Positions 1 through 41,442 of a stretch of DNA of 41,442 nucleotides are shown in pieces. The position numbers and the translations under genes are program-made. The DNA comes from Clostridiales bacterium (lineage in GTDB: Bacteria > Bacillota > Clostridia > Caldicoprobacterales > DTU083). The stretch's first letter is position 1; each line of letters starts with the position of its first letter. The notes under the pieces are model-generated. The model was not told where the DNA came from, did not search any database, and saw only the letters and a list, made by a program, of their open reading frames with translations. The stretch is from positions 1 to 41,442 of the forward strand of contig JAAZEK010000113.1 of assembly GCA_012512335.1 (NCBI GenBank). The letters are read 5' to 3'.

Positions 1-22
1 CAGGAAAATAGAATAGAAGTAT

Positions 23-51
23 TTGTAAACATGCATTATCTTTGGTATAAT
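23..51 (+). promoter_or_regulatory. Candidate sigma-A promoter of the asp23 operon
   Basis: TTGTAA (23-28), a 17-nt spacer, then an extended -10 TGgTATAAT (43-51), about 30 nt upstream of the first CDS. Confidence 0.45.
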
Positions 52-79
52 ATAAATAATACCAAAATAAAATTGGGAG

Positions 80-475
80 GTGGAAAGGTTGACACAACAA
101 AATACCGATAACTATGGGAAGATTACCTTTGCTGATGAGGTCATAGCCATTATTGCAGGTTTGGCAGCAACAGAAATAGCAGGAGTTGCAGGCATGAGTG
201 GTGGTCTCGCTGGTGGAATTGTAGAAATGTTGGGCAGAAAGAACCTATCCAAAGGCGTTAAAGTAGAAGTAGGGGACAAGGAAACTGCAATAGATCTCTT
301 TATAGTTGCAGATTACGGTGTAAGGATACCTGAAATGGCCTGGAACATACAAGAAAATGTTAAGAAGACCGTAGAAAACATGACTGGTCTAGAAGTAAAA
401 GAGGTAAACATACACATTCAAGGGGTTGTTTTTGAAAAAGAAAAGAAAGAAGAAGCCCCACCAAAAGTAAGGTAA
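80..475 (+). CDS. Asp23/Gls24-family alkaline shock protein
   Basis: The family-typical N-terminus GKITFADEVIAIIAGLAATEIAGVAGM is present. The size is about 130 aa with a charged C-terminal tail. GGGAGG (75-80) overlaps the GTG at 80, so the in-frame TTG at 89 is the more likely true start. Confidence 0.85.
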   Translation: MERLTQQNTDNYGKITFADEVIAIIAGLAATEIAGVAGMSGGLAGGIVEMLGRKNLSKGVKVEVGDKETAIDLFIVADYGVRIPEMAWNIQENVKKTVENMTGLEVKEVNIHIQGVVFEKEKKEEAPPKVR

Positions 476-480
476 GAAAA

Positions 481-504
481 AACCCTCTGATTTATCAGAG
501 GGTT
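481..504 (+). terminator. Stem-loop after asp23 (weak or partial terminator)
   Basis: A perfect 10-bp stem AACCCTCTGA/TCAGAGGGTT with loop TTTA. The downstream T-tract is poor (ATTGGTATTG), so this may only attenuate. Confidence 0.4.
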
Positions 505-553
505 ATTGGTATTGTAGACAAAATGTCTTGTATTGTAGAAAGGACTGATTCTT

Positions 554-1102
554 ATGAAATTAAAGATAGGTGATCGTATATTGCTTATCATTTTGGTTCT
601 TATTATTATGTTGTTTTCCCTTGGACTCCTTGCTATAGCCATAGGCATAATACCAGCTAATAGCATTAGCTCATTTATAAGCGAAGCTAACCATGGTATG
701 ACTGCTATAGTTACAGCTGCTATTGCTGTTATCCTGTTTGTCGTAGGTCTTAGGCTTCTAGTAGCAAGCTTGATTCCACCAAAAGCACTGAGTACCATAT
801 TGGCTACTAATGAACTTGGGGTAGTTCGAGTTTCTGTTGCTACTCTTGATACTCTTACCCAGAAAGCTGTTCAAAATTTTCAAGAAGTAAAGGAAGTAAA
901 AAGTCTTGTGCTTCCCGATGCAGATGGAGCTAGAATTCAGCTTAAAATAACTGTATTACCCGATGTTCCAATGCCCGAACTCACCCAATCTATTCAAACT
1001 AAAGTGAAAGAATATATAGAATCCCTTTCAGGTATTAACGTGAAGGAAGTACAGGTATACATAGAGAACCTGAGTATTGCAAAGCCAGTGCGAGTTGAAT
1101 AG
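554..1102 (+). CDS. amaP: Alkaline shock response membrane anchor protein (AmaP-like)
   Basis: Two N-terminal hydrophobic helices followed by a soluble C-terminal domain. It lies directly downstream of the Asp23-family gene, as in known asp23 operons. Confidence 0.65.
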   Translation: MKLKIGDRILLIILVLIIMLFSLGLLAIAIGIIPANSISSFISEANHGMTAIVTAAIAVILFVVGLRLLVASLIPPKALSTILATNELGVVRVSVATLDTLTQKAVQNFQEVKEVKSLVLPDADGARIQLKITVLPDVPMPELTQSIQTKVKEYIESLSGINVKEVQVYIENLSIAKPVRVE

Positions 1103-1112
1103 GAGGGAAGGA

Positions 1113-1346
1113 ATGAAGGAATTCTTGAAGCTCTCTTTTGATAAACACAGAGGGAAAATAATTGGTCTCTTATGCGGACTAATATTTGGCATTTTCATTC
1201 TAGCCTTGGGTTTCTGGCGTGGCTTGTTTTTAACAATATGCATAGCCATTGGCTATTGGATAGGTAAAATGTACGATAAAGAGGAAAATTTTCTTGCCTC
1301 TTTAATTGCTGTTTTACCAGAAAGCATACGTAATAAAATACAATAA
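1113..1346 (+). CDS. Small integral membrane protein (DUF2273-like)
   Basis: The ORF track begins at 1077, but AGGAGGGAAGG (1101-1111) precedes the ATG at 1113 (MKEFLKLSF...). It has two predicted TM segments. It is the third gene of the asp23/amaP operon, as is typical in Firmicutes. Confidence 0.6.
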   Translation: MKEFLKLSFDKHRGKIIGLLCGLIFGIFILALGFWRGLFLTICIAIGYWIGKMYDKEENFLASLIAVLPESIRNKIQ

Positions 1347-1371
1347 TTAAAATCAATCCTAGGAGGATACC

Positions 1372-1803
1372 ATGGCACGACGATCAGCCAGAGAAGCCGC
1401 AATGAGCTTATTGTACCAAAGTAATTATACTCAAGAGTATGACCTTGATGCACTTAAGGATATGGGAGAAGAATGGGAATTGGACGAAAGTGACATTCCA
1501 TACATTGACGACATTCTTTCTGGATGCAAGCGTTATATTGAAGGAATCGATGAACTTATCACCACCCATGCTAAGGGATGGAAATTTGAGCGAATTTCCA
1601 AGGTTGATTTATCTATATTGCGCTTAGCAATCTATGAAATATTATATCGAGATGATATACCAGAAAGCGTATCCATTAATGAAGCTGTTGAACTGTCTAA
1701 AAAATACGGAGGAGAAAAGTCAGGCTCTTTTGTTAATGGCATTTTGGGCACAGTTATTCGTAGTCAAAAGAATTCCTTAGCAAAGAACAATGATACTGAA
1801 TAG
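1372..1803 (+). CDS. nusB: Transcription antitermination factor NusB
   Basis: N-terminus ARRSAREAAMSLLYQ, the motif LAIYEILYRDDIP, and SGSFVNGILG. RBS AGGAGG lies upstream. Confidence 0.93.
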   Translation: MARRSAREAAMSLLYQSNYTQEYDLDALKDMGEEWELDESDIPYIDDILSGCKRYIEGIDELITTHAKGWKFERISKVDLSILRLAIYEILYRDDIPESVSINEAVELSKKYGGEKSGSFVNGILGTVIRSQKNSLAKNNDTE

Positions 1804-1840
1804 GACAACTAGTGCTGAAATAAGTTGAAGGAGGAATTTT

Positions 1841-2686
1841 ATGGCTATTATAATTGATGGCAAAAAGATTGCTAAATATATAAAAGAAACTATCAAAGAA
1901 GATATAAAGGAGCTAAAACAACAACACAGTCTTATACCTGGCCTCTGTGTTGTTTTAGTTGGAGATGACCCTGCTTCAATGGTTTATGTAAGAAATAAGG
2001 AACGAGCCTGTAAGGAAGTTGGAATAAGTTCTACTGTAATTTACATGAAAGAAGAAACAACAGAAGAAGAGCTCTTGACAACCATCAACACCCTTAATCA
2101 AGATAACCGAGTACATGGAATTTTGGTACAATTACCTCTTCCTAAACACATTAATGAAGAAAGTATTATTAATGCCATTTCACCTAGCAAGGATGTTGAT
2201 GGCTTTCATCCAATCCATGCAGGGATGTTGATGAATGGACAGCAAGGTTTGGAACCCTGTACTCCTAAGGGCATTATAAGGCTTATTGAAGAAACTGGAC
2301 AAAGTATTTCTGGAAAGAATGTAGTGGTAATTGGAAGAAGTAACATTGTAGGTAAACCCGTAGCTCTTATGCTTTTACAAAGGAACGCAACTGTAACCAT
2401 AGCACATTCAAAAACACAAAATCTTAAGGAAGTAGCTCATAATGCGGACATTTTAGTTGTTGCTATAGGTAGACCTAAATTTGTTGATAGTAGCTATATT
2501 AAGGAAGGTGCTATTGTAATTGATGTTGGCACAACAAGGGTCGAAGGCTCATTATATGGTGATGTGGATTTTGAAGATGCTAAGGACAAAGCTGGATATA
2601 TAACTCCAGTACCAGGTGGTGTTGGTCCAATGACCATAACCATGCTTTTGGAAAATACACTGGCGGCAGCTAAGAGAACACTATGA
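1841..2686 (+). CDS. folD: Bifunctional methylenetetrahydrofolate dehydrogenase/cyclohydrolase
   Basis: Motifs [23 protein letters not shown] and [10 protein letters not shown]. Confidence 0.95.
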
Positions 2687-3927
2687 GTAATCCCGTTATT
2701 TTAACAGTCCACCAATTGAATGATTACGTGCGGGTACTACTAGCACGAGATCCTTTGCTTCAGAGAGTTTGTGTAAAGGGAGAAATATCCAATTTCAAAC
2801 ACCACTCATCTGGACATATGTATTTTTCTCTTAAGGATGAGCAGGATCGCATACAGTGTGTATGGTTTAAGCAGAGAAGAAGTGGTATAAGCTTCCCTGT
2901 TAAAGATGGTATGCGAGTGGTAGTAACGGGTACTGTCTCACTTTACACAAGAGATGGTCAATATCAACTGTATGTAGATAATATGGAACGTGATGGTCAG
3001 GGCAACCTCCACCTTGCTTTTGAAGAATTGAAAAAAAAGCTTAGAGAGGAAGGGCTATTTGATGATGATCTTAAAAAGCCACTTCCAGTATTGCCTAAAA
3101 AAATTGCAATCATTACCTCACATACAGGTGCGGCTGTTCGTGACATTATTCGTGTTATTACTCAGCGAAACCCATATGTTGAACTGCTTATTATCCCTGT
3201 TACTGTTCAGGGGCAGGGTGCCGCTATGCAGATAGCAAAGGCTATTGAGTATGCAAATACAAGAAACGATTTAGATCTTATTATCACAGGTCGTGGTGGT
3301 GGATCAATTGAGGAACTGTGGGCTTATAATGAAGAAATAACCGCAAGGGCTATTTTTAACTCAAATCTGCCTATTATTTCTGCTGTAGGTCATGAGACAG
3401 ATTTTACCATAGCAGACTTTGTTGCAGATTTACGAGCCTCAACTCCATCCAATGCTGGTGAATTAGCTGTGTCTGAAACGAGCACATTGATGTCCATCAT
3501 TAAAAGCATACAAAAAAGCTTATCAAATGCAATGGATTTCAACATTAGTCGTAAACACCATAGTCTGGAATTACTAAAGAAGCATTATGTTTTTCAGACC
3601 CCACGATTGGTAGTAGATCAACACAGTCAATACCTTGATCAATTGATTCAACGAATGAGTCATGCTGTAGAGTCTCATTATAATCGTGCTCGAGAACAAA
3701 TGTCACAACTGGTTTCTTCATTACAGGCATTAAGTCCCTTAGAGGTTTTGGCACGTGGTTATGCGATTCCTTTCAGAGAAGATATGGCAAAGCCAGTTAG
3801 ATCTATCAAACAATTATCACCTAAACAACAGATTAGATTGCTATTTCAAGATGGACAAGCAGTTTGCACAGTGAATGAAGTGGCTTCTACATCTAATTCT
3901 ACGGAGGATAATATAAGGAGAAAATAA
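2683..3927 (+). CDS. xseA: Exodeoxyribonuclease VII large subunit
   Basis: An OB-fold N-terminus ([22 protein letters not shown]), the motif [11 protein letters not shown], and GHETDFT. It overlaps folD by ATGA. Confidence 0.94.
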
Positions 3928-3928
3928 T

Positions 3929-4189
3929 ATGGAAGATAAGTCTTTAAAAAAATCCAATCTTGCCTTTGAGGATGCCATAAAGGAATTAGAGAAAATTGTA
4001 GAGGAACTAGAAAAAGGCGATGTTTCTCTGGAGAAATCTTTGGATTTATATAAACGTGGTGTTGAATTAACTAATTTGTGTAATCATAAGTTAACAGAAG
4101 CACAAGGAGTGGTACGGATATTGTCACGAAACTCATCCGGCGAGCTTCAAGAAACAGAATTTGATATTGATGAGAAGGGGACTCGTTAA
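3929..4189 (+). CDS. xseB: Exodeoxyribonuclease VII small subunit
   Basis: An 86-aa helical protein with FEDAIKELEKIVEELEKGDVSLEKSLDLYKRG, immediately after xseA. Confidence 0.92.
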   Translation: MEDKSLKKSNLAFEDAIKELEKIVEELEKGDVSLEKSLDLYKRGVELTNLCNHKLTEAQGVVRILSRNSSGELQETEFDIDEKGTR

Positions 4190-4191
4190 GT

Positions 4192-5115
4192 ATGGATTTT
4201 AATAAAGCTTATAATGAAAAGCTTACATACATAAATCACAGCCTCGAAAACCTGCTGAAGGATAGAGACAGCCATCCTGCTGTTCTGAGTGCCATGGAAT
4301 ACAGTCTATTAGCAGGTGGGAAACGATTACGTCCGGTATTGTTACTTTCTGCATATGAACTAGCATACCTGCAGGATAACAGCCAGAAGATTGAGATAAC
4401 TAAATCAGAGTTGGATTTCATCCTGCCTATGGCATGTGCTATAGAGATGATTCATAATTATTCTCTCATTCATGACGATCTTCCTGCTATGGATAATGAT
4501 GATTACAGAAGGGGCAAGCTCACCAATCATAAGGTATTTGGAGAAGCCACAGCAATTCTTGCAGGTGATGGACTATTGAATCTGGCTTATGAAGTTATGC
4601 TAGAAAACATCCCGGATTCTCCGCAAATGATTAACAATTATGTCAAGGCAATGTCAGAAATTGCCTATTCTGCTGGTATATCTGGAATGATAGGTGGACA
4701 GATTGCTGATATGGAAAATCAGGGCGAAGCTAATGAAGAGGAAATGTTAAAATATATACATACTCATAAAACGGAAGCTTTGATTACCGCTTCTTTAAAA
4801 GCAGGGGTTTTAGCTTATAATAATGAACCAGAGGTATTAAATGGTGTAATAGCCTACGGTAAAGCTCTTGGACTTGCCTTTCAGATTACAGATGATATAT
4901 TGGACTTAACTGGGGAGTTTTCTCAGTTAGGAAAGGCTACTGGCCAAGATGAAAAAATGGGCAAGCAAACTTACCCTGCTAGATATGGTTTAGAAAAGTC
5001 CAAGGTCCTAGCTCGTGAATACATTGATGAATCAATTTCATGTTTAGAGCCTTTTGGTACAAAATCAGAATTTTTAAAATTTCTTTCCTTGTCTATATTG
5101 GACAGGAAACGTTGA
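4192..5115 (+). CDS. ispA: Polyprenyl (farnesyl/geranylgeranyl) diphosphate synthase
   Basis: Two aspartate-rich motifs: IHDDLPAMDNDDYRRG and FQITDDILD. Confidence 0.9.
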   Translation: MDFNKAYNEKLTYINHSLENLLKDRDSHPAVLSAMEYSLLAGGKRLRPVLLLSAYELAYLQDNSQKIEITKSELDFILPMACAIEMIHNYSLIHDDLPAMDNDDYRRGKLTNHKVFGEATAILAGDGLLNLAYEVMLENIPDSPQMINNYVKAMSEIAYSAGISGMIGGQIADMENQGEANEEEMLKYIHTHKTEALITASLKAGVLAYNNEPEVLNGVIAYGKALGLAFQITDDILDLTGEFSQLGKATGQDEKMGKQTYPARYGLEKSKVLAREYIDESISCLEPFGTKSEFLKFLSLSILDRKR

Positions 5116-5128
5116 GGGAGGAATCCTG

Positions 5129-5566
5129 TTGTCAGTAGTCACGGAAATTGCACAGAACCGAATCTTATGGAATAGTATACTAGCCTGGTTTATAGCCCAG
5201 GTATTTAAGGTGTTTTTAACTCTCATTCTTGATAAGCGCTGGGATTTTGCTCGTTTTGTTGGCTCAGGAGGAATGCCTAGCTCGCACTCAGCTATTATGA
5301 CCTGCATGGCAACTTCTATAGGTATGCAGGAAGGATTTCATTCACCCATATTTGCCCTGTCAGTAGCTAGTACCCTAGTAGTTATGTACGATGCTGCAGG
5401 CGTACGAAGAGCAGCTGGAAAACAAGCAATTGTTTTGAATGAAATAGTTAGGGAGCTGCAATCCAAGCACACGATAACAGAAGGAAAACTGAAGGAATTA
5501 TTAGGACACACTCCTATAGAAGTAATTGCAGGTGCAATCTTGGGAATTCTAGTAGCTGTGCTTTAA
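5129..5566 (+). CDS. Divergent PAP2-family membrane protein (DUF212, acid phosphatase/vanadium haloperoxidase-related)
   Basis: Family motifs GGMPSSHSA and MYDAAGVRR. TTG start preceded by GAGGGAGG. Multi-pass membrane profile. Confidence 0.75.
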   Translation: MSVVTEIAQNRILWNSILAWFIAQVFKVFLTLILDKRWDFARFVGSGGMPSSHSAIMTCMATSIGMQEGFHSPIFALSVASTLVVMYDAAGVRRAAGKQAIVLNEIVRELQSKHTITEGKLKELLGHTPIEVIAGAILGILVAVL

Positions 5567-5572
5567 CCTAAC

Positions 5573-5601
5573 TTGTTGACTTCTTGAATAAATGATATAA
5601 T
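5573..5601 (+). promoter_or_regulatory. Candidate sigma-A promoter of dxs
   Basis: TTGTTG (5573-78), a 17-nt spacer, then an extended -10 TGaTATAAT (5593-5601). Confidence 0.4.
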
Positions 5602-5666
5602 CTACACTTGCATAAGCTGACTTATTTATGCTTGTCAAATAAGTCATAGATAAAAGAGAGGATACC

Positions 5667-7562
5667 ATGATGTCATTGTTAGACAAGATAAAACAACCCA
5701 GTGATTTGAAAAGTTTCAACCAGCAAGACCTCCCGATTCTAGCACAGGAAATAAGGCAGTTTATATTACAAAAAGTGTCGGAAACCGGAGGCCATTTGGC
5801 ATCTAATCTTGGTGTTGTTGAACTTACCTTGGCTCTTCACTATGTATACAATAGCCCTATAGACAAAATTGTTTGGGATGTAGGGCATCAAAGCTACGTA
5901 CACAAAATTCTTACATCTCGCAGAGAAGAATTTCACACCCTCCGTCAATACGGCGGGCTTAGTGGCTTTCCCAAACAAAGTGAAAGCATCCATGATGTCT
6001 TTGAAACTGGGCATAGTAGTACCTCAATATCCGCCGCCCTAGGCTTGGCCAAAGCGAGAGATCTAAAAGGAGAAAGCAATAATGTTGTGGCTGTTATTGG
6101 AGATGGAGCGCTGACAGGTGGCATGGCACTAGAGGCACTAAATGATGCAGGTAGATTGAATACCAGTTTTACTGTTATTTTAAACGATAACGAAATGTCT
6201 ATTGCCCCTAATGTAGGTGCTATGGCTTCATATCTGACTAAAATTCGATCCAATCTAAGGTATAAGTGGTTTAAGAAGGAATTCGCTCAATTTTTGCGAA
6301 GTGTTCCACTGATTGGAGAATGGGTGGCGGGAAAATTAGAGAAGCTAAAAAATAGTTTTAAATACCTGTTGGTACCCGGAGTTTTGTTTGAAGAATTAGG
6401 TTTTACTTATATGGGACCTGTTGACGGCCATGACTTACCCACACTTATTTCTACCCTAAATCGAGCGAAGCGATTACAAGAGCCTACCCTTATTCATGTA
6501 ATTACTCGAAAGGGGAAGGGGTATTATTACTCGGAAACCGACCCTGCTCAGTACCATGGAGTAGCTCCCTTTGATATTGAGAATGGTGAAAATACTTATA
6601 ATGGAAAATCGGTTTCTTATTCTAAAACATTAGGAATTCATCTTTCCAAGCTAGGATCTATTCATCCCGAACTTACCACCATCACTGCTGCTATGCCTGA
6701 TGGCACTGGTCTGTCATATTTTCAAAATCGATTTCCCAATCGCTTCTTTGATGTAGGTATTGCAGAGCAACATGCGGTCACCTTTGCAGCTGGGCTAGCA
6801 ATCAGTGGTCTAAGACCAGTAGTTGCAATATATTCTACCTTCTTACAGAGAGCCTATGATCAAATTGCTCATGATGTATGTCGTCAAAATTTACCCGTAA
6901 TATTTGCCATTGATCGAGCGGGGTTGGTGGGCGAAGATGGTGATACCCACCATGGAGTCTTTGACCTAAGTTACCTAATCCATTTACCTAACCTAAGCAT
7001 TATGGCGCCTAAGAATACAGAAGAATTAAAATATATGTTGGAGTATTCACTAGAAATCAACTCACCTATAGCCATTCGTTATCCAAAGGAAAGCACCAAG
7101 TTAGCAGAGGAGTTGCCTTCTGCCCCTATTTCCTGTTTAAATTGGGAAGTCTTGCATAAGGGTCAGGATATAGCTATTCTTGCTGTAGGGACGATGGTGG
7201 AGCTCGCATTGCAGACAATGGATTTATTGGACAAGAAAGGACTTAATCCCACCTTAGTCAATGCGCGTATTGTAAAACCCTTGGATAGGTCGCTATTAGA
7301 CAAGCTAGCAAAATCTGGACATACCCTCTTTATCACCATGGAAGAAAATGTATTAAATGGCGGATTCGGAAGCAGTGTTAATGAATACATTCTCAAAGAA
7401 AATAACGATATTCAAGTGGTAAATATCGGCATTCCTGATAGATATATCGAACATGGCAGTATACAGCAGCTGAGATATTCTCTTCATCTGGATCCTACAT
7501 CCATAGCCTCACAAATTTTCAGCTCTACCAGAAAGGAGAAATCCCATGCAAGACTCTCATAA
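5667..7562 (+). CDS. dxs: 1-deoxy-D-xylulose-5-phosphate synthase
   Basis: Motifs GGHLASNLGVVELTLALH, the TPP-binding IGDGALTGGMALEALN, and GEDGDTHHG. Length 631 aa. Confidence 0.95.
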   Translation: MMSLLDKIKQPSDLKSFNQQDLPILAQEIRQFILQKVSETGGHLASNLGVVELTLALHYVYNSPIDKIVWDVGHQSYVHKILTSRREEFHTLRQYGGLSGFPKQSESIHDVFETGHSSTSISAALGLAKARDLKGESNNVVAVIGDGALTGGMALEALNDAGRLNTSFTVILNDNEMSIAPNVGAMASYLTKIRSNLRYKWFKKEFAQFLRSVPLIGEWVAGKLEKLKNSFKYLLVPGVLFEELGFTYMGPVDGHDLPTLISTLNRAKRLQEPTLIHVITRKGKGYYYSETDPAQYHGVAPFDIENGENTYNGKSVSYSKTLGIHLSKLGSIHPELTTITAAMPDGTGLSYFQNRFPNRFFDVGIAEQHAVTFAAGLAISGLRPVVAIYSTFLQRAYDQIAHDVCRQNLPVIFAIDRAGLVGEDGDTHHGVFDLSYLIHLPNLSIMAPKNTEELKYMLEYSLEINSPIAIRYPKESTKLAEELPSAPISCLNWEVLHKGQDIAILAVGTMVELALQTMDLLDKKGLNPTLVNARIVKPLDRSLLDKLAKSGHTLFITMEENVLNGGFGSSVNEYILKENNDIQVVNIGIPDRYIEHGSIQQLRYSLHLDPTSIASQIFSSTRKEKSHARLS

Positions 7563-8373
7563 AGCACGGATTGATATCCTTTTGGTTGAAAAAGGCTTAG
7601 CAAGTAGTCGTGAGAAAGCGAAGGGAATTATTATGGCTGGATTGGTTTTTGTAGATCAGCAGCGTGTAGATAAGCCCGGAACCTCAGTAGCCGTAGATAG
7701 CAAAATTGAGGTTAAGGGTACAGACAATCCCTATGTCAGCCGTGGGGGGCTTAAACTAGAGAAAGCACTTGAGCAATTCGATGTTGAAGTTAAAGAACTT
7801 ATTTGGCTAGATATTGGAGCTTCTACAGGAGGGTTTACTCATTGCTTATTGAATAATGGAGCAAGCCAGGTATATTCCATTGATGTCGGCTATGGACAAC
7901 TTGCCTGGGAATTACGTCAGGATCCCAGAGTCATTGTTATGGAGCGGACCAATATACGGAATGTAAAAAGAGAGGATTTGGCAACTGTTCCTCAAGGCGC
8001 AGTTATAGATGTTTCCTTTATCTCATTGAAACTGGTTTTGCCTGTAGCCCTTGATCTCCTAGCTGATAATAGCACTATTATAGCTTTGATTAAACCACAG
8101 TTTGAAGTCGGAAAGGGTAAGGTTGGAAAAAAGGGTGTAGTCAGGGACAAACTATTGCATTTAGAGGTATTATCTGAGATAGTAAGTTATAGTGAAAGTT
8201 TGAATTTAAAATTGCTAGGTTTGGATTTTTCACCAATTACCGGTCCTGAAGGTAATATAGAGTTTCTAGGGTATTTCTCCAAGGGAAATACTGATGCTAT
8301 TGAGCAGTCTCCTTCTCTCATAATAGAGGAGATTGTAAACAATGCTCATAAGTTTTTTGAAAAAAGCAGGTGA
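7546..8373 (+). CDS. tlyA: TlyA-family rRNA (cytidine-2'-O)-methyltransferase
   Basis: An S4-like N-terminus (RIDILLVEKGLASSREKAKGII) plus the FtsJ-type SAM motif LDIGASTGGFT. It overlaps the end of dxs by 17 nt. Confidence 0.88.
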   Translation: MQDSHKARIDILLVEKGLASSREKAKGIIMAGLVFVDQQRVDKPGTSVAVDSKIEVKGTDNPYVSRGGLKLEKALEQFDVEVKELIWLDIGASTGGFTHCLLNNGASQVYSIDVGYGQLAWELRQDPRVIVMERTNIRNVKREDLATVPQGAVIDVSFISLKLVLPVALDLLADNSTIIALIKPQFEVGKGKVGKKGVVRDKLLHLEVLSEIVSYSESLNLKLLGLDFSPITGPEGNIEFLGYFSKGNTDAIEQSPSLIIEEIVNNAHKFFEKSR

Positions 8374-8377
8374 TTAA

Positions 8378-9232
8378 ATGATTAAGCTTGGTATTATATC
8401 CAATCTATCCAAGGACATCACAGGTGATAATACAAAAGAGGTTTTAAATGGTATATTAGAACGTAGTATGATACCTTTAGTCACTCCTTCTGTTTATCAG
8501 CTATGCCAACTTGGAAATCTTTTGGCAGAAGACGAAATATATAAGCAATCTGACCTTATATTGGTGCTAGGCGGAGATGGAACTATATTACATAGCTCCA
8601 GAAAAGCTGCTGAGTACCAAAAACCTCTCCTAGGAATTAACTTAGGACACCTAGGTTTCTTAGCTGAAGCAGAGATGGTTAATCTGCCATCAATACTGGA
8701 TGCTCTAGCATTGGGCAAATACAAAATTGATAAGCGTATGATGATTGAAGCAAAGGTTATGCGAGGTCAGCAGGTTTTAAAGAGCGCTATTGCGCTAAAT
8801 GATGTCATTGTTAGTAAAGGAGTGTATGGAAGAATAATACACTTAAACCTGAATATAAATGGTGAGTTTGTCAACTACTACGCAGCTGACGGTTTGTTGG
8901 TTTCCAGCCCAACTGGGTCAACTGCTTACTCATTATCTGCTGGCGGTCCAATTATAGATCCGGAAATGGAATGTCTATTAGTAACACCTGTTAGCCCACA
9001 TACTCTTAATTCCAGACCAATTGTAACTCATTCCTCATCTTTGATAGAAATAGAGAGCATTGACAAAAATAGAGATGTACAGGTAACTATTGATGGACAG
9101 CAAATAGTTAATTTGACTGAAGGAGATCGTATTATAATTGAAAAAGCTAATCAAAAGACTCATCTAATACGTATTTCCGGTTACAATTTTTATAAACTTC
9201 TTCGAAATAAACTATTTGTCCGAAATGTTTAA
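8378..9232 (+). CDS. nadK: NAD+ kinase
   Basis: The GGDGT motif (VLGGDGTILH), then ADGLLVSSPTGSTAYSLSAGGPI. Confidence 0.93.
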   Translation: MIKLGIISNLSKDITGDNTKEVLNGILERSMIPLVTPSVYQLCQLGNLLAEDEIYKQSDLILVLGGDGTILHSSRKAAEYQKPLLGINLGHLGFLAEAEMVNLPSILDALALGKYKIDKRMMIEAKVMRGQQVLKSAIALNDVIVSKGVYGRIIHLNLNINGEFVNYYAADGLLVSSPTGSTAYSLSAGGPIIDPEMECLLVTPVSPHTLNSRPIVTHSSSLIEIESIDKNRDVQVTIDGQQIVNLTEGDRIIIEKANQKTHLIRISGYNFYKLLRNKLFVRNV

Positions 9233-9285
9233 GTACATTATTTTTCATAGGAAGTTTAAATAGAAATAAGGAAGGTCGTGGGAGT

Positions 9286-9735
9286 ATGAAATATAGTAGG
9301 CATGCCATGATTCTAAAACTAATTGAAGAAAAGGACATTGAAACACAGGAAGAGTTGGTAAATGAACTTAGGGCTAACGGCATGGATGTGACACAAGCTA
9401 CGGTATCCAGGGATATTAAAGAGTTGAGGATGGTTAAAGTTCTGGGTAAGGGCGGGATATACAAATACGCTGCGATAGAACGACAGGATACGGATACATC
9501 CGAGCGCATGATTAGAGTCTTTTCAGAGTCAGTTATCAGTATGGACCATGCCAACAATCTGATAGTTATTCGCACAATAGTTGCAGGCGCACAAGGAGCG
9601 GCTTCAGCTATTGACTCAATGAATTGGCCAGAAATCATTGGTTGTATAGCAGGAGATGATACTATTTTAGTTGTTATACGAGAGAATTCCATGGTAAATG
9701 ACATATTGAAACGTTTCTCTAATATGATTCGATAG
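9286..9735 (+). CDS. argR: Arginine repressor
   Basis: A winged-helix N-terminus (QEELVNELRANGMDVTQATVSRDIKEL) and C-terminal GCIAGDDTILVV. Confidence 0.92.
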   Translation: MKYSRHAMILKLIEEKDIETQEELVNELRANGMDVTQATVSRDIKELRMVKVLGKGGIYKYAAIERQDTDTSERMIRVFSESVISMDHANNLIVIRTIVAGAQGAASAIDSMNWPEIIGCIAGDDTILVVIRENSMVNDILKRFSNMIR

Positions 9736-9843
9736 TGATTCAGATGTAGACTCTACTCCAATTGAATGAATAAGAGTTAACGAATTACTCATAGAAGTTA
9801 GCATTTCAATATAGGATAAATAGATAAATACATAAGGTAAGGT

Positions 9844-11589
9844 ATGGGGGATAGCATGATTCGAGAAATTTCAATTCAGAACATTGCTCTTATCGACGAA
9901 CTAACCATAAGCTTTGAAGAGGGCTTCAATGTATTAACAGGAGAGACTGGTGCTGGTAAGTCAATCATTATCGATTCAGTCAACTTAGCATTAGGTGAAA
10001 GAGCGGATCGTGAGTTAATTCAAACTGGTAAGAATTTTGCAAGGGTTGATCTTCTTTTTCAACTAACTAACGATAGAATGAATGAAACCCTTACAGAGTA
10101 CGGTATACCTCCAGAAGAGGATGGTAGTCTTCTTTTGATGCGAGAACTGTCCATACAAGGTAGAAACTTGTGCAAGGTTAATGGTCGCTCTGTAACCCTA
10201 ACAATGCTGCGTGAAATATCACGTCACTTGGTGGATGTTCATGGACAGCATCAGCATCAGTCATTGTTGACTCCAGAGTCTCATGTAGAATTTTTGGATC
10301 GTCTGGGAGGTTCTGATCTAGAAGAAACAATGGCTGAGTTACATCTAGCTTGGTCAACTTGGCAGGTAACTAAAAAGGAGATCAATAAGCTGCAGGGTTG
10401 GAGCGAAAATGGTGAAAGACGTAGTGATATCCTGAAGTATCAGATTGATGAAATTGATAAAGCTGCCCTGAAATCTGGTGAAGAAGAAAGCATACGTAAG
10501 GAACGTTCTATCCTTGCTCATGCAGAAAAAATAGCTAGCTCTGTGGCAGAAACCTATGAACTTTTGTATTCTGGTAACAAGAATGCTTCTTCCGTAATAG
10601 ATGGGCTTTCTGTTGTAGTCAGTCAACTAAAATCCATCCAGGGAATTGATGAAAACTTAGACACAATTATTGAGAGTTTGGAAAGTATACAATATACCCT
10701 TGAGGATTCCGTGCATGAATTACGATTCTATCGTGATAGTTTTGAATATGATCCAGACCGCCTTGAAATGCTAGATGACCGATTAGAGCTTCTTTTAACC
10801 ATGAAACGCAAGTACGGAGCGAGTGTAGAAGATGTGATTCAGTTAAAGGGGGAATTAGAGTCGGAATTAGACTTACTGGAAAACAGTCAGGAAAAGCTAG
10901 AAGCATTGCAAAAACAGTCTCATGATCAGTATCTTATTGTACTTAAGTGTTGTAGAATACTTTCTCAAAAAAGAAAAAAGGCTGCTCAATTCCTAGAAAA
11001 ACAGCTAACAAAAGAACTGGTAGATTTAAATATGGGACGCACTTTGTTTCAGGTAAATATGAGCTCACCTGATCATGCAGCTGCAGAAGAGAATGATATT
11101 CCTGGAATTAGTAAGAATGGTTATGATAATGTAGAATTTCTTATTTCTCCCAATCTAGGAGAGCCTCTGAAACCCTTAGCTAAAATAATATCTGGAGGAG
11201 AAATGTCTAGACTGATGCTTGCCTTCAAAACCATATTAGGAGATTTGGATGAAATCCCCACAATGATTTTTGATGAGATTGATGTGGGAATTAGTGGGAG
11301 AACTGCTCAAAAGGTAGCTGAAAAAATTGGAGGTATTTCTAGAAACCGTCAGGTTATATGTGTGACACATCTTCCTCAAATCGCATCTATGGCTGATTGC
11401 CATTTTGTCATTGAAAAGAAGATTAGTGAAGAACATACTCGAACTCATGTAAGCAAATTGGATATTCAGGAACGAAAAGAAGAAATTGCCAGAATGATTG
11501 GAGGTAGCAATTTAACAACTCTTAGTTTGGAACATGCAGGTGAACTTATAAAATCTGCTATACAACAAAAAACAGAGCATTCTATTTGA
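9844..11589 (+). CDS. recN: DNA repair protein RecN
   Basis: Walker A GETGAGKS, ABC signature GGEMSRLMLA, Walker B MIFDEIDVG, and a long coiled-coil middle region. The alternative in-frame ATG at 9856 (MIREISIQN) is equally plausible. Confidence 0.93.
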   Translation: MGDSMIREISIQNIALIDELTISFEEGFNVLTGETGAGKSIIIDSVNLALGERADRELIQTGKNFARVDLLFQLTNDRMNETLTEYGIPPEEDGSLLLMRELSIQGRNLCKVNGRSVTLTMLREISRHLVDVHGQHQHQSLLTPESHVEFLDRLGGSDLEETMAELHLAWSTWQVTKKEINKLQGWSENGERRSDILKYQIDEIDKAALKSGEEESIRKERSILAHAEKIASSVAETYELLYSGNKNASSVIDGLSVVVSQLKSIQGIDENLDTIIESLESIQYTLEDSVHELRFYRDSFEYDPDRLEMLDDRLELLLTMKRKYGASVEDVIQLKGELESELDLLENSQEKLEALQKQSHDQYLIVLKCCRILSQKRKKAAQFLEKQLTKELVDLNMGRTLFQVNMSSPDHAAAEENDIPGISKNGYDNVEFLISPNLGEPLKPLAKIISGGEMSRLMLAFKTILGDLDEIPTMIFDEIDVGISGRTAQKVAEKIGGISRNRQVICVTHLPQIASMADCHFVIEKKISEEHTRTHVSKLDIQERKEEIARMIGGSNLTTLSLEHAGELIKSAIQQKTEHSI

Positions 11590-11717
11590 CTTTTTTGTTC
11601 CCAGTAACTAGCTTTTTATTCCCAGTATAAATCATTTCTAATAGGTTACCTTAAAACTAGTTATACTAGATTTCATTTTAGGTAAAAATAGAAAATGATT
11701 TAGTGGGAGCGTGCAGG

Positions 11718-13019
11718 ATGAAAAGACGAGTATTAAAAAAAGCATTTGGCATTATATTGACAGCAATATTTTTGGTATTCAATTATTCTCCAATAGTTCA
11801 AGATATCTCTCGTTTACCTGCGGAATTGCAGATATTCCAAGGTGATACCCAGATACTGGATTTAAGGTTGCCAATAAAAGCAAGAATAAATGATAGTAAC
11901 GAGTTAAATGTTCTAAAATTTAATGGTGATTCATTGAAAAGTCTTGAGGTTTATGATATCAGCCAGCCTTTGGCCATAGAGCCAGTTAATCAAGGTAATG
12001 TAGACCTTGACTTTATGCTATTTGGATTCATTCCCATCAAAAAGTTAACAATACAGGTTACTTCTCCTAAGAAGCTAATACCTGGTGGAAATTCCATAGG
12101 TGTATCATTGTATACAAATGGCGCACTAGTTGTTGGAACCTCCGAGGTAACAGACAAAAAGGGGATTACCCATTTTCCTGCCATAGATGCTGGAATTTTA
12201 CCTGGGGACATTATAGAAAAGGTAAATGGAGTAACTGTAAAAGATGCAGCTCATTTAACCCAATTAGTGAACAAGGTGAAGGGTAAGTCAGTAGAACTAA
12301 CTTGCAGAAGAGATAATCGTCTTTATGTAACGAAGATATATCCTATGATGGATGAAAGCGATAATAAATTTCGCATAGGTCTATGGGTAAGAGATAGCAC
12401 CGCTGGTGTCGGAACATTAACCTTTGTAGATCCAGATACCAGATTTTTAGCTGCCCTTGGTCATGCTATAACAGACGTAGACACAGGATCACTCTTGTCT
12501 GTTAAAAATGGCGAAATTTCTGAATCGACTGTTATTGATGTAAAAATAGGTAAAAAAGGTTTACCTGGTGAATTAGTAGGGAATTTTTCTAGTGATAAAA
12601 ATGCAATAGGAACCATTGTAAAAAATACGAGATATGGGATTTACGGGAAAGCAGACCGCAGTGTAACAAACCCTTTATACAAAGCTTTGCCAATTGCCTA
12701 TCAGAATCAAATCAAGACTGGTAAAGCCACAATTTTGACAACAATAGATGATACTGGGATTCAAGAATTTGATATTCAGATAACCAAAGTAGTGAGACAA
12801 GCTTCTTCGGGAACAAAGGGTCTAGTTCTTGAAATATCAGACCCTAAATTGTTGAAAAAAACAGGCGGTATTGTTCAAGGAATGAGTGGGAGTCCCATTA
12901 TACAAGATGGTAAGCTTGTAGGTGCAGTAACCCACGTATTTGTTAATGATCCAACAAAAGGATATGGAATTTTTATTGAATGGATGTTAGAAGAGGCGAA
13001 TAAAATAATCGAAGAATAA
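11718..13019 (+). CDS. spoIVB: SpoIVB peptidase (S55, sporulation signalling protease)
   Basis: An N-terminal TM segment, a PDZ region (GILPGDIIEKVNG), and the S55 catalytic region with LGHAITD and GMSGSPI. The ORF-track start is 11703. The ATG at 11718 (MKRRVLKK) is preferred. Confidence 0.9.
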   Translation: MKRRVLKKAFGIILTAIFLVFNYSPIVQDISRLPAELQIFQGDTQILDLRLPIKARINDSNELNVLKFNGDSLKSLEVYDISQPLAIEPVNQGNVDLDFMLFGFIPIKKLTIQVTSPKKLIPGGNSIGVSLYTNGALVVGTSEVTDKKGITHFPAIDAGILPGDIIEKVNGVTVKDAAHLTQLVNKVKGKSVELTCRRDNRLYVTKIYPMMDESDNKFRIGLWVRDSTAGVGTLTFVDPDTRFLAALGHAITDVDTGSLLSVKNGEISESTVIDVKIGKKGLPGELVGNFSSDKNAIGTIVKNTRYGIYGKADRSVTNPLYKALPIAYQNQIKTGKATILTTIDDTGIQEFDIQITKVVRQASSGTKGLVLEISDPKLLKKTGGIVQGMSGSPIIQDGKLVGAVTHVFVNDPTKGYGIFIEWMLEEANKIIEE

Positions 13020-13067
13020 GTGAAAATAATAAAAATTTCGTGAAACTAGGAGGAATCGCCAAAGATT

Positions 13068-13074
13068 TGTCGAA
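13068..13074 (+). promoter_or_regulatory. Consensus Spo0A (0A) box TGTCGAA upstream of spo0A
   Basis: An exact TGTCGAA. A near-match in reverse orientation (TTCGTGA) lies at 13037-13043. An adjacent AGGAAT...CGAAAT resembles a sigma-H promoter. A 7-mer match can occur by chance, so only its position lends weight. Confidence 0.35.
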
Positions 13075-13240
13075 ATGCTAGATTATAACATATATAGAAC
13101 ATATATAAATATAAAGTTTAATATTTGTTATTAGTGGAGCGATAGAACTGTATTTCTTTATTTTAATCCCTTAATGAGGATTATAGTTAGTATACATTAC
13201 TGACAAGCCCATATTTGCATAACACAAATATGATTTTTCA

Positions 13241-13325
13241 ACGATAAAGGCAAACCATTGGAAACGATGAGACGCAAAGCCAAAGGGCCTAAATCCTTAT
13301 GGATATGGTAGCCGTGCCGCCGAAA
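13241..13325 (+). promoter_or_regulatory. c-di-GMP-I (GEMM-I) riboswitch aptamer in the spo0A upstream region
   Basis: Sequence read: ACGAUAAAGGCAAACC-AUUG-GAAA-CGAUG-AGACGCAAAGCC-AAAGGGCCUAAAUCC-UUAU-GGAUAUGGUAGCCGUGCCGCCGAAAG. It contains the conserved AAGGCAAACC and GACGCAAAGCC blocks. It has a P2 hairpin capped by a GAAA tetraloop. It also has the matching tetraloop-receptor halves CCUAAA/UAUGG flanking a short hairpin. The order and spacing match the Vibrio Vc2 aptamer as I remember it. Confidence 0.85.
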
Positions 13326-13445
13326 GAAGAGTTATCTTTAGAGAGCGCACTTCTTCTTTAACTTTCTGTCCATAAGCAACTATAAATTTGTAAGAATGGT
13401 TTTAATGTAAATATATGTATAAAATAATAACAGGGGGCTAATTTA

Positions 13446-14330
13446 ATGAATGAAAAACTCACGGTACTAATAGCTGATGATAACAAAGACTTTTGTGACA
13501 TCATAGGACAATACTTATCAAAACAGAGTGATATTGATCTTGTGGGAGTTGTTCACGATGGTTTTGAAGCACTAAACCAAATTATTAAGCTCCAACCTGA
13601 TGTAGTGGTTCTTGATATTATCATGCCTCATATGGATGGATTAGGTGTACTGGAAAAGCTGGCTGAAGAAGATAGTCTAGAAAATTTTCCAAAAGTAATC
13701 ATTCTTTCAGCAGTTGGTCAAGATAAGATTACCCAGCGAGCCATTGCTCTAGGAGCCGATTATTACATGGTTAAGCCCTTTAATCTTGAGCTTTTTGTGA
13801 AGCGCATTCGTGAACTGGGCAACAACTTGCTTATATACCCCGATTATTTTTCATCTAATTTCTCCACTACTGAAGAGAAATTGGGAACTGAGTCTGAGTT
13901 GTTGGAAAACCCAATGTCATATCAGAACAATAGCTCAAAAACGAGTCATCAACGGAGTCTGGAAGCGGACATCACTAATATCATACATGAAATCGGTGTA
14001 CCTGCTCATATAAAAGGATATCAGTACTTAAGGGAAGCAATCACTATGGTAGTTAACAATATAAATCTATTAAATGGCATCACCAAGGAACTATACCCTG
14101 GTATTGCACAAACCTTCAACACCACACCCAGTCGAGTAGAGCGTGCAATTCGTCACGCAATCGAAGTAGCTTGGAGCCGTGGACGGGTTGATACTATTAA
14201 CAAACTGTTTGGATATACTATTCATGACGAAAAAGGTAAACCAACTAATGGTGAGTTTATTGCAATGATAGCTGATAAGCTTAGGATGCAATCACGGAGT
14301 TCTGAACAAAATATCGATTATAAAAATTAA
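13446..14330 (+). CDS. spo0A: Sporulation master regulator Spo0A
   Basis: A receiver domain ([23 protein letters not shown]) and a Spo0A-specific C-terminal DNA-binding domain ([34 protein letters not shown]). RBS GGGGG. An unusually long Ser/Asn/Glu-rich linker is present. Confidence 0.96.
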
Positions 14331-14376
14331 TTTACTGTACTATCAAGAATTGCATAAAATGTAACAAATATAAAAC

Positions 14377-14425
14377 TAGCTTCGTTTTTAATATATAAAA
14401 TCATTTACGAAGCTATTTCTTTTTG
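14377..14425 (+). terminator. Rho-independent terminator after spo0A
   Basis: A 9-bp stem TAGCTTCGT/ACGAAGCTA with an AT-rich 21-nt loop, followed by TTTCTTTTT. Confidence 0.6.
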
Positions 14426-14490
14426 CTTATTATGAATAAATAGGATGATATTGCTAAAGATATTAATACTTTCGTTGGGAGTGTGATGCA

Positions 14491-15609
14491 ATGATTCGCG
14501 GCAATGCTAAAAAAGATAAAAAAACCAAGAATTTAATAAATCGTCTTGGGCCATCTGATATTGCCATCATAGATCACAAGGATTTGGATGAAGTTGCCGC
14601 AATTCATCTAGTTGAACATAAAATTAAAGCTGTTATCAATTGCAATTGTTCTATCAGTGGAAGCTATCCAAATCAAGGTCCTAAAATATTAGCTGAGGCT
14701 GGAGTGTCACTATATGATAATGTCGGAATAGATTTCTTTATGTTAGTTGAAGAAAATGACCTAATAGAAATACATAATAACACTATATTTGTCAACCAAC
14801 AAGCAATTTGCAGTGCAAGAGAACTGAGCGAGGAGGAAATAAAAAAAAAGATGGAGCAAGCATCAGAAAATATACGTGATGTGCTTCATGATTTTATAGA
14901 TAACACTTTAGACTATGCTGGAAGAGAGAAAGATTTAATACTTTCACCGATTGATATGCCTAAGCTTACTGTAAATATGAATGGAAGACATGTACTGGTG
15001 GTTATTAGAGGTAAAAACTATAAAGAAGACTTAAAGGCCATTCGCTCATATATTGAAGAAATAAATCCCATCATGATTGGAGTTGATGGTGGTGCAGATG
15101 CCTTGTTGGAATTTGGATATGTACCAGATATTATAATCGGAGATATGGACAGCGTCAGCGATCATGCCTTGAGAAAATGCACAGAAATTATTGTCCATGC
15201 CTATCCCGATGGACGAGCTCCAGGTTTAAAGCGAATTCGAAAATTGGTGCTTAATTCATCTATCTTTCCTTACCCAGGAACAAGTGAAGATGTAGCCCTG
15301 ATACTTGCATATGAAAATAAAGCGGAATTAATTGTTGCTGTAGGCAGTCATACTAATATGATAGATTTTTTAGAAAAGGGAAGACCAGGAATGGCAAGCA
15401 CCTTTTTAGTAAGAATGAAGGTTGGTTATAAGGTTATTGACGCAAAAGGTGTAAGTGAGCTTTACCGTAACAAATTAAAGCCCTCTTATTTAGCAGCTAT
15501 GTTCTTATCTGCACTTTTTCCTATCGGAATGATAGCCAAAATGTCCCCCATGATCCAGGAGTGGTATCACTTGATTACTTTGAGATTAAAAATATTAATA
15601 GGGTTGTAG
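14491..15609 (+). CDS. steA: SteA-like protein (putative cytokinetic ring protein with a thiamine-pyrophosphokinase-like domain and C-terminal membrane anchor)
   Basis: An N-terminal region KKTKNLINRLGPSDIAIIDHKDLDEVAAIHLVEHKIKAVINCNCSISGSYPNQGP, typical of SteA-family proteins. A TPK-like IGDMDS motif. A hydrophobic C-terminus. Confidence 0.65.
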   Translation: MIRGNAKKDKKTKNLINRLGPSDIAIIDHKDLDEVAAIHLVEHKIKAVINCNCSISGSYPNQGPKILAEAGVSLYDNVGIDFFMLVEENDLIEIHNNTIFVNQQAICSARELSEEEIKKKMEQASENIRDVLHDFIDNTLDYAGREKDLILSPIDMPKLTVNMNGRHVLVVIRGKNYKEDLKAIRSYIEEINPIMIGVDGGADALLEFGYVPDIIIGDMDSVSDHALRKCTEIIVHAYPDGRAPGLKRIRKLVLNSSIFPYPGTSEDVALILAYENKAELIVAVGSHTNMIDFLEKGRPGMASTFLVRMKVGYKVIDAKGVSELYRNKLKPSYLAAMFLSALFPIGMIAKMSPMIQEWYHLITLRLKILIGL

Positions 15610-15618
15610 GTGAGCTGT

Positions 15619-16509
15619 ATGATCAATATTAAATATTATGTATTTCTAATGGTAGGTATTTTTCTTTCTATGGGATTGGGAATGATGATTGGAATTACTT
15701 TGGAGAATCATAATATTATAGAAAATCAGCAGACTCAATTGATTCACCAAATTGAAGATCGCTTTGTAAACCTTCAAACTGAAGCAACACAATTAAAAAT
15801 GGAACTCACTAGTGTTAATGATCAAAGAGAACAATTGCATGAATTATCCTCCCTTATGTTTGAGGAAATTATTCAAAATAAGCTATCTAGTGTTCACGTA
15901 GGAGTAATCACATTTTCTCAGCAGAGCTCCATGGATGATATGCTGGATTTCTTACGATTTACAGGTGCATCGGTGGAATCAGCCCTTAGCTTGATACCTA
16001 ATACTCACATTGATAGTGAAAAAACAGTACATGCAATTCAACAGGCTGATGAGTTTATATCTACAATGATACAGGAGTTGGTATATAACATGACCTATGG
16101 TGAGTTGACGCCGCTAATTGAAGAAGCAGAAGGCCTTTTCATAAATTCTTACATTCGACAGTATTCATTTCCTGTAGATGCTATTATTCTATTAGGTCAA
16201 GGTTCTTCTACTTTAACACATGACAAAATTCTAATAGAAAAAGCGAAAGAAGCAGGAATTATAGTAGTTGCTGTTGAGTCTGGGCAAGTAGAAACTAGCA
16301 ATATGTCTACCTATAAAACTTTGGGGATTTCAACGGTAGACCATGTTGAGTCAATATATGGAAGACTAGCTTTAGCATCAGTGTTATCTGGCCATGTTGG
16401 GAATTTCGGGTTCGGAGAGGACGCTTTGGATCTGCTACCAAGCCCTCTGTTCTTTGTATATGATTCTATGGAACCGAATGAATCGGTTAGTGAAGGTGGC
16501 ATTCAATGA
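15619..16509 (+). CDS. MctB/'copper transporter'-family membrane-anchored protein (SteB-like)
   Basis: The N-terminus MINIKYYVFLMVGIFLSMGLGMMIG matches the family-typical Mxx(F/L)RYH plus TM start, followed by a coiled-coil and a soluble domain. The ORF track starts at GTG 15610, immediately after the steA stop. Confidence 0.6.
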   Translation: MINIKYYVFLMVGIFLSMGLGMMIGITLENHNIIENQQTQLIHQIEDRFVNLQTEATQLKMELTSVNDQREQLHELSSLMFEEIIQNKLSSVHVGVITFSQQSSMDDMLDFLRFTGASVESALSLIPNTHIDSEKTVHAIQQADEFISTMIQELVYNMTYGELTPLIEEAEGLFINSYIRQYSFPVDAIILLGQGSSTLTHDKILIEKAKEAGIIVVAVESGQVETSNMSTYKTLGISTVDHVESIYGRLALASVLSGHVGNFGFGEDALDLLPSPLFFVYDSMEPNESVSEGGIQ

Positions 16510-17204
16510 TTAACAAAAATTCTAAAGTGGGGATTATCATTCCTGCATACAATGAAGAAGATAAAATTAAGAATACCATAGAGTCTATAAAGCATCTTCC
16601 TTGGATTGAACGTATTCTTGTAGTTGATGACGGTTCAGATGATAACACTGCTAATTTTGCTTCTGAAGCAGGCGCAGACGTTCTTTCTCTTCATAGAAAC
16701 AGGGGGAAGGCATATGCAATGAAAACTGGTTATTTTAATTCAAATAGTGATATTCTTGTTTTTCTAGATGCTGATATAGTAGATGGTGCTGCTCAAATAA
16801 GTAAATTAGTAGACCCTATTTGGAATGGGGAAGCAGGAGCTGTTATCGCTCATTTTCCTATGACAGCTGGAGGTGGAGGATTCGGCTTGGTGAAGGGCTT
16901 AGCTAAAAAGGGTCTTAATATATTAACTGGTCAAAAGCTAACCAGTGTGCTATCTGGTCAAAGGGCTTTCCTTCGCACTGAATTATCTCCAGATTTTTTT
17001 GACTATAGAGGTTTTGGAATAGAATTTGGCATGACTGTAGATATGTTAAATAATGGTATAAAAATAAAAGAAGTAGATGTTAATATGAGACATCGTTTGA
17101 CTGGCAAAGACTGGGCTGGTTTTCGGCATCGATTTCGGCAGTTTTGTGATATATTTATTGTTTTATCTCGTAAATTAATAAAAAGAGCTATTCATAAAAG
17201 CTAG
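16506..17204 (+). CDS. Family 2 glycosyltransferase
   Basis: The GT-A signature IIIPAYNEE, then VVDDGSDDNT, and the DxD motif FLDAD. It overlaps the upstream gene by ATGA. Confidence 0.8.
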   Translation: MINKNSKVGIIIPAYNEEDKIKNTIESIKHLPWIERILVVDDGSDDNTANFASEAGADVLSLHRNRGKAYAMKTGYFNSNSDILVFLDADIVDGAAQISKLVDPIWNGEAGAVIAHFPMTAGGGGFGLVKGLAKKGLNILTGQKLTSVLSGQRAFLRTELSPDFFDYRGFGIEFGMTVDMLNNGIKIKEVDVNMRHRLTGKDWAGFRHRFRQFCDIFIVLSRKLIKRAIHKS

Positions 17205-17239
17205 ATGAGCAGCACTCAGCCTAAGGAGTAGGATAAAAC

Positions 17240-18079
17240 TTGAATCATTATTGGACTATAATATTTCTATTTTTGTCATCAAGCATAGCTGTTATAATTT
17301 TTTTGATTATAAAGAATAGATTGTTATCATTTATTATGAGAAAAAATCTGTTTTCAATTAATTATTCAGGTAGACAGGTAGTCAATTGTGCTGGATTATT
17401 GATCTTCTTGCCAATATTCCTAGTGTCTTTGCTGGTTTTTTTGATACAACCAAACTTATCTCAGCTAATATTCGTTCTAATGATACCTCTACTTACATTT
17501 ACAGGATTATTTGATGATATACTTGGTGATTCTTCTACTAAAGGCTTGTTAGGCCATGCTTCTGCTCTGCGTAAAGGTGAATTTTCCACTGGTTTTCTGA
17601 AGGCCTTATTAGCTGGCGTACTGGGTTTACTTCTTGCTTGGGCCAATTACAAAAATTTACTCATTATGATAATAGATATTTTTTTATTTTCCCTTTCAGT
17701 AAATACAATAAACTTATTAGATTTGCGCCCTAGTAGAGCAATAAAAGGATTTGGCTTATTGTTGATAATAATAGCTACTATAGCGCATTTTATAAAGCTG
17801 CATTTTATTCTTCCTACTATAATTGTACTGCTACTATACATAAGAGGTGAACTAGATGAAGTCTATATGCTAGGGGATACTGGGGCTAACTTGTTAGGTG
17901 GTATTCTAGGGTTTTATGGAGTTATGGTCTTGCATCCAATTGCAAAAGGAATTCTTTTGATACTACTATTCTCAATGCATCTTCTATCAGAATTTGTTTC
18001 TATTTCTAAATTAATTGAGCGAACACCATGGTTGTATAGACTGGATATGCTAGGTAGAGAGAGGAAAAGGAGTTATTGA
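17240..18079 (+). CDS. Polytopic membrane protein, divergent MraY/WecA-like (GT4) polyprenyl-phosphate sugar-phosphate transferase
   Basis: About 8-9 hydrophobic segments. A cytoplasmic-loop DD motif (GLFDDILGD), then NTINLLDLRP, then LGDTGANLLG. TTG start 11 nt after AAGGAG. Confidence 0.55.
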   Translation: MNHYWTIIFLFLSSSIAVIIFLIIKNRLLSFIMRKNLFSINYSGRQVVNCAGLLIFLPIFLVSLLVFLIQPNLSQLIFVLMIPLLTFTGLFDDILGDSSTKGLLGHASALRKGEFSTGFLKALLAGVLGLLLAWANYKNLLIMIIDIFLFSLSVNTINLLDLRPSRAIKGFGLLLIIIATIAHFIKLHFILPTIIVLLLYIRGELDEVYMLGDTGANLLGGILGFYGVMVLHPIAKGILLILLFSMHLLSEFVSISKLIERTPWLYRLDMLGRERKRSY

Positions 18080-18080
18080 A

Positions 18081-19175
18081 ATGTTAGAACTTAGAATGGC
18101 TAAGGTTACTAAAGTCATCAGTAATAATGGTCAAACAACAGAACTTATTCTTGATATTGATCATCCCATAAAGAAAGCAGTTAATTATAATCTTGTTACT
18201 GGAAATATATCAGTAGGGGATTACTTGTATCTTAATACAACTGCCGGATCCTTGGCATTGGGAACCGGTGGATATCATTTTGTTATGGCAAATGCTTCAA
18301 ATCAACATCATGATATGACCCAAGGTGGACATGGTATGAAACTTCGATATACTCCATTTCAAGTAAAGGTACCTTTTATTGAACAAGAATTAACTGATAA
18401 AAAAGTAGAAATCTATCAACTGCCTCTAGATTTGAAAGGAAGTATAATCTGCTTTGGAGAACTACATAGCATGATACCACCCTTATGTGCATACTTCCGT
18501 TATCACAGCTTAGATAAGCTGCGAATTGGTTATATCATGACAGACCACGCAGCTCTTCCCATATCTTTTAGTAAGAACATTGCTTTATTGAAAGAAAAAA
18601 AACTATTGGATACTACAATCACCATAGGAAATGCCTTTGGAGGTGATTATGAATGTGTTAATATATATACAGGATTACAAACAGCAGCACTGGTTGAAAA
18701 CTGTGATATTATCCTGGTTTCAATGGGACCCGGTATCACGGGTACTGGAAGCAGTTATGGGTTTTCAGGATTGGATTTAGGCTTTTACATCAATCTTGCA
18801 TATGGCTTAGGAGGGCAATGCTACCTAGTACCAAGAATTAGCTTTGCTGATAAGAGGGAAAGGCACTACGGCATAAGTCACCATACATTGACGATAATGA
18901 GGGATATCATCCAATCATCCATTCCTCTGATATTACCTATTCTTCAAAAGTCTCGTAATCAAATAATGATTAAGCAATTAAAAGAAAAGCAAATCTCTAA
19001 CAGATATCATATTTGTTTTACAGATGGGGGAGGAATTAAAAAAGCTATGGAACATTTTCAACTTTCTGTCAGCTCTATGGGTAGAGATATTGAAGAAGAT
19101 CCAGCCTTTTTCTTTGGAATCGGTGCTACTGCAAAGAAATTATTGTCTGTTTTTTCTATAAAGGACAGGTCATAA
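18081..19175 (+). CDS. Conserved hypothetical protein, probably DUF3866 family
   Basis: A 364-aa soluble protein. The family assignment comes from memory of N-terminal conservation (AKVTKV...GDYLYLNTTAGSLALGTGGYHFV). It starts 1 nt after the previous stop. Confidence 0.45.
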   Translation: MLELRMAKVTKVISNNGQTTELILDIDHPIKKAVNYNLVTGNISVGDYLYLNTTAGSLALGTGGYHFVMANASNQHHDMTQGGHGMKLRYTPFQVKVPFIEQELTDKKVEIYQLPLDLKGSIICFGELHSMIPPLCAYFRYHSLDKLRIGYIMTDHAALPISFSKNIALLKEKKLLDTTITIGNAFGGDYECVNIYTGLQTAALVENCDIILVSMGPGITGTGSSYGFSGLDLGFYINLAYGLGGQCYLVPRISFADKRERHYGISHHTLTIMRDIIQSSIPLILPILQKSRNQIMIKQLKEKQISNRYHICFTDGGGIKKAMEHFQLSVSSMGRDIEEDPAFFFGIGATAKKLLSVFSIKDRS

Positions 19176-19198
19176 AATAAGCTTGTCTAACATAGTTA
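19170..19198 (+). promoter_or_regulatory. Candidate sigma-E-type promoter for spoIIM
   Basis: TCATAAA (19170-76), a 14-nt spacer, then CATAGTTA (19191-98). This is compared with the remembered sigma-E consensus TCATATT-14-CATACAnT. The -35 overlaps the stop codon of the preceding gene. Confidence 0.3.
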
Positions 19199-19231
19199 TC
19201 AGTATAACGGATTTTAAGGGGGGCGGGCTTT

Positions 19232-19867
19232 GTGCTGAAACGATGGAAGATAGACATCCTTCAACATATACAAAAAAACATAACACTCTACTTAGTTACT
19301 CTCTTTGCCATCTTAACAGGCCTTGCTTCTGGGATTTTTACTGCAAGTTCTATGCCTGGAGATCAGAAAACTGCCTTAGGAACTTATCTACAAAGTTTTT
19401 TTCAACAATCTTCATTTGAACCTATAAAAAAAAGCTCGGTCTTTTTGCAGTCCCTTCTGCAAAACTTTCAAAGCACATTTCTTATCTGGTTATCGGGTAT
19501 GTTTTTATTTGGAATACCATTTATTTTTCTATTAGTAGGAGCACGTAGTTTTTTCATAGGATTTGCCATTGGATTTTTAATCAATCAATATCAATTTGGA
19601 GGATTTTTATTTGCTTTACTCTGCATTTTACCTCAAACTATAATCTATTTAACTTCCTTCTTGGGCATTGGAGTTCTTGCGTTGGAGAATTCTATAGATA
19701 AACTGAAAAACAGGAAAGTAACACAGCCCAAAGAGCAGATGAAGAGAAATACCGGCATTTATACTTGGAAAACCTTAAGTATATTCTTTTTATTGATACT
19801 AGGCTGCCTTTTTGAGGCATATATTAGTCCGATTTTCTTTAGTTTGTTTCGTTGGGTATTCAAATAA
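19232..19867 (+). CDS. spoIIM: Stage II sporulation protein M
   Basis: A five-TM profile, about 210 aa, with an N-terminus (IQKNITLYLVTLFAILTGLASG) typical of SpoIIM. GTG start after AAGGGGGG. Confidence 0.85.
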   Translation: MLKRWKIDILQHIQKNITLYLVTLFAILTGLASGIFTASSMPGDQKTALGTYLQSFFQQSSFEPIKKSSVFLQSLLQNFQSTFLIWLSGMFLFGIPFIFLLVGARSFFIGFAIGFLINQYQFGGFLFALLCILPQTIIYLTSFLGIGVLALENSIDKLKNRKVTQPKEQMKRNTGIYTWKTLSIFFLLILGCLFEAYISPIFFSLFRWVFK

Positions 19868-19944
19868 ATTATGCTCTATTAAAAGGATTTCTATATTTTT
19901 TGTTGAATACTTAATAAGCAAATGTCGAAGGAGCTTTTATTATA

Positions 19945-20832
19945 ATGGGTTTTTATTTACATAAGTATTCAACCTATCTAAAATCCGAAAGGAATTTATC
20001 AGATAACACCATGGAGTCCTATTTAAGTGACTTAAGACAATATATAGAATTTCTCAAATCTAAAGAAATAGTTGAGGCGGAGAATTCTTCTAATGCTTTG
20101 GTGGTATCTTATATGCTATCTCTTGAAAAAGAAGGGGTGGCATCCTCTAGTATACATAGAAAGCTTTCATCCTTAAGAGGCTATTACAAGTATTTATTCT
20201 GGAATGGTTTGGTAAGTAAAGACCCTACTACCAATCTAGTACCACCCAAAAGCCAAAAGAAAATTCCTGATGCATTAACCTTTGATGAGGCAACCCGTTT
20301 GCTAAATCAACCTCAGGGTAAAGACGCGAAATCTATTAGAGATAAGGCTATGTTAGAGCTTTTATATGCTACAGGAATCAGGGTAAGTGAGTTAATTTCC
20401 CTTAACTTGGAGGATATTAATAGTCAGCTTGGTTATTTGCAATGTGTTGGACAAGCCTCTAAGCACAGGATCATAGCTATTCCTCAAGTAGCTCTGCAAC
20501 ATCTAGAGAACTACTTGAAAAAAGCTAGAGAAAAGCTAGTAAGAAATTCTGGTGAAGAAAAAGCACTTTTTGTGAATACTCAAGGAAAACGCATGACACG
20601 ACAGGGTTTCTGGAAGATAATAAAATACTATAAGGAAACAGCGAAAATCGATAAGGATGTTACTCCACAAACTCTTCGCCATTCTTTTGCTGTACATTTA
20701 GTAGATAAGGGAGCTGATATGCGATCAGTTCAGGAAATCCTAGGGCATTCCGATATTTCTACGACTCAGGTTTACAGCCAGCTTCATTCCGAAATGAAAA
20801 AACAAGTATCATCAGAATCCAATGAAAAATAA
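19945..20832 (+). CDS. xerD: Tyrosine recombinase XerD
   Basis: The motifs RDKAMLELLYATGIRVSEL, TPQTLRHSFAVHL and LGHSDISTTQVYSQL supply the catalytic R, H-x-x-R, H and Y residues. The N-terminal SAM-like domain reads LSDNTMESYLSDLRQY. Confidence 0.9.
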   Translation: MGFYLHKYSTYLKSERNLSDNTMESYLSDLRQYIEFLKSKEIVEAENSSNALVVSYMLSLEKEGVASSSIHRKLSSLRGYYKYLFWNGLVSKDPTTNLVPPKSQKKIPDALTFDEATRLLNQPQGKDAKSIRDKAMLELLYATGIRVSELISLNLEDINSQLGYLQCVGQASKHRIIAIPQVALQHLENYLKKAREKLVRNSGEEKALFVNTQGKRMTRQGFWKIIKYYKETAKIDKDVTPQTLRHSFAVHLVDKGADMRSVQEILGHSDISTTQVYSQLHSEMKKQVSSESNEK

Positions 20833-20944
20833 GTATAAGTAGAAGAGAGTTCTTACTTGAACTTTTTTCTTTGTTTAATCTGATTTTATACTGGTTAGGA
20901 TATTTAAAGAAACAATCATTCAAAAGATCAGAAAGAAAGGTAAT

Positions 20945-22126
20945 ATGAAAATTATGGTAGATAGAGTGTTTTTAATTGTAATGGATAGCCTTGGAGTCGG
21001 AGAAATGCCAGATGCTGCAGAATATGGTGATGAAGGTAGCCATACCTTGGGCAACATTATTAAAGAATTAGGTGGCCTAGATATACCGAACTTGGTGCAA
21101 TTAGGCATTGGAAATATATACGACATCGATATTCCATACAGTGATCCTTCTCCAATTGGTAATTATGGGAAAGCTAGTGAGGTATCCAAAGGAAAAGATA
21201 CCACCACTGGACATTGGGAAATTGCTGGTATTCAGATGGAAGATCCTTTTCCAGTTTACCCAGATGGATTTCCACCCGTAGTAATGGATGCCTTTCATAA
21301 AGCTATAAATAATGAATCCTTATGGAACAAACCAGCATCTGGTAGTGAAATCATAAATGTACTTGGGGATGAACACATAAAAACAGGGAAAGTTATAGTT
21401 TATACTTCTGCAGACAGCGTTTTCCAAATTGCAGCTCATGAGGATATTGTACCTCTAGATGAACTATATAGGTACTGTGAAGTAGCAAGGAATATTTTGC
21501 AAGGAACACATGGGGTTGGGAGGGTTATCGCACGTCCTTTTGTCGGTAGATCTGGAAATTATGTAAGAACCAAAAATAGAAAAGACTTTTCTTTACCTCC
21601 AGTTGGACCTACCATATTGGATGTGTTAACAGAAGAAGCCATTTTAACCACTGGAATAGGTAAAATAAGTGATATTTTTAATGGACGTGGGCTGGGAAAA
21701 TCCATTGTGGCTAAGACTAATGAGATTGGAATAGATGAAATTCTTAGATTGATAAACAGCGATATAAAAGGATTGTTTTTTGCCAATCTGATAGATTTTG
21801 ATCAGCTTTATGGACATAGAAATGATGTGCAGGGTTATGGAGCAGCTATAGAAGCCCTTGATAGAAGAATTCCAGAGTTACTGAAATCCCTGAAAGATAA
21901 TGATGTGCTAATACTCACAGCTGATCACGGATGTGATCCAACTACACCTAGCACTGATCATTCCAGAGAATACATACCTGTGTTGGTATATGGGAAAACA
22001 CTCAAAAAAGGAGTAGATCTTGGCATACTTAACTCCTTCAGCGATATTGGAGCAACTGTATTGGATTTGCTTGGTGTAGAACCCAAGTTAAAAGGCACCA
22101 GCTTTTTAAGCGATATAAAAAGATAG
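20945..22126 (+). CDS. deoB: Phosphopentomutase
   Basis: Motifs VMDSLGVGEMPDA, TTGHWE, FDQLYGHRND and ADHGCDPT. Confidence 0.94.
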   Translation: MKIMVDRVFLIVMDSLGVGEMPDAAEYGDEGSHTLGNIIKELGGLDIPNLVQLGIGNIYDIDIPYSDPSPIGNYGKASEVSKGKDTTTGHWEIAGIQMEDPFPVYPDGFPPVVMDAFHKAINNESLWNKPASGSEIINVLGDEHIKTGKVIVYTSADSVFQIAAHEDIVPLDELYRYCEVARNILQGTHGVGRVIARPFVGRSGNYVRTKNRKDFSLPPVGPTILDVLTEEAILTTGIGKISDIFNGRGLGKSIVAKTNEIGIDEILRLINSDIKGLFFANLIDFDQLYGHRNDVQGYGAAIEALDRRIPELLKSLKDNDVLILTADHGCDPTTPSTDHSREYIPVLVYGKTLKKGVDLGILNSFSDIGATVLDLLGVEPKLKGTSFLSDIKR

Positions 22127-22162
22127 AAAACTAGAGAAATAGAAATTATTATTAACAGGAGG

Positions 22163-22984
22163 ATGATAAGCTTGTTTCAAAAAGCAGCGGAATATATAAG
22201 GACACGATTGCCTGAAAATCAAATACCAAAGATAGGATTAGTATTAGGTTCTGGACTGGGTGTTCTTGCAGATAACATAGAAAACCCTCTGTATATCCTT
22301 TACAAAGATATTCCAGGTTTTCCTCAAACAACAGTAGAAGGCCATGCAGGAAGGTTTGTATATGGTTGTTATCAAGGGAAAATAGTATTAGCCATGCAAG
22401 GACGCTTTCACTATTATGAAGGCAAAAGCATCGATGATGTTGTATTTCCCGTTAGAGTAATGAAAATACTTGGGATAGAGATTTTAATTTTAACAAACGC
22501 TGCTGGTGGAGTAAATATAGATTATCAACCAGGAGACTTAATGCTAATTACTGACCATATAAATATGAGTGGTGTCAGCCCCTTACGCGGTAAAAACCTG
22601 GATGTTCTAGGTGGACCTAGGTTTCCAGATATGAGTTTTACATACGACCCCGAACTTAGACAATTAGCAATTAACGCTGCAAAAAATCGAAATTTAGATT
22701 TGAAGACTGGAGTTTATGCTATGATGCAAGGTCCAAGTTTTGAAACACCTGCAGAGATAAAAATGCTACGAACTTTAGGTGCTGATGCAGTTGGTATGTC
22801 GACAGTACCAGAGGCAATTACTGCCGTTCATGCCAAAATTAAAGTTCTTGGTATTTCTTGTATTACAAATATGGCTGCTGGAATTTTGGAACAAGCTTTG
22901 ACTCACGAAGAGGTGATGGAGACGGCGGATAAGGTGAAAGGAAAATTTATCTCCTTACTAGAAACTGTGATTTCTGCCATTTAA
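22163..22984 (+). CDS. punA: Purine nucleoside phosphorylase (PunA/PNP-I type)
   Basis: Motifs GLVLGSGLG, EGHAGRFV, NAAGG, GPSFETPAE and GMSTVPE. AGGAGG abuts the ATG at 22163 with no spacing, so the in-frame TTG at 22172 may be the true start. Confidence 0.92.
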   Translation: MISLFQKAAEYIRTRLPENQIPKIGLVLGSGLGVLADNIENPLYILYKDIPGFPQTTVEGHAGRFVYGCYQGKIVLAMQGRFHYYEGKSIDDVVFPVRVMKILGIEILILTNAAGGVNIDYQPGDLMLITDHINMSGVSPLRGKNLDVLGGPRFPDMSFTYDPELRQLAINAAKNRNLDLKTGVYAMMQGPSFETPAEIKMLRTLGADAVGMSTVPEAITAVHAKIKVLGISCITNMAAGILEQALTHEEVMETADKVKGKFISLLETVISAI

Positions 22985-23052
22985 CCCATCGAATAACAAA
23001 CTTTCTTGTTGGAAAACCTATTTAATAGAAAAGGCTAACAAGGAGGGATAAA

Positions 23053-24213
23053 ATGAGGAAATTTCGAAACAGCTGTATGTCTTTTTTATTAGCTATTTTG
23101 CTAGTAATGATAAATATTACCATTGTCCATGCCGATCAACCGCCATTAGACTTACAAGCAAAATCTGCCATATTGATGGATTATGAAACTGGTACTGTTC
23201 TATATGAGAAAAACCCCGATGAAAAGCTGCCTATAGCCAGCCTTAACAAGATTATGACTATCTTGATCGTGTTAGAAGCTATAGATGATGGGAAGCTAAG
23301 CTTAGATGATAAAGTTCAAATTAGCGAATATGCATCGTCTATGGGAGGCTCCCAAGTCTTTTTGCATGAGGGAGAGAGTATATCAGTAGATTCGCTTCTT
23401 AAGGCAGTTGTAGTAGCATCGGGTAATGACGCGAGTGTTGCCTTGGCTGAAAAAATAGCAGGTTCTCACGAGGTGTTTGTGTCTCGAATGAATGACCGGG
23501 CAAAAGAATTGGGTATGAGCAATACTCGCTTTGCCAATGCGACAGGTTTACCTGCTGAAAATCATTATTCGACTGCCAAGGATGTATCATTAATGTCCAG
23601 AGAACTTCTAAATCATCCATTGTTTTACCGTTGGAGTACGATCTGGGTAGATACTTTAGATGAAAGTCGTAACAAAACAGAGCTTGCTAATACCAACAGG
23701 TTAATTCGATTCTATGATGGAACCGATGGTATTAAAACTGGCTCAACCCAGGAGGCAGGTTATTGCTTATCTGCGACAGCTAAACGAGGTAACATGCGAC
23801 TTCTGTCAATTGTACTGAATGCACCCAGTACCAAAATACGATTTGGTGAATCTTCCAAAATGATGGATTACGGCTTTGCAAATTATGAAGTAGTTTCCAT
23901 ATTGAAGAAGGACCAGGTCGTGGAAAATCAGCTTCCTATATCTGGAGGTAAAGAAGAATTGATTAATGGAGTAGTTTCTGAAAATGTAAGTTTTTTGATA
24001 AAATCAGGAGACTCCAAGGAATACGAGAGAGAAATAATTTTAGATGAAAAAATTAGTGCACCCTTAAATATGGGAGATAAGATCGGTACATTAAACTTAA
24101 AGCAAGATAATAAAGTAATAAAATCTCTAGATATTGTTTCTGATCGGGAAGTTCTAAAAGCAAATGTATTTGATTACTTTAAAAAGATCTTTGATGATTG
24201 GGTTAGAAAGTAA
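23053..24213 (+). CDS. D-alanyl-D-alanine carboxypeptidase (PBP5 class). DacF-like by position after punA.
   Basis: A signal peptide, SxxK (ASLNKIM), SGN (ASGNDA) and KTG (IKTGST), plus a PBP5 C-terminal domain. Confidence 0.9.
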   Translation: MRKFRNSCMSFLLAILLVMINITIVHADQPPLDLQAKSAILMDYETGTVLYEKNPDEKLPIASLNKIMTILIVLEAIDDGKLSLDDKVQISEYASSMGGSQVFLHEGESISVDSLLKAVVVASGNDASVALAEKIAGSHEVFVSRMNDRAKELGMSNTRFANATGLPAENHYSTAKDVSLMSRELLNHPLFYRWSTIWVDTLDESRNKTELANTNRLIRFYDGTDGIKTGSTQEAGYCLSATAKRGNMRLLSIVLNAPSTKIRFGESSKMMDYGFANYEVVSILKKDQVVENQLPISGGKEELINGVVSENVSFLIKSGDSKEYEREIILDEKISAPLNMGDKIGTLNLKQDNKVIKSLDIVSDREVLKANVFDYFKKIFDDWVRK

Positions 24214-24240
24214 AATCATAATGTTAATGTGGAAGAGCTA

Positions 24241-24267
24241 AAAAAGTGTGCAGTAGCACACTTTTTT
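24241..24267 (+). terminator. Rho-independent terminator
   Basis: AAAAAGTGTGC-AGTA-GCACACTTTTTT: a perfect stem with flanking A and T tracts, so it could act in both directions. Confidence 0.8.
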
Positions 24268-24334
24268 GTGTTATAATAAATACATTAATGAAGCAAAGCC
24301 TTAGGCCTTTGCACTGATATTTGGAGGATAGTAA

Positions 24335-24976
24335 ATGTTTCGCCAACCTATTGAAATACTGCTCAGTCTACCTGCTGTGTTTTTGGCTATATCTTTTCAT
24401 GAATTCGCTCATGCTTTCACGGCAGATAAACTTGGCGATGATACACCAAGAAAACAAGGGCGCTTAACTCTAGCTCCCTTGGCCCATGTAGATTGGACAG
24501 GCCTAATCCTATTTGCTTTATTTGGTTATGGATGGGCAAAACCTGTGCAAGTAAACTCTTCTAATTTTAAGAATAGGAAACTAGGAGATATACTTGTATC
24601 TTTATCCGGACCTGTAGCTAATTTCTTAGTCGCAATACTAAGCCTTTTAGTATATGTCACTTTAATGGCAGTTAACTCAGCTACTCCTGTAATGGATACT
24701 ATCCTAGCAGTGGTAAATTATTCTATTTATTTGAACATTATTTTTGGCTTGCTTAATTTAATCCCAATTCCACCACTAGACGGGTATCGTATTTTGAAAT
24801 CTCTCTTTTTTCGATCATTTACCAGACTTTTTATGGCATATGAAAAGGTAGGTATTTTCATTTTATTTGCTTTTTTATTATTTGGTCTGTTTGATTTGGC
24901 TGTCAGCCGACCTGCACTATCCATATACCAATTTTTATTGACTTCAGGCCAAAGCATACTAGAATTAATAAAGTAG
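24335..24976 (+). CDS. Site-2 protease family (M50) membrane metalloprotease
   Basis: HExxH within a TM segment (FHEFAHAF) and NLIPIPPLDG. Confidence 0.85.
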   Translation: MFRQPIEILLSLPAVFLAISFHEFAHAFTADKLGDDTPRKQGRLTLAPLAHVDWTGLILFALFGYGWAKPVQVNSSNFKNRKLGDILVSLSGPVANFLVAILSLLVYVTLMAVNSATPVMDTILAVVNYSIYLNIIFGLLNLIPIPPLDGYRILKSLFFRSFTRLFMAYEKVGIFILFAFLLFGLFDLAVSRPALSIYQFLLTSGQSILELIK

Positions 24977-24989
24977 GGAATAGGGGTGT

Positions 24990-25742
24990 TTGGATAATAT
25001 GGCATATTTGGTTAAACTACAGGAGTTCGAAGGTCCGTTAGACTTATTACTACACTTAATTTCCAAATCTAAAGTTCAAATTGAGGATATTTCTATAACA
25101 GAAATTACAGAACAATATTTAGAAGCACTACAATTGATGGAAGAATTTAACATTGATGTTGCAAGTGAATTTTTGCTAATGGCTTCAACTTTAATGTATA
25201 TAAAGTCCTGTAGTCTTGTACCGAAAATCCAACCAGATTTGGAAGACCAGGAAGAAGGGGATCCCAAGCAGGAGCTTATTACTCGTTTACTAGAATATAA
25301 AAGATTTAAAGAAGCTGCAGTAAGAATGAAAGAAAGAGAAGCCTATTTTTCTGGTATGTTCTACAAGCTTCCAGAAGAATTGTATTTGGATGAAGGTAAG
25401 GATGCCATACCTTCTGATTTTAATGTTGATGAACTACAAAGAGCACTGAATGAGCTTTTAAAAGCAAGAGGTAAAATTATAAAAGAAGATATTATCCCTA
25501 TGGTTCATGAAATCAAAAGAGATCCAGTTACCATACATGAGAAAGTGAATCTTCTCAAGAGTTTTTTTAACCAACACCAGCAAGCTACATTTTTTAGTAT
25601 CTTTAGCGAAGACATTAGCCGAGAAAGTGTAATTGCTACCTTTCTAGCCTTGCTTGAGCTTATTAAGGACAATTTCCTTAATGTGAAGCAGAATTACCCA
25701 TACGATGATATAGTGATTAAGAGGAGAGATTATAATGGATGA
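24990..25742 (+). CDS. scpA: Segregation and condensation protein A
   Basis: The motif FEGPLDLLLHLI, then ISITEITEQYL, in a kleisin architecture. The ATG at 24999 is an alternative start. Confidence 0.92.
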   Translation: MDNMAYLVKLQEFEGPLDLLLHLISKSKVQIEDISITEITEQYLEALQLMEEFNIDVASEFLLMASTLMYIKSCSLVPKIQPDLEDQEEGDPKQELITRLLEYKRFKEAAVRMKEREAYFSGMFYKLPEELYLDEGKDAIPSDFNVDELQRALNELLKARGKIIKEDIIPMVHEIKRDPVTIHEKVNLLKSFFNQHQQATFFSIFSEDISRESVIATFLALLELIKDNFLNVKQNYPYDDIVIKRRDYNG

Positions 25743-26289
25743 AAGAGAAATGATGGCTGTAGTAGAATCCATTCTTTTTGTTTCAGGTGATCCAGTAGAT
25801 GCCAAAGAAATTGGACTACTATTAAATATGGATATACGGACAGTAAGAACATTCATGAAAAAATTAATAGACTGCTTTCATTTTGAGCGTCGTGGCTTGC
25901 AAATCAACATGGTAAATGATACTTATCAATTGGCTACTCGACCGGAATATAGTAGCTATATTGAAAAATACATAGGACAGGAACATAGTCAAAAGCTGTC
26001 ACAGGCAAGCTTAGAGACCCTAGCTATCATTGCCTATAGACAACCAATTACCAAGGTGGATATTGAAAATGTTAGAGGTGTAAAATGTGATTATATTGTT
26101 AGTACCTTGGTAAATCGTCAGTTAATTCACGAAATAGGAAGAATGCCCACGCCAGGTCGACCCATTTTATATGGCACCACTGATCTTTTTCTACGAAACT
26201 TCGGCTTAGCCAGTTTAGATGAACTTCCACCTCTAGAAAACGATGAAAGTGAAGCCACTGTATTTTTTTCTGAAAATGAGAAAAAATAG
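25735..26289 (+). CDS. scpB: Segregation and condensation protein B
   Basis: Motifs VESILFVSGDPV, LSQASLETLAIIAYRQPITK and GRPILYGTT. It overlaps scpA by 8 nt. Confidence 0.93.
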   Translation: MDEREMMAVVESILFVSGDPVDAKEIGLLLNMDIRTVRTFMKKLIDCFHFERRGLQINMVNDTYQLATRPEYSSYIEKYIGQEHSQKLSQASLETLAIIAYRQPITKVDIENVRGVKCDYIVSTLVNRQLIHEIGRMPTPGRPILYGTTDLFLRNFGLASLDELPPLENDESEATVFFSENEKK

Positions 26290-26316
26290 AAAAAATACAA
26301 TAAGGGTGTTGCGTGC

Positions 26317-26904
26317 TTGTTTTATCTAATATTACTGATATCGCTATTGATATTGCTGCTTTTTCTAAAAATGCATATTGAGCTAAAGATAATAATAAAG
26401 AATGGAAGAAATTTTTCATTCATTATAATTCGCTTTTTAGGTTTCATTCGATTACGAATGAACCTATCATTGCAAATTAATAGTAAAGGCTTTCTTTCCC
26501 TGACACTTAGAAAAACTGATTCAAGTATGGATAATAAGGCTTCATTTGAGCAGTTCTGGGACAGCATTAAAGACTTCTTTCAGTATTACGGGTCTCATGT
26601 AGAGCCTTTTCGTTATTTTAAAAGAAAAGTAAATTTCAATAATTTTTCAGTACATTCCCGCATTGGCACTGGAGATGCTGCTTCTACAGCGATGACCATA
26701 GGTGGATGTTATGCGCTTTTTTCAATTATATCTTCTTATCTTTATACGCACTATCGTCTACAAAAAAGCAAATTCGATATATTGCCCTATTTCTCCGGCC
26801 CTTTGTTTGATCTTGATTTGGACTGCATAATGAATTTTAAATTCGGTCATATTATAATAGCAGGCTTAAAACTGCTAACAAAAAAAGAAAAGGCGGTGTC
26901 GTAA
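26317..26904 (+). CDS. DUF2953-like sporulation-associated membrane protein (YtfI-like)
   Basis: An N-terminal TM segment. Its position immediately upstream of, and overlapping, ytfJ matches the ytfI-ytfJ pair of Bacillus. TTG start 8 nt after TAAGGGTG. Confidence 0.5.
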   Translation: MFYLILLISLLILLLFLKMHIELKIIIKNGRNFSFIIIRFLGFIRLRMNLSLQINSKGFLSLTLRKTDSSMDNKASFEQFWDSIKDFFQYYGSHVEPFRYFKRKVNFNNFSVHSRIGTGDAASTAMTIGGCYALFSIISSYLYTHYRLQKSKFDILPYFSGPLFDLDLDCIMNFKFGHIIIAGLKLLTKKEKAVS

Positions 26905-27362
26905 TGGCTGAACATACTATTGAGAATGTAATGAAAACTACTATGGAAAATTTAAAGGATATGATTGATGTCAATACCATAGTTGGAGATGCTGTGGAAA
27001 CAGCAGAAGGTACTGTTATTGTCCCAATATCTAAGGTTTCCTTCGGATTTGTTGTCGGCGGTGGAGACTATAAGGAGAACTCTGCTTCTAATTCTAACAA
27101 CAGCACATCAGATGGACAAGAATCGGGCTTACCTTTTGCAGGAGGTAGTGGAGCTGGTGTATCAGTAAACCCTATAGCTTTCCTTGTGGTTGGTGAAGAT
27201 AAAATTAAACTTCTACCAGTTCAGTACAATTCTACCGTGGATCGAATTGTCGAGTTGGTACCTACCATGGTGGGTGAAATACAATCGATGATGAGTAAAG
27301 GCCCTAATAAACAGAATGGTAAGAAGACTGAAACAATCATAACCACTAATGTACCACAATAA
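26904..27362 (+). CDS. ytfJ: GerW/YtfJ-family sporulation protein
   Basis: The motifs IVGDAVETAEGTVIVPISKVSFGFVVGGG and AGGSGAGVSVNPIAFLVV are the family hallmark. Confidence 0.85.
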   Translation: MAEHTIENVMKTTMENLKDMIDVNTIVGDAVETAEGTVIVPISKVSFGFVVGGGDYKENSASNSNNSTSDGQESGLPFAGGSGAGVSVNPIAFLVVGEDKIKLLPVQYNSTVDRIVELVPTMVGEIQSMMSKGPNKQNGKKTETIITTNVPQ

Positions 27363-27450
27363 AGCTGCTTAATAGCCGTTTTACATTTTCGAGTTATATT
27401 TTAGTAGAGGGTTACTATTTACAGCTAGTAACGGAATAGGAGTCAATAGA

Positions 27451-28566
27451 TTGAAAAATGTAAAAATCATACTGGTGACATTTTTATTGTTAATGTATAC
27501 TAATAGTATAGTATTTGCCACGCCTCCTGTAACTAGCGGTAATTCATCGGTTCTTATGGATGGGGGCAGTGGTCGGCTTCTTTATGAAGAGAACAGCCGG
27601 GAAAAGTTGCCCATGGCTAGCACAACTAAGATTATGACGGCTATTGTTGCTTTAGAGCATGGCAGATTGGATGAAAAGATAATAGTAGCTCCGGAAGCTT
27701 CAGGGGTGGAAGGTTCTTCTATCTGGTTATCTCCGGAAGAAACCCATACATTAGAAGACCTGCTCTATGGACTCATGCTACGATCTGGAAATGATGCTGC
27801 TACTGCGATTGCTATTCATATAGGTGGCTCAGTAGAAGGCTTTGCCAGACTTATGAATCAAACTGCAAGAAAAATAGGCGCTGTGGATACTAATTTTATG
27901 AACCCACATGGCTTACATGAAGATAATCATTATACTACAGCTTATGACCTTGCTCTGATTAGCTCCTACGGAATGAGAAATCCTGACTTCGAAGCCATTG
28001 TTTCCACTAAGCATCATACCATCCCATGGGAAGGTCATGAGTGGGACAGGGCGATGAGAAATAAAAATAAAATTCTCTGGAGCTACGAAGGAGCTAATGG
28101 CGTAAAAACAGGTTACACTAAAAAGGCTGGAAGATGCTTTGTTGGATCTTCCAAGAGAGATGAATTCCAGCTTGTTGCTGTAGTGTTAAACTGCGGGCCT
28201 ATGTTTGAAGAATCTTTAGCTTTAATGGATTATGGCTTTGCCAATTATAAGAGTGTTACACTTATAGATGAAGGACAAGCTATTCAAACACTTCCAGTTA
28301 ACAATGGAAGGAAGAAGGAAGTACAACTGATAGCTAAAAAGGATTATACTGTAGCCCTTAAGCCGGAAGAGGCTGAAAAGATAAGAAGAAAGGTACTTTT
28401 ACCAAGTGAATTGGAAGCACCAATAGAAAAAGGGCAATGGGTTGGCTCGCTGCAAATTTATTTAGAAGATAAATTAATGGAAGAAATTCCACTAGTTACA
28501 CAACATGCTGTAACGAAAAGGAGTATTTGGGACTTCTTCCGCAGGGTGGTGAAGTTTGGGAGGTAA
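27451..28566 (+). CDS. dacB: D-alanyl-D-alanine carboxypeptidase. DacB-like by position between scpB and rluB.
   Basis: A signal peptide, SxxK (ASTTKIM), SGN (RSGNDA) and KTG (VKTGYT). TTG start. Confidence 0.85.
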   Translation: MKNVKIILVTFLLLMYTNSIVFATPPVTSGNSSVLMDGGSGRLLYEENSREKLPMASTTKIMTAIVALEHGRLDEKIIVAPEASGVEGSSIWLSPEETHTLEDLLYGLMLRSGNDAATAIAIHIGGSVEGFARLMNQTARKIGAVDTNFMNPHGLHEDNHYTTAYDLALISSYGMRNPDFEAIVSTKHHTIPWEGHEWDRAMRNKNKILWSYEGANGVKTGYTKKAGRCFVGSSKRDEFQLVAVVLNCGPMFEESLALMDYGFANYKSVTLIDEGQAIQTLPVNNGRKKEVQLIAKKDYTVALKPEEAEKIRRKVLLPSELEAPIEKGQWVGSLQIYLEDKLMEEIPLVTQHAVTKRSIWDFFRRVVKFGR

Positions 28567-28574
28567 AGAGAGGA

Positions 28575-29300
28575 ATGAGGCTTCAAAAATATATGGCCCA
28601 TTGCGGGGTTGGTTCCCGTCGAAAATGTGAAGAGCTCATAAAGCAGGGAAGGGTATACATTAATGGTAAGCAAGTAACTACAATGGGTGTTAATGTAAAT
28701 GTAGAAAATGATGAAGTTAGTTTGGATAGAACTCAGCTGTTGAAGCTAGCTGAAGAAAAAATATATATATTGTTATACAAACCTAAGGGTACTATTACTT
28801 CCGTATCAGACCCACATGGAAGAAAAACCGTATTGGAACATATGGGCTGGAAAGGTAGCCGGATATATCCAGTAGGGAGGTTGGATTATGATACGGAAGG
28901 CGTACTCATTTTGAGTAATGATGGAGAATTCACTTATGAGATGACTCATCCAAAGTATGAAGTTGAAAAGGAATACTACTGTGTTGTAGAGGGTTCTCCT
29001 GGGCTTGTTGCAATAAGGCAACTTAGACAGGGAGTAGAGATAAACGGTTTTGTTACTTCGCCAGCCAAAGTCACTTTAATAGAGCAGCAAAAGAAGCATT
29101 CTATTTTGCGTATTGTTATACATGAAGGAAAAAACAGACAGGTACGAAGGATGTTTGAAGCTGTAGGCCATCCAGTAGTGTATTTAAGAAGAGAGAAATT
29201 TGGCAATTTGAGTTTAAAAGGTATGCAAGTAGGTGAATGGCGTAAGCTTGCAGATAAAGAAGTAAAAGGATTAAAATTATTATCGGGGGGTAGGGAATAA
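28575..29300 (+). CDS. rluB: Pseudouridine synthase (RluB/RsuA family)
   Basis: An S4 domain (MRLQKYMAHCGVGSRRKCEELIKQGRV) and the catalytic GRLDYDTEG motif. The ORF track extends to 28527, but GAGAGGA precedes the ATG at 28575. Confidence 0.9.
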   Translation: MRLQKYMAHCGVGSRRKCEELIKQGRVYINGKQVTTMGVNVNVENDEVSLDRTQLLKLAEEKIYILLYKPKGTITSVSDPHGRKTVLEHMGWKGSRIYPVGRLDYDTEGVLILSNDGEFTYEMTHPKYEVEKEYYCVVEGSPGLVAIRQLRQGVEINGFVTSPAKVTLIEQQKKHSILRIVIHEGKNRQVRRMFEAVGHPVVYLRREKFGNLSLKGMQVGEWRKLADKEVKGLKLLSGGRE

Positions 29301-29301
29301 T

Positions 29302-29748
29302 ATGGTTAATTTTAGAAGGATGAAATTAGGTGATCTAGATTCAATTTACAAAGATCCTGAAATCCGTTCTATTATAACTACATCACCAAAGGAGCAAAAA
29401 TTTTCTGTTGTAATAGAAGAAGATAATTCCATCAAGGGCGGGGCAAGCGGTTATGTAATTGAGAATGCAGCATTTATGCAGAATATTGTTGTTAAGAAGC
29501 AAAAGGATAGTGCTGTCTATAAAGACGGCTTAATTCGATCCATGATTCATTTTTTAGAACTTGATGGCATGGATTTTTTATTTGTAGGAGAAGAAAACAT
29601 CATCTATGAAGAGATAGGTTTTAGTAAAACACAGAGAGACGAAAGTTTTAATTCAAATTTCAAAAAAACAATACAAAATGAAATTAAAAATTCCAACTCA
29701 GTTTATTGGATTTCACTTAAAGAATTTTTCAAGAAAAGTGATAATTAA
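29302..29748 (+). CDS. Hypothetical protein (possibly a degenerate GNAT-like fold)
   Basis: A 148-aa ORF with coding-like composition, tightly following rluB. No recognisable acetyl-CoA-binding motif was seen. Confidence 0.4.
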   Translation: MVNFRRMKLGDLDSIYKDPEIRSIITTSPKEQKFSVVIEEDNSIKGGASGYVIENAAFMQNIVVKKQKDSAVYKDGLIRSMIHFLELDGMDFLFVGEENIIYEEIGFSKTQRDESFNSNFKKTIQNEIKNSNSVYWISLKEFFKKSDN

Positions 29749-29854
29749 AGAAGGAATAAAGGAACAAGTGTAGAATTAAGTAAAATTGGGTTAATTTTGA
29801 TTAAGTATATTATTAGGAAAAGACAATAAAATTTTTCCATATGGAGGTTTGCTA

Positions 29855-31405
29855 GTGTCTACAGAAGAAAAAATTATGGAAATGCAGGATAGAAAATATA
29901 CCCTGCAACAAGGCGGTGGCCAAAAGAGGATTAAGCAACAGCATGACAAGGGAAAGCTAACAGCTCGGGAAAGAATTTCAAAGCTTGTTGATCCTGGAAG
30001 TTTTGTTGAAATTGATGCCTTTGTTACTCATCGTTGCTCTGATTTTGGCATGGACAAGGAAACAGCCCCAGCTGACGGTGTTATCACTGGATATGCCACC
30101 ATTGATAATCGACCAATTTACCTATACTCTCAAGACTTTACAGTTAGAGGTGGGTCCTTAGGAGAGATGCATGCTAAAAAGATTACCAAGGTAATGGATA
30201 TGGCTATGAAAATGGGCTGTCCCATTATCTGCATTAATGATTCTGGCGGTGCCCGAATCCAAGAAGGCATTGATAGCCTCAGTGGCTATGGAGAGATTTT
30301 CTTTAGAAATACCATGGCTTCTGGAGTAATACCTCAAATATCTGTTATTCTAGGTCCATGTGCTGGTGGCGCAGTATACTCTCCAGCTCTTACTGACTTC
30401 ATTTTTATGGTTGATGATATTAGCAAGATGTTCATCACAGGCCCTCAAGTTGTTGAAACTGCAACAGGAGAAAAGGTAACTGAAGAGCAGTTAGGTGGAG
30501 CCCAAACTCACAACACAACCAGTGGTGTAGCACACTTACAGTATTCTTCGGAAGAAGACTGTTTCAATGGTATACGCACCCTCTTATCCTATCTTCCTCA
30601 AAATAATTTGGAAGATACACCTATTTGTGAGAATGAAGATGACTTGAATCGTCTTTCAGTAGAATTAAATTCCATTATTCCAGATAGTCCTAATAAATCC
30701 TATGATGTGAAGGAAGTTATAGAAAGAATAGTTGACAATGGACAGCTATTTGAGATTCAGCCGCAATTTGCTCAAAATATTGTCGTAGGTTTTGCTAGAC
30801 TTAATGGGAAATCCATAGGGCTTGTTGCCAATCAGCCTAAGGTAAAAGCAGGGGCATTGGATATAAATGCATCTGACAAGGCTGCACGTTTTATTCGATT
30901 CTGCGATAGCTTTAACATACCTGTTGTAACTTTAACTGATGTCCCTGCCTTCTTACCTGGAGTAGATCAAGAACACAACGGCATTATTCGTCATGGTGCA
31001 AAGCTTCTATATGCATATTCTGAAGCAACCGTACCTAAGATTAATATTATTTTACGTAAAGCTTATGGCGGAGCGTATATTGCTATGAGCAGTAAGCATC
31101 TTGGCACTGACTTAGTTTTTGCATGGCCTACAGCAGAAATTGCTGTTATGGGCCCAGAAGGTGCTGCAAATATAATTTTCCGAAACGACATAAAGAACTC
31201 AGATGACCCTATTAACTACCGTCAGGAAAAAATAGAGGAATATCGGGATCGTTTTACCAATCCCTATACAGCAGCAGCTAGAGGGTATATTGATGATGTC
31301 ATCGAACCTGAAGCTACCAGGCCTCGCTTAATCAGCGCTTTAGAAATGCTACAAAGTAAGAGGGAAACAAGACCACCAAAGAAACACGGGAATATTCCGT
31401 TATAA
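29855..31405 (+). CDS. Acyl-CoA carboxyltransferase subunit (methylmalonyl-CoA carboxyltransferase 12S / MmdA / PccB family)
   Basis: The motif DSGGARIQEG, then GPCAGGAVYSPALTDF, with a two-domain crotonase-like CT layout. GGAGG (29843-47) best serves the GTG at 29855. The ORF track starts at TTG 29849. Confidence 0.88.
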   Translation: MSTEEKIMEMQDRKYTLQQGGGQKRIKQQHDKGKLTARERISKLVDPGSFVEIDAFVTHRCSDFGMDKETAPADGVITGYATIDNRPIYLYSQDFTVRGGSLGEMHAKKITKVMDMAMKMGCPIICINDSGGARIQEGIDSLSGYGEIFFRNTMASGVIPQISVILGPCAGGAVYSPALTDFIFMVDDISKMFITGPQVVETATGEKVTEEQLGGAQTHNTTSGVAHLQYSSEEDCFNGIRTLLSYLPQNNLEDTPICENEDDLNRLSVELNSIIPDSPNKSYDVKEVIERIVDNGQLFEIQPQFAQNIVVGFARLNGKSIGLVANQPKVKAGALDINASDKAARFIRFCDSFNIPVVTLTDVPAFLPGVDQEHNGIIRHGAKLLYAYSEATVPKINIILRKAYGGAYIAMSSKHLGTDLVFAWPTAEIAVMGPEGAANIIFRNDIKNSDDPINYRQEKIEEYRDRFTNPYTAAARGYIDDVIEPEATRPRLISALEMLQSKRETRPPKKHGNIPL

Positions 31406-31440
31406 TAACTTTATTCAATCCTGAAGAGAGGTGTAGAATC

Positions 31441-31662
31441 TTGGGTTTAAAACCTATTATGGAAGCAAAGTATGAAATAATATCAATAGATGGAGACGAA
31501 AACTCCGATGAACTTATAGCTGTTATTACTGCTGCAGTTGCTGCATCTCTGAATCGATCCACTCATTCTCTAGTGGTCCGTTCTGTGAAGCAAATACATA
31601 CTGGCTCACCAGCTTGGAATAGAGCAGCAAGGCTTGATTTAACTAGGTCTTGGTTTTCATAA
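31441..31662 (+). CDS. Small OadG/MmdD-like accessory subunit lacking an obvious TM helix
   Basis: DELIAVITAAVAASL ... SPAWNRAARL matches the conserved C-terminal pattern of small OadG-family subunits found in decarboxylase operons. No hydrophobic N-terminal segment is present. The start is uncertain (TTG 31441 or ATG 31459). Confidence 0.5.
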   Translation: MGLKPIMEAKYEIISIDGDENSDELIAVITAAVAASLNRSTHSLVVRSVKQIHTGSPAWNRAARLDLTRSWFS

Positions 31663-31705
31663 GATATTATACGAAAAATTATTGTACTAATTGGGAGGAA
31701 GAAGT

Positions 31706-32149
31706 ATGCGTAAATTTATGATAAATGTCAATGGTAGATCCTATGAAGTAGAAGTGGAGGAAGTTGGAGGTGTTGAAAGCGCACCTAAGGCAGCGCCAGC
31801 TGTTCAAGCTACAGCACCTGCACCTCAAGTAGCTCCAGTAGCAGCCCCTGTTGCTCAACCTGTCGCTCCAGCACCTGCTACTAAGCCAGTAGCAGCACAA
31901 GCACCAGCACCTGCTCAATCTACAGGTGCTACAGGTTCAGTTAGTGTAAATGCACCTATGCCAGGTAATATACTTGACGTAAAGGCAAAAGTAGGAGAGT
32001 CTATTCAAAAGGGTCAAGTTGTTGTAATTCTAGAAGCCATGAAGATGGAAAATGAAATCATGGCTCCACAAGACGGAAAAATTACTTCCATCAATACATC
32101 CAAGGGCTCCATTGTAAACTCTGGCGATTTATTGTTCTCAATGGAATAA
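31706..32149 (+). CDS. Biotin carboxyl carrier protein (1.3S / MmdC-like)
   Basis: The biotinylation motif EAMKMENEI lies in a C-terminal biotinyl/lipoyl domain, preceded by a roughly 50-aa Ala/Pro-rich linker. GGGAGGAAG precedes the ATG at 31706. The ORF track starts at 31691. Confidence 0.9.
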   Translation: MRKFMINVNGRSYEVEVEEVGGVESAPKAAPAVQATAPAPQVAPVAAPVAQPVAPAPATKPVAAQAPAPAQSTGATGSVSVNAPMPGNILDVKAKVGESIQKGQVVVILEAMKMENEIMAPQDGKITSINTSKGSIVNSGDLLFSME

Positions 32150-32190
32150 TTTGACTTGAGTTTTACAGAATACTAAGGAGGTAATCTTAT

Positions 32191-33588
32191 ATGGCAAAAG
32201 TGAAAATAACGGAAACCGTTTTACGAGACGCACACCAGTCTCTTATAGCAACAAGAATGACAACTGATGAAATTCTTCCTATTGCAGAGCTAATGGATCA
32301 GGCAGGCTATTATTCCCTTGAGGTATGGGGTGGAGCAACCTTCGATGCCTGTCTTCGTTTTCTAAATGAAGATCCTTGGGAGCGTTTGCGAAAGATACGA
32401 AAGGCTACTCCAAATACTAAATTACAAATGTTACTGAGAGGTCAAAATATATTAGGTTATAAACACTATCCTGATGATGTACTCACTGAATTTATAAAGA
32501 GAACTGTTGGTAACGGAATAGATATCATTAGAATTTTTGATGCTCTTAATGATATTCGAAACCTTGAAACTGCAATGTTGGTCACAGTTAAGGAAGGTGC
32601 ACATGCACAGGCTGCTCTTTCCTATACTACTAGTCCGATACATAACACACAGCATTATATCGATACAGCAAAGACTTTGGAATCTATGGGCGCTAGCTCC
32701 ATCTGTATAAAAGATATGGCCGGATTATTAAAACCCTATACGGCTTACGAGCTCGTTAGCGAATTAAAGAATGCAGTTACTATTCCCATTGATGTCCATT
32801 CACATTATACCTCTGGATTGGCATCTATGACCTATATGAAAGCAATTGAAGCTGGAGCAGATATAGTAGACTGTGCAATTTCTCCTATGGCTATGGGAAC
32901 CTCACAGCCACCTACCGAACCATTGGTAGCTGCTTTGCAGAACACCCCATATGATACTGGGCTTAATTTGGATGTTCTTAACGAGATAGCCGACTATTTC
33001 AAGCCTCTACGTGAAAAGTACATGAAATCTGGCTTGCTCGATCCAAAGGTTTTATCAGTGGATGTAAATGCACTTATCTATCAGGTACCAGGTGGTATGC
33101 TATCCAACCTTGTTTCTCAGCTAAAGCAGCAGGGTAAGGAAGATAAAATGGATGAAGTGTTACAAGAAGTTCCAAGAGTAAGAGAAGACTTAGGTTTCCC
33201 GCCACTTGTTACCCCTACAAGCCAGATAGTCGGTACCCAAGCTGTGTTAAATGTCATAATGGGCGAAAGATACAAGATGGTAACAAAGGAAACCAAAGGA
33301 TATGTTAAGGGCGAATATGGCAGGTCACCAGTAGAAATCAAGGAAGATGTCCGAAAGAAACTAATTGGTGACGAAGAGCCAATTACTTGTCGACCAGCTG
33401 ATTTGATTGCACCTGGAATGAATGAGTACCGAGATGCCATCAAAGCTTATATAGAGCAGGAAGAAGATATATTAAGCTATGCATTATTCCCACAGGTAGC
33501 AGAAACCTTTTTCAAGTATCGGGAAGCACAAAAATATAAGATTGACAGCACTTTGGTTAGCTATGACTACCAGATTCATCCCGTATAA
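32191..33588 (+). CDS. Pyruvate/oxaloacetate carboxyltransferase (transcarboxylase 5S / OadA N-terminal / PycB-like) without a biotinyl domain
   Basis: A TIM-barrel CT with motifs LRDAHQS, KDMAG (the carbamylated Lys position) and DVHSHYTSG (HxH metal site). The 465-aa protein ends before any AMKM domain. Confidence 0.88.
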   Translation: MAKVKITETVLRDAHQSLIATRMTTDEILPIAELMDQAGYYSLEVWGGATFDACLRFLNEDPWERLRKIRKATPNTKLQMLLRGQNILGYKHYPDDVLTEFIKRTVGNGIDIIRIFDALNDIRNLETAMLVTVKEGAHAQAALSYTTSPIHNTQHYIDTAKTLESMGASSICIKDMAGLLKPYTAYELVSELKNAVTIPIDVHSHYTSGLASMTYMKAIEAGADIVDCAISPMAMGTSQPPTEPLVAALQNTPYDTGLNLDVLNEIADYFKPLREKYMKSGLLDPKVLSVDVNALIYQVPGGMLSNLVSQLKQQGKEDKMDEVLQEVPRVREDLGFPPLVTPTSQIVGTQAVLNVIMGERYKMVTKETKGYVKGEYGRSPVEIKEDVRKKLIGDEEPITCRPADLIAPGMNEYRDAIKAYIEQEEDILSYALFPQVAETFFKYREAQKYKIDSTLVSYDYQIHPV

Positions 33589-33624
33589 TTCGTTGAGAAA
33601 ACAATAAAAAAGGTTTATAATATA

Positions 33625-33654
33625 AGGGTCTTTAGATAAGGCCCTTTTTCTTTC
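33625..33654 (+). terminator. Rho-independent terminator after the carboxyltransferase cluster
   Basis: AGGGTCTT-TAGAT-AAGGCCCT (8 bp including one G-U pair), followed by TTTTTCTTT. Confidence 0.7.
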
Positions 33655-33722
33655 CCGCAAAGCATAGTCATACAACGACAAGTCAAGTAAAACAATAATT
33701 ATATATGAGATAGGTGGGTAAC

Positions 33723-34664
33723 ATGAAATCATATTATATAATAGATAGCCATTGTGATACGATTGGGAAGGTTGCTGAACACGGAATAGAAGCCTTTCGA
33801 AACAATGAATACCACGTTTCTGTAGAAGGACTACGAAAGGGTAAGGTTGGTCTTCAATTCTTTGCAGCATGGATTAACCAAAAGGCAAACACATCCTGTT
33901 TGCAACAGGGTTTGAGACTAATAGATTCCTATTATACCATGCTAAGTGCTTACCCTGATGCTTTATCTCCTATAAGAACACCTCAAGATTTAGATATAGC
34001 TATTGAGAATAATATGATAGGGGCTATGCTTACAGTAGAAGGTGGAGAGGTACTAGAAGGGAATCTTTTGAATCTCCGCATTTTGTATCAGCTTGGTGTA
34101 AGAGCCATGACATTAACCTGGAACTACCGTAATGAAATTGCCGATGGTGCGATGGAGACCTTTTCCAATGGTGGTCTTTCATTGTTTGGTCATGATGTTG
34201 TTAGGGAAATGAATAAACTAGGTATGATTATTGATGTATCTCATCTAACTGAAAAGGGATTCTATGATGTATTAGAAGTATCAGAAAGACCCATAGCTGC
34301 CACTCATTCCAATGCTTGGTCCATCCAGTCTCATCTGAGGAATTTAAAAGATAAGCAAATTCGACTACTAGCAGAGCAGAGAGGAATTGTTGGGATTAAT
34401 TTTTATCCACCTTTTTTATCTCAGGGTCCAACCTCAGTAAGTGATATTATAAAACACATTGAATATATATCTGCCCTTGTAGGTGTAGATGTTATTGGAT
34501 TTGGAGCGGATTTTGATGGAATAGGTGAAACGCCTACTGATATAAAAGGTCCACAAGACTATGATAAGATAATTAATGCTTTACTTCAGCTCAACTACTC
34601 AGAAGATGATGTGAAGAAAATAGCATTTGAAAATTATAAAAGATTTATAAGTGAAGTGCTATAA
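33723..34664 (+). CDS. Membrane dipeptidase family (M19) metallopeptidase
   Basis: Motifs IIDSHCDT, LTWNYRNE, IDVSHL and GADFDG. The ATG at 33723 follows TAGGTGGGT. The ORF track starts at GTG 33714. Confidence 0.85.
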   Translation: MKSYYIIDSHCDTIGKVAEHGIEAFRNNEYHVSVEGLRKGKVGLQFFAAWINQKANTSCLQQGLRLIDSYYTMLSAYPDALSPIRTPQDLDIAIENNMIGAMLTVEGGEVLEGNLLNLRILYQLGVRAMTLTWNYRNEIADGAMETFSNGGLSLFGHDVVREMNKLGMIIDVSHLTEKGFYDVLEVSERPIAATHSNAWSIQSHLRNLKDKQIRLLAEQRGIVGINFYPPFLSQGPTSVSDIIKHIEYISALVGVDVIGFGADFDGIGETPTDIKGPQDYDKIINALLQLNYSEDDVKKIAFENYKRFISEVL

Positions 34665-34699
34665 CAATTTAGTTTTTCACTACCGGAGGATGGTATACT

Positions 34700-35548
34700 T
34701 TGAATTTGGATAAAGTAAGAGGCAGGATTGACCTTCATACTCATACAAACGCCTCTGATGGGCTTTTAAGCCCTACGAAGCTAATAGAATATTCGTTGCT
34801 TAAGGGATTGCAGGCTGTTGCAATTACAGATCACGATACGACAGATGGTATTGATGAAGGAATATCAGCTGGAAAAAAATATAAAGTTGATGTTATACCT
34901 GGAATTGAACTAAACTCACAAATAGACAACCAAGAGATCCATATTTTAGGGTATTTTATTAATAGAAGCTCTCGTGAATTACAGGATGTCCTATTAAAAA
35001 TGAGAATTTCCAGGAAGAATAGAACAAAAAAAATGGTAGAGAAACTAATTGAGCTCTATGGATTCCCTATAAGTTTTGATGACATTCTAAATCAAGTACA
35101 GGGAGAAACAATAGGAAGACCTCATATAGCCCGAATGTTGGTTTCCAAGAAGCTAATAAATGATGAAAAGGAAGCATTTGAAAAGTATATTGGAACAGAC
35201 TGCCCAGCTTACATCAAGCGTTATCACATAACTCCAAAAGAGGCCGTTGAGCTTATAAAGAATGCAGGAGGCGTTCCTGTACTAGCTCATCCTGGACTCC
35301 TTCCTGAGCCAGATTTGATGGAAAAAGTGCTAAATGTAGGCATTCAAGGAATAGAAGCCTATCATAGCAAACATACACAGGATCAAGCAGATTATTATTC
35401 AGCGGTGGCGAAGAGTCACGGGCTAGTGATAACCGGTGGAAGTGATTGTCATGGAAATTTATTTAATGGACTACCAATTGTTGGAGATGTTTGCGTAGGT
35501 ATGGAAACAGTAAATGAGCTTAGAAAGCTAGCCAATTTTTCTTTTTAG
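34700..35548 (+). CDS. PHP-domain phosphoesterase (TrpH/YciV-like)
   Basis: Motifs DLHTHTNASDG, ITDHDT, AHP and GGSDCHG. TTG start after GGAGGATGG. Confidence 0.85.
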   Translation: MNLDKVRGRIDLHTHTNASDGLLSPTKLIEYSLLKGLQAVAITDHDTTDGIDEGISAGKKYKVDVIPGIELNSQIDNQEIHILGYFINRSSRELQDVLLKMRISRKNRTKKMVEKLIELYGFPISFDDILNQVQGETIGRPHIARMLVSKKLINDEKEAFEKYIGTDCPAYIKRYHITPKEAVELIKNAGGVPVLAHPGLLPEPDLMEKVLNVGIQGIEAYHSKHTQDQADYYSAVAKSHGLVITGGSDCHGNLFNGLPIVGDVCVGMETVNELRKLANFSF

Positions 35549-35727
35549 CTAAAAAAAAGAATAATCTATATAATTATTTGTGAAATTTATGCTGTAGAAG
35601 AGAGAAAGAAGAGATTTTGTATATAAACTAATAATAAATGCATAGACTAAAAGATTTCATCGTGTTATAATAATTCTCGTGTGACGGATTTAAAATTCAA
35701 TCTTTCATTTTAGGGGGAAACACCAAC

Positions 35728-36921
35728 ATGATGTTATCAAAAAAGAATCAAAATATTGCAGAGTCTCTTACTTTAGCTATAGATGCAAAGTCGAAAAAAA
35801 TGTCAGCTGAAGGCCATGATGTTATTGGATTTGGTGCCGGAGAGCCCGACTTTCCTACACCAGATTATATTTTAAAAGCTGCTAAAGAAGCTCTTGACAT
35901 AGGGCTTACAAGATATACACCTTCATCAGGAACATTGCAGCTTAGAGAAGCAATATGCAGGAAATTAGAAAGAGACAATCGTCTTCATTATACACCCGAT
36001 GCAATTATTGTATCTAATGGAGCCAAGCATTCTCTATTTAATGCCTTTCAAGCTATTTTGAATCCTGGTGACGAGGTCATCATACCAAAGCCTTACTGGC
36101 TCAGTTATCCTGAATTAGTAAAAATGGCTGATGGAGTATCAGTTTTTATTGATACAAAAGAGGAAAATTCCTTTAAACCAACTATAGATGAATTAAAAAA
36201 GGCACTGACACCTAAAACTAAGGCACTGGTACTAAACAACCCATGTAATCCTAATGGGTGTGTATATGACCGAGCCGAACTGGTTGCCATTGCTGATTTG
36301 GCTGTAGAGAATGGATTCTTTATAATTTCTGATGAAATATATGAGGAGTTAGTATATGACGGTATGAAGCATATTAGTATAGCTTCTATTAACGAAGAAG
36401 TGAAAGCACTTACCTTGACGATAAATGGAATGTCAAAGGCTTATGCAATGACAGGTTGGAGAATCGGTTATTGTGCTGGTCCTAAGGAAATAATTAGCAT
36501 TATGGGAAATATACAGTCTCATTCTACCTCTAATCCAAATTCTATTGCTCAATATGCTAGTATGATAGCAATAGATGGACCCAAGGAAGAGCTTGAAAAA
36601 ATGGTGGAAGAATTCGACAGAAGGCGTTTGTATATGGCAAAGCGTATTAATGAAATTCCTGGTTTATCCTGCGGGCTTCCTAAAGGAGCATTTTATATTA
36701 TGATGAATATAAAAAGAGCTATAGGGAAAAAGCATGGTAATACCATGATTGATGGTTCATTGACTTTTGCTGATGCTTTGTTGGATACTCAAAAGGTGAC
36801 AGTGGTGCCAGGGATTGCATTTGGAGCTGACAATTTTGTTAGATTATCATATGCTATTTCTAAGGAACAGATAGAAAAGGGTTTAGATCGAATAGAACAG
36901 TTTATGAAAGAACTAGACTAA
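35728..36921 (+). CDS. Pyridoxal-phosphate-dependent aminotransferase (class I, aspartate aminotransferase-like)
   Basis: Motifs GAGEPDFPTP, NNPCNPNG, SDEIYE, SKAYAMTGWRIGY (PLP lysine) and RLSYA. Confidence 0.9.
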   Translation: MMLSKKNQNIAESLTLAIDAKSKKMSAEGHDVIGFGAGEPDFPTPDYILKAAKEALDIGLTRYTPSSGTLQLREAICRKLERDNRLHYTPDAIIVSNGAKHSLFNAFQAILNPGDEVIIPKPYWLSYPELVKMADGVSVFIDTKEENSFKPTIDELKKALTPKTKALVLNNPCNPNGCVYDRAELVAIADLAVENGFFIISDEIYEELVYDGMKHISIASINEEVKALTLTINGMSKAYAMTGWRIGYCAGPKEIISIMGNIQSHSTSNPNSIAQYASMIAIDGPKEELEKMVEEFDRRRLYMAKRINEIPGLSCGLPKGAFYIMMNIKRAIGKKHGNTMIDGSLTFADALLDTQKVTVVPGIAFGADNFVRLSYAISKEQIEKGLDRIEQFMKELD

Positions 36922-37014
36922 TTTGTTACTGTTCACTGGGAAGTAAAATATTAAATATATTCCAGTCGCTGTTGCACTGAGGATCAAGTTTGTAAATTTA
37001 CAGTATTTTACGGT

Positions 37015-37043
37015 AGGCCTGATTGTATTTCAGGCCTTTTTTG
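37015..37043 (+). terminator. Rho-independent terminator after the aminotransferase
   Basis: AGGCCTGA-TTGTATT-TCAGGCCT followed by TTTTTT. Confidence 0.85.
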
Positions 37044-37134
37044 ATTATAATGGTAACATAAATTAATATGATATGTGATGTGCATCGTAGAATAATCAAT
37101 TACGAATAAAATTGCTTATTTTCATTAAATTTAG

Positions 37135-37165
37135 AAAGAAAAAAGAGTGGATAAAATCCACTCTT
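37135..37165 (-). terminator. Rho-independent terminator downstream of tRNA-Trp
   Basis: On the minus strand: AAGAGTGGA-TTTTA-TCCACTCTT followed by TTTTCTTTC. Confidence 0.8.
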
Positions 37166-37170
37166 GTACT

Positions 37171-37246
37171 TGGCAGGGGAGACGCGACTCGAACACGCAA
37201 CCAATGGTTTTGGAGACCACTACTCTACCAATTGAGCTACTCCCCT
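37171..37246 (-). tRNA. trnW: tRNA-Trp (anticodon CCA), 76 nt with encoded 3' CCA
   Basis: The reverse complement AGGGGAG-TA-GCTC-AATTGGTA-GAGT-A-GTGGT-CTCCAAA-ACCAT-TGGTT-GCGTG-TTCGAGT-CGCGT-CTCCCCT-G-CCA folds into a full cloverleaf. The anticodon loop is CU-CCA-AA. Confidence 0.95.
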
Positions 37247-37281
37247 ATAAAAACCTATCACCTTCAACGGCGACAATAATC

Positions 37282-37310
37282 ATTATAGGATAGGAAAAGA
37301 AATAAGTCAA
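37282..37310 (-). promoter_or_regulatory. Consensus sigma-A promoter driving tRNA-Trp
   Basis: On the minus strand: TTGACT (37310-37305), an exact 17-nt spacer, then TATAAT (37287-37282), about 35 nt upstream of the mature tRNA 5' end. Confidence 0.75.
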
Positions 37311-37394
37311 TGGTATTTTTAAAAATCTTATTTAAAAGAGGATAAGATAACTATGATATCCAATTATATACAAGATACAAGAGAGGAGATTACT

Positions 37395-38222
37395 ATGAAT
37401 ATTGAAAATATAGCTATTGGTTTTATTGGTGCAGGAAATATGGGTGCAGCAATGATAAAAGGTATAATAAAGGGAAATGTTACCAAACCAGAAAAGGTCT
37501 ATGTCTATGATCCTTTGTCAGAGAATATTAAGCAACTACAGGAAGACTTTGGAGTTACCACTGTTACTTCACCAGAAGAAATAGTGGAAGCTTGCCAAGT
37601 AATAATACCTGCAGTTAAACCGCATATTATTTCTGATGTTCTAACTGGAATTGCTGATATGCTTACCGAACAACATATAATTATTTCTATAGCTGCTGGA
37701 ATAACTACGGAGCAGCTAAAAGCAATGGTAAAAGATAACTGTAATGTTGTTCGTACGATGCCTAACACTCCAGCCTTGGTAGGCGAAGGCATGACAGCAA
37801 TGGTTAAGGATCCATCTGTCCCTGCAAAATATATTAATCTAGCATGTACTATACTAAAATCTTTCGGAGAGGTAGAGTTTGTGTCCGAAGAGCAGATACA
37901 CGCGGCTACTGCCATTAGCGGAAGCAGTCCAGCTTATGCTTTCTTGTTTTTAGAAGCATTGGCTGATGGGGGAGTTATGATGGGGTTGCCTAGAGAACAA
38001 AGCTATAGAATGGCTACGCAATCACTTTTAGGAGCAGCGAAATTAATGAAGGAAACAGGAAAACATCCTGGTGAGTTAAAAGATATGGTGTGTTCACCAT
38101 CAGGCACAACTATTGAAGCGGTCGCCTTGTTGGAATATAATGGATTCAGAGGTACTATTATAGAAGCAGTTCGCACATGTGCAGAAAAAAGTGAAATGAT
38201 GGGAAAGATAGATAAATTATGA
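37395..38222 (+). CDS. proC: Pyrroline-5-carboxylate reductase
   Basis: The NADP motif IGFIGAGNMG, then RTMPNTPALVGEG and SPSGTT. GAGAGGAG precedes the ATG at 37395. The ORF track starts at 37353. Confidence 0.92.
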   Translation: MNIENIAIGFIGAGNMGAAMIKGIIKGNVTKPEKVYVYDPLSENIKQLQEDFGVTTVTSPEEIVEACQVIIPAVKPHIISDVLTGIADMLTEQHIIISIAAGITTEQLKAMVKDNCNVVRTMPNTPALVGEGMTAMVKDPSVPAKYINLACTILKSFGEVEFVSEEQIHAATAISGSSPAYAFLFLEALADGGVMMGLPREQSYRMATQSLLGAAKLMKETGKHPGELKDMVCSPSGTTIEAVALLEYNGFRGTIIEAVRTCAEKSEMMGKIDKL

Positions 38223-38662
38223 AGAAGATAGAAATATATACGGATGGTGCTTGTAGTGGAAATCCTGGACCTGGCGGCTGGGGTGCAATTTTATCATATA
38301 GTGGACATGAACAGGAGCTTTCTGGGTATGAGGCAAATACAACCAATAATCGCATGGAATTAACCGGACCGATTAAAGCGCTAGAAGCGTTAAATCAACC
38401 ATGTGAAGTGAATATTTACACGGATAGTGCGTATGTATGCAACGCATTTAAGCAAAAATGGATACAAAACTGGCTAAGCAATGGCTGGAAAACCAGTAAA
38501 AAACAAGCTGTAGAAAATCAGGATCTGTGGAAGTCATTGCTTTCATTAATGGAAATTCATCGAGTACATTGGCATAAGGTTAAAGGCCACAGCGACAACG
38601 TAAAGAATAACCGATGCGATGAGTTGGCTACAGGTGAAATTAAAAAGCAAAGAGATAGCTAA
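38219..38662 (+). CDS. rnhA: Ribonuclease HI
   Basis: The motifs IYTDGACSGNPGPGGWG, NNRMEL, YTDS and VKGHSDNVKNNRCDELA supply the D-E-D-D catalytic residues. It overlaps proC by ATGA. Confidence 0.93.
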   Translation: MKKIEIYTDGACSGNPGPGGWGAILSYSGHEQELSGYEANTTNNRMELTGPIKALEALNQPCEVNIYTDSAYVCNAFKQKWIQNWLSNGWKTSKKQAVENQDLWKSLLSLMEIHRVHWHKVKGHSDNVKNNRCDELATGEIKKQRDS

Positions 38663-38735
38663 AGATAGCCAAATTAATTAATCTTTGTAGCTCATAAAAT
38701 CCCTTTAAATAAATTAATAAGCATAGAGGGGTTTT

Positions 38736-38782
38736 CCTATGCAACTATGCGCAAAATACAAGTTTTACGTATAGTTGTATAG
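38736..38782. other. Long imperfect hairpin in the rnhA downstream spacer
   Basis: A 13-bp stem CCTATGCAACTAT/ATAGTTGTATAGG (one G-U pair) with a 21-nt loop. Confidence 0.5.
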
Positions 38783-38789
38783 GAAAAGT

Positions 38790-38822
38790 TGATAGCAGTA
38801 GCTTTTTGTAGACTACTGCTAT
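38790..38822. terminator. Perfect 11-bp hairpin, possibly a bidirectional terminator
   Basis: GATAGCAGTAG-CTTTTTGTAGA-CTACTGCTATC. T-tracts are only moderate on both strands (CTTGAGTGTTTTT on +, AACTTTTCC on -). Confidence 0.4.
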
Positions 38823-38942
38823 CCTTGAGTGTTTTTAGTACTTGAAATTAGATAACTACTATACTACTATAAGATAATTTCTTTCGTATTACTTCCGATT
38901 AAGGTATCACTTTATTCTTTATCCTTGTGTATCTGCTCACGC

Positions 38943-39125
38943 TCACCTGCAAGTTCCACATCCAGTAAACAGAACAACTAAAAGCAAGAAGAAGAACAAT
39001 AATTCTGAACTATCGTTACGAAATAGTCCACAATTGCTAAATATGATTACCAGCAACAAGAAAAAAAATAGTAAGCTACTATCGTCTCCACTACCAAATA
39101 GTCCGCCTAAAATGCCATTGCTCAT
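38943..39125 (-). CDS. Tiny hydrophobic protein with an internal tandem repeat (possibly a YjcZ-like sporulation small protein)
   Basis: AAAGGAGATAAGGGT precedes the second in-frame ATG (39125), giving 60 aa: MSNGILGGLFGSG then DDSSLLFFFLLLVIIFSNCGLFR then NDSSELLFFFLLLVVLFTGCGTCR. These are two copies of a (D/N)DSS-LLFFFLLLV-x5-CG unit. Confidence 0.55.
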   Translation of the reverse strand: MSNGILGGLFGSGDDSSLLFFFLLLVIIFSNCGLFRNDSSELLFFFLLLVVLFTGCGTCR

Positions 39126-39249
39126 ACCCTTATCTCCTTTCATGAATATTGAAATAGATAAATCGCTTGTTAACCATTTCCATTAACAGTATATGATAAT
39201 AATCCTTCCACCGTGCTTTATAAACTGAACCGCTTTTGGCAAAATATTT

Positions 39250-39279
39250 TTGCGTTTATTAGTTATTCTATGGTATAAT
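39250..39279 (+). promoter_or_regulatory. Candidate sigma-A promoter of the tyrosine recombinase gene
   Basis: TTGCGT (39250-55), an 18-nt spacer, then an extended -10 TGgTATAAT (39271-79). Confidence 0.5.
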
Positions 39280-39293
39280 ATGTATACAACCTA

Positions 39294-39307
39294 CGAACAT
39301 TTGTTTT
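39294..39307 (+). promoter_or_regulatory. LexA (SOS) box just downstream of the recombinase promoter
   Basis: CGAACATTTGTTTT. Its first 13 nt are identical to the box in the lexA promoter (40871-40883). It fits the Firmicute GAAC-N4-GTT(C/T) operator. Confidence 0.65.
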
Positions 39308-39321
39308 GAAAAGGAGTTATT

Positions 39322-40386
39322 ATGCAACAAATAAAGTCATTTAACATAAATCAAAGCAAACTAAATATTATCAAGCTTAGAAAGGTTTTAAGGGATCTTC
39401 CACCCTTTTGCAAGGAGTATTTTCGCGGAATTGAGCCAAATACTTCCATTCTAACTCGGATTAACTATGGATATGATTTACGCCTATTTTTCAGATTCCT
39501 TACGAAGGAAGTTGGAGAATTTAATGGAAAAAAGCCTCAAGACCTTAAAATAGACGATTTAAAAATCATTGAAGCAGTTCATCTAGAAATGTTTCTTGAG
39601 TATATCTCCCTATATAATAAGAAGAAAAATGGCGTAAGTACAGAGCAGACGAATCATGAGTCTGGCAAAGCCAGAAAGCTTTCGTCTATTCGATCCTGCT
39701 TTTCTCATTTTTACAAAAAAGGATATTTAGATAGAAATGTTACTGAATTAGTGGATATTCCAAGGATACATGAAAAACCGATAATAAGGTTGGATGTTGA
39801 TGAAGTTGCCAGGCTTTTAGATACCATAGAAAATGGAGAAGGACTAACAAAAACTCAGAAAAGATATCATAAATACACTAGGCAACGTGATCTTACCTTG
39901 ATAACCTTGTTTTTAGGAACTGGAATTAGAATAAGTGAGTGTGTTGGATTAAATATCTCAGACTTTGACTTTAATGCCAATAGTTTTAAGGTAACACGTA
40001 AAGGTGGAAATCAAGTTTTACTTTACTTTGGTGAAGAAATTCGCCAAGCATTGGACGACTACCTAGTAGAAAGAAAACAGATGCAAACACTTCCTGGGCA
40101 TGAGGATGCGCTTTTCATATCCATGCAGAATAAAAGGTTGAGTAATCGAGCTATACAAAACCTTGTAAAAAAGTACTCCAATATCATAAGTCCTTTAAAG
40201 AATATTTCGCCTCATAAGCTTCGCAGTACTTATGGCACCACCCTTTATCAAGAAACTGGTGATATTTATCTGGTAGCGGACGTATTAGGCCATAAAGATG
40301 TAAACACTACTAGAAAACATTATGCTGCCATAAGCGACGATAAGAGACGCATGGCAGCACGAGTAGTTAAACTTAGAGATGATTAA
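39322..40386 (+). CDS. Tyrosine-type site-specific recombinase (XerC/D/S-like), second Xer-like gene in the window
   Basis: Catalytic motifs RDLTLITLFLGTGIRISE (R), SPHKLRSTYGT (HxxR) and LGHKDVNTTRKHY (H, Y). The N-terminal SAM-like domain is LPPFCKEYFRG...YGYDLRLFFRFL. Confidence 0.85.
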   Translation: MQQIKSFNINQSKLNIIKLRKVLRDLPPFCKEYFRGIEPNTSILTRINYGYDLRLFFRFLTKEVGEFNGKKPQDLKIDDLKIIEAVHLEMFLEYISLYNKKKNGVSTEQTNHESGKARKLSSIRSCFSHFYKKGYLDRNVTELVDIPRIHEKPIIRLDVDEVARLLDTIENGEGLTKTQKRYHKYTRQRDLTLITLFLGTGIRISECVGLNISDFDFNANSFKVTRKGGNQVLLYFGEEIRQALDDYLVERKQMQTLPGHEDALFISMQNKRLSNRAIQNLVKKYSNIISPLKNISPHKLRSTYGTTLYQETGDIYLVADVLGHKDVNTTRKHYAAISDDKRRMAARVVKLRDD

Positions 40387-40411
40387 TAAAATAATATCTA
40401 GTTGCTCATCA

Positions 40412-40780
40412 TCAGTCTATTATTCCTAAAGCTGAAGCCTCATTAGGATGACTGTTTTCGTAGATTGGAACCTCAAGTATCTGACCTTCTATAATATTAG
40501 CTGTTTCAAGCATATTCCACTCATGGATTTCGTTAATATAATCGCGAATGTCTCTTCCTTTGGGTAAGGATTCTCTTGCAATGCCCCAAAGTGTGTCGCC
40601 TTCGGATACGCTCCAGCTTAGATAGTACTCTGGAATAGCCTGGGCATTACCTTTAAGCAAAAAGATTGATAGTGTGGCGAACAAAAAAGTTAAGACAACT
40701 ACAATGAATATGGTTAGACGTAACCTTGACTTGATGGTTATAGACCTTCTTACTATAGTTTGACTATTTTCATTTATCAC
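40412..40780 (-). CDS. LysM-domain membrane protein, YneA-like SOS cell-division inhibitor candidate
   Basis: One TM segment (LTIFIVVVLTFLFATLSIFLL) plus a C-terminal LysM domain (SVSEGDTLWGIARE...GQILEVP). The gene is divergent from lexA. The ORF-track start (40843) lies inside the promoter. GAGGAGG (40895-40889 on the minus strand) sits 8 nt before the GTG at 40780, giving a 122-aa protein. Confidence 0.75.
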   Translation of the reverse strand: MINENSQTIVRRSITIKSRLRLTIFIVVVLTFLFATLSIFLLKGNAQAIPEYYLSWSVSEGDTLWGIARESLPKGRDIRDYINEIHEWNMLETANIIEGQILEVPIYENSHPNEASALGIID

Positions 40781-40814
40781 ATTAATGACCTCCTCGAACG
40801 TATGTTCTGAATTC

Positions 40815-40843
40815 ATTATACAGGAACGTTTGTTCCGTGTCAA
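40815..40843 (-). promoter_or_regulatory. Consensus sigma-A promoter with an embedded LexA box for the LysM gene
   Basis: On the minus strand: TTGACA (40843-40838), the 17-nt spacer CGGAACAAACGTTCCTG, then TATAAT (40820-40815). The spacer contains GAAC-N4-GTTC (40824-40835). Confidence 0.8.
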
Positions 40844-40870
40844 CGGTTTTTTAAATAATTTAAAATAATC

Positions 40871-40884
40871 CGAACATTTGTTTG
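40871..40884 (+). promoter_or_regulatory. LexA box overlapping the -35 of the lexA promoter (autoregulation)
   Basis: CGAACATTTGTTTG overlaps TTGATT (40882-87). A 17-nt spacer follows, then an extended -10 TGcTACAAT (40902-10). Confidence 0.7.
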
Positions 40885-40976
40885 ATTTTTGCCTCTTTTT
40901 GTGCTACAATACCATTAATTAGTTACATATAAGTAAGTAATAAGTAAAAAAAATTATAGATAATGAGGTGTAAACA

Positions 40977-41442
40977 ATGGCAAAAGCCCTCAGTGACAAA
41001 CAGAAAAAAATCTTGGAATTCCTTAAAGATGAAATTCGGACAAAAGGCTATCCGCCCTCCGTACGAGAAATATGCGATGCAGTAGGTTTAAAATCTACCT
41101 CCACTGTACACGGTTATCTCGAGCGTCTCGAGAAAAAAGGCTTCATCCGTCGAGATGCATCTAAACCAAGGGCAATCGAAATTTTGGATGACAATACATA
41201 TGTTTCAAACAACGAACTGGTTAATGTTCCTATAGTTGGCCGTGTGACTGCTGGACAACCAATTTTGGCAGTTGAAAACATTGAAGATACCTTTCCCATT
41301 CCAGTTCAATATCTTCACAACAGCGATGTTTTTATGCTCCATGTAAGAGGTGAAAGTATGGTTGAAGCTGGTATTCTCGATGGAGATATGGTTATCGTAC
41401 AAAAGAAACCTACCGCCTCCAATGGTGATATGGTCGTAGCTC
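40977..41442 (+). CDS. lexA: LexA repressor (5' partial, runs off the window end, absent from the ORF track)
   Basis: Manual translation from the ATG at 40977 (RBS GAGGTG): [70 protein letters not shown]...[20 protein letters not shown]...[20 protein letters not shown]. It has the wHTH, the AG cleavage site and the GESM serine nucleophile. The frame stays open to position 41442. Confidence 0.93.

Follow-up and report, generated by a model that had tools for sequence, protein, structure and literature searches.

A probable class-I c-di-GMP riboswitch in the spo0A leader of a narrow clade related to the Caldicoprobacterales

By which route c-di-GMP enters the sporulation pathway of Firmicutes is a long-standing question. 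In Clostridioides difficile, c-di-GMP inhibits early sporulation, an effect that was at first described physiologically only, with no indication that any of the organism's riboswitches acts on sporulation genes (PMC8653836); in a 2026 preprint, the effect was then traced to small proteins encoded behind class-I riboswitches (bioRxiv 10.64898/2026.06.10.731418). The spacer between spoIVB and spo0A in a genome assembled from an uncultured Clostridiales bacterium bears on this question because an initial annotation, made from the sequence alone, had placed a c-di-GMP-I (GEMM-I) aptamer on the strand of spo0A. Is this aptamer genuine, does it lie on the mRNA of the sporulation master regulator, and what might it do there? 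We addressed these points by computational analysis of the surrounding 41,442 nucleotides of DNA (hereafter the window) and of spo0A loci in related organisms.

Searching the whole window with Rfam cmscan at gathering thresholds returned c-di-GMP-I (RF01051) at positions 13239-13324 of the + strand, a match across model positions 1-87 of 87 whose 67.5 bits lie well above the gathering score of 35 (E = 3e-11); chance is excluded as its source. The initial annotation was thus right about the class, the strand, and the position of the aptamer, all the elements that it had listed are found where it saw them (Table 1), and the distance from the aptamer to the spo0A start codon, given there as about 120 nt, measures 121 nt. 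Its naming of the flanking genes was correct as well: The upstream ORF (11703-13019, +) is SpoIVB by its match to TIGR02860 (471 bits), the downstream one is Spo0A by TIGR02875, and the spacer between them spans 426 nt in a row of neighbors (RecN, SpoIVB, Spo0A, and SteA) that are all encoded on the + strand. The RF01051 alignment also shows the conserved GGC, GACGCAAAG, and AGC blocks. One tRNA (37174-37246, − strand) was the other cmscan match in the window.

Table 1. Positions in the window of spo0A and of the observed and predicted features of its leader.
Feature	Positions	Strand	Remarks
Putative sigma-H-type promoter of spo0A	13049-13075	+	-35 GGAGGAATC 13049-13057; -10 GTCGAAA 13069-13075
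Putative 0A box TGTCGAA	13068-13074	+	overlaps the sigma-H -10
AU-rich hairpin at the leader 5' end	13085-13131	+	inverted repeat; arms 13085-13100 and 13116-13131
UUUUUC, candidate 5' strand of a P1-like helix	13234-13239	+	partner GAAAGA 13322-13327
AAAGGCAAACC block	13246-13256	+	
P2 hairpin CCAUUG-GAAA-CGAUGA	13255-13270	+	GAAA loop 13261-13264
GACGCAAAGCC block	13271-13281	+	
P3	13277-13318	+	carries receptor CCUAAA/UAUGG
Tetraloop receptor halves (11-nt type)	13288-13293; 13304-13308	+	CCUAAA; UAUGG
Closing strand GGUAGCCGUGCCGCC	13307-13321	+	
Hairpin H	13322-13359	+	segment X GAAAGAAGAG 13322-13331; segment Y CUUCUUCUUU 13350-13359; variable loop
Conserved block UGUCCAUAAGCAACUAUA, candidate anti-aptamer strand	13367-13384	+	complementary to the P3 3' strand
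Shine-Dalgarno AGGGGG; spo0A start codon	13432-13437; 13446-13448	+	kept in all lineages
spo0A, presumed regulated gene	13446-14330	+	TIGR02875, 394.9 bits

In Vc2 of Vibrio cholerae, the ligand is contacted by G20, A47, and C92, while C44 and G83 form an interhelical pair (PMC4744006, PMC5888326). By the Rfam consensus alignment, the equivalents in the window are G13249, A13276, and C13320 as well as C13273 and G13311, all of them invariant in the clade of relatives described below; the placement of C92 and G83 follows our own alignment to Vc2 numbering, and G13249 was called from the Rfam alignment and from the position of G20 just before the G21-C22 pair. An A at the G20 position reportedly marks the cGAMP-specific GEMM-Ib variant, as work of Kellenberger and of Nelson from 2015 is said to have found. 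No A occurs at the equivalent position in the window or in any clade lineage: All have the G that the initial annotation had placed there, which by this established criterion favors c-di-GMP over cGAMP. In the clade alignment, 88.5% of cells pair in the P2/P3 model compared to 32-48% when the partners are slid, yet compensatory covariation in aptamer pairs is absent within the clade because these pairs hardly vary, so that it is the Rfam model that supports the aptamer. P3 has a weak base (2-3 pairs) with three non-canonical positions in the window, and a 13303 A>G variant in the same species weakens one P3 pair; changes in one lineage (L173/L174) add P3 pairs and bring the score to 75 bits. 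Judging from the sequence, we regard the element as a genuine class-I aptamer on the spo0A side that would bind and sense c-di-GMP.

To place this element among its relatives, we compared 160 spo0A loci from species-representative genomes and metagenomes, together with 16 contigs retrieved by exact protein look-up. The 20 nearest species representatives, metagenome-assembled genomes of Caldicoprobacterales/Clostridiales and Caldicoprobacter with Spo0A 64-75% identical to that of the window, have no RF01051 match within 3 kb of spo0A. Closer relatives came from metagenome and Logan contigs, comprising members of the same species (L081 and L161-L164; Spo0A 99-100% identical) and five Spo0A clusters at 85-88% identity (L082, L165, L166-169, L170-172, and L173-176). 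Every relative whose Spo0A reaches 85% identity has the aptamer in this position, and the clade falls into four leader lineages; the other clade members give scores of 65.1-75.2 bits, and the distance to the spo0A start codon is about 120-135 nt throughout. The next relative (L083, Spo0A 79% identical) is without it, and a search of 158 more distant spo0A loci found no copy; the 39 nearest were scanned with Rfam and all of them with a covariance model derived from the clade, and a signature regular expression was applied as well. The clade-derived model gave two weak matches (E 0.3-0.6), which Rfam did not bear out and which were discarded. Conservation in related spoIVB-spo0A spacers, which the initial annotation had considered, is therefore seen among relatives with Spo0A at least 85% identical and fails at the 158 more distant loci. 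The element is real and conserved and is confined to a narrow clade outside the species-representative genome collection, whose contigs come from fermentation and anaerobic-digester metagenomes and whose organisms are uncultured.

Within this clade, the leader is conserved in a pattern that follows its proposed elements. Between lineages, identity is 45-63% at four-fold degenerate sites of spo0A and rises to 89-95% for the aptamer with the UUUUC stretch before it, 92-100% each for segment X (GAAAGAAGAG) and segment Y (CUUCUUCUUU), and 77-96% for the block (UGUCCAUAAGCAGCUAUAGACC), compared to 42-84% for the loop of hairpin H and 21-59% for the sequence just upstream of UUUUC. Conservation is continuous from the aptamer to the ribosome-binding site (RBS). 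L166 has unrelated DNA on the 5' side, with homology beginning exactly at CUUUUCAACG, where the functional unit thus has its 5' boundary; the distance from the aptamer to the spo0A start codon is fixed in all lineages, including L166 with its replaced upstream DNA. These comparisons point to clear purifying selection on the aptamer and on the platform segments across lineages.

Whether the aptamer is part of the spo0A mRNA depends on where transcription begins. Promoters recognized by sigma-H follow the consensus RnAGGAwWW-N11-12-RnnGAAT, and both this consensus and 0A boxes are established for spo0A of B. subtilis and C. difficile. In the window, a -35 element GGAGGAATC, an N11 spacing, and a -10 element GTCGAAA follow directly after the spoIVB stop codon; the -10 has GAAA in place of GAAT. 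Of 177 loci searched with the pattern RnAGGAwww-N11-12-(T)GTCGAAT, most have it upstream of spo0A, and in all close relatives the motif follows directly on the spoIVB stop codon, as in the window. Transcription is predicted to start at around 13082-13085, in which case the aptamer would lie about 155 nt into the transcript. From the sigma-H -10 to the spo0A start codon, aptamer-less relatives have 36-147 nt, compared to 354-505 nt in aptamer-bearing loci that retain the spoIVB-spo0A junction, and this longer distance indicates that the riboswitch is an insertion into an ancestral spo0A leader driven by sigma-H. The comparison dates this insertion into an otherwise conserved leader to the lineages with Spo0A at least 85% identical. 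Other leaders of the clade have hairpins equivalent to the AU-rich one at the leader 5' end, though of different sequence.

Additional promoters matching the sigma-A consensus were found in L174 (12/12), L166 (12/12), and L082 (11/12), all upstream of the aptamer. On the + strand downstream of it, the promoter scan called none in the window. A match to TGGATA-16-TATAAT (10/12) lies between platform and Shine-Dalgarno sequence (SD) in L082 and L166, its -10 ending 1 nt before AGGGGG, and was called neither in the window nor in L165 or L174; we rejected it as a downstream promoter since a single leader lineage out of four (L082/L166) has it and a start there would fall at or after the SD. A small leader ORF was likewise discarded, because the window has none and the 71-aa gene predicted in L174/L175, which overlaps the aptamer, lacks conservation. 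The conserved sigma-H/0A promoter upstream of the aptamer, the sigma-A promoters also upstream, and the lack of a conserved promoter downstream, together with a position kept in four leader lineages under clear purifying selection, make it a much better supported prediction that the aptamer is carried by the spo0A mRNA.

Class-I aptamers have a P1 helix that closes their three-way junction and forms when the ligand binds. Here, the only candidate for such a P1-like helix is UUUUC (13235-13239) with GAAAG (13322-13326). UUUUC is invariant across all lineages, and the duplex that it forms with segment X stands out from shuffled controls with z-scores of -2.7 to -3.5 in three of the four lineages, the clearest of all pairings tested. 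No covariation was seen in the UUUUC:GAAAG pairs of the clade alignment, where these pairs never vary. Compared with Vc1 and Vc2, the candidate 5' strand is 6 nt further away from G20, at a distance of 9 nt here and 3 nt in Vc1 (PMC4744006). As drawn, the helix would close the aptamer and compete with hairpin H for segment X.

Hairpin H itself, with arms of 8 nt that are 100% complementary (AAAGAAGA, 13323-13330, and TCTTCTTT, 13352-13359), has a conserved stem and a variable loop in the alignment and is present in nearly all predicted folds. Its X:Y pairing reaches z-scores of -2.2 to -3.0 against shuffles, and a same-species change within it (C13353T) preserves a G.U pair. For the core stem, we calculated -4 to -6 kcal/mol at 37 °C, a stability that is almost lost at 55 °C (near 0). 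An intrinsic terminator as expression platform was rejected: Terminator scans of the window and of four other leaders came back empty, and hairpin H has a d'Aubenton-Carafa-type score of d = -29 to -52, in agreement with the initial annotation, which had found this hairpin unconvincing as a terminator. The U-tract after it is interrupted and not conserved.

Beyond hairpin H, 22 nt are conserved and complementary to the 3' strand of P3. This block can pair in two registers, of which one joins CUUAUGGA (13296-13303) to UCCAUAAG (13369-13376) over 8 nt with 100% complementarity and the other UAUGGUAGC (13304-13312) to GCAACUAUA (13376-13384), with duplex energies between block and P3 3' strand of -12.5 to -15.3 kcal/mol. 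The second register contains a compensatory double change (U13309/A13379 in the window lineage, C/G in three others), and a C-to-U change in L165 leaves a G.U pair; in all, pairing in the alternative fold is preserved by one double change (C-G to U-A) and by two substitutions that yield G.U. Together with X:Y, this pairing makes the whole stretch of Y, linker, and block the complement of the 3' third of the aptamer. The resulting composite hairpin is the minimum free energy (MFE) structure of the isolated segment in the window (in the first register), L165, and L173/L174, while L081 and L082 give a different, partial arrangement. Against shuffles of the 3' strand, the z-score is -0.8 in L081 and between -1.8 and -2.3 in L082, L165, L173/L174, and the window. 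The alternative fold has a single compensatory pair and z-scores of about -2. Plain MFE folding of the leader was abandoned as a guide, since folds are inconsistent between lineages and the z-score for the window is +0.55. When either the aptamer or the anti-P3 pairing was enforced on the leader, the difference in ensemble energy did not exceed 3.4 kcal/mol in any lineage. By these models, an alternative anti-P3 fold exists that is nearly iso-energetic with the aptamer fold, as expected of a two-state RNA that is tipped by its ligand.

How either fold would act on spo0A is less apparent. No helix masking the RBS, whether formed by Y, by the block, or by the 5' strand of P3, beats shuffled controls. 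Y (CUUCUUCUUU) was rejected as anti-SD because, of six sequences, five have z-scores of +0.4 to +1.4 and the sixth, L165, has -0.1, and pairing of Y with the SD appears in the ensemble of one lineage only, with P1 enforced. The P3 5' strand (UCCUCA of the aptamer), proposed as anti-SD by RNAalifold, would cost 2-10 kcal/mol in most lineages and does not rise above shuffles, and the block, which can form 7-9 bp with GGUUUAU in three lineages, reaches z-scores of just -0.3 to -1.1 in this role. Modelled accessibility of SD and AUG changes little and inconsistently between states, although that of the SD is somewhat lower with aptamer and P1 enforced than with the anti-P3 pairing in three of the four lineages. 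The block is transcribed after hairpin H and so cannot affect a termination decision there; its conservation argues for a decision taken on a longer RNA, by ribosome access, Rho, or RNase. With no RBS-masking helix above shuffles and no terminator, the initial annotation was justified in holding that the ligand's effect, on or off, cannot be read from the sequence. Class-I c-di-GMP riboswitches in C. difficile are uniformly off switches (PMC6200980), Vc2 is an off switch that acts without a simple terminator (bioRxiv 10.1101/617340), and c-di-GMP acts against early sporulation in C. difficile (PMC8653836). Given a cis-acting riboswitch on spo0A, these precedents and the modelled SD accessibility incline us slightly towards OFF, which is essentially a prior and not a reading of the sequence; the opposite sign, ON, is nearly as probable.

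In our favored explanation, which we consider probable, a functional class-I c-di-GMP riboswitch was inserted into a spo0A leader of about 360 nt in one narrow clade related to the Caldicoprobacterales and acts in cis; that spo0A is under cis control of a riboswitch at all appears fairly likely. The explanation starts from the identity of the aptamer, its position 3' of a conserved promoter, its clade-wide conservation under purifying selection, and the finding of an alternative fold of nearly equal energy; ligand binding, the choice of the fold that permits expression, and the output step are inferred. Transcription would begin at the sigma-H promoter/0A box just after spoIVB and, in some lineages, also at a sigma-A consensus promoter, in either case reading through the aptamer. 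The leader would then adopt one of two mutually exclusive folds. One would be the ligand-bound aptamer with P2, P3, and probably the short P1-like helix UUUUC:GAAAG, and the other an anti-aptamer hairpin of about 95 nt in which the P3 3' strand pairs with the block at 13367-13384 and X pairs with Y. By locking the aptamer fold, c-di-GMP would leave a pyrimidine-rich strand of about 40 nt (Y, linker, and block) unpaired, and this exposed strand may act after initiation through long-range occlusion of the RBS or through access for Rho or RNase, with no classical terminator involved. Our committed guess for the sign is OFF, such that c-di-GMP would reduce Spo0A synthesis.

A transcriptional ON switch is the rival that we take most seriously, though we think it unlikely. 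Without ligand, X and Y would form hairpin H, which with the following UUUAUCUU / UUUAACUU would serve as a weak intrinsic terminator; with ligand, UUUUC:GAAAG would capture X and block H so that RNA polymerase enters spo0A. This would be the natural reading of the competition between P1, X, and Y, since the two pairings that share X are those standing best above shuffles, and X lies directly 3' of the aptamer as in ON switches of the pbuE type. An A-tract and U-rich tails flank hairpin H (with AUCUUUUUUG in L165), and most riboswitches of Firmicutes act on transcription. What weighs against it is hairpin H itself, whose terminator score is strongly negative in all lineages, whose core stem nearly vanishes at 55 °C, and whose U-tract is interrupted and not conserved, in line with the empty terminator scans. 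Moreover, an ON switch of this kind would leave the strongly conserved block at 13367-13384, made after the termination decision, without a role, and the characterized class-I switches of Clostridia are off switches (PMC6200980).

Under two further readings, c-di-GMP would not control spo0A in cis. An orphan riboswitch or riboswitch-derived small RNA ending near hairpin H, with spo0A transcribed mainly from a start downstream of the aptamer and no gating in cis, has precedents in class-I riboswitches of C. difficile without detectable downstream gene (PMC6200980) and in Vc2, on which the stability of an upstream small RNA depends (bioRxiv 10.1101/617340). The TGGATA-16-TATAAT match of L082 and L166 and the conservation of a segment AATGGAT.CTATTGTAA in the clade alignment fit this idea, but a transcript from that match would start at or after the SD, the match was not called in the window, L165, or L174, and there is no terminator between aptamer and spo0A. 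Given also that the aptamer keeps its distance to the start codon in all lineages, even L166, and that conservation runs on to the RBS, we consider an orphan element improbable. A decaying relic, or an aptamer for another ligand such as 3'3'-cGAMP instead of c-di-GMP, would agree with the three non-canonical positions at the P3 base in the window and with the same-species variant at 13303; no GGDEF motif was found in the 41-kb window either, which says nothing of the whole genome. This last reading is very improbable nonetheless, because scores are nearly twice the gathering score in all lineages, the aptamer is far better conserved than neutral sites, every lineage has G and not A at the G20 position, and the changes in L173/L174 create extra P3 pairs instead of losing them.

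Compared with known systems, the element is a bona fide member of RF01051; what is new is its target, spo0A, and the unusual, terminator-less platform. Vc2, the type example of the family upstream of tfoY, has the GAAA loop of P2, the receptor in P3, the G20/A47/C92 and C44/G83 residues, and a long distance from aptamer to start codon in common with it, and the absence of a simple terminator in the Vc2 off switch (bioRxiv 10.1101/617340) is matched by our finding none in this leader. Unlike for Vc2, the target is the sporulation master regulator, the P3 base is weak, and the predicted platform is an anti-aptamer hairpin of about 95 nt. The Cdi-1-x riboswitches of C. difficile, including those upstream of the CD1980.2 family, are likewise class-I elements of spore-forming Clostridia with a link between c-di-GMP and sporulation, and they are off switches (PMC6200980; bioRxiv 10.64898/2026.06.10.731418). 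CD1980.2-family members are small sporulation-promoting proteins behind such riboswitches (bioRxiv 10.64898/2026.06.10.731418). The connection in C. difficile is an indirect one that involves small membrane proteins and premature termination, whereas the aptamer described here sits in the spo0A leader itself without a recognizable terminator. Bc1 of the Bacillus cereus group is a type-I GEMM with GAAA loop and receptor and, as here, a long platform before the start codon (about 220 nt in Bc1), but it has two typical rho-independent terminators (PMC11218506), of which we found none. The spo0A promoters of Bacillus and Clostridium (Ps of sigma-H, Pv of sigma-A, and 0A boxes) share with most of the loci that we compared the sigma-H-type promoter and its overlapping TGTCGAA, whereas this clade has promoter and gene set apart by a riboswitch together with about 250-400 nt of additional leader, and its sigma-A promoter, where present, lies downstream of the sigma-H one. 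Full-text searches of the literature for c-di-GMP riboswitches or GEMM and spo0A led only to papers on C. difficile and Bacillus and to reviews, and no riboswitch on spo0A is described in these, in keeping with the initial annotation, which knew of no characterized example. We lean, with some caution, towards seeing here the first riboswitch on a Spo0A mRNA, a terminator-less insert that may gate spo0A directly in cis by a post-initiation mechanism unlike that of the terminator-based class-I switches characterized in Firmicutes.

The clade in question is narrow and uncultured, its aptamer belongs to a well-known class, and the mechanism beyond the aptamer is proposed from sequence comparison and modelling. 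If the explanation is true, c-di-GMP could act directly on the sporulation decision in these organisms. This would be the shortest possible wiring from a lifestyle second messenger to sporulation commitment, and it would mean that the link between c-di-GMP and sporulation evolved more than once, via different routes.

Directly downstream of the predicted sigma-H start, the spo0A leader carries an AU-rich inverted repeat (see table), and all leaders of the aptamer clade, i.e., the four lineages that share the c-di-GMP-I aptamer upstream of spo0A, contain a counterpart of differing sequence, including a perfect 14-bp version in contig L165. This hairpin, which is absent from aptamer-less relatives, is followed by a T-run and then by the conserved GAGCGAAGCGAAGGAAC; possible roles are stabilisation of the 5′ end and attenuation. 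At the other end of the leader, the A-rich segment just 3′ of the conserved block is predicted in three lineages to pair with the U-rich spacer between the Shine-Dalgarno sequence and the AUG (e.g., AUUAAUAAA:UUUAUUAAU and AAAAUAAAAU:GUUUUAUUUU). The predicted helix encloses a small hairpin, places the Shine-Dalgarno sequence in an internal loop, and is expected to form in both riboswitch states.

Contigs of the window's own species differ from it at five leader positions (13303, 13341, 13353, 13388, and 13431) as well as by an 8-nt indel at ~13030, in the A/T-rich stretch past the spoIVB stop. Among these changes, A13303G converts a U-A pair of P3, the second aptamer hairpin, into U.G, and C13353T converts a G-C pair of the hairpin following the aptamer into G.U. 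The Spo0A proteins of the aptamer clade comprise 289–296 amino acids (window gene, 13446–14330) compared to ~260–280 in most relatives listed, and the linker between their receiver and DNA-binding domains is likewise longer than in most of these. Besides the RF01051 aptamer, the sole further Rfam match in the window is a tRNA gene.

Features of the window and of related spo0A-locus contigs (L-numbers)
Feature	Location	Strand	Remarks
AU-rich inverted repeat	window 13085-13131		directly 3′ of predicted sigma-H start
A-rich:U-rich helix	L082 2950-3003; L173 2940-3003 (window 13390-13448)		predicted pairing
Consensus sigma-A promoter, 11/12	L082 2718-2746		between sigma-H promoter and aptamer
Consensus sigma-A promoter, 12/12	L174 2668-2696		between sigma-H promoter and aptamer
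tRNA gene	window 37174-37246	-	RF00005, 63.9 bits

Contigs L165 and L171 are 100% identical across the recN end, spoIVB, the entire leader, and the first ~55 nt of spo0A, past which (L165 ~2265) identity falls to only 80%–90%; either recombination had its breakpoint here, at the start of spo0A, or the metagenome assembly is chimeric. Contig L166 (region 1–1260) shares aptamer, platform, and spo0A with L082, and its DNA 5′ of CTTTTCAACG is unrelated. There, a different 245-aa ORF takes the place of spoIVB, and the sequence also contains a hairpin resembling a terminator, the 0A box in reversed orientation (TTCGACA), and a TTGACA-17-TATAAT match without mismatches. The locus is either rearranged or a chimeric assembly.

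The sigma-H −10 element (13069–13075) reads GTCGAAA in the window species versus GTCGAAT at ~60 other spo0A loci. A second 0A-like box, inverted and imperfect (TTTCGTGAAA, 13036–13045), flanks the sigma-H −35. The window and L165 lineages lack, by deletion or otherwise, the additional sigma-A promoters found in two lineages (those of L082 and L174), and the promoter input into the riboswitch therefore varies among close relatives.

Follow-up and report, generated by a model that had tools for sequence, protein, structure and literature searches.

A conserved steA-steB-GT2-PNPT gene cluster of Clostridia, orthologous to a vegetatively required cluster of C. difficile

In C. difficile, the gene cluster cdr20291_1053-1057 was reported to be indispensable for vegetative growth, and its knock-down leads to chains of short, swollen cells, a phenotype that matches PS-II polymer gene and PBP2/RodA knock-downs, whereas division genes give filaments instead (J Bacteriol 2025, PMC12548448). 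As CRISPRi and transposon insertions are polar, this essentiality applies to the cluster as a whole. In Mycobacteriales, SteA and SteB form a cell-separation system with RipA (PMC6705760; PMC12977500) and are employed without a GT2 glycosyltransferase or a polyprenyl-phosphate N-acetylhexosamine-1-phosphate transferase (PNPT); SteA and SteB assemble into a transmembrane heterotetramer (PMC12977500). Carloni et al. (mBio 2026, PMC12977500) found steAB throughout Actinobacteria and, in Clostridia, directly downstream of spo0A. The first-pass annotation of the locus described here, which considered SteA and SteB to be known only from Corynebacterineae and the module to lack any functional study in Firmicutes, is thus outdated on both points.

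The DNA analysed here (the window, 41,442 nt) originates from an uncultured relative of Caldicoprobacterales. Inspection of ORFs revealed five closely packed, co-directional genes on the + strand (14491-19175), a set that recurs in C. difficile with unchanged order and at the matching position after spo0A, with protein identities of 26-54%. The C. difficile locus (L014) contains ORFs of 373, 291, 230, 274 and 355 aa, in agreement with Table 2 of PMC12548448, and differs from the window in a NUDIX gene located between DUF3866 and spoIIM. The five genes are the orthologue of cdr20291_1053-1057, a vegetatively required and probable envelope operon; the locus closest to the window (L001) encodes proteins 49-74% identical to those described here.

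All the ORFs and junctions proposed in the first pass were found at their coordinates. The steA stop (15609) is followed immediately by a start at 15610, the beginning of steB being ambiguous between this GTG and, equally, an ATG (15619) that has a GGTGAG Shine-Dalgarno; steB and GT2 overlap by ATGA (16506-16509), GT2 and PNPT are separated by 35 nt with AAGGAG preceding 17240, and PNPT and DUF3866 meet in TGA-a-ATG (18077-18083). Upstream, spo0A is followed by a terminator-like hairpin (14377-14424, + strand) with a 9-bp stem and a 21-nt loop, then TTTCTTTTT; RNA folding of the hairpin (14377-14415, followed by the T-run) gave a dG of -10.7 kcal/mol with z = -3.0, and the 21-nt loop caused it to be missed by a generic terminator scan. 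Downstream, the sequence GTCATAAAA-N14-CATAGTTAT (19168-19199, + strand), which overlaps the DUF3866 stop codon, fits a sigma-E-type promoter for spoIIM by comparison with the sigma-E consensus. The motif GTyATAAA-N13/14-CATAnnnATCA is kept upstream of spoIIM in the 11 related loci compared (L001-L005, L007-L010, L058, and L087), and no terminator was found between DUF3866 and spoIIM. That these two elements bound the operon, as had been suggested, is plausible. The tight packing and conserved gene order in related loci support a single transcription unit, and the five genes have the appearance of one operon whose envelope genes are conserved together.

For all but the fourth gene, the domain families that had been anticipated were recovered. 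SteA (14491-15609, + strand, 372 aa) is a predicted cytoplasmic protein with a thiamine-pyrophosphokinase (TPK)-like domain and one C-terminal membrane helix (residues 331-349 by TM scan). It matched the NF040608 equivalog (510 bits vs a cut-off of 150) as well as PF12555 and PF04263, and aligned with the solved SteA structure 9hmy across residues 4-326 (E = 8e-65). Of 75 orthologues, 95% or more contain the motifs GVDGGxDA and GDMDSVSD, and the TPK-like domain is predicted to bind nucleotides; in Corynebacterium, GDP and UDP stabilise CgSteA, whose conserved TPK-like pocket takes UDP/GDP-type ligands (PMC12977500). SteB, of the MctB family (15610-16509, + strand, 299 aa from the GTG), matched PF11382 (73 bits vs a cut-off of 25.6) and is predicted to have the N-terminal membrane helix, coiled coil and extracytoplasmic beta/alpha core seen in Mycobacteriales SteB. 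A profile made from clostridial sequences only (A3) matched SteB of C. glutamicum (8au6, E = 4e-11) as well as Mtb MctB/SteB (9m9z, E = 6e-10; 9hle, E = 3.5e-9). The RipA-binding loop of MtSteB maps to the least conserved stretch of the clostridial alignment, so that no partner of clostridial SteB, such as a coiled-coil NlpC/P60 protein, can be named. The window thus resembles the Mycobacteriales system in its SteA orthologue and in the adjacency of the two genes downstream of recN, but differs in that the pair is embedded with a GT2, a short PNPT and DUF3866 and in that the RipA-binding loop is not conserved; furthermore, Corynebacterium mutants deleted for steAB are viable, unlike C. difficile, in which the orthologous cluster is essential.

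The GT2 (16506-17204, + strand, 232 aa) is a single-domain protein with the GT-A fold signature DDGS and a DxD at D88/D90, motifs that are conserved among orthologues. The match to PF00535 (85 bits) and a TM scan in which no membrane segment was found agree with the soluble type initially proposed. It reached the cut-off of no NCBIfam equivalog, AglJ-like scoring highest (101 bits). Among proteins of solved structure, the nearest to it are the mycobacterial glucosyl-3-phosphoglycerate synthases (GpgS; E = 4e-11, full catalytic domain). The best sequence matches (GpgS, AglJ, DPMS, GtrB, and ArnC) share the GT-A fold, the DxD and a similar catalytic-domain length with the window GT2, which, however, scores far under the cut-offs of these families and is devoid of the C-terminal membrane helices of GtrB, DPMS and ArnC.

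Initiation of lipid-linked glycans by a PNPT and a peripheral glycosyltransferase is exemplified by the pairs MraY-MurG, TagO-TagA, WecA-WbbL and Alg7-Alg13/14. As in these pairs, the window contains a polytopic PNPT-fold protein (DD / NxxNxxD / GDxG) beside a soluble glycosyltransferase, the two being sometimes fused; the partner here is a GT2 instead of a GT28 or GT26, and the PNPT has about 280 residues vs about 360, gives no PF00953 match, is devoid of the HHH/loop E region and has DLRPGRAIK where the enzymes of the pairs have DGxDGLA. Judging from profile comparison and predicted fold, the fourth gene (17240-18079, + strand, 279 aa, TTG start) encodes a short divergent member of the PNPT (MraY/WecA/GPT) superfamily with its catalytic aspartates intact. 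No PF00953 match was obtained even at E = 10, nor any other Pfam or PDB sequence match, but profile A1 aligned with E. coli MraY (8g01, E = 6.4e-5) with the catalytic motifs in register, and the top 33 Foldseek matches in the PDB to the AlphaFold model (pLDDT 93, pTM 0.91) were all MraY or DPAGT1 with probability 1.00. The first-pass label MraY-like therefore holds at the superfamily level, without the Pfam match that had been expected. The protein retains DD, NxxNLxD and GDTG, and D92, D93, N155, N158, D161 and D213 are invariant across 34 homologues. It lacks the C-terminal HHH (uridine-binding) region of MraY, and DLRPGR replaces DGxDG with loss of the second Asp, suggesting that the donor may be other than UDP-HexNAc. 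With a threshold of E <= 1e-30, 1818 or more representatives of the subfamily were counted.

DUF3866 (18081-19175, + strand, 364 aa; PF12982, 381 bits) is a predicted cytoplasmic protein with an N-terminal beta-barrel and a Rossmann-like alpha/beta domain (model with pLDDT 83.5 and pTM 0.83) for which no convincing match was found in the PDB by structure or by sequence.

Across Clostridia the gene order is conserved: of 69 evaluable related loci, 68 have all five genes arranged as in the window. Their median estimated gaps lie between -5 and 8.5 nt, an arrangement far beyond chance, and steA, steB, GT2 and PNPT show overlaps or near-zero gaps in 65-67 of 68. In two loci devoid of SteB (L061 and L083) SteA is still found with GT2-PNPT-DUF3866; in L061, SteA has also lost its membrane helix. 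A natural fusion protein (P0478) joins GT2 and PNPT, with 37% (E = 1e-46) and 32% (E = 1e-30) identity to the respective window proteins. This fusion, and the retention of SteA with GT2-PNPT in SteB-less loci, are reported here for the first time. The core adjoins recN in L081, L082, L084, L085 and L088, that is, in Actinobacteria and other non-sporulating contexts, and in actinobacterial versions the interval from steB to the PNPT gene holds genes for MurJ, GT-C-like and large polytopic proteins that overlap by 4 nt, which fits a lipid-linked intermediate flipped across the membrane. Thus, steA-(steB)-GT2-PNPT is an old core common to Bacillota and Actinobacteria, which had not been described before. 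DUF3866 has a different history: in L081, L084 and L073 pyrG splits it from the core and an M20 peptidase gene lies directly 5' of it, a NUDIX gene comes after it in L014, L081, L084 and L086, and insertions separate it from the PNPT gene in L069, L070, L073 and L078. Ancestrally DUF3866 stands apart from the core, beside the M20 peptidase and NUDIX genes, also a new observation. Of the five-gene module initially envisaged, the co-conservation stands, while the window overstates how tightly DUF3866 is tied to the other four.

The explanation we favour, to which we give an even chance, is an envelope module, essential for growth, that couples to SteAB the initiation of a polyprenyl-linked glycan by PNPT and GT2. 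The lipid-linked glycan had already been suggested; the PNPT fold predicted for gene 4 agrees with it, as do the fused GT2-PNPT protein and the presence of MurJ and GT-C genes in actinobacterial versions. Less likely is that these genes are syntenic neighbours with separate jobs, co-transcribed as members of an ancient housekeeping "uber-operon" and not of a common pathway: as in Mycobacteriales, SteAB would regulate only a peptidoglycan hydrolase, GT2 and PNPT would prime a secondary wall polymer on their own, and DUF3866 would have a metabolic role with M20/NUDIX. The block tlyA-nadK-recN-...-pyrG-NUDIX-xerD-deoB, conserved from Actinobacteria to Clostridia, is an ancient synteny that mixes unrelated functions (pyrG, NUDIX), and adjacency is therefore weaker evidence than usual; the displacements of DUF3866 point in the same direction. 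In addition, SteAB alone in Mycobacteriales (PMC12977500) and the absence of GT2 from L081 indicate that SteAB can work without GT2/PNPT, which counts against a coupled module. Separate jobs are harder to reconcile with the close packing of the four core genes, with the persistence of SteA beside GT2-PNPT after SteB loss, with the fusion, which shows that at least GT2 and PNPT act together, and with the one phenotype of the whole C. difficile cluster (PMC12548448), confounded though it is by polarity.

An improbable variant would make the PNPT a membrane scaffold or polyprenyl-phosphate-binding subunit presenting the carrier lipid to GT2, which would synthesise a polyprenyl-monophosphate sugar in the manner of DPM1 together with DPM2/3, or of Ppm1 and its partner Ppm2. 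GT2 has no membrane segment, occurs fused to PNPT and finds its best NCBIfam similarity among polyprenyl-/dolichyl-phosphate hexose synthases (AglJ, ArnC, PpgS, Dol-P hexose transferase), and the uridine-binding region and second DGxDG Asp are missing from PNPT; the invariance of DD, NxxNxxD and GDTG in Bacillota and Actinobacteria would nevertheless be unexpected for a pure scaffold. Very improbable is a GpgS-like GT2 that glycosylates 3-phosphoglycerate to yield the HexNAc-(1-2)-glycerate of C. difficile-type lipoteichoic acid (LTA; PS-III), with PNPT giving the lipid-linked start. The GpgS relationship and NF010496 (68 bits) would agree with it, C. difficile and Peptostreptococcus both carry the module, and PS-III contains alpha-GlcNAc-(1-2)-glyceric acid (PMC13558421, PMC10642750). 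However, all scores of the GT2 fall well short of the 262-bit equivalog cut-off, the module reaches far beyond the taxa known for this LTA, Actinobacteria included, and the PS-III backbone phosphodiester is 6-P-6 vs the glycosyl-1-phosphate from a PNPT. Moreover, the 3-phosphoglycerate-binding stretch G-R-V-T of GpgS aligns with G-L-V-K in the window protein. Finally, a role in sporulation, on which Carloni et al. also speculate (PMC12977500), in the form suggested in the first pass of a polymer built for the asymmetric septum, engulfment or forespore, would explain the place of the operon between spoIVB and spo0A upstream and spoIIM with its sigma-E-like promoter downstream, but is largely refuted and most improbable of all. 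In seven loci, among them four of Peptostreptococcus, recN abuts steA directly and neither spo0A nor spoIVB intervenes; the actinobacterial loci and L084 contain the core without sporulation genes, spoIIM included; vegetative growth of C. difficile requires the cluster; spoIIM has its own conserved promoter; and the spo0A-spoIIM position is inherited recN...xerD synteny shared with Actinobacteria, without a functional sporulation link.

In the growth-essential envelope module that we favour, GT2 and PNPT, both enzymes by prediction from sequence and model, would probably initiate a lipid-linked sugar. The short PNPT would transfer, at the cytoplasmic face, a sugar-1-phosphate from a nucleotide sugar onto undecaprenyl phosphate, and the translationally coupled GT2 would add the next sugar, by analogy with known PNPT-glycosyltransferase pairs, yielding a disaccharide, linked to polyprenyl diphosphate, that would serve as primer for an envelope polymer synthesised elsewhere. 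SteA, anchored beside these enzymes, could bind either a nucleotide sugar or the nucleotide that is set free, and may thereby control, by way of the membrane helix bundle that it forms with SteB, how active an extracytoplasmic, SteB-bound partner is in remodelling the wall, DUF3866 acting possibly as an accessory cytoplasmic enzyme or adaptor.

Between spo0A and spoIIM, five plus-strand genes follow one another: steA (14491-15609, 372 aa), steB (15610-16509, 299 aa), a GT2 gene (16506-17204, 232 aa), gene 4 (17240-18079, 279 aa), encoding a short member of the polyprenyl-phosphate N-acetylhexosamine-1-phosphate transferase superfamily (PNPT; MraY/WecA/GPT), and a DUF3866 gene (18081-19175, 364 aa). 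These coordinates and junctions, proposed in the first-pass annotation, were all recovered on the sequence. The packing of the five genes is operon-like: steB adjoins steA, starting at its stop codon, either at GTG 15610, which abuts that codon, or at ATG 15619, which is preceded by the Shine-Dalgarno sequence GGTGAG, and both candidate starts are retained in close homologs; steB and the GT2 gene share an ATGA overlap, the GT2 gene and gene 4 are separated by 35 nt containing AAGGAG, and a single base lies between gene 4 and the DUF3866 gene. A hairpin 3' of spo0A (dG -10.7 kcal/mol, z = -3.0) has a 9-bp stem and a long loop, and a T-run comes after it. At the distal end, the motif GTyATAAA-N13/14-CATAnnnATCA (19168-19199) overlaps the DUF3866 stop codon upstream of spoIIM and is kept 5' of spoIIM in 11/11 related loci compared (L001-L005, L007-L010, L058, and L087); it resembles the sigma-E consensus and has the look of a sigma-E-type promoter picked out by phylogenetic footprinting. 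No terminator was found between DUF3866 and spoIIM. No promoter is named for the operon itself, because a generic scan found sigma-70-like sites to be no commoner than in shuffled sequence (32 vs 32.6).

In families, order and strand the module equals the cdr20291_1053-1057 cluster of Clostridioides difficile, including its position downstream of recN(-spoIVB-spo0A), and it adds one more member to a cluster known, though not understood, in that organism. The C. difficile genes are annotated as a pyrophosphokinase (373 aa), an exported protein (291 aa), a GT2 (230 aa), a glycosyl transferase (274 aa) and a DUF3866 protein (355 aa) (PMC12548448), and the ORF sizes of our C. difficile locus (L014) are the same. 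A CRISPRi/Tn-seq study listed them as essential, pathway-unassigned genes (J Bacteriol 2025, PMC12548448), so that the earlier remark that no functional study in Firmicutes was known is outdated; essentiality of the cluster in vegetative growth is known only for C. difficile. The knock-down phenotype matches those obtained for the PS-II polymer and for PBP2/RodA/Mre, and is unlike the filaments produced by knock-down of division genes (PMC12548448). A literature search returned nothing linking SteAB to GT2 or PNPT, and searches with the C. difficile 630 locus tags, with SteA/SteB and difficile, and with SteA/SteB, Streptomyces and glycosyltransferase gave nothing relevant. The SteAB part of the module belongs to a characterized family; what becomes newly visible here is the ancestral coupling of SteA with the GT2/short-PNPT pair.

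The assignment of the first two genes to SteA and MctB/SteB was confirmed by searches that scored above cut-off for both. SteA scores 510.4 bits over residues 2-369 of 372 against NF040608, the NCBIfam equivalog for a putative cytokinetic ring protein (cut-off 150), and matches the solved SteA cytoplasmic core (9hmy, E = 8e-65; 9hmz, E = 1e-46), PF04263 (residues 193-232) and the SteA-like C-terminal domain PF12555 (48.6 bits). At least 95% of 75 orthologs carry the TPK-like nucleotide-pocket motifs GDMDSVSD and GVDGGxDA, and a single C-terminal TM segment spans residues 331-349. The pocket of characterized SteA is similar to the phosphonucleotide sites in TPK and CstII, CgSteA is stabilized by GDP/UDP, and it is only in Corynebacterium and Mycobacterium that SteA is known to localize to the septum and to bind GDP/UDP (PMC12977500). 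In M. tuberculosis, the hydrolase RipA is positioned by a transmembrane heterotetramer of SteA and SteB (Carloni et al., mBio 2026, PMC12977500). The pair is no longer confined to Corynebacterineae, as first supposed, since steAB was reported right after spo0A in a subset of Clostridia (PMC12977500). SteB passes PF11382 (MctB; 73.4 bits vs 25.6, split over two stretches), matches no NCBIfam model and has an N-terminal TM segment detected by a TM scan. A profile built from 15 clostridial SteB sequences only matched C. glutamicum SteB Cg1604 (8au6, E = 4e-11) and M. tuberculosis MctB/SteB (9m9z, E = 6e-10; 9hle, E = 3.5e-9) over the coiled coil as well as the C-terminal beta/alpha core. By position, the RipA-binding alpha3-alpha4 loop of MtSteB (139-153) appears to fall within the most variable, indel-rich region of the clostridial alignment, and no gene for a RipA-type coiled-coil NlpC/P60 partner was found in the window.

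The third gene encodes a soluble, single-domain GT2, as previously assigned, which passes PF00535 (85.1 bits vs 23.3) and conserves the DxD (D88-x-D90) and DDGS (D42-G-S) motifs in 65 orthologs. It reaches no NCBIfam equivalog cut-off; the best likeness is to the AglJ-type dolichyl-phosphate hexose synthases (TIGR04182, 101.6 bits vs 325).

Gene 4 had been called MraY-like with an expected match to PF00953 (Glycos_transf_4). The likeness is upheld by profile and predicted fold, but not by direct domain searches: PF00953 gave no match even at E = 10, and direct searches of Pfam, NCBIfam and PDB sequences returned nothing, while distant homologs score weakly against PF00953 (18-25 bits vs a cut-off of 27). 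An AlphaFold model (pLDDT 93, pTM 0.91) retrieved by Foldseek against the PDB 33 top matches, all of them MraY or human DPAGT1 (probability 1.00, TM 0.55-0.64), the next match having a probability of 0.05. Among the 34 homologs of the gene 4 profile (~275 aa long), D92, D93, N155, N158, D161, and D213 are invariant, and the profile aligns with E. coli MraY (E = 6.4e-5) so that the DD, NxxNxxD and GD(T/V)G motifs line up. Unlike MraY, the family has DLRPGRAIK in place of DGLDGLA and so does not contain the DGxDG uridine-binding motif; moreover, of the 360 residues of MraY only 27-295 are aligned, leaving the last ~65, where the HHH/loop E region lies, without counterpart, and a family-specific AEFxSxS...LDxLGR motif stands where this C-terminal region would be. 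An exhaustive profile search recovered at least 1818 representative clusters (50% identity) at E <= 1e-30, a number that rises only to 3788 when the threshold is relaxed to E <= 1e-3, which indicates a discrete subfamily and not a tail of canonical MraY/WecA. Judging from the model, the product is a PNPT-fold protein with a putative catalytic role.

The fifth product matches PF12982 along the full profile (381.4 bits vs 25; positions 1-317 of 318), in agreement with its DUF3866 assignment. Its model (pLDDT 83.5) displays a beta-barrel at the N-terminus and a Rossmann-like domain, and sequence and profile searches against the PDB were empty. Foldseek likeness to SIMIBI NTPases (Ffh/FtsY, MeaB, HypB, NifH) was weak and partial (TM 0.3-0.4), this fold assignment was not accepted, and no Walker-type P-loop was seen among the conserved motifs. 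A DUF3866 gene lies directly 3' of a gene for an M20/M28 peptidase in an actinobacterium (L081:10570-13523), in L084:9494-12241 and in Thermincola (L073:8820-11080), and directly 5' of a NUDIX gene in several lineages, including C. difficile (L014:10001-11606), and also in L086:7873-9687, which hints that DUF3866 has a small functional neighborhood of its own. A homolog search started from an actinobacterial DUF3866 yielded close Solirubrobacteraceae relatives alone and no new contexts.

A genome scan with the DUF3866 profile picked up relatives in 576 or more species genomes, and the best 80 loci were kept. The co-conservation of the five genes was evident: they are collinear in 68/69 loci with enough upstream sequence, with median estimated intergenic gaps of 8.5, 7.5, -5, and 4 nt. 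The nearest locus, from a Caldicoprobacterales MAG, shares with the window the order recN-spoIVB-spo0A-[five genes]-spoIIM-xerD-deoB, and the wider neighborhood in the window is the classic core block nusB-folD-xseA-ispA-dxs-tlyA-nadK-argR-recN. In seven loci (four from Peptostreptococcus) spo0A and spoIVB are missing from between recN and steA, which directly abut. Looking up distant gene 4 homologs revealed further arrangements. Locus L084 (47% GC), from which sporulation genes are absent, reads dxs-tlyA-nadK-recN-steA-steB-GT2-PNPT-pyrG-M20 peptidase-DUF3866-NUDIX-xerD-deoB; an Acidimicrobiales MAG (L085) carries recN-steA-steB-GT2-PNPT-pyrG-NUDIX, with the GT2 as a 970-aa fusion with a polytopic domain; and a Solirubrobacteraceae genome (L081) carries recN-steA-steB-PNPT-pyrG-M20-DUF3866-NUDIX-xerD-deoB. 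In two actinobacterial loci (L082:1-8858 and L088:1-7861) the order is steA-steB-murJ, two polytopic proteins of ~740 aa and a short PNPT, the genes from steB to PNPT overlapping by 4 nt in L088, and a GT-C-like (PMT_2) gene adjoins on the opposite strand. These ~740-aa proteins contain an N-terminal TM segment, ~350 extracytoplasmic residues with weak alkaline-phosphatase/sulfatase-like matches, and 9-10 TM segments. The module is independent of sporulation genes, and its location between spo0A and spoIIM represents inherited synteny into which sporulation genes were inserted. Based on the gene orders of the distant loci, steA-(steB)-GT2-PNPT is the old core, and DUF3866 was ancestrally split from it by pyrG, moving together with the M20 peptidase and NUDIX genes, a pairing also present in Thermincola (L073) and C. 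difficile (L014).

Other features of the window were recorded in passing. At 24335-24976, a short gene (about 213-228 aa) resembling a fragment of an M50-family peptidase precedes scpA-scpB, with counterparts at L085:11602-12288 and L087:14002-14646; it is directly 5' of scpA-scpB in the window and L087 and, being found in Clostridia and the Acidimicrobiales MAG, is a further case of deep synteny. A DUF212 gene (divergent PAP2 phosphatase family; 4192-5566) between an ispA-like polyprenyl synthase gene and dxs may be connected with the metabolism of carrier lipid or isoprenoid phosphates. Finally, the region 39322-41442 encodes a second tyrosine recombinase, of the phage-integrase family (354 aa), with a minus-strand ORF after it, and beyond ~39 kb the GC skew levels off; this may be a mobile-element edge or integration site.

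The core is further tied together by fusions and by the loss of steB. Among the representative clusters searched with the gene 4 profile, P0478 (527 aa) is a natural fusion of GT2 and short PNPT, resembling the window GT2 over its full length (37% identity, E = 1e-46) and the window short PNPT (32% identity, E = 1e-30), and P0400 (1005 aa) joins a short PNPT to a ~730-aa region, with an extracytoplasmic and a polytopic part, that resembles the actinobacterial polytopic proteins (745-aa protein of L088). Anaeromonas frigoriresistens (L061:7530-8495) has no steB, and its SteA, shortened to 321 aa, ends right after the cytoplasmic core with loss of the membrane helix; in a second steB-less locus (L083:5200-7008) SteA retains its C-terminal domain, and in both GT2-PNPT-DUF3866 still follows SteA. 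The fusions and the steB-less loci therefore show that SteA is tied to GT2/PNPT at least as tightly as to SteB. By analogy with MraY-MurG, TagO-TagA and WecA-WbbL, the short PNPT and GT2 may carry out, on the cytoplasmic face, the two initial steps in building a polyprenyl-diphosphate-linked glycan; SteA, anchored beside them, would bind a nucleotide sugar or the released UDP/GDP and, via the helix bundle of SteA and SteB, signal to a wall enzyme on the extracytoplasmic side, DUF3866 being accessory to the pathway. We regard this mechanism as a whole as having an even chance of being right.

The main rival explanation, that the five genes have functions of their own and are neighbors within an ancient housekeeping block, is favored by the use of SteAB alone in Mycobacteriales and by the presence of pyrG, NUDIX and xerD in the same block, and we consider it rather unlikely. 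That the PNPT instead presents the carrier lipid as a subunit of a polyprenyl-monophosphate sugar synthase seems improbable. A glycerate-LTA pathway has in its favor that the solved structures nearest to GT2 are mycobacterial GpgS, though the GpgS equivalog NF010496 is not reached (68.5 bits vs 262); this GpgS-like role was set aside after literature and alignment work, as the acceptor-binding G-R-V-T stretch of GpgS aligns to G-L-V-K and the taxonomic spread does not fit, and it is very improbable. A sporulation-specific or forespore role, toward which the first-pass annotation leaned, was rejected as the least probable of all, being contradicted by the distribution of the module and the essentiality of its C. 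difficile ortholog.

A broader and more tentative reading, which we hold to be somewhat unlikely, would make SteA the nucleotide- or nucleotide-sugar-binding hub of an ancient lipid-linked glycan pathway, run by the short PNPT and GT2, in Bacillota and Actinobacteria. Through SteB, the pathway would then couple the synthesis of a growth-essential envelope glycolipid or polymer to extracytoplasmic wall remodeling, the well-studied SteAB-RipA system of mycobacteria would be a reduced derivative that lost the enzymes, and the short PNPT would form a new MraY/WecA functional class with a different donor.

The short PNPTs define a distinct, uncharacterized MraY/WecA subfamily whose members are missed by current Pfam and NCBIfam models. 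The orthologous cluster is among the few essential gene sets of C. difficile without an assigned pathway, which makes it a possible narrow-spectrum antibiotic target, and in M. tuberculosis SteAB is being investigated as a target. The ancestral wiring of SteA to PNPT/GT2, together with the GT2-PNPT fusion and the retention of SteA without SteB in two loci, offers a testable idea of the SteA ligand, namely that SteA may sense a nucleotide sugar or the UDP/GDP by-product of a lipid-linked sugar pathway.
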